A stretch of DNA of 63,527 nucleotides, the filler included, from Choristocarpus tenellus KU-1152 (lineage: Eukaryota; Protista; Phaeophyceae), in assembly GCA_964200185.2 (NCBI GenBank). It is 10 parts of 10 records of this genome, joined end to end, with 100 filler letters (N's around TTAATTAATTAA, not from the genome) between each part and the next. Parts side by side here need not be neighbours in the genome. Positions count along the whole stretch, not along the records: positions 9,563 to 15,713 come from CAXNAD020008819.1; 9 more parts are not named here. The stretch is one strand, 5' to 3'. The translations under genes were made by a program, and so were the position numbers. The notes beneath the pieces were generated by a model. It worked only from the letters and a program-made list of their open reading frames with translations, had not been told where the DNA came from and made no database searches. This document shows, piece after piece, positions 1 through 63,527 of the stretch. Every line of letters starts with the position of its first letter. Position 1 is the stretch's first letter.

Positions 1-161
1 CGAAATATTTTTGACCAAAAATATATCCCATTCGTAGCGGGGCCCTTCAAAAGTGCCGCAACATTTACAAAAAAATATATATGTGCACTTTCCGCGCACC
101 ATTCCGGGTCTCGCTCATCCTCCATAAAAAGCTCCATCCTCAATTTTGGCGATCGGCTGTT
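1..161. repeat. Dispersed repeat family D, truncated by window start
   Basis: The segment ttccgcgcaccatt...ctccataaaaagctccatcctcaattttggcgatcggctgtt recurs inverted at 15288-15420 and directly at 22857-22922. Confidence 0.75.
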
Positions 162-1927
162 ATTGGAGAAAGACAAGGGAAAAAACTGCCGATCATTACG
201 TTTTCTCTCCTCTATAGTACACAATCAAAATATTAATACAGTAGTAGTAGTAGTAATACAGTAGTAATATTTTTATTCCCAACTTAATTAAAATTCTGAA
301 AAGCAAAAGACATTTTCTTGACTTTTCATCAGTCCAGAAAATTAGTTTACTTTGTAATAGTAGTATCATCAAAGTAAACAGTAACTCATACAATTTGTCT
401 TAGCCTTGATTCACAGGTCGATTTCTAGTAAATCCCTCTACACCCCAACCACCTACAACATAACGATTCACTACGTCATCCAGAAATTGTTCTGCTTGCG
501 TGCCAAATGTCTGAAGCCTTCCACGAGAAACGTGTTGAGATTAAAACCACAAGTAATCTCTTTTCCCAGTAGAAGGCAGTAGGTAATACGTATCTGAAAT
601 ATATTTTTCAAGGCGTAGGATAGTGACAGTCACTCGTATTATATTTCTAAACGCCTCTCAGTATGTGGAAAACCTCCGTTTTCTTGGTCAATTTCTGTCC
701 CCCTACTATTAATTATCGAAACGAAGTGCGTGCGTTATCACCGTGCCTGGGGAGAAAGTCCACTGCTCGTACATCTATAAGTATATTCTGTAAGTATGAC
801 AAAAACCCTATAATACCGCATAAAATACAGTAGATATGCAGGGTGACCTCCCATATTCTAACACCTTAGCCACAGACTGAGCCGTGGATCAGACGTGTTG
901 AAACAGTTTATATTCTATGGGCCGGCCCTGTTAGAATGTATTGGTACAAAGCCAGCCTGCGACCCAGCTGTGTTCAAAAAATGGACGCCCATTAGATCAG
1001 CACTGGTAGAACATACTATTAGCACCAGACCGGACTGACCCGCTGCCCAGCCATGTAAAAATAGTTATGGTCATGGACAGATTAAATACGTATGTTTATG
1101 CTCAGGAATTCTGCATTGGTTAGCACTCCACAATCTGTTAACACCCAGAAGAAGGCTGTCGCGCTGTCTTCATGTCCTCCCCACTCGGCTGGTAGTTTTT
1201 GTGGGCTGGGGAGTTCCCCCCCAGTCTTCACCTCATAGGCACAACTCCGCCACTTAATTATTATGTCTTTAGATTAAAACAAAAGTAAATAGACATGTTT
1301 AGCCCACATTCCACGTGGAATTGGGTACTTCAACTAAAAAGGGATCACAACATTAGACACCAACAACTGCTGCCACAACAACAAGAGGCAATAAAGTAGG
1401 GTGGAAGGGTTCAATGTTGAAGTTGAAGGACAGGCGTTTGAGTTTTGAACCAGATGTGGATGGGCGTCGAGTTCTACGTAGATAGAGTAAGGAACGTACC
1501 CCCATGTAGTGTTACCTGCATTGGGAAGTAATGAGTTGGGTTTACAGAATTGAGTGTTTGGAAAATCAGGTTGAAGTTATTATTAGACAATGTGATTGAT
1601 GTAAAGGTATGTAATACATTGCGTTGCCGAAGTCGTTAGGTGGTCTTCATCCTTGCATGTATGTGATGTTGATGTAAGATCATTGAACTGGATGATCTTC
1701 TACTGTTAGTGAGTAGAATGTGCAGGAGATTGATTGCAGTAAGCGGTGTAAGGGACTCTCCAGAAATCCGACATTGGAAACATTGTTTTTTTTTTGTTCA
1801 TACGATGTGTAAGCAGGAGAGATCTCCGGCTTAGTTGAGAAGTTGGCACTAAGGAAAGGAAAGGGTATAAGCACGAAGCAAACATGATCTTGTACCATCA
1901 AAATCACTATCAACACTTTGGAACAAT

Positions 1928-2183
1928 GACTCAAAGTAAACGAGAGGTACCCAGGGTTGCATTTGAAGATGCTGACAAATATATCCAAAAATCGGGTTTT
2001 TTTTACAAATGTATATAGGATATTTTCTGAAATTTTGTCGAAAAGTCTCTGACAACATAGATACCAACGCTCTCAGGTCAACTTAGCGCTTCCTCCATAG
2101 AAATATGGGTGAATTGCAAAGATTGAAAACTGACTAAAGAAGCAAGACAACCGAAAACTGTATTCTCTCGTTTACTTTGGCTG
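1928..2183 (-). mobile_element. MITE family C, full length (256 bp)
   Basis: Terminal inverted repeats GACTCAAAGTAAACGAGAG ... CTCTCGTTTACTTTGGCTG; non-coding interior similar, in reverse orientation, to 12390-12645 and 4684-5052. Confidence 0.8.
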
Positions 2184-2339
2184 TGTGGCTTTTTTTTACT
2201 CAACCACAGCACAAAAAAAAAAGAAAGGGAAAACTACCAAAGAAGTAGAGATCTTAATATGGATAGAAATAATGCAGTAAAAAATGCAAGATTATATTGC
2301 AGTTACGGCTATGGTTGAGGAAATGTCCAGCATTGTAAC

Positions 2340-3487
2340 CTTGTCGTTGGTAACCAACCGTGGAGGCATCGGAACACCATGCATAAGCCGTCAGAAATCC
2401 CCAACTATACCTAGGTTTTTAGGGGTGTTTTTTGCCCTGCAAACGCAGGATCTTTTTAAGCCATAATGTCTCTCTCTACGTTTGCAATTGTATAACGCAG
2501 TAGTAGATAGTCTACTACTACTTCAACTATTACTACAACGGTGACGGGTTACAAATCAAAAACAGCACAAGAAGAGAGGGTTACAATAATAATGACAAAA
2601 AATAGAGTGGTGTTGGAGGAACGAAAAATGAGAGAGCGTCAGGCCCAGGACCAACACTCACTTTGAAAAAGACTGATCATCAATGTTTTCTGTACATCAT
2701 TATCATGCGTCTCCCAAAACAAATGAATGAATGCGCAGAGTATTGGTTATACAATGTAGTAGTGGTATTGGTTGTAGTATGTGAGAAAAATGGGACACGA
2801 TACAAACACCACACACTAAGCATAATGCGTTGCGGATCTCCTGCAAAAATAAAAACATAATAAATCAGTAGTAAGAGTGCTACATGCTACACTCAGACAT
2901 ATATACTTCATATATTGTAATAGACATTGGACGTGACTGACCAAAACATTCTGTATGCAACATTGAAGGCACTGGCATAGAATCAACAGCTCGCGCGCGC
3001 GCAGCTCTCTGCAACGCCAAGAAGTGCAGAAAGAAGTCAACACCGTCATTATTCTAACAATTATTCCACTATTCATTGTTGTTGTACCTCAACAACTTAC
3101 TTTGGCTCTAGTGAGTGAAACGACCAGAATTCTTTCCTGACCAGTCAGTGACATCCCCACCAAATGTCCCTGATTTGTGGTAGTGCATATGGCAAGTAGA
3201 TAGTGCTCCCTCTGTTGCATGCACTATCCTCCTACTAAATTGCTCAGAATAATGCACCCTCGGATATTATTGCTCATCATCCTGCTGACACCCATCGTCC
3301 ACCCAGACAGCAACGTACAGTTGCATCATGTTTGCCGCAACACCCAGCACTTACACTTTGAGGAGCGCATTTTGATCGATTACTCTCCCTTTGCTCCATT
3401 GCGCTTTACGCAGACCAAACTTGTTCCCAATCCCCAAGCGATTCGACTTCTCTATGTGGAGTTGTTGGACGTTGAAATTCGACCCTT
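2340..3487 (-). CDS. Putative internal exons of an unknown gene
   Basis: Three AG/GT-bounded segments (3355-3487, 2942-3008, 2340-2404) join in phase to GSNFNVQQLHIEKSNRLGIGNKFGLRKAQWSKGRVIDQNALLKV-ELRARELLILCQCLQCCIQNVL-LGISDGLCMVFRCLHGWLPTT. No family recognised. Confidence 0.3.
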
Positions 3488-3920
3488 CTAAAGTTTTCAG
3501 AACTGGTAATGGCACCGTCCATTATCCAGCCAACCAAAGAGTCAGCAAAGTCACGACACAGCTTCTGCAGCTCTGCAGGCATGCTTTATGTTGGCTGGAG
3601 ACACAAAGGTATAGAAAACACAATAATATCTACAATATAGGGCTACGATTCATTATTAGTGAGTGTCTACAAGAAGTGGATGTTTACAAGATTCATTTAT
3701 TGATTGTAAAAAAAATGAGAGGCAACACACACATGGAAGCATATGATATAGGGTTGAAGGAGTATCAACGGAGGCCAGACTTTTAATATGCAGCAGAGAT
3801 GTTACAGCATGCTCCATAGCTTACCTCCACGGGATATATAGCTCCAATCCACAGCCCTATAGATGACGCTGATGAACATACAGGACTCCTGATGCATAAA
3901 TCGTCAAGTATGCTGGATCT

Positions 3921-4169
3921 GAGTGAAAGTATATTAGACGGTACGAGTTTTTCCCTGTTTGTCCATTTGGGGCTTGGCTTTCCACGGGTTTTTGATGACA
4001 TTTTACCTAACCCAAAATATTTCAGAGTAGGTCAAATGTGTACGTTATGTCTGGAACAAGGATATCGACACTTCCTAATAAACACGATAGCCAATATTAC
4101 ATCAATATATCAACATTGGATTTAGGTCACAAAATAGACGCGGCTCTACCCTCTAAGATACTTTAACTC
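3921..4169 (+). mobile_element. MITE family B with 4-bp TSD
   Basis: TIRs GAGTGAAAGTATATTAGACGGTA / TACCCTCTAAGATACTTTAACTC flanked by direct repeat ATCT (3917-3920, 4170-4173); homologous to 62887-63142 and 45339-45578. Confidence 0.85.
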
Positions 4170-4683
4170 ATCTCTCACTTGGATTATTCCCTTCATAAGT
4201 ATAAATATCATAATATAAACTGTAATGGTGGACGTACTACTAGCACCTGTACAATCGTAGGAACTGTTATGAGGGTTATACAAATGTACAAGCAAAAATA
4301 CCATAACTACTGTTTACTATGATTAGAGCTACCACTGCTAACACCCCTACTAGTACTGCTGTCGTGATAGTTAATTGCCTCATAAAGATAGAAATCTCCT
4401 TACCATCTCTACTCACTGTCAATGATATCTACTACTACCAACACTCACCAAAAGCGAATTGATGGGAAGCACTATCCATTCCAGCACTTACAAGAATGAC
4501 AAGCGTGGTAATCAGATAATGTTGCTGGCAGTGACCTTGGCGAGAGAAAAGGTACAACCGTGGAAGAAGGAACGTGTAGAAGTATGGAGAAGGAGTTAGG
4601 AAAAGAAGCAGCGCCCGTATCAACGAAGAGCCTAATACAATAACGTATTTTCAAAAAATAATATGGACATACTTCTAGGTATT

Positions 4684-5052
4684 GAACCAAAGCGAACGAG
4701 GGATACCCAGGTCTTGGTCGTTTTGCATTTTATGGAACCATTTTAATCTTCTGCGATTCGCCCATAAAATATATGGATAAAGTGTACAAAATTTTATTTG
4801 AGGGCGATGATTTCTCTCTCTGTTACAAATTTTCGACAGAATTTAGAAAATTCCCTACACGAATTTGTACGAAACGCCGAAATTTGCGCATATTTTTCAG
4901 CATTCTAAAAGTGCAACTATGTTAACTAGACCTGGTGGTATCCTCCATGAAGTTGTGAGTGGTATCACCGTCTGCACGCAATTGGATGTTGGGTGTTGGT
5001 GACAGCAAAGCAAAGTTTACACTATCTGGGTACCTCTCGCTAACTTTGACAA
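4684..5052 (+). mobile_element. MITE family C, diverged, interrupted by about 100 bp
   Basis: Left end GAACCAAAGCGAACGAGGGATACCC; interior like 12390-12645; right end TGGGTACCTCTCGCTAACTTTGAC displaced to 5027-5050. Confidence 0.65.
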
Positions 5053-8000
5053 AGTATACTATTTACAGTGCTTTACCTTCACATGCAAGAAAAAAAAAAG
5101 ATGAATACCCTTGGCTAAGAACATCAGTGCTACCTGTAACTCGCCCACAAAGACCCTTTTCAAGGCACATATTGGACTATCAAAGGTTATCCAGACCACA
5201 TAATCCTAACCCTAACTCTAACCCTGACCCTAACCCTAATTCCGAACCAGTGGGTGTCACCCCCCAAAAAAAAAACAAAGCGATCATGCCTATCATATAT
5301 CACACAAGAAGGTTGTGTGTATCAAGCAAGCATAGCCCACGGTATACAAAAAAAAACGCCAAAGCAACATTTGAGTTGTAACTACTTGTGTTATGACTGG
5401 AAGTTCATAATTTATCACCAGCAACATCCATAGGAATAGTGTCCCCACCTTGTCCTTCTTCAGCCACATATCCAGTCGCCACTATAGATATTACTTTCAT
5501 ACTTGACCTTTATATGTCTGTGTGCACAGTTGGCATTCCTCGGACATACTTACGCAAATAGAACCCTGGATGCATGGGTCAGAGCTGACAGCTTACCACA
5601 CGCTACATATCGTCAATACCAGTACAATTAATACCAAAGCGGCACAAATATGCACCTGTCCTGCCATGCCACAAACACAAGGCGTCACAATTTCTCCTCG
5701 AGGTTACACAGAGCATGCACCATGCACATGCGCGCGCGCGCGCCTCCTGCACAAGTGCTTCGATAACACCAGTTCCCAGCAGTACCAGTAATATACACAC
5801 TCCAACAGAGAGTTCGCGTTCTCAAGCGTGTTATTGATAGTGGTATAGTGCATTCATACGTTGTAGTATTCAACGAGAATAACATTAACGTGAGAAGAGC
5901 ACGCAACATGCTTTTCTGATGCATACAGGAGGTTACCTATGCTCATGTGACACATGTAAGAACTGTCCAATTACAAGGGCCTGTTTACTGTAGGTGGATG
6001 CATACGGATGTTGAAGGGAGGAATTACGATGCCCAGGGGCTTCAAAATCGTAAAGGGAGACAACGGTTGGGTTTAGATGTATGTCAAGCCCAGAATGAGC
6101 TCTAAACAGTGGACAGGTCTTTGCTGATAACGGTGTATTCAAAGGACCTGCACAAAACGTATACCAAGAGCAGGAGACTGTGCATCATGCGTCCTCAACC
6201 ATGTGCTGGACTCCACCATGAACATGATCCTGAATAGGCACGTGACAGTGGAGGACTGTATCATATCTACATACCCTCTCTCATCACACGAACCTCACCG
6301 TTGAAGCTTTGTATAGATTTCCTCTCAATTCCGAATACGTTCGCTTTCCTTCCATTACTGATTTATCATGGATAGATGGACCACGACATAATGATCTGTT
6401 TTCTTTTCGCTCGCATTTATGACTTTTTGCTAATTCGCTGTGGTCTTCCATGGACACTACATGAACTGTTTCATACTATTAGCACTGCTGGTCTTCGAAC
6501 ACTTTAGCGTTGAAATATCCTTGTTGTAGAGAATAACATCGATAACAAAAACGACATGGTAGGCATTTCCTCCTCATCAAGTACAGTGGTAAGAATAAAT
6601 ATTGTTCCGCATCCTGATTGAGAAATTTGATCGACATGTTCTAAGCAATACCTCCATCCAGTATAATAATTCGCCATTTACACTGCCTCACCCCCAAGTC
6701 AACTACTATATAGTACTTCCTCCATCGAGTCGATTGTCGAACCTTTACAATAATAATAGGTGTTGGAACCGGAGAGAACCTTGTATTGAACATAGTATTT
6801 GTAAGACCTCCTACAATAGAAACAGTAATTATAATTTCAATCAGTTTGGAGACTGAATATTCACGGTATACTTTACCCGTCCTTGATCTACATCTACCAC
6901 TACCACTACAGGCACTATTAATACCCGCAACTACAAAACGTCATACTGGTGCGCGAATACTTGGACATTATTTTCCAACGTAGTTAGGAGTAGTGCCAAT
7001 ACCACTACGACTAAACTACATGCCATACTAGTAGTACTACTACTATTGCTAATAAATACTCAACGATATCTACCTCCCAGCAATACTACCACATGCATAA
7101 TTAATACATGCTGCATGTCGTGTAATGTTGAGTTTGATTATTCATTCTGGACAAACATGTGCAATCATTCTCACCCTCGTAACAACAGGACACTTACATG
7201 TATATTCGTTCATTTATTTGTATCCCTCCTATTCTGTAATTAGATTTTTGGATGTTTTGCTACAACAATTAATCAGCTGATACAATACTCGATTGCCTTC
7301 GTTTATTACCAGTTCCACTAATACTCTACTAATACTAGATAATCTAAGACCTTGTCCTTGGATAGTTGCTGTGGTGCATTTTTCTTGCATCAATCAGTAT
7401 GACCTTCAAAAACTTTGTTTACAAACCAATAACACCTAGTACTATAAGAACGTGCTTCTCCAATAAAATTTTGTAGATGTTAACTGATTTTCCTAATTAT
7501 CTCCTTATCCCGTACTTGACGATCATTTTTCAAAATCCACCCACTCTCAGAGATACGAAAGCATGGGGCCACCTATGCGGCTATGGCAGCTTAAATCTGT
7601 GGACTATGGTGCCAAGGCACACTTAAATTTAATCTTGATATCACGTACAAGGAACAGATGTTACAGGCGAATAGTGCAAGTATTTCTTCTCACGCTCTTA
7701 CCATTGCCAGCAGTAAACGCGCTCGTGGAACGCCAAAAAGGGGATATTCGATTTGCTAGAAGTTGTAGAGTGAGATCTGCTACTTAGAATAAAACGGTTT
7801 TCAGATGTATTACGGCGTCTGTAAACTCAAGATAAATTAACGGTTGACAATACATACGTTGTCACTCTTGATTCATGTCGTAACATTCCCATCGATAAAG
7901 AATATATCTTCATCTGCTGACCTGATATTCGCCATCATGGTTGGACCTTTTCACTGTTGGAGTATCTCAGTCCTGTACAGGTATCAGCACCATCTATAGG

Positions 8001-8746
8001 CTTGTGGACTAGAGAGCTATACATCCCGTGGAGGTAAGCTTTGGCGCGTGCTGTAATACATACATCATCCACTGATTACGGTCATAAGGAAATGTGCGGC
8101 TTTGGAGCAGAGTCAAATAACAAGCACGGTGTGTACAAGGATGACAATAGCAATCACAACAATGATGATGATGCTGGTGGCAGCGGTGGGGAAGGTACAG
8201 ATCCTAGGGGCGAGGAAGAGGAGACACAAGGCCATGAGGCATAGAGAGACAGCAAATGGTTGCTGTCAATGCCAGAATAACATACAAGCGTTCCTCCTTG
8301 CGGATAACTGCCACTTCATGGTTGGTTACATCATTAACGTGGCGCCACCACCGTCCATTATTTACGTATAAGGACAGGAGTCAGGGGTGGCTTGGCTAAG
8401 CCCTGACGGACAGAAGATGCGCTCCAAACCCACGCATTACACATTCGAAGAGTATGCCAAAGGGCTCTTCACTCCAAACTACATGCCTCTCGCACCCCAG
8501 CAGAGGGTAGAGGAGGAAGAGGAGAGAAACGCTAGGAAGGGTCGAAAAGATAAGACATCCAAATCACAAGGGGGGCTCAACCTTGATATGAGTTGGGAGT
8601 GGAGTTAAGTGGTGGTTGCAACTTCTGACAAACTCCGCAAAAAGCAAATACTGGACAATATTATGCAAGCCGTGAACAAGGCATGAAAGGTCAAGGAGAG
8701 AGAGGAACATGCCCAGCAAATTCAAGTTATCTCTGCTGTATCGACT

Positions 8747-8995
8747 ACTACTTGAGTCAATACTTCCAGCACCACTACTACTGCTGCTAAGACGAAGCCT
8801 GTGATATGTGGGTAAATATTGAATAAATGAGGTGCTTGTGATGGCATCCTGTACACGTTCATATTTATTTCACTACTTGAGTCGATACTACCAGCATCAC
8901 TACTACTGCTGCTAAGACGAAGCCTGTGATATGTTGGTAAATACTGAAAAAATGAGGTACTTGTGATGGCATCCTGTACACGTTCATATTACTTC
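8747..8995. repeat. Tandem duplication, 2 x about 125 bp
   Basis: actacttgagtc...gctaagacgaagcctgtgatatg...gtgatggcatcctgtacacgttcatatt starts at 8747 and again at 8872 with few mismatches. Confidence 0.9.
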
Positions 8996-9462
8996 AAGGT
9001 ATATATTAACTTTTTTCTTCTTGTATTCTTTCCCAAGCCTGTGCTTGTTTGTTATGGACAGCTACCCCCCATGTTGTCTTCCTCTGGTGCTTATTGGTGG
9101 ATGAGGTAGGTTTGTTTATACCGCTGCTACGATCGTTTCTGTTCCGCTTGATATATATTTGTTGTCTGAAGCTATTATTATAATTTTTGCTATTGTCAAC
9201 CTCCGTGTTCAGCCAAATTCTGAAGGACCATCGACTCATTCAGAACTTTTCCAAGAGGCTACCCTACTCGGACATCGTGGTAAAGACGACCAATTAATAA
9301 TGGTGTGTGTGCTGTTGTCCTTATTGATCACCGGTATTTGCAATCCATTGTAGTTGAGAGATCAGTCCTGGGACAACCCCCCCACTAAAAAAAAACACTC
9401 ATACACCACCCCCCACCCCCCCCCCCCCATTTCATAACAGTTATTCTCCCTCCTCCCACTCC

Positions 9463-9562
9463 NNNNNNNNNNNNNNNNNNNNNNNNNNNNNNNNNNNNNN
9501 NNNNNNTTAATTAATTAANNNNNNNNNNNNNNNNNNNNNNNNNNNNNNNNNNNNNNNNNNNN
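9463..9562. other. Artificial contig spacer N44-TTAATTAATTAA-N44
   Basis: Identical 100-nt spacers also at 15714-15813, 19478-19577, 22757-22856, 41136-41235, 46231-46330, 49319-49418, 55014-55113 and 60332-60431. The 12-mer puts stop codons in all six frames. Confidence 0.97.
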
Positions 9563-9603
9563 CCATATGGACAGCCGCTACCCCCTCCCAGATACTTTGA
9601 TCC
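9563..9603 (+). mobile_element. MITE family A terminal fragment at contig edge
   Basis: atggacagccgctaccccctcccagatactttgatcc matches the right end of 52726-52906. Confidence 0.7.
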
Positions 9604-9898
9604 AATAGATGACAAGCTTCAAGCCTCATATTGCAACCTCTATGTTAATTACTCCAAAATATGAACATCTACTTACACAACCTCCAATATATCAATGCCC
9701 ATGTAATCATTAGAGGCAATTTGTGTAGCAGCGCCTTGATTGTTCTTGACTTCAAGGATGTTGCCAAACCGCCACACCCTTGCCGGACTAATTTCTTGCC
9801 TAGAAAGGTCTCACTGACACGTTAAGCATTTTGTTGCATTTCATGTGATGCTTTGGTCTCTTTGTGTCTCACGTCATGACTGTGTTGTGCCACTGCAG

Positions 9899-11476
9899 CT
9901 CAACGTCGTCCCCACTACCATTAACGGTACCAGCATCTCCCTCCTTGCGTATTGGATGGAGCAAATAATGGCGGAAGTCACTTCTTTCATCGCGTTTCCG
10001 ATTAAGGTAATGTACAAGCATCTCTCCAACAAATTGAAATGAGACAGAGTGGTGACTTGTTTCATGAAAGCAACGCAGTTTGTTGGGAGATGAAGGCTGT
10101 ACTTCCTCTATGCTCAAAAATGCTATTTTCTTTAGTAGGCCATCCACCCTTGTCAAGTACACCAACTGTACAATGATTCAGGCATTTTAAATGACATTAT
10201 CCCCGTTGACAGTCCTCTACTCTCCTGAACCTCTCCCTTTCAATACCCTCCTCCCTCCTTGTCTCCTTGCCTGACTTTACTGCACGTTGTTTCAGACTCT
10301 CAAGTTTGATCATCTCTGCCAGAACTTCGTTTTACACGAGAAGTTGGACAACTGTGCACCTCTGCTCAGGGCCACAAAGGATGTCACAGGTGAGATCCAC
10401 TTGCTCATGGCAACTCCTTTCTACCCGTTCCTTCTATTGTACCCAACGGGCATTCCCATGCTCCAAGTGTGTTGAATCTTGCATCGTAGTTCTATTCGCA
10501 GTGGGATTTGTAAATAATAAGTATGTGTTCCGCGAAAGGTAGTAAAGCATAATCGACCCTGTGTAGACCTCTGCCACATTAATATATCTTGCTGCCTTTC
10601 AACTCCTAACAAGATAATCTCCAGGTAGAAGAAGCCTTGGAATGATCCCTATTTTCTCTTCTTTCCACACCCAATCTCCCCCCTTTCAGTCGAGAGTGTA
10701 TTTTGTATAGTTGCTACATAGTAGCAAAGAAATTGTGTTTGGTGCAGCTATTGATTGCCCAAGAAGGGCAAAGTAAAAGTTACAGGTATCTTTCTACAAG
10801 GAGTGCACTGGGCCCTCAGCAGGACAATACTCATCGCATCTACCACATTATTCTTGTCTGTGTCCTTGAAGCTCCATCTGTACCAGACCTCAATAAGTAC
10901 AGTCACCTCACTTCAATCATTACTCAATCTGGGCTTGCCTTTTTTTCTGATATGTCTGCAGGCGTTGTAACAAGTGTGAGCCTTACTGCCAACGGAACCT
11001 CTGGTCACATTCCTTTCACGGTCCCGACCGGCACAGTGGTGAGTGACTCTTGTTTCGCTGTTAAACCTACAGTAGAAGGTTCTGTTCGTACTTTGTTTTT
11101 CTCTGCTACTCACTTTGAACACCTGAATCAGATACTACGAAGCATGTGTTCCTGCGCACCTGTTTCCCGTAACACTAACATTTCCCACTACAACGTACTT
11201 TGTTTCCTGCCTCTTACATAGGTGGATATCTCAGGGATTGCTCTCAGTGGTACCACAACGTACGGTTCTGACACCACGTACTACTTCGCCACCGAATCCA
11301 GCATGGTCGAAACACTTAGTGAGGGACCAGTGTCTTCCAGCAAAAAAAGCGTAGATGGCCAACTTTTGGGATTTGAAGGGCAAACCTTTTTCACCTCTTG
11401 GAATGTGGTTCTGTCACTCTCGGGCATGTTAGGACAATATATTTTGATGTCCTACAGCATATTCGGATATTTTTGA
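9899..11476 (+). CDS. Agd3-like (CE18-type) polysaccharide deacetylase, C-terminal exons; 5' part missing from contig
   Basis: Exons 9899-10006, 10296-10389, 10962-11038 and 11222-(up to 11476) have AG acceptors, GT donors for the first three, and matching phases 0/1/0. They give LNVVPTTINGTSISLLAYWMEQIMAEVTSFIAFPIK-TLKFDHLCQNFVLHEKLDNCAPLLRATKDVTG-VVTSVSLTANGTSGHIPFTVPTGTV-VDISGIALSGTTTYGSDTTYYF. This matches from memory the Agd3 C-terminal pattern S(L/I)xxxWxExxxxExxxxxxwPixT...F......DxC...itxVxxTA...IPxTxP...GSD. The end of the last exon is uncertain. Confidence 0.72.
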
Positions 11477-12389
11477 CTCTAGTCAGTCACGTTCATATGT
11501 TTATTTAGGGTGGTGGCACAGAGTCCTCCCGAATCAGTTATTATTTGGTACTGTGAAAACGTTTTTTTCCAATAGCACATTTCGTGCTCCAGGTGTATGT
11601 GTCCCACTAAGTGGTGTGATTGGAAATGCCTTCGAGCATAGAGCTGAATTGCGAGAAAAAGGAGGTCACTTTAAGGTGTAAGTAGGTTTACCTTTTCTCT
11701 AGCATTTAGTGCTTGGGATCATTTGGTGTAATGGTACTATATACTCCTAGTATTCTTGAGGTGTTGATAGACTATTGGCATTGGTGTATAAATGATCCGC
11801 TGTCTTCGTGTTGCAGATGGTATGATGGCTAGCTCTTACTGATGTATTAACAGTGATATATGGGGTGTGCTTCTGCTAGAAGGGGTCTATATTTTACTGA
11901 CTCTTCTGTCTTCTGTTATATGCGATGACAGGACTTTGGAAGTACCCAGATGAAGGATCAAGGTCGCATGTCCTTTTAATCTCCAGATCATTCTGTAAAG
12001 TAGTACACACCAAGAGTAGAGTAACCGCATGTATGGGGGTCTCCCATTGCTGTATCTTGGGTTGTTGCCACTGTTCCCCCTCTTGCTTCGATCTCTTGTT
12101 GTTGCTTTATGTAAGCAACACATGGACTCGAGCATGTGACTGCGAATCTCTTTGGTGGTGAAATGTAATATTATATTTCTTAGGGTAATAAGATTCGAAT
12201 GTTCTTGCCACTTTCCGATGGTCTAGAGAAATCGGAAAGTGTGATGGAGGATATTCTTCTCTAGAATAATTTTTAGCCCCCAAATACCACACATGAATAC
12301 ATTTTTCATTCAGTTTTAATATGCATCCTTCTGGAGGACATATAAATTCAAATTGGAACATTTTTTAAATTGTGTTGAAGGGTTACTGA

Positions 12390-12645
12390 GAGCCAAAGTA
12401 AACAGTAGGTACCCAATTTTTGACCGTTTTGCATTTTTAGCCAGTTTTGCAATCTTTTGCAATCCACCCATATTTCCATGGATGAAGCGCTAAGTTTGAC
12501 CTGAAGAGTTTATTCGTGTTCGAAAGATTTCGACACAATTCAAAAAAATATCCTACACAATTTTGTACAAAAAAAGCCAAATTTTGCACTTTTTTGACGA
12601 GATTCTTAAAATGTAACTTTGGGTACATCTTGCTTACTTCGACTC
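12390..12645 (+). mobile_element. MITE family C, full length (256 bp)
   Basis: GAGCCAAAGTAAACAGTAGGTACCC ... GGGTACATCTTGCTTACTTCGACTC, flanked by TGA/TGA. Confidence 0.8.
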
Positions 12646-14438
12646 TGAAGATAACCTGAAGATGGATATAGATGAAGACTTTTGCTGGTTGCTCTGCCAG
12701 TATCGTGAGGCTCTGTACAAAATTAGAGTGTGGAACTCATCCTTTATCGATTTTTTGTGATACAATTGTGAGGTTGATTTTTTTTTCTCTCCAGTACACA
12801 ATCACTACCAGTATTGCTAATACCTGAAGCTGATGCGTACCTTGTCAGTTGCTGGGTCTTTGTGAGAGGGTTGACATGTGCTTGTCAATTGCACAGTTTA
12901 TGGCGACGAGATTGCATTCTCATTTCAGCGTGTATGATGTACTCTGTAGTATTTCAAGCCCTACCACCATTTGACCTGGGCACACCTTGGGTATGAGCCG
13001 TGAATAGAAAGGAACTAAGTCTTGTAGAGCAAAGATGCGGGTCTGGAATTTGAAGCCGGTGTGAAAAAGGTATTGAAATCAGAGAGTCCCACAAATTATG
13101 TCAGGCCCCGCCTGGCTCACCTAGCTGGTGTCTTTTTATAAACGTGTAGCTACAAGTATGTCTTCAATGATGTGCATGCACTGTCAATAGGGAACGATAA
13201 CATAGGTGAGTAGCTTGTGTTGTCCCACTCACCGAGAGATTATTATAGTACCGTCTTTGTACAACAGAGTCAAGACACAAGCCATGCTCAAAAACACCAA
13301 CTGTCACCACTGTATCAACAACTTATAACCACCAACCAGCGAGCATGGAGGTGGGGGGGAGTAGAACAAGCCAATAATCCCTGTTAATCGTAGGCTCGAG
13401 TCATTTGGGCCTGTGCTACCATTAAACTTTCTCCACTGATGCACACAGTATGAAATTTAGAAAACTATCCGAATAGTGTTAGAGGAAGTGCTCTCATGCC
13501 CTCTCCTGTTATTACAGCAGAAGAGCTGTGATTTTTTCATTGGAATGAAGTTGAGTGAAGTCAAACCTCTCAATATACTCAATTTGAACTGAGATGCACA
13601 TGAGAAATGTGGCGAGGCAGAAAGGCACTCTGATTGGAAAGGGGTACCTCCGGGAGCAAGGCGATTTCTTCTCTAGTGTTCCCATTCACGTGCTCACCTT
13701 TCCTCACTACCATCAGATGCACTACCTATCCTGTTATATATACATACATATATATATGTGTATGTATATATGATCGAGACTTCACTTAACAATGTTTTTT
13801 TGCTGTAGTTTTATGGGACAAAAACGTGTACTTCACATTTGTCGTTGGATTTGGAATTTGGAGTGTTTCAAGACATACACACACACACACACATATGCAT
13901 AACATGCATGTATGTGATGGACTGTAGGAGTGCCATTATTGAAGACATTATGTATACATGTGATGAATGTATTCCATCTAGAGTTTTATTTCAGCATGGC
14001 ATAGATAACTTTACTAGTTTGTGTGCACTAGAGTTTGAGCAATAGTTCAATTATCCCCATGGGCAGTGAGCAACTTGCATAAGTTGCGATTACTGCCTGT
14101 AGCCGTACGCATCAAGATTGCAAGTTTTTAGGTTCCACCATGGAATGAGTCTCAAACCAATAGAGAGGGGGGGGTATGTTTGACCATTTGGGCGCGTTGA
14201 AGACTCTTCTTGGAGTGGTAATTTTTCATTTTGTAAGATATATTTTTTTTCCTGGTGTGTTGCGTTTGACATGTGTTCGCCCAAAAGCATAAACAATTGT
14301 ATGGAAACATTCCTCCTCTCTTTGAATCTTCTCCTTCTCGCATATATGTGTGATTTGGTGTTTCGGTCTAGTGGACATGTTTGCCGCGTTAAATGTAGCC
14401 TTCTGTGTTGTCGTGTGTTCATTGTTACAAAGATAGAT

Positions 14439-14590
14439 GTGCCAAAGTAAATGAGAGGTACCTAGGTTTTGGTAGTTTTGCATTTAAAGTATGCTTTTCA
14501 ATATTCTTCCGAAAAAATTTGTAACTCTTCGCCATTCCTTCGACCTTAACGTACAAAATTTCTGTCATTTTTTCTTATTGATTTGTGAAG
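14439..14590 (+). mobile_element. MITE family C, truncated left part
   Basis: GTGCCAAAGTAAATGAGAGGTACCTAGGTTTTTGGTAGTTTTGCATTT matches the family C left end; right boundary approximate. Confidence 0.55.
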
Positions 14591-15287
14591 GACAAATGAG
14601 GTGAATCATTGCTTGTCTGACATGTGAAGCCTTTGAAAAAGAGCCTGCCCTCAAGTGGATCCATAGAAACAGCTAAGGAGCAAGTTAAATAGGGAAAAAT
14701 ATATTTTGATATGGTACATTTGGAAGTAGCTGAATTGGAACGAGGCTGCAAGGTCTGTGACCTTGCGTTTTCCCAAATTCGTGAGGGTGAAATTTAAGTA
14801 AGATATAAACTAGACGTTCAGCCCTCTACTACAGAGCATTGCACAGGATATAGTATTTGCTTTGCAGTGGGTAGGACAAACACATATGGGTACTTAATAT
14901 ATTTTCAGGTTGCCTACGATGTTATCCATCGTTATTGGTGTATTTGGTCACCTATATTCTGGAGCTTTCCCACAAACTCCACCCTACCTAGCCCGTTGAA
15001 CTGTGGTCAGATGGCAGTGCGTACTGCTCCAGTTCTACTTTACCAGCTACCTGTTGCACTACAACTAATTGCACTGCCCCATGCATGCCCTGATTTTTTC
15101 TCGCACATTGGGTATAGATGCCTCTACCCTGGGAGCAAGGGCAACTAAATTGGTGCAATAAGGGGTAAGATACAATTCCAATCCTTCCACAAAAAACAAT
15201 ACTGTCGTGACCTTTCAACTACCCACATAACGCTTCTGTTTCCTTGATCTGAAGGGTTTTGGGAGCAGTGAGTAGATTTTGTGTATA

Positions 15288-15420
15288 AACAGCCAATCAT
15301 CAAAATTGAGGACGGAGCTTTTTATTGAGATGGGCAAGACCCCGAATGGTGCGCGGAAAGTGCATACATATTTTTGGTCAAGAACATTTCGGTGCTTGTG
15401 GAGGGGACCGCTACGATTTG
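15288..15420. repeat. Dispersed repeat family D (inverted copy)
   Basis: Reverse complement matches 33-161. Confidence 0.75.
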
Positions 15421-15532
15421 GAAGCGACCTAGACCAAGCCAAAGGAAACAAGGACAGACGGCCCCCCCGGGGGGGGGAGCTGGTAACGGTTTGGCATGCT
15501 TATATGTATCATACACTACATATTGCATTATA

Positions 15533-15535
15533 CAA

Positions 15536-15569
<34 letters not shown>

Positions 15570-15582
15570 CATACATACATAC
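15533..15582. repeat. (CATA)n microsatellite
   Basis: Direct reading. Confidence 0.9.
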
Positions 15583-16165
15583 GTCTTCTTCCACTAGTTA
15601 TAAATATATATAAATATTCAAGGGTGATGTGGTTTGTACAAGAAAGGGATAGATAGGTCACACCCACCAAAAAACTAACCAAGTCGACAAAGAAGAACGA
15701 ACACACATTTCACNNNNNNNNNNNNNNNNNNNNNNNNNNNNNNNNNNNNNNNNNNNNTTAATTAATTAANNNNNNNNNNNNNNNNNNNNNNNNNNNNNNN
15801 NNNNNNNNNNNNNCTTCATTAGTACCACTTACTAGATACCTACCCCCCCCCCCTCTTGCCCCTGTGAAACCCTAGCCTGTCCCAGGCCCAGTACAAAATC
15901 AACAAACAATGAACGTGATATTTATGCATTACAGCATAGCAGGCAGATACTAACTATGACCACTGTACCACTAAACTATGACTCCTAATTTATCACAACA
16001 GGGAAGACAAGCAGGCAAAACATGCAAGACAGCACCAACACCTGAATCAAAATCGCAGGCGGCAATAGCCCTCCAAAAACAACCCATCAATTTATTTATA
16101 GTCTCAGAAACCTCTCCTAGTACTATGGTATAGTGCAGCTGGTGCAAACGGATGTACCCACTCAC

Positions 16166-18830
16166 CCTCCTCTTTCAGGTGGTGACAATTAATGCCAACG
16201 ACCTTGTCCTGCCCAGAATCAATACGCGCCTGCCCAACAGCGTTAAATATGTCAAAAGATTGCGTTAAATATGTCTGTCACACAAGAACCAACAAAGTTA
16301 GATGCCTGCAATGACCCTGACCCTTACCCTGACCCTAACCCTAGGCTAGAAGCGCTGCTGATCACTAACCACGGCCCATTGATCATCCTAGGAACAAGTC
16401 AGAGCAGTGTGCTCATGTTTGGTGTCTGTCACTCATCTGAAGCTGTCGACACCATCAAACCATGCATTCTCATCAGATTTTCCCCCGATACATCCCATTA
16501 CTCAATCCCACTCCTTACCCCGTAGATGGGTCCTGAGTATACCCACCAACCTCAGGGCATTGACACCAGCACCACTATAACTTGGACTACTGCTGAGTAC
16601 TGTCACCACTGGAAATGACAATTCATACCACCATACTATACATACCGCCTTCTACAAACACCAACACAGGTGATCGAGACCAATCACCACTGACAAACAC
16701 ATGTCGATTGATTCTGGTCAGCAGTGCAGTAAAATGACTATGAATGAAACTGTTGATAACCTTTTTCTTGTAGCCATCACGATCATTCCAATAGCGATGA
16801 CCTTTTCATACCCTCTCACCACCCCACCACCATCACCCTTATCTGCAGAGACTGAGTCAAAGGACCCGTTCATTTGATCGCACATCTCACAGATGGTACA
16901 GATGGTACAGATGGTAAGACTCAAGCCTTTGCCTAGCTGAATGTGACTGGTCATCTCACTCTTTCAACCATCACTTTCTTCCACCTACCCCAGTCCCCAT
17001 CAACACATCAACTCGATAAAGCCCACTTCATATCACAGTTTCCAATACGATAAGTAATTATTACAAAAAACATAACCCTTCCAATTAAAAGCGAGCCTGT
17101 GATGCCTATGTGTTGTTGACTTCATGGATAGTGAGAAAATGATCTTCCAAGAAAAACATCTGCTGAACAAACTTGCACCAAATTTTTCCAAGACACAGAG
17201 TGTTCAGTATCTACTATTATATACTATTGTTACATCTCAGAAATTATTCACAAATGGTGTGTACTCCGTAGTACAATACCTGTTCAATACCTGTTTATTG
17301 ATAGTACAATACCTGTTTATTGATAGTAAAATACCTGTTTATTCATAGTACAATACCTGTTTATTCATAGTACAATACCTGCTTCTTGATGGCTGCCTCC
17401 TCAATGCGTAGCTTGGCGGCCCCACTCTCAATGAACTTGGTCATACCCCCTGTCTCATCAACCTAACCCTCACAAAATGCCATGGAATAGTTCGCGGTTG
17501 TCAAGGGTTAGGGTTAGGGTTAGGGTTAAGGGTTTCCTAGTCCGATTGTCGTCTGCAGGTCCAAACAAACCTACTTGTGATCAATCCCACAGGCAGAGGC
17601 GAAGAGACAAAGGGGAGGTCAGATCTCAACATGTGACATGCCAACCAAAGATATATTGCAGAGAGTGTGTGTAAGTGCACACCCTATGGGAAGGGTTATC
17701 CGATAGGTGCTTCTTGTAATATAAAATAAAAAAGAACAAGCAAAAAGATGCAAGCAACCAACAAGGTCAAAGACAGACAGAGACAGACAGGCAGACAGAC
17801 AGGCAGACAGACAGGCAGAGCGAGAGAGAGAGCACAGACTTGAATAAAAATAAGAAGTAAGTGGGAGTGAGTGTTGACAAAATTGAGACAGTATGACGAA
17901 AGAACTTAACCAATAGAGTGGCCTGGATTTTGACATTGATCCAATGGGAAGCCTTTGCCCCCCTCCAATCTCCCGTACTCCTTCAACCCTCTTACTACTG
18001 TTACAACAAACATTCAACTCTTGGTGTCAGTTTCACAAAAATATTAAAGCGGGGTGATTACCCTTGCAACAGGACAAACAAAAAAAATGCATGCACTAGT
18101 AGTAAACTCATGACCAAATCAAACATTGCCACTCCCATCCACCATGAACGCATAATCTGCCATACTACTTTGAATTCAACCTCGGGGGTGTTCAGGACTT
18201 CTGCACTCTCTTTCTATAGGATCACAACCTCACTAATGATCTTCATGGCTCCTTCAAGCAGGTCCTCAGTTAAACTCTCCATCAAGTAGGAGCCGCCCCA
18301 TGGGTCAGCCACCTGAGTGATACGGGTTTCCTCCTGTAATGTCCAGGAGGCGTCAATCGGAATAGGGTGTACTTCAAGCTGCATCAGTTACACCACAAAA
18401 CTACTACAGAGGAGCTCTATACAGAACCACAACAAACACAAATAACATTACCGCACTTGCAGGAGAAGGTCAAGGGGCATTACAAGAACAGTTCTTACTA
18501 GCTGTGCTTTGAGGTACTCACCAATAATATGCAGTTGAAATAAAAACAATGACTATATTACTAAGATTGAGGGTAGGGGAAAGGCAACAAAAAGATAATC
18601 AGACCAATAGAATAGCCCTCATGTTACATCAAACCAAAAAGGATGCATTCACTCACCCTCCAACCTCCCCTTCCTCAATCTCAAGGCGACTCTACTTCAC
18701 AACTCTAGAGCATACTAAGTACTCCATAACACAAGTATCTGCACTGTGATAGCGCCCTGTAGTGAGAGAACAAAAACACCCAAACAGAGCACTAAAATGT
18801 AACGGAGCTATAATGTGACTACATACATAC

Positions 18831-18867
<37 letters not shown>

Positions 18868-18953
18868 TAGGGCTATTCAGGAATGCAACCCTCGAGCATG
18901 ATCAAACCACCAAGCATCAATGATCGTCCTCAAAAGCAATAAAAACATTAATC

Positions 18954-18998
<45 letters not shown>

Positions 18999-19172
18999 TA
19001 TACTGGTACACAGCAGCGCTTCAGCAAAAAAGATAAGCAACAGCGGTATAATTCCAACAAACATCACGTAAGCAAAAAAAAAAAACGAAAACCAACCTCA
19101 CAACCCCGATCCAGTCTCGTGATTCACACACACAAACACACACAAACACACACAAACACACACACATACACA

Positions 19173-19211
<39 letters not shown>

Positions 19212-19224
19212 ACAAACACACACA

Positions 19225-19264
<40 letters not shown>

Positions 19265-19464
19265 CATTAAACCTTTTTTCAGAAGAGGTGTGTGTACACG
19301 CACCTGAAGGATGAGCTGTGTGTTCCGAGCGATACGTGCACTGAACTCTGTGGGCAGCCCCAGAGCTTCGTCAAAAGAGTTGGTATGCAGTGACTGCGTC
19401 CCGCCCATGACGGCAGCCATGGCCTCCACTGTAGTTCGGACCACGTTGTTATGTGGGTCTTGCT
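16166..19464 (-). CDS. MMUT: Methylmalonyl-CoA mutase (B12-dependent), four internal exons
   Basis: Exons 19304-19464 ([53 protein letters not shown]), 18229-18333 ([35 protein letters not shown]), 17379-17462 ([28 protein letters not shown]) and 16166-16229 ([21 protein letters not shown]). All GT-AG and in phase, with hallmark MCM motifs [14 protein letters not shown] and DPWGGSY. Confidence 0.96.
17269..17381 (-). repeat. 22-bp minisatellite built from the MMUT exon/intron junction
   Basis: Unit CAGGTATTGTACTATGAATAAA on the minus strand; six CAG|GTATT copies including the real donor. Confidence 0.9.
17505..17533 (+). repeat. Interstitial telomeric-type (TTAGGG)n
   Basis: Direct reading; similar short tracts at about 5203-5238, 16313-16343, 21420-21436 and 35136-35176. 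Confidence 0.85.
18835..19260. repeat. Intronic microsatellite cluster: (TA)n 18835-18862, (TAA)n 18960-18998, (CA)n-rich 19125-19260
   Basis: Direct reading; source of spurious CVCV/THTH ORFs. Confidence 0.9.
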
Positions 19465-19577
19465 CTGATCATGTGAGNNNNNNNNNNNNNNNNNNNNNNN
19501 NNNNNNNNNNNNNNNNNNNNNTTAATTAATTAANNNNNNNNNNNNNNNNNNNNNNNNNNNNNNNNNNNNNNNNNNNN

Positions 19578-19608
19578 GTAGACCCCCCCCCCCAAGATAC
19601 TTTGGGTC
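19578..19608 (-). mobile_element. MITE family A terminal fragment at contig edge
   Basis: gtagacccccccccccaagatactttgggtc matches the end of 41236-41413. Confidence 0.65.
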
Positions 19609-20491
19609 TTCTTACCCCAGTAGACCCTGACAATGAGAAATTCAATAGTAACCACGTAATATAGCATTCATTCAAGTATGGTTATGATCAAGAGTCTCAC
19701 CAATACGATGGCATTGAATTGTAGACTAGTCTCCAAATACTTTCACCAACTACTGTATTGTGGCCACAGCACATGCCAGTCAATTCATTTCACTACATGC
19801 CACATGTTATGTACATGCTGCTCTCAGAGTGCTTGAGTGTGATACCAATACTGGCATTAACCACTTTATCGTAATTGTAAAGATTTTACATAGTGGTAGT
19901 GGCTTTGTCTTTAGAGCCTCGGTATTGTACAGTGAGGTGAAGTATCCTATATATATTTATAAATATATATATATAAATATAAGTATATATGCTCGAAGTT
20001 CTTTCTTGACACATGAGGACTGCATGCGCAATTGGAGGAAGAAAAAATATAAAATTGTATTATTTAAATTTAGATTTTGGATACGGAGAAAGGAGAATGT
20101 AAGTATATTTTTAGGTAATGGAAGAATGAGAATTGAAATGCATGTCTTTAAAATTTAGAAATGGAGGAATGAGAATATATATATATATATTTATGTATCT
20201 TCATATATGTATGATATATCTCTCTGCTGTGTAACGTAGAATATCGTTTTTTATCTCCCCTCGTGCGTATTCGAGCTGCGTGTTTTTTATGGACTCGATC
20301 GTATTCAACCTTTTGGGGGCAAAAAAGGTATGCTTGCTTGGTATGTACATTTGAACTGTTTACTCCATTTTTTTTTTCCAATAATATAAACGCTTCAAAT
20401 ACTTGTTTGCTAGAAATAAGATATTTTTTTTTAGTGCTGAATGGGGTCACGCCCGTGTACTTTTGGTTCTGATGGCAGTTACGGGTGTAAT

Positions 20492-20522
<31 letters not shown>

Positions 20523-21673
20523 TTGGGGGGGAGGGAGGGGGGGAGGGGGGGAGAAGAGAAATCAGTTGGAAAGATTCATTATTTGCTCGCACTTCTAATT
20601 TTTTTTTAATACCTTTGAATCCAACAGAACTTTCACGGTTCAGAGTGAAGTGCTCTTATTTAAAAAAAAAAAAAAATTAAATTAAAAAAAAACACAGTTT
20701 AATACCTCTCGTCCTCCCTTTTTCTCGTGCTTTCAAATAAAAAAATATGTGAGCTCGACTTATTTACATACAGAGCGGTCGGTACTAACAACGCCTTTTT
20801 CGGGAGGGGGGGGTGGAAGAATATATAATTAGAATTGTTAGATATGTTTCTTATTTTTCTATTTTTTTATTATACTGTAATTGATCAGGATTTATTTATC
20901 GTTTATTTTTTTAGTTTTTGTGTAATGGCAGTAAACATGAAATAAAGAAATATATATATATATTGGCAGCATCGTGTGTAGAATTGTTTTTTTTTTACAC
21001 TCAGGGGTAGAGAAATACCTATTATTATACTGTCGTGGTGTTTCCATATATATATACTATAATAATATATATAATATAATAATATGTACATGTGTGTATG
21101 TATATTGTGTATTATATACCTGTATTATTTTTTAGTGACACCGGTTGTGACTTCTTTTTTTTACTGAACGGAATACACAAGAAAAAGAAAAGAAAAAAAA
21201 AGGGGGGGTGTGATTTTTTATTGATTTTTTTTCGTTGTAATTATTCTTTTTTTAGGAAAAAAGAGTTGACCTCTGTTCTCCAAACTTTTTTTTTTAACTT
21301 TAGTAGGGACAACTACTCTGCTGCCTAAATAGTTAAAATGATTGTCGTCGATGTCGGTGCTTCCCCTTGTCTGTCCCCTTGCTTTGCAGGCGCGGGAAGA
21401 ACGGCCTGCACTTTATTTCTTAGGGTTAGGGTTAGGATTACAATTCTTGCTCGAAATTTCCACCTTCCTTCTGTGTGCCCTCCTTCTTCCGAGCAATATC
21501 CTGGAAATATATTTATTTATACATTTATTTATATTTTTTTTAGAGATTAAAAAAAAGTTTTTTTTTAAGTACAAATCTTTATATACGATGATTCCCCTTC
21601 AAAATGTTTGTCATTAACATTTTATTCTTTGTACTTATGCGCATGTTTGGGGGGGNNNNNNNNNNTTCTTACA

Positions 21674-21716
<43 letters not shown>

Positions 21717-21814
21717 TATGTGGGGGGGGGGGGGGGGGGGGAAATGTGCTGGAGTTTTATTTTTTTTTAATCTAACGCCTTTTTATTTTTTTTTCCATTC
21801 TTCTCGGGTGACAG

Positions 21815-21892
21815 GTGTGGGATAGCCTACACTGGAACAAGTACCTTCCCGCAGGCTGGGATGACCCCGCCAAGTCCATCAAGGCAAAGAAG
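21815..21892 (+). CDS. Isolated putative exon, unknown protein (VWDSLHWNKYLPAGWDDPAKSIKAKK)
   Basis: Polypyrimidine tract and acag acceptor, AAG|GTGATG donor, GC-rich codon-like island in AT-rich surroundings; 78 nt, phase 0/0. Confidence 0.5.
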
Positions 21893-22564
21893 GTGATGTG
21901 TGTGTGTGTTTGTGTGAATGTTGAATGTTGAATGTTGAATGTTTTGTTCTGTTAGAGCAGTACCAGAATCCTATCTGATCCACACTACCTTGTAGCTCTG
22001 TAGCTTTCCTATGACTTCAAGGTGAAGTAGACGTGTGATCTTGCTTGTATTGAGTGTCTTTATGACTACAATAGTAGTAGTAGTAGTGTTAGTGGTGGTG
22101 GTGGTGGTGGTGTTTTTGGCACAATGCTCTGTAGCAGTTCTATCAAGCTCTGTAGCTAGTACATTAACCTGGTGGAATACATGTGTGTGCTCGTGGTTGT
22201 CTTAAGAATATGATATGACATGATGACAACAGTAACAGGAACATTTCTTTAGCCACAGGGCTCTGTAGCAGTTCTTGCAGGCTCTGTGGCTACTATACTA
22301 GCCCAAGGGAAGTGCCCTCGCTCTTTCTAAGAGTGGTGAGACACCCAAACTAACGCGCTGCCTTCTATTGGGGGAGACCACACCCTGGTGTAGCTCTCCA
22401 CCCATTCCATGCATTCCAATAAAGTATGCACTGTTTTTTAGGTGCAACGCATTGAAAGTGTTCTCTCTCTATCCCAAGGATCACAGCCTTCTGATTGGCT
22501 CAGACACACACACACACACGCACGCACGCTACACTACACTCGCCTCACTCGGTAGTGTTACTAT

Positions 22565-22671
22565 TGTACTGGTTATACCGTACACTGTATTGGTTATACC
22601 GTACATTGTACTGGTTATACCGTACATTGTATTGGTTATACCGTACAATGTATTGGTTATACCGTACAATG
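22565..22671. repeat. 21-bp minisatellite, about 5 units
   Basis: tgtattggttataccgtaca(c/t/a) repeated head to tail without spacers. Confidence 0.9.
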
Positions 22672-22856
22672 CCTTACGGGGGGGGGGGGTTTGGCCACCT
22701 GTACCGGCAGGAAATGCTCAGCTGCTGTGGTGTTAATGTGGTGTTAATGTAGTGTTNNNNNNNNNNNNNNNNNNNNNNNNNNNNNNNNNNNNNNNNNNNN
22801 TTAATTAATTAANNNNNNNNNNNNNNNNNNNNNNNNNNNNNNNNNNNNNNNNNNNN

Positions 22857-22922
22857 TCTCATTTTGGGTCAAACTCATCCTCCATAAAATGCTCCATCCT
22901 CAATTTTGGTGATCGGTTGTTC
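22857..22922. repeat. Dispersed repeat family D fragment at contig edge
   Basis: Matches 96-161. Confidence 0.7.
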
Positions 22923-22999
22923 AAGGTGGAAGAGTAGGACCTCAACGTTGAACAACAAGCTAGCTCTGGTCTGGGCTTATTGGGGGGGATTTCGCAGCA

Positions 23000-25900
23000 G
23001 CTGACTGGGAAATGAAAAGACTCCGTCTTGTTGTGCAAAGGCAACACAATGTGGACAGAGGAACACTAAGGCTGCACAGATTGAAAATGGACAGTGTAAG
23101 ATATAATGCTCAATCAACAATGCAAACAGTATATTTCATCCCCACTCTGTCCTGCTGCTGACCAAATGCATTGTTCACTCTAACCATAGTTGAGACCAAA
23201 AACAAGGTCAAAATCAAGTTGCCCTTGATAGTATGTTTCCAAGGGTTCGTGTGTCCAGCTAGTACCATGGCAGGTTCCAAACGACCAACAATATAAACAA
23301 AAAGACTTGCGTGGAGGAATCATGTACAATTAACGAGTTCTTGTTCTTGCTTGGGATGCACTGTCCTGATATAAGCTCATCTTTTCTTCTATTGCTACGC
23401 ATGTGCTCCGGAGTATCAATAAATTCTACCCTTTGGCAACCCCTGCCTAGTGCGAGGTGACAAACCAAACTAATGCAACAGACGGAGTCTATTACAAGTT
23501 TATGCAAGTACTGGTGCTGTTGGGTATAAATCTACACAAAATTTAAAGAACTTTCCCAGCATGGACTTCTTACGATGTAGCTACAACTACAGGACGGTTT
23601 TAAAGTAGACCCCAAGAGCCAGCGACAAGCATTCGAGGGCTACATCAAGTTGAATCTTGAGCCGAAAGAGCACAACAAAGTGTCCTTTATACACCACTGG
23701 GTCTTCCAAAAACACACATTAAAAAGTTCTCTTACCCTTCATTTACGCATACCTAAATAGTGGAGATAAAAAAACACAAGACACAAAGACTCTGGAGTAG
23801 AAGAATGAACCGGAAATCACACGGCAACCAGTACAGATCTCTACACCTTGAATTAATAGGTTTATGTCCAGGCAAGTAAAAACTTCACAGCCAGGAAAGG
23901 CAATGAGCGGGTTGCAGTGGATCACATGCACATGTCCTCAGGATAACTGTTTCTTGCTCCCTACAATTTGTCCAGCACGATTTCTGTAGAAAATATTGTA
24001 CCACATTACTGTGAAGCCAACAACGGCAAGGATGGCTCTGGATCATCGAATTGCCTGTTCTCCAACCTGTAGGAGGGGCGGGTGCACTGTGTGACAGAGG
24101 GCTGATACAGTACAAGGTTGTGCCTGTTCTACCCTAAGTATGATGAACGGCAGGAGAAACTCAAGCAGCTATCAGTTGGTTGAAGACACTGAATACGTAC
24201 TCAAAAGTGGACTCATTAAACAGCAAACAAGAGTGAGCATAAACTGTTGGCACACAAAACAAAGCTTACATATCAAATCAGATGTACCAAAGGTTTTGAC
24301 AAGGACTACAGGGTTTGATAGAAGTCACCATACTGAGCCCTTGCCAGTGCGTATTCATGTCCAGATGTAATACAAGAGCTCATTTTTCTGTCCATTGGTG
24401 GCAATGCAAACGTTATTTCCAGTATACATTGTGAATTACCACAGAAAATTGATTTCTCATTTAGTCTGCAGAGATATTTGCCAGTAGTGTTTTGATGCAA
24501 TGCACTTTTCATTTCTTGGAATGTTGCCCTATGAACATCCCTAGATGTTGCGAGTTTCTTCTAGAAACAAATTTAGCAGGAATCAAGCATATGGCAGAAA
24601 TCTAGCCCTGAACCAACAAATATTTTGGACATTTCTGTCCTCTTGCCAGACAGGCTGAAATATTGAGCCCCTACAACTACTTCAAGGTATGTAGGAGGCA
24701 GGTGAAAAAACTCTTGTTAGTCAAATAATTACAACAGAAGCAGGTTTACAGACCGTTTTTTTTCTGTAGTGGACTTGAATACTTTTTGCCATGGCGCTGT
24801 TCAAACTACGTGCTATTTGCAGATAAGAAAGTCTCTCGGACATCCATCTTATAACAAACGTGCATTTGCCACTATTTCCTACACAGGTCAAAAGGCACAT
24901 GGAATACAAAACGAAAACCCCAAAAGATGCAGAGTAAGCTCTAAATTGCTAGGTCTCACTGACAGCTTCTTTGACATCAGATGAAAAGGTCAGCAGTACC
25001 AAAAAGCAACTCGAATGTCATCACTTGTGCAACCCTTTCTTCTTGCAGTAGCTCACCATATGCTAGTCTCATAGTCCCCAAGATACACAAAACACGTGGT
25101 GTTGGTGTCAATACTGGCATCTCCCCCATCTCCGTAGAAGGGGCAGAAGTGGTGGTGAAGCGACACTAATGATTGAGGTGTCTCCTTATCCACAGCCAAG
25201 TCCACCATCATTTCCTCCTTCTCTACCACAACAGTTGTGACAGGAGCAGCATGCTCGTGGATCTGTGTCTCCATTGGAGAAGCCGAGATTACTCATTTGA
25301 ATCAAGGCCATGAGAAAAAGGTCAAATCTGTTGCAGCAAGTAGTATTCTGCTTCTATTGCAATGCTGATACAAGATTAAAGTGAGATAGGACAGCATGAG
25401 TAGTAAGTGTAAGTTGTTTAACCTCCAAAAATGTAGTCGTGCCCATTGGCAAGATCCAGAGTGGCAGTCACATCAATCGTGGAATTGCTATCCATGACAA
25501 TAGTCAGAGGTAGTGCCCTATACCCCAACATAGAAGAAGTCAGAATGCGTTACAGCCAATGAGATAAGAACGATTTCAGGCAGTTAGACTTCAGACAGCT
25601 GGATCTTTGAGTACCTAGTCAACGGTGAAGGCATGACATAGTAATCACACACTCCGCATTGGGTAGAGTAGATATGAATGGTGCAATTGCATCGATGTTT
25701 GTTTCAGAAGAGGCGTAATATCTCAGGGCAAGGCTGCAGAGAGCCAACTTTGATACCTCAGTTCGCATACCAGCATTAGCCACTTACCAAGCATTGATCT
25801 TCTTCATCTAAGGCTCACACAGCTAGTGCTGTTGGACTACTCTATCCACGCACTGTACCTGGAACAGCGGAGTACCTTACCTGCCAGACGTTCCATCCAA

Positions 25901-28900
25901 ATAACTTGTAAAGCTTCTGCGCTTTTCTCACACTAGCTTTGTTGTGGCTGTCACTCCTGTTCCAAACACGTTCACCAGAGATCTCAATTAAGTCTGCAAT
26001 AATTTCAAGCGAAGACATACGCAGACAGAGAAGACAATGTACTGCAGGGTCAGGCCCTGGGATAGAAAGGAAAGTGTATGGATTGGTTTGTAAAGATAGA
26101 TGCATTGATCACTGCCATGCATGTAACTTGAGGCATTGCGAGGTTCACCATGCACACCATTTGGGGTTTGGATTGCAATGGAAATAGGACAAAAACTCAG
26201 TGCAATGCTTAAGGCATGTTTATGGTCGGTGTTCAAGCACATAAGGAGATGCGGCGATAACACTTGTCAAGAAAAAGTGTGCATACATACTCAAAGGAGT
26301 CACCATTGTTACGCCCTCGAGTAGTGACAATCTTGGCGAGTTTAACCGCTCCTAGTTCCCAAAAACTGGTTGTGAACTCTGTGAGGCTTAGTCCACCCGA
26401 TAAGTCCAGATCATATCTGGCGGCATGTGTTGGAGACAAAAGGGTTCAACACATCTTGAGCTTGCAAGATTTATTCTTTCAAGGAGTGCAAGTGCTAGTT
26501 AGTCTGTACCCAATAAGCATAATCCCTTCTGCCATATCATTGTCTGACCTGTCAAAAACCTCTTGACACCTTTCACCATCCTCCTCCAGATCCCAAAGCC
26601 TATGCTTATCAAGTCCTTCATCACCCCCAAAGGTGGCACTGTTGTAGCATGTGCCAGACCGTATGATAGCTCCTTGTCGTAGAAGATCCTAGAAGAAGCA
26701 AAGGTCATCTCAACCATGTCATGGACAATGTTTATCCAGGTACCGCAACCGAAGCCTACTATTGTATTACTGGCAAAATAGAGTACTGATGCAATACATG
26801 TATTTGTGTGTTAATTAAAGTTCTTGATGATTCCAATTCAGAGTGCTTACATATTCAAGGTGTTGACTCAATGAAACATGACTGTGATGTTAAAAAATCC
26901 AGAAACATGGTGAGGTGACTGGAAGAACCAAACCTTGATAGCTTGAGGAGTTGATGCAACTTACGCTATGCACTTGTATCATAGTATTTAAACACTGCAA
27001 AGTCCATTCTCAAATGGCAGTAAATATTTTACTAAAAAATATTCAAATCGTCTAATAGATGGGGACATGTTGGACCAAAATGGGTTGAAGATGGCCCAAC
27101 ATGTCCTCACGTACTACACACTTTGGTTCAAATTATATTTCAAACTGCATGGCCCTCCAAATCTAGTGCCCAGAAACAATATACCATCACTAGATGTCAT
27201 TGATTTACTCCTTTTCATTTAGGAGAGCCAGCAGATTTCCCACACCATAGCTGTTTCTCACACATTTTCAAGGTTACCTACATGGAATATCTAGAAGCCA
27301 GGTAGGTAGGTCAAAGATCTTTGCCACTCACCATGAATTGTTGCTGCAACAACTCCCCACCATCTCTATCCACAAGATCTCTAAACACTGACTCCGCTCT
27401 CTCAAGGAGACTCGAAAGGTTGAGTGAAGTGTCTTTCCCTCCATTGGCCCTTTTAGATTTGACATTACAGAATAAGGAAAATTGATAGGAAAACGGCCAA
27501 GTAAAGTTAACTATGGTCATGAAAAATGTCCTCTCACCAGATAGTTTTTGAAGTGTCATCACAGGTTAAAGGAGAGAGGCAGGGAAATAGTCACAAAAGG
27601 AACTGCAGGAATGTTTCAGATAGAGTTTCGTCTGCCTAGTAGTGAGAACTAGTGAAGAGATCTACCTAGTTACTTGTTGGTGACATGACACTGATATAAT
27701 GTCTTGTTTTGAGAGACCTCTGAAAGGTTGTGACCAATTTTGGAAACCTTGACAGTCATACGCAACACATGTATGGGTGAATAAATGACATTACTTTCTC
27801 AATAACTCTCAAGGTAAAAAAAAGGTACTTTGAAGTACTACAAACACATCTATGTATGTCCACGAACAAATGACGGGTTCATGTGCAACTTTACTACCAC
27901 ATCACAGTGCTCACCAACCAATCATTAAAGATCCTGAGCTTCCCACAGCTTCAACAACAGGCACTTGCGCGAGACACATGAAGAAGGAACAAGTCCCCAA
28001 TTTCCCCACATACATACATGTTACCTTGTAACCACCACCCTTGTGACTGGAACCTCCTCCCCTGAGGATCCCCGCTTTACCCACAATGAGGCCACTGTGC
28101 GTCCTCTGCCTGTCTGTGACAGAGGGCCTGCAGGAGTGAAGCCCTGGCCTAGGAGTTGTGGGTGATTGCTGTGGAGGTGTGGTTTGGATCGAGAAACAAA
28201 CACACGAACCTGGGAGTTTTCCAATTTAGCCATGCAAGGGTGAATGGTGGTGTCAGAACGTGACCAATGAAGGAAGACTTGGAAAATCTCAACGGACATA
28301 CACCAGTTTGCTCTGAGAGGTGAGCTGGAGAGGCTGAGGGGTGATAAAATGAGTTGATATATATCAACACACACGCTAGCAAGAACTCTCACTAAAGAGC
28401 AGGAAAGGAGGTTCTATTCTATACAATTAATTGCCAGCCCCCCAAATGAATCGATTCCCTCACTTCCACAATATCTTCCCCATCCTCTTTGCTGTCAGAG
28501 CGCTCACTGCATGTTGCCCTGGCTGACGCCAGGTGCAGCTCTTTACGTGTGTCAAGGATCAGTGCTGCATCAACCTGTTTGGGCATCAGAAGAACAACCA
28601 ACATCATGTTTCCAGTGGATGAAGTGAGAAAGGATTAGAGGTCACCTGGTGCTCCCTTGCAATTGGATGAATTGGGACAGATGGAACCAAAGTTGGATTA
28701 CAAATGTCATGACAAAAGTACAGATTTGAAAATATCATGAAGATTCATTGTGCTAATCTCCAGACTTGTCCTAAATCTGAGTGGAGTCAAACAAGCAAAA
28801 GTCACTTTCCTGCATATTATTCAAGTACTTTGAAGTGTCAAAGATGCCGATTGGTTGCATTAGTTACCTAACTGACCCTTGGGTGCCCATACACCTCCTT

Positions 28901-31900
28901 CAGGGCGACACCATAACCTGAAGGTTAAGAACATAGCATTTTCCCTGCTATCCTCATCATCACACTCCCTTCATCCACAGGCATAAGCAAAAAGTCTCAT
29001 CTACCAAAGTTTTTCTGCCTTTGCAGACATTGGTGAATAGGGCCACATGTATTTCAAAATTCAACATGTTGAGAATGACTTCTTGACTGAGGAAACTGTT
29101 CTGGGAGAGAGAGGAAGCTGAAGGACTTACCCCCTGACCTTCCGCTACCCCTCCTCTGTCTCCCACAATACCCTTTAGCTCTAGTGGTGCAGTGACATTC
29201 ACAAGAGACAGTCCTTGCAGGTTGAGCTGGAATGCAGGATAGGGAATCAAGGATAAAAAGGTGTAAGAACAGCTATAATGAGAACGTTTTACACATTGTT
29301 ACATACTTACATAATGAGTCATCCCAAGGTTGAGAAGGTAGGCTACATGTGTATATGTGTATCAAAAGTAATTTTTAAACTAATGACACAAGCAAATGCT
29401 GTAATGAGCCCAAAAAAGGATGCATGAATTTTACAATATTCCTTGCCATCTCAATTTTGTTGTTTTACTAAAAAATTATCGTGACCTCACTGTATGTGTG
29501 AATAACACTTGACTTCCAATGTCAAAGCCGTCAACCACAATCACCAATGGAGTGATCATGGATTGATCAGCTTATACAGGGAAGGGGCTATGATTTTGTT
29601 TTCTACAGAGTACTTTGAAGTACTATTTTGGAGATGCCAAAAATGATCAAAAGTTAATTCCTATCTAAAAGCACACCAGACATTAATCAAACTTGCCGCA
29701 TGTCACAGTTCCCATCAAGAATTCTCCCCCCTCTACAAAGTCAAACGACTCTTCATCGAACAACAGAAACTGAAAAAAACATAGCATTTCACGTGATTGG
29801 TGCACCGTCTCCTGCATTGACTGGGTGGATTGACTGTGACACACAGGTAAACAGCAGTGCCCATATACAGTCACAAGAGACCATAGCACATTTTGAAATT
29901 GTCAACTGGTTTGAAGTTTTTTTTATACAACAGGGACTATACCACATCATGTATTGGTAGTAGCCTTCAAAACGAAATCTGGAACCTAACTGTACCAAGC
30001 TGAGCTCATTACACTCTGGAGTGTGTAACAATTACGTAAGTAACAGGAATCTTGCCAGGCTTGAAACAGGTGTTTCATAGTATGACCAGGACAAGGTCAG
30101 TCTACTGAGGTGTGACTGCAAGTGCGGTCCCTGGCATGTCTTCCATGGGCTACCACTTTTAGAAGACTGAAGACCCACCAATGAACAAAGTGCATTGTTG
30201 CACTAGTATGGAAAGGAAGGGCAGTGTAGGACCAATGTACTCACACATGTATAATCAGAACCACAGAATGCACTACTACGGCATACCATTGGTCACACAT
30301 TCAGTGCATCACACCTGGTTCACGGCATTGAGGATGGTGCACATCCCGTACTGTATATCTTCTGAAGCCTCTTGTTGGAGAGATTGCAATGCCCTATCAA
30401 CACAGAGCGAAACATTGGTGCATTTAGTATGTGTTCATATGTGAGTGTTTCTGTTGTGCATGAGTTTCCTTTCAACTACAACATTAGTGATGTAGTTGAC
30501 ATGTCTTACCAGCAGCAGGACAAATCTCCTCTTGGTCGATAAGGCTGAGAAGAATGTGTGAAGCGATGGCAGGGTCAAGGTTCACAACAGAGCGACAACA
30601 ACATAAGGTGCATTGGCATTGCTAGATCGAAGGTGCAATAGACACACACCCAAATAGATAGCCAGTACTGCAGGGTCTGAGACCTGCACAGTAAGCCACA
30701 ACTGTGAAGCTGGCAGGATGCACCAGGTGCATACAGTGCAACCATTGACTCTACATAATGTTCATTTTGCCACCACATACTTCAACATAAAGAACCATAG
30801 CCGACGCAATACTATATGATGCAAATTGATACTGGGAGTGTGCTGCATTGCAGTCCAAAAAAGGTCACCATGGAATTCTGTTTCATGGGTCCTTGTTCTC
30901 CAGACAAATCATGCCAGACTTGCAACAACATGGGTCAACATGTTTCATGTTCTAGTGCATTGACTAAAATGCACTAGACCATGAAACACAACTGCATGCT
31001 ACTGCACACCATTGGACTTTTCAAATCTACCTAGCCTCTGAGCACCTGTAGAAACCTGTTTCTTTTTGGGATGCTTCATCACATTCAAAATCAAGGCATC
31101 ACCGCTGTGTAACTGTAGGCGTAACATTTTTCAAAATCCGTACATAGAATCAATGCACTGACATTTTGAGAAGAGGTTACACGTATCAAGGTGGGGCCAT
31201 GATACACACAGTGTAAATAAACCCTTGAGATGTAAGTGACATATCTCGTACATGTGAACAAGAAAATACTGGAAATATGCACTTGCAGCATCAAAGGCAC
31301 AATATGATCTACTTAGCTCATGGCAGTGACGAACTGGGACAAATTGGAGATTTGATATTCAGGATTTTTTTTTTCTCAAATAAGATTATACTCCAAATCC
31401 TTGCATAGGTGCCCAGACAAGCTAGGGAGATGAGGTTGCTACTCAGTCTGTGATACGAGTAAACTCAACCATGCTCGGGAAAATCGTCTGGGGCAATTAC
31501 AAGTTCTCTGGGCACTGATTACTAATGCATATAAAATTTCCCATAATCCTACTACTTACTATATATATACTAGTAGAGTAATCATGTTACAATCATTTTC
31601 CTGTTTGAAATGTTCCACATCTCTGCAGTACTCTCAAACAATATGACCCGACATGTTACCAGAAATCGACATAACCAAGACCTCTTCTCAGCACAGAAAG
31701 GTTCGAGGATGTAATACAAGCGGGGCTCAACACATGGGCCAGCAACAGCCGCAGGAAAGCATGCTTGTTTGGGGCAAACAATTAAACTCACAACTGCCAA
31801 GAATACATTGTTTGAGAAGAGAGAGCATTAGAAACTAAATCAAACCAGGGTAAAAAAAAAATCACAACAACAGTAACGCCTGTTCAAAACTCTTTACACC

Positions 31901-34900
31901 AAGAGGGGGATCAGAACGATGCTATCAAATCAACGAAACCAAAGAGGTACTTCAGAACAACAAGAGGCACACCTTGCATCGGCTGTAACCCCTTTATGCT
32001 GCTTGATACGCTTATTGTTTATCTGGATTCCTGAAGCGGCTAATCTCATGGTGCCCAACCAGATGGCGAGGTTGGCGCAGGTCTCTGCCTTCTTCCACCT
32101 GATATTGAGGGGGAGGATCAGTGTTGAGGATGAGCAGCTAACAAGTTGATCACAAACGCTATCCACTCACCCAAGAATCAGTATTGCACATGTTGAAATC
32201 CTAGATACCTTACTGCCAAGCTCTCTGAAGACTCAACAACAGTAGTATTACTGGAGCAAAAAAAAAAGAAAAGTCAGCCCACAGCAACATGGTAAGGCCC
32301 CGGACCAAGTCTAGAATGATGGAGTGATTGACATGTAGAGGACAGAATCCCTAACCCTAGAGCTCTTTTGCGCTGTAACCACACTGTACTACTGTGCTAT
32401 GCACCTCCTCCACTCGCCATACTAACATAACTCACCCCAAAGCCGTGAAGAGTGGGCTGGTAACACCTCCGAACATGAGCTCTGGCTGAGTGTCAGCATC
32501 AAAGGACCTGGTTTGCAGCATTTCAACCATGGTTCACAATAGCCAGGTAATGGCGAAGGGGTCAGGGAGAGGGAGTACATCAAACACTCCGAGTTCAGTA
32601 AATTTGAGATGCATATGGAAAGTCCACCAATGCTAACGGCAATAACACCTGTCTGTTCTTCTCAAAATTCAGTCCCGGCCACTGCAAACCTTCTTCAGCG
32701 TCCGTTGCCAATCTGTTGATGGGAGCCACTCCATGTCTCAATAAGCCATACTAGATCTCCTTGCGTAGGACTAAGAGGAGCACAAACCTAATATCCACAC
32801 AAGAATCACGTGCCAGTCACTGAGAAGACCTCTGCTGGTGAGACACAAACCATGACAAGATGGTGATGACTGCATGCGACAACTCTACACACATATGAAT
32901 GCTGCAGATCTCGACTCCATCTTTTGGGTATACCAATAGTGCAAAGACAAAAAAGCAAAGAGGCACACAGTCGCAAGGTCACTAGTAGGTAGAATACAAC
33001 AGCAATGGAGGTACCAAGGTTAACAATAAGGGCGAGAACATTTGCACAACTAAAGCTCTACAAAAGGGTCATACTCCAAAGTGGCGGAAACATCTAGCAG
33101 TCAAGTTGTGAGGTATGCTCCCACATAAGCCCAATAAATGGACCATTCAACAGTTTTTTTTCCTTCTTTGTTTTGCACAATCAAGGTGTCTCAAGCTGGG
33201 GAGGAAAGGCAGCCCTCAATTCATGTCCAAGCCCCCAAGGGTGCTTAGGGCTCACTTTGTGGCTAAAGTCTGAACAACTACATCAAATGCCTTCAAGTAC
33301 CTACTACAGGGTTACATTAGTGGGAAGGGTGTACTCACCCAAAGTAGAAGCCTGTCGTTAGGTCATTAGAGATGCTTCCCAAGAGGTCGCCTCCGGCTAG
33401 GATTTCCTTTTGCACAGCATCCTGTTTAAAGCACACAGATAACCAGCATTTGACTTTGGAAAAACATGTTGTATCACTGAAAACCCCCCCCCAAGATAGT
33501 TGTAAGCAACGGGAAAAGTGGAGCATGATCATACGTCTTTCAATGGACTGTGAAGTACCAATCAACACAACAGCGTGCTAAGGACAGCAGAAACTTACTT
33601 ACTCTGACCTAGAAGGTTCGGGATATACTTGCATAGTGTGTCCAGCAGGCACACACACACACACACACACATATATCTAATTACAATCCATACGGGAAAT
33701 TTCCAGAGTAATATTGAGAGCAAAGACACATCTATTGTCAACACAACAATAGGGAAAAACCCCCAAATTGTCCACAAGAAACACCCTCCCCACACTCTCA
33801 AACACAGTGCCTGTAGAAAGTCAATGGGGAGAAGCTCGCGAAGCACTGCATCCCAGCTGTTCCACCACAACGGGCTCCCAACAGACAAGGAGACAGGTGG
33901 TGCTCCCCCTTCATTCTTGCCTGCCATAGCTATGGTGGAGTTGGCTTGGGTTTCAAGCATATCTTGGTACATGTGGTCAAAAAAGCCGCTCTAGGTGTTA
34001 GTGGGTCCAAGCACAGAATTGGGCGAGAGGGAGAAATATTGTGGGCTGGGTAAGCAGATGTTGGAAGGGAAGACATGGCCAGTTTCCATTCTGCAATTCA
34101 GACTGCAGTTCTGCGGACAGGATGATCACAACGTGTTGATACAGTGCCAACAGACCAGGGCTCCAAAGACTTTGATAGAAAAAAAAGAGGGGATTTTGGT
34201 GTTCTGTCAACATCTACTTGCCTCTGCACTGAGCGGGAAAGCTACCCAAGGAGAGGTTGGAACCAGGAGCTATCGCCGGTTTCATTTTGCTAGCAATTTG
34301 ATTGTCGCTTTACTTGCACTGTCCTCTTCCCCATGGAACACTGCGTGCTTAGTCACAGGAGTAATCTTGCTGTTATTGATGTGACATATATCCTTCAACA
34401 GCACCGGTAAATCCCCAGTCAAGTTAAAGTCTGAAGTACACTGTCAACTCTCTGTCCCTTCCTGTAGACACGGCAGCGGCATACTGGTTTCTGCTCCAAG
34501 TACTTGCCCGTGGGCTTGAAACTGTACTAACTAGCCATAAAACGATTTAGCTCAAGGGGGGTACGAAACGACCGTACTCGAGAACACTTATAACGCCTCC
34601 CCTGAAAGGAGAAAATCCTCAAGTTCTGTGTCCACAGGTCATCGCATCTTCATCAAAGGCACGAAGGATAATCACTTAGGTAAAAGGCACTGCAATGTGA
34701 AATAGAATACCACCACAATCAAGACCATTTTCCTCAATCCGAACCTTGAAGACATGGGGATCTTGAGTGCGAACTAATGGCAGGCAGCCGTGGTGCATGC
34801 ACCTGCTCGCACAATATGACGGGAAAGTGAATATCTGGAGTCAAGGTAGGGGGCGTGGGCAGGGGCTGGGTTTGAATCACTCAGGGACTGTCCCTAACCA

Positions 34901-37600
34901 ACGCATCTTCTATGCATGTGAGGTGATTACTTTGTTGCTTGGAGTATCAACTAGTAGATGCATTCATCCACAGTGAAGACTTGGGAGGCGTTAGACCCGG
35001 GCATTACAACCACAAGCGTTTTTGTTTCCATGTAAAAAAGAGGTGGAGACCTAGAGACTCCCTCCCCTCATGGAGCACACTGGTTCTATTTAAGGTGTGG
35101 TGTGGTGCTTCTCTACTGCAGTCTTTGTTCAGCACAGGGTTAGGGTTAGGGTTAGGGCTAGGGTATGAGGGTTAGGTTGATGTCCTCACCGCCAGTTGGG
35201 CCACTCCCTCAGGGAGTTAGACTCGACCATGTCGCAGAAGAGATGACAAAACTCTGCATTGGTAGCAGGCAGCACAAACCAATACTCTTCTGGCCTGAAG
35301 TAGGCAGCGAGCATGGATAGTGGGTGACATTGAGGTGATTCATAGCCTTGGGTGGGCGTCTACAAGGGGTCAAAAATCACAACCCGGATGCATTGGTTAG
35401 TGAGAGGATACTGAATGGCCTGGATCCCGTGCCTTCTTTGTCCACAGCTGCGTAAGCATGATACTTCTTTTCCACACATGGTTAGAGTCTAGACCAAGAA
35501 TGAGTGGTACTATCCTTGAGTCTAGAGGGCATGACACAGATTGATTACTGTAAGACAATAATAGTCTACATGTCACGCATAGGCACTGTGATGAGTTCAT
35601 CACATAACCTAACCTACACCCTGGGTTATGCAACTACTTGGTAGTATTAATTGATAATCTCGACACAGCTCTGCTCCAATAGAGCAACCCAAAATTTGTC
35701 CAGTCATTCATTAAGGTGCATCAAACTAGGCTGGCACACACCCTCCAAGTGAAACCACTAATCATATCAGCACTTGAGCATGTGGACAACACACACACAC
35801 ACATAGTACAAAACATCAATTTTCAGTCTATTTCAGTGAGGGAACAATTTATGATACTTCGGTGAGATGAGGTGTTCAACACTTCCTTGTCACCTGCAGA
35901 GTTCATCAGCCTGTGCTGTAGATTCTGCATACGCTTGGCAAAACCTCATGGCAGAGGCAATGTCCAGCCCCGGTCTGGCACCACATTGCAAGATCTAAAG
36001 GATGCCACAGCACAAGTAGAATCAAGCAATGCAACCCCCCCCCAGTAACACCAAGGGGGCAGAGGGAGTTGTCGAGTGAACACATTCTATCGGCTGAGTG
36101 AAAAATGTAGGGTATTCCGTTGGTTTAATTGTTGCTTAAAAAAAAAACTGAGAGGCGGTAGCCCACAAATGCCAAACTAGCATAATGTGAGAGCTGCATT
36201 TTTAATGGGATCTTGGAAGAAAAAAAGACAAAATCCCTCTACTGCTATGATATTCATCAACCCTCGGGCGTTGCACCTGAACAGGATCGCTCACTCCATT
36301 CACTGAGTGTCAAGACATACCCTTGTATCTGTTGGGATACAATGGTATGGTGAGTGGCATTGAATAAAGTTTGTTAGGATACAACTAACAGTAGCTCATA
36401 AAATGTAACCAACAAGTAACCCATGGTACAGTATTCCAGAGATCTTGGGAATACTCAGCAGATTAGACCGCTAACCTGTTCACCTGCTTGACAACTGACT
36501 AGGTAACAACTACTGAAGCAAGTTCTTATGATAGCACAATGACAATATGACCAGAAATACTAGTAGCCGAAAAAAGGTACAATCAATTCTCTGTCAGAAT
36601 ACAATGCCACATTGGAATGGAACATGTCTTCCCGTCAAGCATACGTTTTCCTATGCTTGGACTTCCTAAAACATGGAGGGGTTCACACACTGACACATGT
36701 TCTGCCTCATCAGCTGGCAAGGGGGTGTCCTTGAGTTTGAAGGGTCCCTATGACTTCCTTCTTTGTGTTGAGGGCCGTGGAGGGCACTCTCGGTAAACCA
36801 TTCCATCACAGTTAATCTTCTTCTACAGCCACACAATCCAGGCTTGGGTATGTTGCATATGGTACAAGACCCAAAAAGCCCAAGAATTCACAAGTAACAA
36901 ATGAAGACCCCTCTAGAAAATTTCACTCAGGTATAACAGTGAGTGGTAGGGGACATGGATCAAGAAAGAGCACCTGTACCAGTGGAACTGACTATGCAAC
37001 ACATTGTGCTGAAAGGACTTCTTCATCCTGTAACATCCCTAAACGTTCCTCCCAAACTTGGTCGCACCATTGTCTCTTCTGGCTTGACTCAGGATCCTCA
37101 CCTCAAAAGCACGCCTGACAGTTGAGACTGCAGCATTGAAGTAGGGTACTGCTGTGACATAGCTCTTGTGGTTGAAAGCATCCACAGACTGGCACCAGGG
37201 ACTACGGTTACCTAGGGCCAAACACCACTTGTTCTCCTATGGACACACACATGAGAAACAGGTTGTGTAGCACCACATTAATCTATTCTCTTCACATGGG
37301 CGGTTTGAGTGTCGCCTGTAGTTCATGATCTGTAACACCCATGCATTTGAAAGTGCTAGAGTAGTATGCTCTATTGTACTCATCAGACCATGGGGAAAAA
37401 CATGGAACATGTGCAGAGGTCCAATATGGCGAATATTAGGTGTGAGCACTGAAAGTGCACATGAAATTTTATGTTTACAGAACTAGGAATTTACATAGAA
37501 GTATAGATGGGTCTTTCCTTAAGTAAGTGACCTGACATTTGGAGTTTACAATGTATTTAAGATATGGACTAGTGCATTTTAACCATATTAGGCTGTAGTC
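23000..37600 (-). pseudogene. Long decayed, apparently multi-exon coding relic (pseudogene or intron-containing transposon); boundaries approximate
   Basis: Several minus-strand segments with good splice signals (e.g. about 25881-26056, 30316-30394). Long frames are interrupted mostly by TGA/TAG (about 26230-26750, 33800-34520). One EF-hand-like DLDLSGGLSLTEF lies at 26374-26412. CpG is visibly depleted. Confidence 0.3.
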
Positions 37601-37789
37601 ACAAGAGGGATGTGTCTGGAGGGTATGACAACACAGCGTCTTTGACCATGGTATTGCACATGTTTACACAGTAGTACACTCCAACGACCTGCTGCAGGAC
37701 GGCAGTTTTTCATTATTTCTATAGGAAACAATCAACCAGCAAGATGTGGAACAACAAGGCAACATACGGCTCGTGCGAGTCTGTTTTAC

Positions 37790-38688
37790 CTGAAGGATTA
37801 TCTCCACCGCTTGGAGTTCGGCCGTTGCCCACTTGTCCAGTCGATCTGAGATGGACGAACCAATGTCATAGAGGAGGTGGCACCGGCTACGACGCATCTT
37901 CTCCACTCTGAGAGCTGCTTTGATCGCCTCATCCTGACGGAATTGGTCAAGATAAGAGGGGTCGCAGGTGCTTTATATGCCAGATATCCACCTTTTCCAG
38001 CGCTATGGTCTGTCGGCAAACTCAACTCTTCTGAATTGATGCTTGGCCATGCATAGCCTTGCCCGTTGGCAAGAACATTTCTTTTGAAGCAATACTCTTG
38101 CGCCATATAGTCAATGCTCATGAGAGGGCAAAACTCTGTTGGGTTGATATCTGAATATGTGCACATTGTATTCCAAGTAGCATCAGCAGTGGTGTGGCGT
38201 TGTAGGAAGACAAACTTGCCTGGCGGATGTTTGCGTACTTTTCTCTGGCAGAGTTTGCCATCACACGTCCTAAGATGCCGATGATAAGGAGAACATTGTT
38301 GATCACACTCAACGTGATCTCCCGGTCGAACCGTTCCACATCCAAGTGAATCGCCCCCGTCACGCCATGAAATCCGCGCACGGCCCACCTGATACAATTG
38401 GGTCACACACGTTGCTGCCTCAGCCAGGGGTGACATCGCCTTAAGAGCATATGGTCGGAGATGTGACACCATTCGCATATTAAAAGCAAGGACACTCTAC
38501 CTCATAATATAACCCTGCACATACCATCGGTATCAAGCTCACATGTATGATGTATCCCGTAGTTCAGCAAGGGCCCTATACCTCTCCTTCGTATCAAAAG
38601 TTTCACTTATTTGACTTTTGCTTGGAGCGATCGACAGGATGAGGAGGGTGAAGAGACCTAGGCAAGATTGGGCATGTTTCCATTTCAT
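37790..38688 (-). CDS. Uncharacterised protein with predicted signal peptide, first three exons
   Basis: ATG at 38688. Exons 38543-38688 (MKWKHAQSCLGLFTLLILSIAPSKSQ...DTSY), 38220-38388 (WAVRGFHG...KYANIRQ, donor CAG|GCAAGT) and 37790-37933 (DEAIKAALRV...VEIILQ, donor GTAAAA). Phases 2 and 0 match. Confidence 0.65.
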
Positions 38689-38947
38689 CCTTGCTTTGGA
38701 AACACGGTCTCGCTTATGGTAGGTCCTTAGCAAATCCACAGTCAGGTTCGTTCATCCCGTTATAAACCGGAAGCCAGGGGCGTGGGGCTATAAGGCAGGG
38801 TACAAACTAGAAATGAGCTGAAGTTGAGGGAGGTTGAGGTTGTGTAATTCTCCAGTTCGACTTCCGATATGGAGATCGAAAACGATATTTAATATCGGAC
38901 ATATCCTCCTCACACAACTCCTCACACAGAATACAGAACGAACAAGG
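38689..38947. promoter_or_regulatory. Putative bidirectional promoter/5' UTR region
   Basis: 259 bp between divergent start codons; CpG-retaining; TATAAA at 38762-38767 and GC-box-like GGGGCGTGGGG at about 38777-38787. Confidence 0.5.
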
Positions 38948-39741
38948 ATGGCTGCAGCAGTGGCCCGCAATAAGGCATCTGAAGGCCTCCGGATATCCCC
39001 TGCATACCCGGTCCCCGATTTTGGTTGCAGGAACTCTCGTCAGTTCCAGCACCTCGTCCAATTTGAGGGACGCACCCTTTGCCTTTGGGCAGGGGCTCAG
39101 GTTGGGGATGTCCTCCACGCCGTCTACACAAGCCTAGGAATCTCTGACGATTCCGTTTTTTATCTTGATGTACCCTGGCGCCTTACTCATGGGGGTAAAT
39201 TCCTGCGTGATGGTGACCTTGCTCCTGCCTCTCCAAGCGTTCTACGAGTATGGACGGGCGGACTCAAGGGTGGCAAGGGAGGATTCGGAGCCATGCTCCG
39301 TGCTATGGCAAAGCAGGTATGCGTAGCAGTACAAGATTGCTGGTACTGATATACCTTGGTTGTACATAGATCTTTCCAGAGCTGGGAGAAGTTCGTTGGA
39401 GCATTTGCATCTGAAAGGATGATGGTGCCTCTCTCTCTAATGCACCTATGACGATGACTGACCGCACTCGATCGTTCGTACGCTTAGCAAGTTCTTCCTT
39501 ACTGAGATTTTTTTAATGTGCCACCAATTGCGGTGATGTGTTGTTTCTCCAGATTCAACTTGCTTGCTAGCCGAGGGTGGAATTCACGTGAAGCATATCT
39601 GACGTGCCAATGCCGTTCTGTACTCGAACACCAGGCGGGTAAGAAACCAACGAGAGACTTTGGAGCTTGTCGTGACCTCCAGGGTCGCCGTCTGAGGCAT
39701 GTCAATGACGAGATGCGTCTGCAGAAGTGGCAAGAGGATAG
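38948..39741 (+). CDS. SDE2: SDE2 (ubiquitin-fold splicing/replication-stress regulator), first two exons
   Basis: Exon 38948-39316 ends ...GGLKGGKGGFGAMLRAMAKQ|GT; exon 39635-39741 reads AGKKPTRDFGACRDLQGRRLRHVNDEMRLQKW. GGKGGFGxxLR and CRDLxGRRLRHVN are diagnostic SDE2 motifs. Confidence 0.93.
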
Positions 39742-41235
39742 GTAATATAGCAGTGACCAGTTGGAATGTTCAATTTCATGCTCTGGTCCAACAACCAAGT
39801 AGCTGGCCTCGATCTGCCCGCACTTTAGGCATAGTATTTTCCACCTTGCTGACATCTGTTTTGAAACTGAAGCCTATAGTCTGCAACCAGTGATTTACTT
39901 CACCTTAACACCATGGTGAATACTTCTCACCAGATACGTTTCGAGTCACAGCATAATTTGACGTTGAAGTACATGACTTTCAAGGTTCTATATATATATT
40001 GTGTGTGTGTAAGAAGCATACTCCTGTGTATGGTTTGTGTTTGATGCTACTATAGCAAAGACAAGGGGAAAAAATACCCTGACCTCTTCTCCCTATGATA
40101 ATCTTAACTTGAAGTTGATGCGCTTGTCTGCTTTTCAGAGGTTTGAGACACTCCTTTATGGCCATCTGTCTGATACTAGTAAGGAAGATGAAAATGACAT
40201 CCTGACTTTCTCTCCCTACGATATTATCAACTTTCAGTTGATGCATTAACCTAATCTGCAGAGGTTGTATAAGCTCCCTTGTGGCAGTTTCAGTTACATG
40301 TTGGACAAGTTTTTGTTTTGGCAGAGCGAGATAGCTCTTCAAAGAGAGCTGTCTCACCTTGGCTTGACCACAGATAAACACGAGGCGATATGATCAGCTC
40401 CAGAGCTCCTGAGATCATGGAAAACATGGAGTGAGGAGTGCATAAAACCAGGAGCAAGTCTTTTTTGTGTATGATATGGGGAAGTGTAGGGATTTTTACT
40501 GATGGCTGTTGCCTCTTTGTTGCAAAAAGTACCTACAAAGTCCTTGCCCAGGGATGTTCCATGCGATTAACAATTGGAAATTAATTTTATGTATGTGCTT
40601 TGTGCCTTGTGAGGTGAAAATTCTTCGTCCCCCCCTGCCCCCCACCCGGGGTAGAGTCAACCTCTCACTTCCCTCTTCTTTTTTTTCATCATGGTGTGAA
40701 GTTTTACTTAAGTATTTGGTCAACATTTGGTTAATATACAATAGATCCAACCCCAGCATGATGCGGATAACTTCCACGTCACTGTTTTATAGTGTTGCAA
40801 GGAACAACTGCAACCTCTTACGTTAGGAGGTGGCCACTCCCCTGTTCTTCCTACTCCTTACAATAGGAATGATTATATCAACAGCGAGCAGCAGCCGCAT
40901 GATCAACAGCGATAATAGTAATTGTTGAATTAGACGGTGGTCTCCCTGCAAGGCTGCTGCGTTTGCTTTGCTCTTTTTGCTACATTTATATAGTGATCTG
41001 CGCAAGAGATTTTAGCAATCTCCTGTTCACGCCCTTCACCCTCGCCCAGTTGCGGTTGGGTGTACAGCGTGTCTTGTGCTCTCTATTCTTCTGTGGCCAA
41101 GACCGTTTGGTAATGTCCTGTTCATCACTCCCCCCNNNNNNNNNNNNNNNNNNNNNNNNNNNNNNNNNNNNNNNNNNNNTTAATTAATTAANNNNNNNNN
41201 NNNNNNNNNNNNNNNNNNNNNNNNNNNNNNNNNNN

Positions 41236-41413
41236 GGGGGGGGGGGGGGGGGGGGGGGGGGGTGGCGACTGTCCATTTGGGGTAAACGTTTTCATGTTGC
41301 GATTTGTTGGTGATTCGATTCCATACGTGGGATGGATAATGTAAATGCACTTTTCCTGATTTTGGTCAAATGGACACCCTGGTGTAGACCCCCCCCCCCA
41401 GATACTTTGGGTC
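41236..41413 (-). mobile_element. MITE family A (inverted, cut at poly-G by contig edge)
   Basis: Reverse complement of 52726-52906; ends CCAGATACTTTGGGTC. Confidence 0.8.
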
Positions 41414-42928
41414 GTTTGTAGATGAAGTAGGGAAAGAGAAAGGAGGAGCGAGCTTTCAATCCCTAATCACAGACTACTTGCTAAGATGTTTCCTATTCAT
41501 GAACGTCTCCATATTCAAGTTCATTAATACAAACATGGTCTCTTCCATCCTTAGCTTGTTTCTTACAAAATCTGCTTTCACAAATGAACAAAATACATGT
41601 TCTTGACTGCACCTCAAGCCACAAACCGTGGAGTAGTTTTCACTATATCTAACCTACCCCCTTTTCTTAGATACCTCAGTTAAAGGGACAGGCATGGACA
41701 CGAACATCGTCTCCTTGCAACTACTTCTGCTGTAGCCCAAACCTATTACTATTAACCAATCACCTCCACTTGGATCCTCTGCTTCTGGCTCCATTTCGTA
41801 TGGCAACCACTAGTTACTGCATCTGATATTTATCCCATTTAATATTTTTTGTTAGTCAATTTATAATTTCATCATGCGATGAGTCGTAGGTGCTCGATAT
41901 GATCGGGATAGGAGTGGGAATGGAGTACATTATTAGTATTATCCGATTTTTATGAAGAGATGGAACTCCCCCCGGAGACATTCATGGCTAGACCTAATGT
42001 CAAACAATGTTCTGGAGGCTCAGATTGGTCAACTCGTCTAGCCTCTATAAGAGGATGTTATTTGCGTTATAATTCAAATGCAGATACTAAGAAACTTAGT
42101 CTTTTTTTTTTGAAGCGGAAAATCTAAAACGAGAATAGAGGAGGTAAGACAAGAGACAGGAGTGCACTCTGGGGAGGTGACCTAATGTAATAACTGTGGG
42201 GATGAAGGAATGTATCAAGGTGAACAAAATAGGGGATGTTGCAGGGGACAGCACAATCTATTCGGCGATTACACGTAGTATTGGTGCAAGCATTGCTTTT
42301 CTTATGATAATATGGCCCCTTATTTGTGCTCGGCAACACATCCCCCTCCCTCCCATGTAGAATACTAGCTTAGAATCAATTATGGGACGTATTATCCACA
42401 TTATTAAAACTATCACATTCTCTCTCATAATCTTCTGATACTGAATCTTGAATCGATCTATCTACCCCCTCTCCATTTATACACAATACTACTCCAGGAA
42501 GAAATGATGACCAAGATGATACTACCCCTAAAGTCAAAGGATCAGTGCAATAATAGGAAAACACCTCACAAAGGTGAGTCAAAAGGGGGCACAGAGGGAT
42601 TCTGAAGGGAAAGGTATAAGCGGAAGATACAACTAACGGGTGCACTTAAGAAGTCAAAACAATGAATACAAACAATACTCAAGAGCATGTGCACACATAC
42701 AGTGCACAAAAGACCAATACCCCGGTCAAGCTAGCTCCCTGAAATCTGTTGTGAATCATACTTTCATTGCTGACCTGACCTGACCTGGATCATAGAAGCA
42801 AATATGTGAGGACCCTGTGTGACCTTGGTGATAGTAGGCATACAAGGAATTAGAGATAACTGGCTGAGTACGACTATTGGAATATACATCAGCAAACCAG
42901 CCTATTATTTTCATTTTGAACGCCCCAC

Positions 42929-44252
42929 CTTCTTAAGATACTCCACCATTGACGATGGATGATGGAATTGATTTGTCACCCTTTTCAACATGTGCTCGGA
43001 ATCTATATGCTGGCACATTTTCATTCTTAAGTGAGAAAAATACCTGTACACAAGGGATGTAGGAAGGGTTAAGGGTTGAGAGTACTGTATGACAGCGAAA
43101 GAGCATCTCTGGAGAGGGTCGATGTGGTGCAAGTTACCAGACCAATGATGCGTCAACATTTCTCAGTCCCAGTCACGGTTGAAAATCGTACTGGAGTGGA
43201 CACACAAAATGATATGATGGACTTGACTTACACCATCGAGGCATAGAGGAGAGAGGACGAGGTTGCACATATTTCATAATGAGGACTATTTCAACTATGG
43301 GAAATTTTTTCCCCAAAAGGGTCACTGATACCCATGATTGTAGCCTATTTTTACAGTGAATGTGAGTGCTCTGCAAATTGAAAAATGTGCAAATGAAATT
43401 TGTACTTCCGAATATTTCAATAGTTTATACAGATACACAACCCAGAAATAAGACATGAAGAAGGCGAAGGGGGAACACATCCTCACCCAAACAGCAGAAA
43501 CAGGGGCCATAGTTAGTTTAAGAGTTTCTAACTAGCTGTATACTCAAGTACAATTCTCTATAAGAAGACGAGGTGACTCAATCACATGGGAGTAACACAA
43601 AGTTGATGGGAAAAAAAGGAAGTGGCAGCCTATCAACAACACCGTGTGGCCAATTTCAACATCCCCCTCACCCCCTGGCCCTTGATATTGATGTGGTAGA
43701 ATCCAGAGCACATGTACTGTACAGCACGGATATTTGATCGGTCTCCTCAACTCTGCTAAATGCTCAAGTGCATAGAAGGAGATGGCCACAACGGCTATTT
43801 TCAGACAAGTCAACCAAAGGAGAAGCACCACCCAAATTAATTGCAGACAACATTCTCATATACTCAAGGAAGCGTTGACCAAGAATTAAGTTTTGTGTGA
43901 GTTGTGCCAGTCTTTGTGCCTCATTTCTATTTTCTATGCGTAGGTTCACCTACCTCTCTACTGGATCCCTCAAAACCACTATCATCTTCGCCAGGGGCAT
44001 GACCATTTTCAAACGGTATGGTGCCACTGGGTGGAACAAATAACGAGGGCTTGATTCCACCATCACACCATTTTGCTGTGAGAGGGCCTCTCCAACCATC
44101 CTCGAATCAGCCTGACAGAATTCACAGGTCGCTAAGGTTATTGTGGGTACGTGGTCAGAAACAGATCGATGTGACAGCTTCCCACTCTTACAGTCCATTC
44201 AAATTCATGAGCGGGGCGAAGGTCCTTCTTCACCCGCCCTTGCTCCTTACTC
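42929..44252 (-). CDS. PAPS-dependent sulfotransferase (HS3ST/NDST-like sulfotransferase domain), internal exons
   Basis: Exons 43954-44111 (..MVESSPRYLFHPVAPYRLKMVMPLAKMIVVLRDPVE) and 42929-43043 (R-YFSHLRM..) join in phase 2 to give the 3'-phosphate-binding motif IVVLRDPVERxxSH, preceded by the E.SP.Y motif. Possible upstream exon 44192-44252. Confidence 0.8.
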
Positions 44253-45338
44253 CTGGATGGTGGTAACATTTCAGGATCATTAGTCATGCTTGGACCACAC
44301 GTAGGTTCTCAATGCACATAGTTAGAGGGGTGTTTCCATCAACAAAGATTGAGGAGAAATAATCATTTTGGCCAGCGTACAATCACCATGGCCAAGTCTC
44401 TACCCCTAGTATACACTGTCCCAAGTGTCCTGAAGGCAAGAAAATACAAGAACTTTGCTCTGCACAGAACGCATTTTCTTGGGGAGGGAGAGCCGTATAT
44501 GACGGGACCTTACTTAAAGTTCCTATGTGAATCCATACAAGCACCCACAAAATAAACCCGTGCTTCTTACACACTTGAAAAATATATTATCATCTAGTCT
44601 GAGGAAAGCCAGAACCCGAGACAAAAGTGAACGAGAATGGAAGCAAGCATCAATAACAACCAAAGAGGAGGAGGGGTAACCCCTAAATTATGTGGACTAT
44701 ATGTTGAAAACGTTGCTTGCACTTTCATGGAACGATATTTTCGAAACTACGACTGCACGCTGTTTAGAGGTGACGACAACTGTGTTTTTTTTATGCCTCC
44801 CCCAAAATGTCTACAATGTGGTTTGAAGTGTGTCATGCGCACATATTACCCCATGTTGCAGAGAATTTGCCAAGGCAAGGAAGCTACATGGAAGGTTGGA
44901 CTACGACTAACAACCCATCTCACATGTTTAGCAATGGCAAGACCATACTGGTAAAGAACTTCCGCCACAGCCGCAGGCAACAAGGGAACCTCCTTGTAGT
45001 CTCCATACCAATTACCGGAATTTGGATATCTGACAACTCAGAAAAGTGCAGGGGGCGCCATCACTGTTGAAGATCAAACAAACTATTGAAGTCTAGAGTT
45101 CTAAAACATTATGAAGGCGTCACAATCCATCGCATCCTCTCAACACAAATCTACTTTGCGTATATGCTATGTGGATCATCCAAGAAATGTAGAGGCCTCT
45201 TGGAATATTGTAGAAGTTTGCTTCATGTTATGTTGCCACCATTAAAAAACAATTTGGATAGTGACTAATGAAAGGGATTGGTTAGGGACATTGCAGCGCA
45301 AAATACGTCCAACTGATCGATTGGTTAGTATATATTGT

Positions 45339-45578
45339 GACCGAAAGCATTCAAAAGAGTAAGAGTTTACCCTATTTGTCCCTTAAGGGCTTGACTTCTC
45401 ACAGATATTTGTGACAATTATTTTGGAGTAGGTAAGGTGTATAGGACTATGAAAGGTGTGAATGGAACAAGGATATTGACCATTCCTGGCAAATACGATA
45501 GCCAAAGTTACCTCAAAATGCCAATATTGGAGTTTGGACCAAACGGACAAAGCCGTACCCTCTAAGACGCTTTGACAC
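45339..45578 (+). mobile_element. MITE family B, diverged copy
   Basis: Interior (ggagtaggtaa, tggaacaaggatattgac, acgatagccaa) and right end TACCCTCTAAGACGCTTTGAC match 3921-4169. Confidence 0.7.
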
Positions 45579-48500
45579 TATCATAAAAGTCAATCTTTTA
45601 GTGCAAACATGACGTTTTGAACCGTATCTCTTATCTGTCAAGCTAATTGTCATCACTTCGTGTATGTCTCTTGTTTTCCATATTCACATTACTTAGATTA
45701 CACACATTCACATCGTGAATAGTAATACATGAATGATGTACACACCTTGTCCTGCTACACGCCGCAAACTTCCCGTATCTTGTATCACATGTCAGAAACC
45801 AAATTCCTTCAAAATCTAGTTCTTGATTGACTACAGCTCGTGCTCTACTCCTACTTTGGTGGATATCTATATATGAGTTATTATCACCATCACCACACAA
45901 AACACAGTCTTTTGCCATATTGATTTTGACTTGATTTGTGGGAGATGAGGAAGACAGGGACTCTACAGAGTGGTTCAATCTGACAAGAATATCGACAACT
46001 AGGCCACAGTGTATCCCAGAAAGTTGTATCAGTATGCAGGGTACTAGTATCAGAGCAATATTGAACAAAGAGCTAGGCTTAGGAGTAATCGTAGTGAACC
46101 AATGTTTATGTTCAACTGTAACGTGCCAGTCATGCCAGTAATAACATGTGCAATTAGGAGTGTTAAAGAAACCGGTGTTCCCAAGACTTGTGTGTGTAAA
46201 TAACTCGATTATTTCCTCATTATGTAGAACNNNNNNNNNNNNNNNNNNNNNNNNNNNNNNNNNNNNNNNNNNNNTTAATTAATTAANNNNNNNNNNNNNN
46301 NNNNNNNNNNNNNNNNNNNNNNNNNNNNNNCCACAGTACAAGTTAAATAGAGTACACGGAATGTGTCATATCTGTTGCACCCATAGGAGATATCGCAGCA
46401 ACATCATGCAGTACTGTAATAGGGTGCTCCATCTCTGGTAGGGTGGAGATGGGGAAGCGCACCTCGCCTCCATATAAGCGCACCAAGGCTGCAACAGACC
46501 CTAGTGAATTATAGGGAACAAGTGCACGCTCTTCTGCTATCCCTTGATCTTTGAGGCAGTCCTCTTTCATCACCCCTGCCCCAGATGGCGATGGATGGAT
46601 CGATCCCAGGTCCTGACAGGGAGGGAGGGGTTGTACCGGGATAAATCAGGCAGTGGTAACAAGGTGTCAACAGTGCTATAATGTGAGAGTTTGTGTGCCC
46701 TTTTGCATACAACAGAAATGTATGAGCGCTGTGAGGGAGCAAGCAAGCAAGGTCTAAGGATATAAAGGCTTTGTAAAGACATCCATTATGGGGGAGGTGC
46801 GATTATCTCTCACTTCTTCCTTCTCAAATCCGAGAGATACAAGATAGTAAGAGGGTGGTGTAATTGGACTCTTGAACAACTCCTGTCTTGTTATGGTACA
46901 ATCTTTTTTCTTAGCACTACTGTGGAGGGCACTTTCTGCTAACATTGGTTTCACAGGCAATCTTCTCTAATACAGCAACACCCTCATACAGGGGGTCAAC
47001 TACTCTTGAGGAATGGATTTGGTTACAAGGTTAAAAAAGTCCTATTAAAAAAAAAAAGTCAAAATCGCAAAATGAACCCTCCTCTTACATGGATTTACTC
47101 ATTCTGCACCAACTCTATATTGTACCACTATATAATTGGCATTAATAATTGGAAGCATTGATAAATCACAATCAATTTCAGGGCTCTACACAGTTACACT
47201 TTCGCTGTAAGTCAGTTTCGAGTCTTTCTGATTTGTCCAACCATGTATCTAATGGCACACATGTAACCATGAGATATTTTGACACGCTCCCATCAATTAT
47301 CATTGTCTTCGTCTAAAGTAAGAAGGGAAAGTTCTCAGTATAGACATACCATTGACATTTATTCCCAACAGTAACAGCAACTGCGATACTACCACAGTTT
47401 TTACCAAGGTTGTAACAACTGTGTAGATCCCTGGATTGTTTCAACATATACATATATTTACTACAAAAAAAATGCTCTTGCTGTGCCTCTAGCACTCAGT
47501 AAGAGTATGTATTCTTGAGGGAGCAAAGCCGGATCTGACTGGCAGACATAATGCCAAAATGGAGTATTCAACAAGGACAACAACTGTTATCTTCCTTGAT
47601 GAAGATCAGTGCATGCGATAGAGAATCCTAAACGGGGCTTCTTTTTGTTGGAAGAGCATGAACTCCTCAGCCTCGCATCCTCACAGTACTCTAGACTCTG
47701 AACCACAGAAAACCTAAAGACTGTCGATTAAGCTACTGCCGGGACCCTGTAAAATACTACTAGGGGTCAATATAATTTCCAGACCTAGGAATACGCCCTC
47801 TACCTCACTCAGCACACTACTTTTAAAACATTGCAAGCATCATTGTTGGATCTTACTACCATTGAAGCCATTCCTACAAATTCAATTTTCTCCTCCCAAG
47901 TACATCAAGTACACAGTGGTGGGTGGTTGACTTCCTCCACCCCTACACCACAAGTCTCACCTGGTACCTGTCTACATACACTAGGCACAGTCGCTTATTA
48001 CAGAAGATACGATAGGGTGTGTCCAGTGACAAAAGGTCCAGATCATTTGGGACTCTCCCCATGGCAGATGACCCCTGCCATGATTGTTGGTTTGGTGGGG
48101 TGCCTTCCCCTGTCTCCAAATGATTGGATGGGACAATTATTCGGGACATAACCTGGACACAAATGAGGACACAGGTGAGCAGTGGGAGACCAGTGGGCAA
48201 GTGATACACAAAATATTCCACCGAGCAATGATTATGTTGTCACAACCAGGACAAAACCAAGTACTGTTGCAAACCAGAACGTACAACAAAAACCATGGGG
48301 AAGAACATATGAGTGCCTTTGTATTGGGGTGGGAGCCTATAGTATCCTAGTGGGGGGATCAGGTGTCCATTTTGGGTCCTTTGCGACTCTGTAGTGATTT
48401 TGATGTCATTGGAGCGAATGTGTCAGATGTAAGAACAACTTCCTTCAACTGGATGGGCCTTCCTCTTTTCCACCCCCCTGCCTGGATCAGATCCAAAGAA

Positions 48501-49210
48501 AAATCAGCCAGAAAGTGGGCATCGAACTGGGGTGATTCACAATACCTCACCAAGCCCCGGATGGACGACCTAGGCTAACCCCCCACCCTATAGGATACTA
48601 TAGGTCGGGGGGGAACAACTACTTCTTTTCATGGTATAGTATGTGTTTACTGTAATGTGTTTCCAACTACTCAACACTATTTTGCTTAATTGACAGCTCA
48701 TCTTCACTCTACACAAAACTACCACTTAACCCATACAAAGAAGCATAATACACCCTGACACTTTCACACATCATCTTTCATCACACACACAACCCCTCAT
48801 TAATCAATATCTGCTTTGTCAAAAATATCTTCAAGTGCCTTCCCCACCCCCTCAAAATGGTCAAGTCACCTGCTGAAGCTTGTATGCATCTGTTGGGTTT
48901 GTGTAATGATCCCCATACTCATCCATCACACCTGACATGTGCTCTCGAAGAGCAGGGGACATCTGGCGTAACTGATAAATTGTCAGGGGGAGAGGGGTTT
49001 CGGTTTTGAACATGGAGTACAGGGAATGAGGTGATATTGCCTGAAAAAGGGTAACATCCTTGTGAGGCCAACCAAAATCAGGAGGAAAATCAAGCATGTT
49101 GCTTCTTCCAGTCTGACCCAAAGGGTCTACTCTTTCACAAACTCCTAAGTCCTCAAGTCTCTAGACTATCCTGTCAGCACCTCAGTTGCAACAGGGGGAA
49201 GGTCAATAAG

Positions 49211-49245
<35 letters not shown>

Positions 49246-49491
49246 CCACCAGCCACCGAGCCAGAAATACAAAACAAACAGACAGTGCGTGCTTTCTGTT
49301 TAGATGGTAGTAGGGTGGNNNNNNNNNNNNNNNNNNNNNNNNNNNNNNNNNNNNNNNNNNNNTTAATTAATTAANNNNNNNNNNNNNNNNNNNNNNNNNN
49401 NNNNNNNNNNNNNNNNNNCCCCTGGTCTATCTCCAATCTCAAGCTTTGAGAATGCCCCCCCCCCCCTTCCCCTTAGATACATATGCCTCAC

Positions 49492-50238
49492 CTGCATGTA
49501 TCCATACACCAGCAAAAACGCAAACACGCCACTGGCACAAACCAGAAACTGATGCGACTCTGACATGTGGCCAATCTCAACGCTCAATACCTTGAAGCTC
49601 TTGCCATCCTCGTCTTCCCACTTTCGACAGGAATCTTTACTCCTCTCCAACCCCCTCCTCGGCGTGGTCTCGGACCAGGGGGGGGTCTTACTTTGAATCA
49701 AATCATTCTTCAAAACCGATTTGGACTTCTCACCCAAAAGACTCAACAAGCCTCCTGTGGATGCAGAATGCAAAAGAGTTCCCCCATTCCCAGCGCCATT
49801 TCCAGCTTTGCCAGTATTGCCAATATCAGCAGCATACAAACCATGTTGTTCCCCTCCCCCCCCACTCTCTTCATCACAACACCCGTTCTCAACATCAGAC
49901 CCATGCCCCATTCCTCTCCATGAAAGCTCTTCCATTGACAATGTTCCCGACATGTCCTGACCAAGAGATGTGCTGTGGTACCCAAATCCACTCCCAACCT
50001 TTGATGTTGACCGCGTTGGTTTCAGCTGTTGCTTGGTCAGCCCGCGGACCAAGATGTTCCCCATCATTGATGCATTGCTGATGAACGCTTGAACACGAAC
50101 TTGTGCTGTCTTGAGCAACTGCAAACCTCCCCGGTGCTTTTTCTCAGATAGATAGTCATCCTGCTCCCTTCCCCCTCCTCCCACCAGTAGCAAAGGTGCT
50201 ACATCAAGGTCCTGCTTGTCGTTTAAGGATAGGACCAC
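49492..50238 (-). CDS. Large exon of a PAPS transporter 2 (SLC35B3-like) nucleotide-sugar transporter family gene
   Basis: Open frame of about 249 codons ending KVLSVEIGHMSESHQFLVCASGVFAFLLVYGYMQ|GTGAGG, matching the SLC35B3 first TM helix pattern QF..C..GVF.F.L.YGY.QE. The 5' boundary is uncertain. Confidence 0.75.
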
Positions 50239-51199
50239 AACAAATACTGTGTATCATTAGTTATCATTTCACCTTTTGCCCATTTTGTGCTTGGTGCTAT
50301 AGTGTGCGGTTAAACCCTGAAGCACACCCCCATGATGGCAGTCCTAAGGGTTCCCAAACAGTTGGCTCTCTACTAATGTGCAATACCTTCACATCTATGT
50401 GCACCAAGAGTCATGTATTATTCCAAAAATCTGGGTTCACATGGGGAAAGATATTGGTAATGGTAGAGGATGGCTACTACCTCTCACGGGGAAACAACAC
50501 TGGGTATAGACATCAGGTGCACAGTCTGTTGAATGAGAAAATCTTCCCTCCAAAGAACACAGTGATCTAGGTGCGGTGGTCTGGAAAAATAAACGCGTAT
50601 CTGTGTAGATATTTGTCATGAACAAACGAGACTGCTTGACACCTTCTACCACAACAGAAGAGGAGGTAGAAAGGCAAGGCAACAGTAACAACTGCTAACA
50701 GTAACGACTGCTAACAGTAACAAGACAAACTTTTCATCTGCACACAGTGAACTCCCAGGGGATGATACGAACACTACAAGTCCTATGGTGGCTTGGCATG
50801 CCAGCAATAAAGTTTAGATACCCCTTCAGCTGCAGCAGAGAAACAGATGGGGGTCATAATCAGTACTCTTCGTTGTCCAACCATCTTTAGGAACGCTAAG
50901 CACATTACCCTTGCGCAATAATTTCGCATTCACAAAGACACGCCTACACAATCATGTAAGGACCTCCTGTTACACTGTCCTACTAGACCACACTGCCATC
51001 AAGGGGAAGGGGGGAAGGAGGGGGAAAAGGGGGGTTAAAGAGGGAAAATTGCATCCAAAGGCCAATATCTCGCATTCAGAACCTTATACTTTAGATCGTC
51101 AACTTAATACGAAAGCAACCTCTTCCCAGCATAATTACAGGTTTAGACCTGAACCCATTTGTTCCCTGTAGTCATGCCCCACCTTCAGAGCATCTTCTT

Positions 51200-51950
51200 C
51201 CTTGTCGTAGTCCATTGTCGTTGATGGCCCTGGAACAGATACGAGTCCATCGTGCTCAGTCACATTAGTACTCCGATCCTGCTTTGAAGCTTTTGTTCCA
51301 AAAAAAGGTCGGGATTTGAGATATCAGTGTTGGGGAAGTGTTTGGTGGATGGCGAAGGGACCAACATGTAACTGGCATGTTCACCGTCCACATATTGAGC
51401 CTTGGCATATTGACCACGGGAAAATTTTTGCGCAACCAAAAGGCACCATTGAACCAGATAATAAATACAACACGACCTGCACGGGAAGGCCTTAGTTTAA
51501 TTTGACCATATAATATCAGTGGGGTTAGACTTACACCATAAATGTGTTCTAACCCATTCCATTTGGCAGCCTTTGAAGGAAAAACTGAAAACATGGGCTT
51601 TGGAACCTTTCCTTTAGGGGAACAAGGTATAAGTTCAGAGAAGGGGCAACCTTTGCAACCTGAAGGTCCACAAAACTTACCATACCGACCCGACCCGCTG
51701 GACATTGTTCGCCGATGGATTAGTGTGTCGTTCAGATGGTGAGCAAAGTTTGTCATTTGAGGGTTTACCTCTCCAGAGGTTCAAGAATCAGATACCCACA
51801 CACCATGGGCGTAGGTTTCCAAGTCCAGAGGACTCTTGACAAAATCCCAAGGTCCCAGGCTTGGAACCAAGTCTCCTTTTCTGTGTAAGTCAAGACCCCC
51901 ACCCCAAATCGACAAGACGCTAAGGAAGGTCGACACGCTTAGATAGGAAC
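51200..51950 (-). mobile_element. Possible decayed C-terminal (post-integrase) part of a Ty3/gypsy pol
   Basis: Frame-shifted peptides DLETYAHGV, THLWCKSNPTDIIW and TCWSLRH resemble, from memory, the C-terminal region of brown-algal gypsy pol. Same strand as, and downstream of, the protease relic. Confidence 0.3.
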
Positions 51951-52725
51951 TAGAGGCACACAGGAAATACCAAGGTGGAGTAAAACCTCAAACGATATGG
52001 TGAGATCACGTCCCACCTTCACGCCCAACGTTGGAATTTGGAATTTGGAATTTGGGATAGTGTGTGTGAGTCCACCTCAAAATTGTGGAATCGGTTTGGA
52101 GTTTAGTTCTAAGTCCCTTCATAGTTTCAGATCAAAATATTTTATTTTTTCAGCTACGTTCTCCCACTCTCGAAAAATCTGTGAACATAGTTTCTTTCCC
52201 TAGATTGATTCTATTTACAAGTACTTATTTTTTTATTTGTAACATTTTGTGGATTGAGACGAAAGAAGCGATTCTATTTTATGATATCAATATTATGTAT
52301 ATCAAAAACGTCAATAGTATCAAGAAATGCAAACACACATCGTACTACCTACTTACTGAAATTATATACCTCTCCAAATAAGTCGTCACTTTATGCCGAT
52401 CCAAATAAAGTGACTCAGTAGTCAGTTAAGAGAGGAATAAAATATGAAATAATATTTAAGACTTGGAATATAGTTTTGGTATTGCATTTTTCCCTAGAAC
52501 ATCTGATAAAAAATGGTAAAATAGATCTCACTCACACTACAATATTTCTTCTCCATTGTAATTAATGAACTACGTCAACCAGAAAAATAGCTCCAAGATT
52601 CCTCGCAAAAAAAAAAGCTTCCTCCACTCCGCCTACATCTTCTCCTACCTTGTTGCACATCACTTTCAATAATAGTCTTGGTGAACGAGTTTGATGTGTA
52701 GTTTCGACCTACATCAAAGAGCAGA

Positions 52726-52906
52726 GACCCAAAGTATCTGGCGGGGAGGGGAGCGGTCTACACGAGGGTGCCATTTGCACCAAAATCGGGAAAAGTGCAT
52801 TTGCATTATCCATCCGACGTATGGCAACCAAATCACCCAACAATTGCGATATGAAAAAGTTGACCCCAAATAGACAGCTGCCACCCCCTCCCAGACACTT
52901 TGAGCC
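52726..52906 (+). mobile_element. MITE family A, full length (181 bp)
   Basis: TIRs GACCCAAAGTATCTGGCGGGG / CCCCCTCCCAGACACTTTGAGCC, flanked by AGA/AGA; six copies or fragments in the window. Confidence 0.85.
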
Positions 52907-52919
52907 AGAACATACCACA

Positions 52920-63527: not shown

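What the first reader, a model, noticed from the sequence alone, without database searches (positions are those of the whole stretch)
9899..11350. Intron-containing Agd3-like (CE18) exopolysaccharide deacetylase in an apparent brown alga
Seen: four exons, each hidden in a separate short ORF of the six-frame track, splice in phase into a stop-free peptide of 135 aa or more. Established: Aspergillus fumigatus Agd3 is the founding CE18 enzyme that de-N-acetylates alpha-1,4-GalNAc in galactosaminogalactan, making it cationic and adhesive; homologues are described mainly in fungi and bacteria. Inference from remembered sequence pattern: this peptide is the end of the Agd3 catalytic domain plus its C-terminal beta domain. 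Brown-algal walls are described as alginate, fucan and cellulose, so an intronised Agd3 homologue would point to an undescribed amino-sugar polymer or adhesion system, or an enzyme acting on microbial biofilm polymers, possibly of horizontal origin. This is the best candidate for a new system in the window.
Basis: partly seen in the sequence, partly recalled or inferred. Interest (0 to 1): 0.8.

Follow-up and report, generated by a model that had tools for sequence, protein, structure and literature searches.

The report
Fungal-type wall deacetylase in brown algae
This is the spliced, transcribed tail end of a brown-algal gene related to the enzyme that makes fungal biofilm sugar sticky; the family is expanded across brown algae and also sits in giant-virus DNA, which hints at an amino-sugar matrix polymer not yet described in seaweeds.

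Summary
Confirmed and extended. Four exons (9899-10006, 10296-10389, 10962-11038, 11222-11476) are joined at exactly the predicted GT-AG sites in a contig of a probable RNA run. Exon by exon, the nearest kin are Choristocarpus tenellus proteins, which share all three intron positions and host repeats: a brown-algal gene, not a fungal contaminant. About 50 algal and viral relatives form one clade. A model of one superposes on all three domains of Agd3 (Z 45, 611 residues), and the six catalytic residues are kept in most. The family is probably orthogroup OG0000186 of the brown-algal genome project: present from Schizocladia on, up to 26 copies, but filed there as WSC proteins. Brown algae also expanded GH114, Agd3's partner hydrolase. 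Intronless copies lie on phaeovirus-like contigs; a further contig pair, viral origin unproven, also carries an Sph3-like gene. Not shown: this copy's active site (outside the piece), activity, substrate, a synthase. Best reading: a secreted metal-dependent de-N-acetylase of an algal amino-sugar glycan. I found no paper that says so.

The parts
9899..10006 (+). First exon in the piece, 36 codons; last part of the CE18 catalytic barrel, starting two codons after the catalytic-acid histidine motif of relatives
   Evidence: Pfam Agd3_CE profile 306-340 of 366, E 0.006; 67-77% identity to C. tenellus paralogues; acceptor position conserved in paralogues; its 5' boundary fits X3 bin depth but no joint row shows it
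10007..10295 (+). Intron, 289 nt, GT-AG, phase 0
   Evidence: skipped in X3 contig; same position in L001, L002, L003, L007, L008, L009
10296..10389 (+). Second exon, 31 codons plus 1 nt; end of catalytic domain and link to the C-terminal beta domain
   Evidence: 68-79% identity to Discosporangiales homologues; mismatches to paralogues fall mostly on third codon positions
10390..10961 (+). Intron, 572 nt, GT-AG, phase 1
   Evidence: skipped in X3 contig; conserved in C. tenellus paralogues, absent in L003
10962..11038 (+). Third exon, 77 nt; first strands of the C-terminal beta-sandwich
   Evidence: Pfam Agd3_C profile 8-32 of 67, E 0.18; 70% identity to P0002
11039..11221 (+). Intron, 183 nt, GT-AG, phase 0
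   Evidence: skipped in X3 contig; conserved position
11222..11476 (+). Last coding exon, 84 codons plus stop; about 37-49 conserved residues end the beta domain, then a paralogue-specific, mildly hydrophobic tail
   Evidence: 43-56% identity to algal homologues over the first 35-49 residues; best 19-residue hydropathy 1.38, tail not conserved; reads on past a site near 11330 where L003, L007 and L009 have a phase-2 donor
11477..12373 (+). 3' untranslated region, at least about 900 nt
   Evidence: X3 contig covers 11221-12373 without gaps
9563..9604 (.). End of a very high-copy host repeat at the edge of the piece; ties the locus to the host genome
   Evidence: summed depth about 76,800 against about 19 for the gene; 95% identical over 38 nt to C. 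tenellus contig L002, with matches in L007 and L008

Best explanation
The piece holds the 3' quarter of an expressed brown-algal gene (host Choristocarpus tenellus or a close relative) of a multi-copy CE18/Agd3 clade. SHOWN: splicing, host, homology, and for the family a three-domain Agd3 fold with the Asp-Asp, His-x3-His, Arg and His catalytic set; many full-length members begin with a hydrophobic, signal-like stretch. INFERRED: the protein is secreted, binds a glycan through its CBM87-like domain, and uses a divalent metal to remove acetyl groups from N-acetyl-hexosamine residues, leaving free amines. The most likely substrate is an alpha-1,4-GalNAc (galactosaminogalactan/Pel-like) glycan made by the alga; the cationic product would bind polyanionic alginate and fucan, or surfaces, and be trimmed by the GH114 galactosaminidases that brown algae also expanded. 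Odds: family is an active de-N-acetylase about 0.85; this copy intact upstream about 0.8; substrate the alga's own alpha-1,4-GalNAc glycan about 0.45.
For: Splicing. Nearest kin C. tenellus, shared introns, shared repeats and 41.8% GC. P0002: Pfam Agd3_CE E 2e-49, Agd3 6NWZ E 3e-33 with all four motifs aligned. Model of P0010 pLDDT 93; Foldseek TM 0.75/0.81; Z 45.4, rmsd 2.7, 611 residues across chain 142-794. All six catalytic residues in 31 of 36 algal and viral rows; the Trp matching Agd3 W344 in 35 of 36. Probable orthogroup OG0000186: 0 copies in four outgroups, 5 in Schizocladia, 7 in Choristocarpus, up to 26. GH114 averages 5 genes per brown-algal genome, unexplained. Agd3 homologues travel with GH114 and Spherulin-4 in bacteria, and with an Sph3-like gene on L016/L021.
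Against: No catalytic residue lies in the piece, and the closest paralogue (L008) has a TT instead of GT donor and a model lacking the His pair, so damaged copies exist. No synthase or partner gene is called beside any algal copy fetched. GH114 orthogroup count is 0 for C. tenellus; Fucus and Sargassum have GH114 but none of this family; the copy-number correlation within brown algae is weak (rho 0.43, p 0.065, not corrected for kinship). Kelp mucilage work highlights glucosamine, not galactosamine. Identity to Agd3 is only 22-26% and the CBM87 profile is matched far below cut-off (E 0.05), so specificity may have shifted.
Confidence: 0.5

Rival explanations
1. Same chemistry, different own substrate: it de-N-acetylates GlcNAc in an algal glycan or glycoprotein, perhaps ahead of N-sulfation, as the deacetylase half of animal NDST does.
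For: Second-best structural match is human NDST1 (Z 23.6). Kelp mucilage holds 3-13 mol% glucosamine. Brown algae have an amplified orthogroup annotated as glucosamine N-sulfotransferase-like, 5 copies in C. tenellus. A weak sulfotransferase gene lies on contigs L010-L012 and a GT2 beside the gene on L013-L015.
Against: Agd3 is a far better match than NDST1 (Z 45 against 24); Agd3 is reported specific for alpha-1,4-GalNAc; GH114 expansion and the Sph3-like neighbour point to galactosamine; mucilage glucosamine may be microbial.
Confidence: 0.22
2. It acts on foreign polymers: it deacetylates Pel- or GAG-type matrix of epiphytic bacteria or fungi so that algal GH114 enzymes, which cut deacetylated stretches, can clear the biofilm.
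For: Ega3/GH114 is specific for deacetylated regions. Only modifying and cutting enzymes are evident in the algae, no synthase was found. Tandem expansion and WSC fusions suit defence genes.
Against: Deacetylation makes such matrices more adhesive. The family appears together with the alginate wall toolkit, in the Schizocladia plus brown-alga ancestor. Viral copies fit a host-cell polymer better than an epiphyte's.
Confidence: 0.15
3. This particular copy is a decaying or non-catalytic paralogue that is still transcribed.
For: Its tail is unlike any relative's and reads past a site spliced in others; its closest paralogue looks damaged; the active site cannot be seen.
Against: 177 codons without a stop, three canonical introns precisely spliced, differences from paralogues enriched at third codon positions; tails vary widely in the family anyway.
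Confidence: 0.12
4. Fungal contaminant or an integrated virus gene rather than an algal gene.
For: Fungi are the nearest known group (tree); intronless relatives occur in giant-virus DNA (59-62).
Against: Exons match algal proteins far better than fungal ones; introns shared with algal paralogues; single-copy depth and one contig running into host repeats; tree places the nearest kin in a Discosporangiales clade at 100.
Confidence: 0.01

Closest known systems
Aspergillus fumigatus Agd3 (CE18 + CBM87; PDB 6NWZ; PMC7229062, PMC4817252)
   Same: Three-domain fold, all four catalytic motifs, the W344-equivalent aromatic, signal-like N-terminus (shown on algal relatives).
   Different: 22-26% identity; long separate branch; CBM87 and C-domain below Pfam cut-off; many cysteines, WSC fusions and variable tails; multi-copy; no five-gene cluster seen; substrate untested.
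Bacterial agd3 genes in Pel-like operons (e.g. Chloroflexia locus L020)
   Same: Agd3_CE domain; Spherulin-4 neighbour also on L016/L021.
   Different: More distant than fungi in the tree; operon with PelF-type GT4, PelG and GH114, none of which flanks the algal genes fetched.
Orthogroup OG0000186 of Denoeud et al. (bioRxiv 10.1101/2024.02.19.579948, Table S3)
   Same: Very probably this family: best hit a Diaporthe 'extracellular serine-rich protein', WSC label, tandem copies, and C. tenellus contigs 546, 971, 1630 against my loci on contigs 547, 969, 1623 (96, 100, 32, 41, 42).
   Different: Filed as carbohydrate-binding WSC and discussed among wall mechanosensors; the deacetylase core is not mentioned. 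The match of orthogroup to family is my inference from names and contig numbers.
Heparan sulfate N-deacetylase/N-sulfotransferase NDST1
   Same: Related deacetylase fold, Z 23.6 over 433 residues.
   Different: 13% identity; no sulfotransferase domain in any algal member listed.

Membership tests
CE18 (Agd3 family) | Sequence homology to the Agd3 catalytic domain | tested here: met
   Window exon 1 E 0.006, below cut-off; nearest relatives P0001, P0002 E 3.5e-34 and 1.9e-49, far above it; exons colinear with them.
CE18 (Agd3 family) | Catalytic motifs CM1-CM4 (D377, D378, H510, H514, R613, H668) | tested here: inconclusive
   Met for the clade (31 of 36 rows complete). Not testable for this copy: all six lie upstream of the piece.
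CE18 (Agd3 family) | Three-domain architecture: CBM87, distorted (beta/alpha)7 barrel, C-terminal beta-sandwich | tested here: met
   Model of relative P0010 superposes over chain 142-794 of 6NWZ; the window shows barrel end and beta domain (8). CBM87 by Pfam only E 0.05 (89).
CE18 (Agd3 family) | Metal-dependent de-N-acetylation of alpha-1,4-GalNAc | not testable with these tools
   Needs an assay.
CE18 (Agd3 family) | Secretion | tested here: inconclusive
   Hydrophobic N-termini in many full-length relatives by a simple hydropathy scan; this copy's start is outside the piece.
GAG/Pel biosynthetic system | Clustered synthase (Gtb3/PelF GT4), epimerase, GH114, GH135 | tested here: not met
   No other gene called on five short algal contigs or evident in 11477-15713 (2, 4, 75). 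Unlinked partners could not be searched; GH114 is expanded genome-wide.
NDST | Fused sulfotransferase domain | tested here: not met
   No such Pfam domain in any algal or viral member.
Fungal or viral gene | Nearest kin fungal, or intronless gene amid viral genes | tested here: not met

The most novel reading that the evidence does not exclude
Brown algae make an undescribed, partly deacetylated alpha-1,4-galactosamine polymer (a GAG/Pel analogue), a cationic partner to their anionic alginate and fucan. The CE18 clade was gained with the brown-algal wall toolkit and explains the puzzling GH114 expansion; phaeovirus-like giant viruses carry the deacetylase, and perhaps an Sph3-like hydrolase, to remodel that polymer.
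Probability: 0.35. Interest if true: 0.9.

Novelty: new variant of a known kind. Interest (0 to 1): 0.68.

Why it matters
Brown-algal walls are described as alginate, fucans and glucans; a recent survey of their wall enzymes notes GH114 as abundant without a role and never mentions CE18. An expanded, catalytically conserved Agd3 clade dating from the origin of the group gives a direct, cheap test for a missing cationic amino-sugar glycan, relevant to spore adhesion, wall cross-linking and seaweed-microbe contact. It would extend GAG/Pel-type chemistry to a third major lineage and to giant viruses, and re-label a family now read as WSC sensors. The single locus is ordinary; the weight lies in the family.

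Tried and rejected
My first guess of a bryophyte host (GC 42%) was wrong. Word search with exon 4: no candidate. PDB sequence searches of single exons: only chance hits to fragilysin, a membrane phosphatase and plant LRR repeats, rejected. Atlas searches of exons 1 and 4: nothing usable. Exon 1 too short for locus search. Repeat pattern absent from metagenomes; no Rfam hit. No Agd3-like fold in BFVD, no match in phage records, no relative of the L016 Spherulin-4 gene in viral contigs. No further homologous exon downstream of exon 4. GPI or membrane anchor for the tail: considered, not supported (weak hydropathy, not conserved). The careful tree did not finish; only the quick tree is reported. 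One clade for the 11 viral/environmental rows was not rejected (p-AU 0.234), so number and direction of transfers are open. The split gene on L016/L021 was left as it is; no viral consensus or mended gene was built or used.

Full report
Observation. The piece (9563-15713, GC 41.8%) holds four short + strand exons with clean acceptors and donors: 9899-10006, 10296-10389, 10962-11038 and 11222 onward. Their phases (0, 1, 0) keep one frame. Three public runs of one study hold the stretch. X1 and X2 cover it, introns included, at about 19 and 6, with one X1 contig running from 10143 into repeats at 12983. X3 has a 1701-nt contig at depth 64.5 that skips 289, 572 and 183 nt at GT..AG ends, exactly the three introns, and continues without a gap from 11221 to 12373. 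The joined form is not in X1 or X2, so X3 is best read as RNA, though its library is not on record. The last exon therefore ends at the stop at 11474-11476, giving 177 codons in the piece, and about 270 nt of that contig lie upstream, outside the piece.

Identity. Scanned singly, exon 1 hits Pfam Agd3_CE near the profile's end (E 0.006) and exon 3 hits Agd3_C near its start (E 0.18): right order, below cut-off. The word search and the Atlas left this open, so the large search was run with exon 1. Its best hits were P0001 and P0002, both Choristocarpus tenellus, with Agd3_CE at E 3.5e-34 and 1.9e-49. P0002 matches Agd3 (6NWZ) at E 3e-33. All four exons align in order to P0002 at 72, 74, 70 and 43% identity, each above 300 shuffles. 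The joined peptide was left out of all searches.

Host. All three intron positions recur in the C. tenellus paralogues that reach that far (L001, L007, L008; the first two in the truncated L002), and some in Discosporangium and another locus. The high-copy repeat at 9563-9600 is 95% identical to a C. tenellus contig end, other repeats match L007 and L008, none match the Discosporangium locus, and GC equals that of L001. The host is C. tenellus or a near relative; no database protein equals the exons, so this is a further paralogue or an orthologue. Fungal proteins score much lower.

The family. P0002 and an alignment found about 50 relatives at 39-71% identity, from Choristocarpus, Discosporangium, Sphacelaria, Undaria, Cladosiphon, Scytosiphon, Hapterophycus, Pylaiella, Ectocarpus and environmental contigs, several per species, some fused to WSC domains; fungi follow at 26-31% (both capped at 8000 candidates, so absence elsewhere is not shown). 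Agd3's catalytic residues are D377, D378, H510, H514, R613 and H668 (PMC7229062); all six are present in 31 of 36 algal and viral rows. A model of Discosporangium P0010 (pLDDT 93) matches 6NWZ at TM 0.75/0.81 and Z 45.4, rmsd 2.7 over 611 residues spanning all three domains; human NDST1 is next at Z 23.6. The CBM87-like domain is thus present though too diverged for Pfam. In the window gene itself all six residues lie upstream of exon 1 and are unseen.

Tree. A quick maximum-likelihood tree of 68 rows, window gene not included, gives one algal-plus-viral clade (100) on a long stem, sister to fungi, with bacteria outside; Discosporangiales copies group at 100. The base of the algal clade is open and long branches meet, so the donor is not established. 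The patchy range fits a horizontal origin, which remains inference.

Viral copies. Several relatives are intronless genes on contigs with VLTF3, D5 helicase, A22-like resolvase and hybrid histidine kinases (L010-L012, L022; related IMG/VR loci L017-L019) or with a GT2, RING fingers, an EsV-1-7-type repeat and a hybrid kinase (L013-L015). Hybrid kinases are typical of phaeoviruses; the hosts are not known. On L016 and L021 the gene is interrupted by an HNH endonuclease frame and lies 4 kb from a Spherulin-4 gene similar to Sph3; these two contigs show no viral hallmark, so their origin is unproven. One clade for these rows is not rejected (p-AU 0.234).

What is known. The founding paper lists homologues only in fungi and bacteria. 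UniRef already names Ectocarpus proteins after the Agd3 domain. The brown-algal genome paper and the wall-enzyme survey never mention Agd3 or CE18 in their text; one supplementary row, in a file cut when stored, lists a single CE18 in Pleurocladia. Its Table S3 has orthogroup OG0000186, labelled WSC, best hit a Diaporthe 'extracellular serine-rich protein', absent from four outgroups, 5 copies in Schizocladia, 7 in Choristocarpus, up to 26; its C. tenellus contig numbers nearly match my loci, so I take it to be this family. GH114, which in fungi cuts deacetylated GAG, is also amplified in brown algae without an assigned role. Counts of the two correlate over 24 species (rho 0.61) but weakly within brown algae (rho 0.43, p 0.065), uncorrected for kinship and with clear exceptions, C. 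tenellus among them. Searches of the open library turned up no paper linking Agd3 or galactosaminogalactan to algae; subscription journals are not covered.

Mechanism. Shown: an expressed, spliced algal gene in a clade with the Agd3 fold and catalytic set. Inferred from the family: secretion, glycan binding, metal-dependent removal of N-acetyl groups, giving a cationic polymer. Inferred more weakly: the substrate is an algal alpha-1,4-GalNAc glycan that binds anionic wall polymers or surfaces (0.5 for the reading as a whole). Rivals are a GlcNAc glycan with possible N-sulfation (0.22; kelp mucilage has 3-13 mol% glucosamine), foreign biofilm polymers (0.15), and a decaying copy (0.12). No synthase was found; the system test for GAG/Pel clustering is not met.

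Verdict. A real gene, rightly read by the first stage; a new variant of CE18, in brown algae and giant-virus DNA, visible in automatic annotation but apparently undiscussed. Interest 0.68, carried by the family and by a direct test for a missing wall polymer.

Noticed in passing
L010-L012, L017-L019, L022 (gene at about 10001-12547 in L010): Intronless Agd3-like genes in a conserved giant-virus block next to a hybrid histidine kinase, A22-like and D5 genes; none in BFVD reference structures.
   Followed up: partly
L016:3601-10506 and L021:3587-13261: Spherulin-4 (Sph3/GH135-like) gene 4 kb from an Agd3-like gene that is interrupted by an HNH endonuclease frame on the other strand; neighbours of 1109, 525 and 726 aa have no clear family; origin of the contig unproven.
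   Followed up: partly
L013:545-5966: Agd3-like gene divergent from a cellulose-synthase-like GT2 gene on a phaeovirus-like contig; cluster of 33 members, one from an NCBI assembly (P0085), possibly an integrated virus.
   Followed up: partly
L008:13063-14531: Closest paralogue has TT where the first donor GT should be, its model stops there and lacks the His pair, yet the three later exons are present; damaged copy or assembly error.
   Followed up: partly
L020:3724-13174: Complete Pel/GAG-like operon in an uncultured Chloroflexia genome: GAF protein, GT4 with DUF3492, PelG, Agd3, GH114, Spherulin-4.
   Followed up: yes
window 12335-12660, 14380-14560, 15240-15500: High-copy host repeats (summed depth up to about 40,000); 12392-12456 and 14441-14505 are 72% alike; some match C. 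tenellus contigs.
   Followed up: partly
window 11326-11365: Exon 4 reads through a degenerate donor used by three relatives; the following residues resemble the next exon of paralogue P0009 in register, suggesting intron loss or gain among paralogues.
   Followed up: partly
window 10194, 10263, 10524, 11523-12252: Single-letter differences between the window and the runs, in introns and the 3' UTR only; allele, strain or assembly differences.
   Followed up: no
window 13731-13904, 15509-15600: Simple TA/CA/TACA repeats.
   Followed up: no
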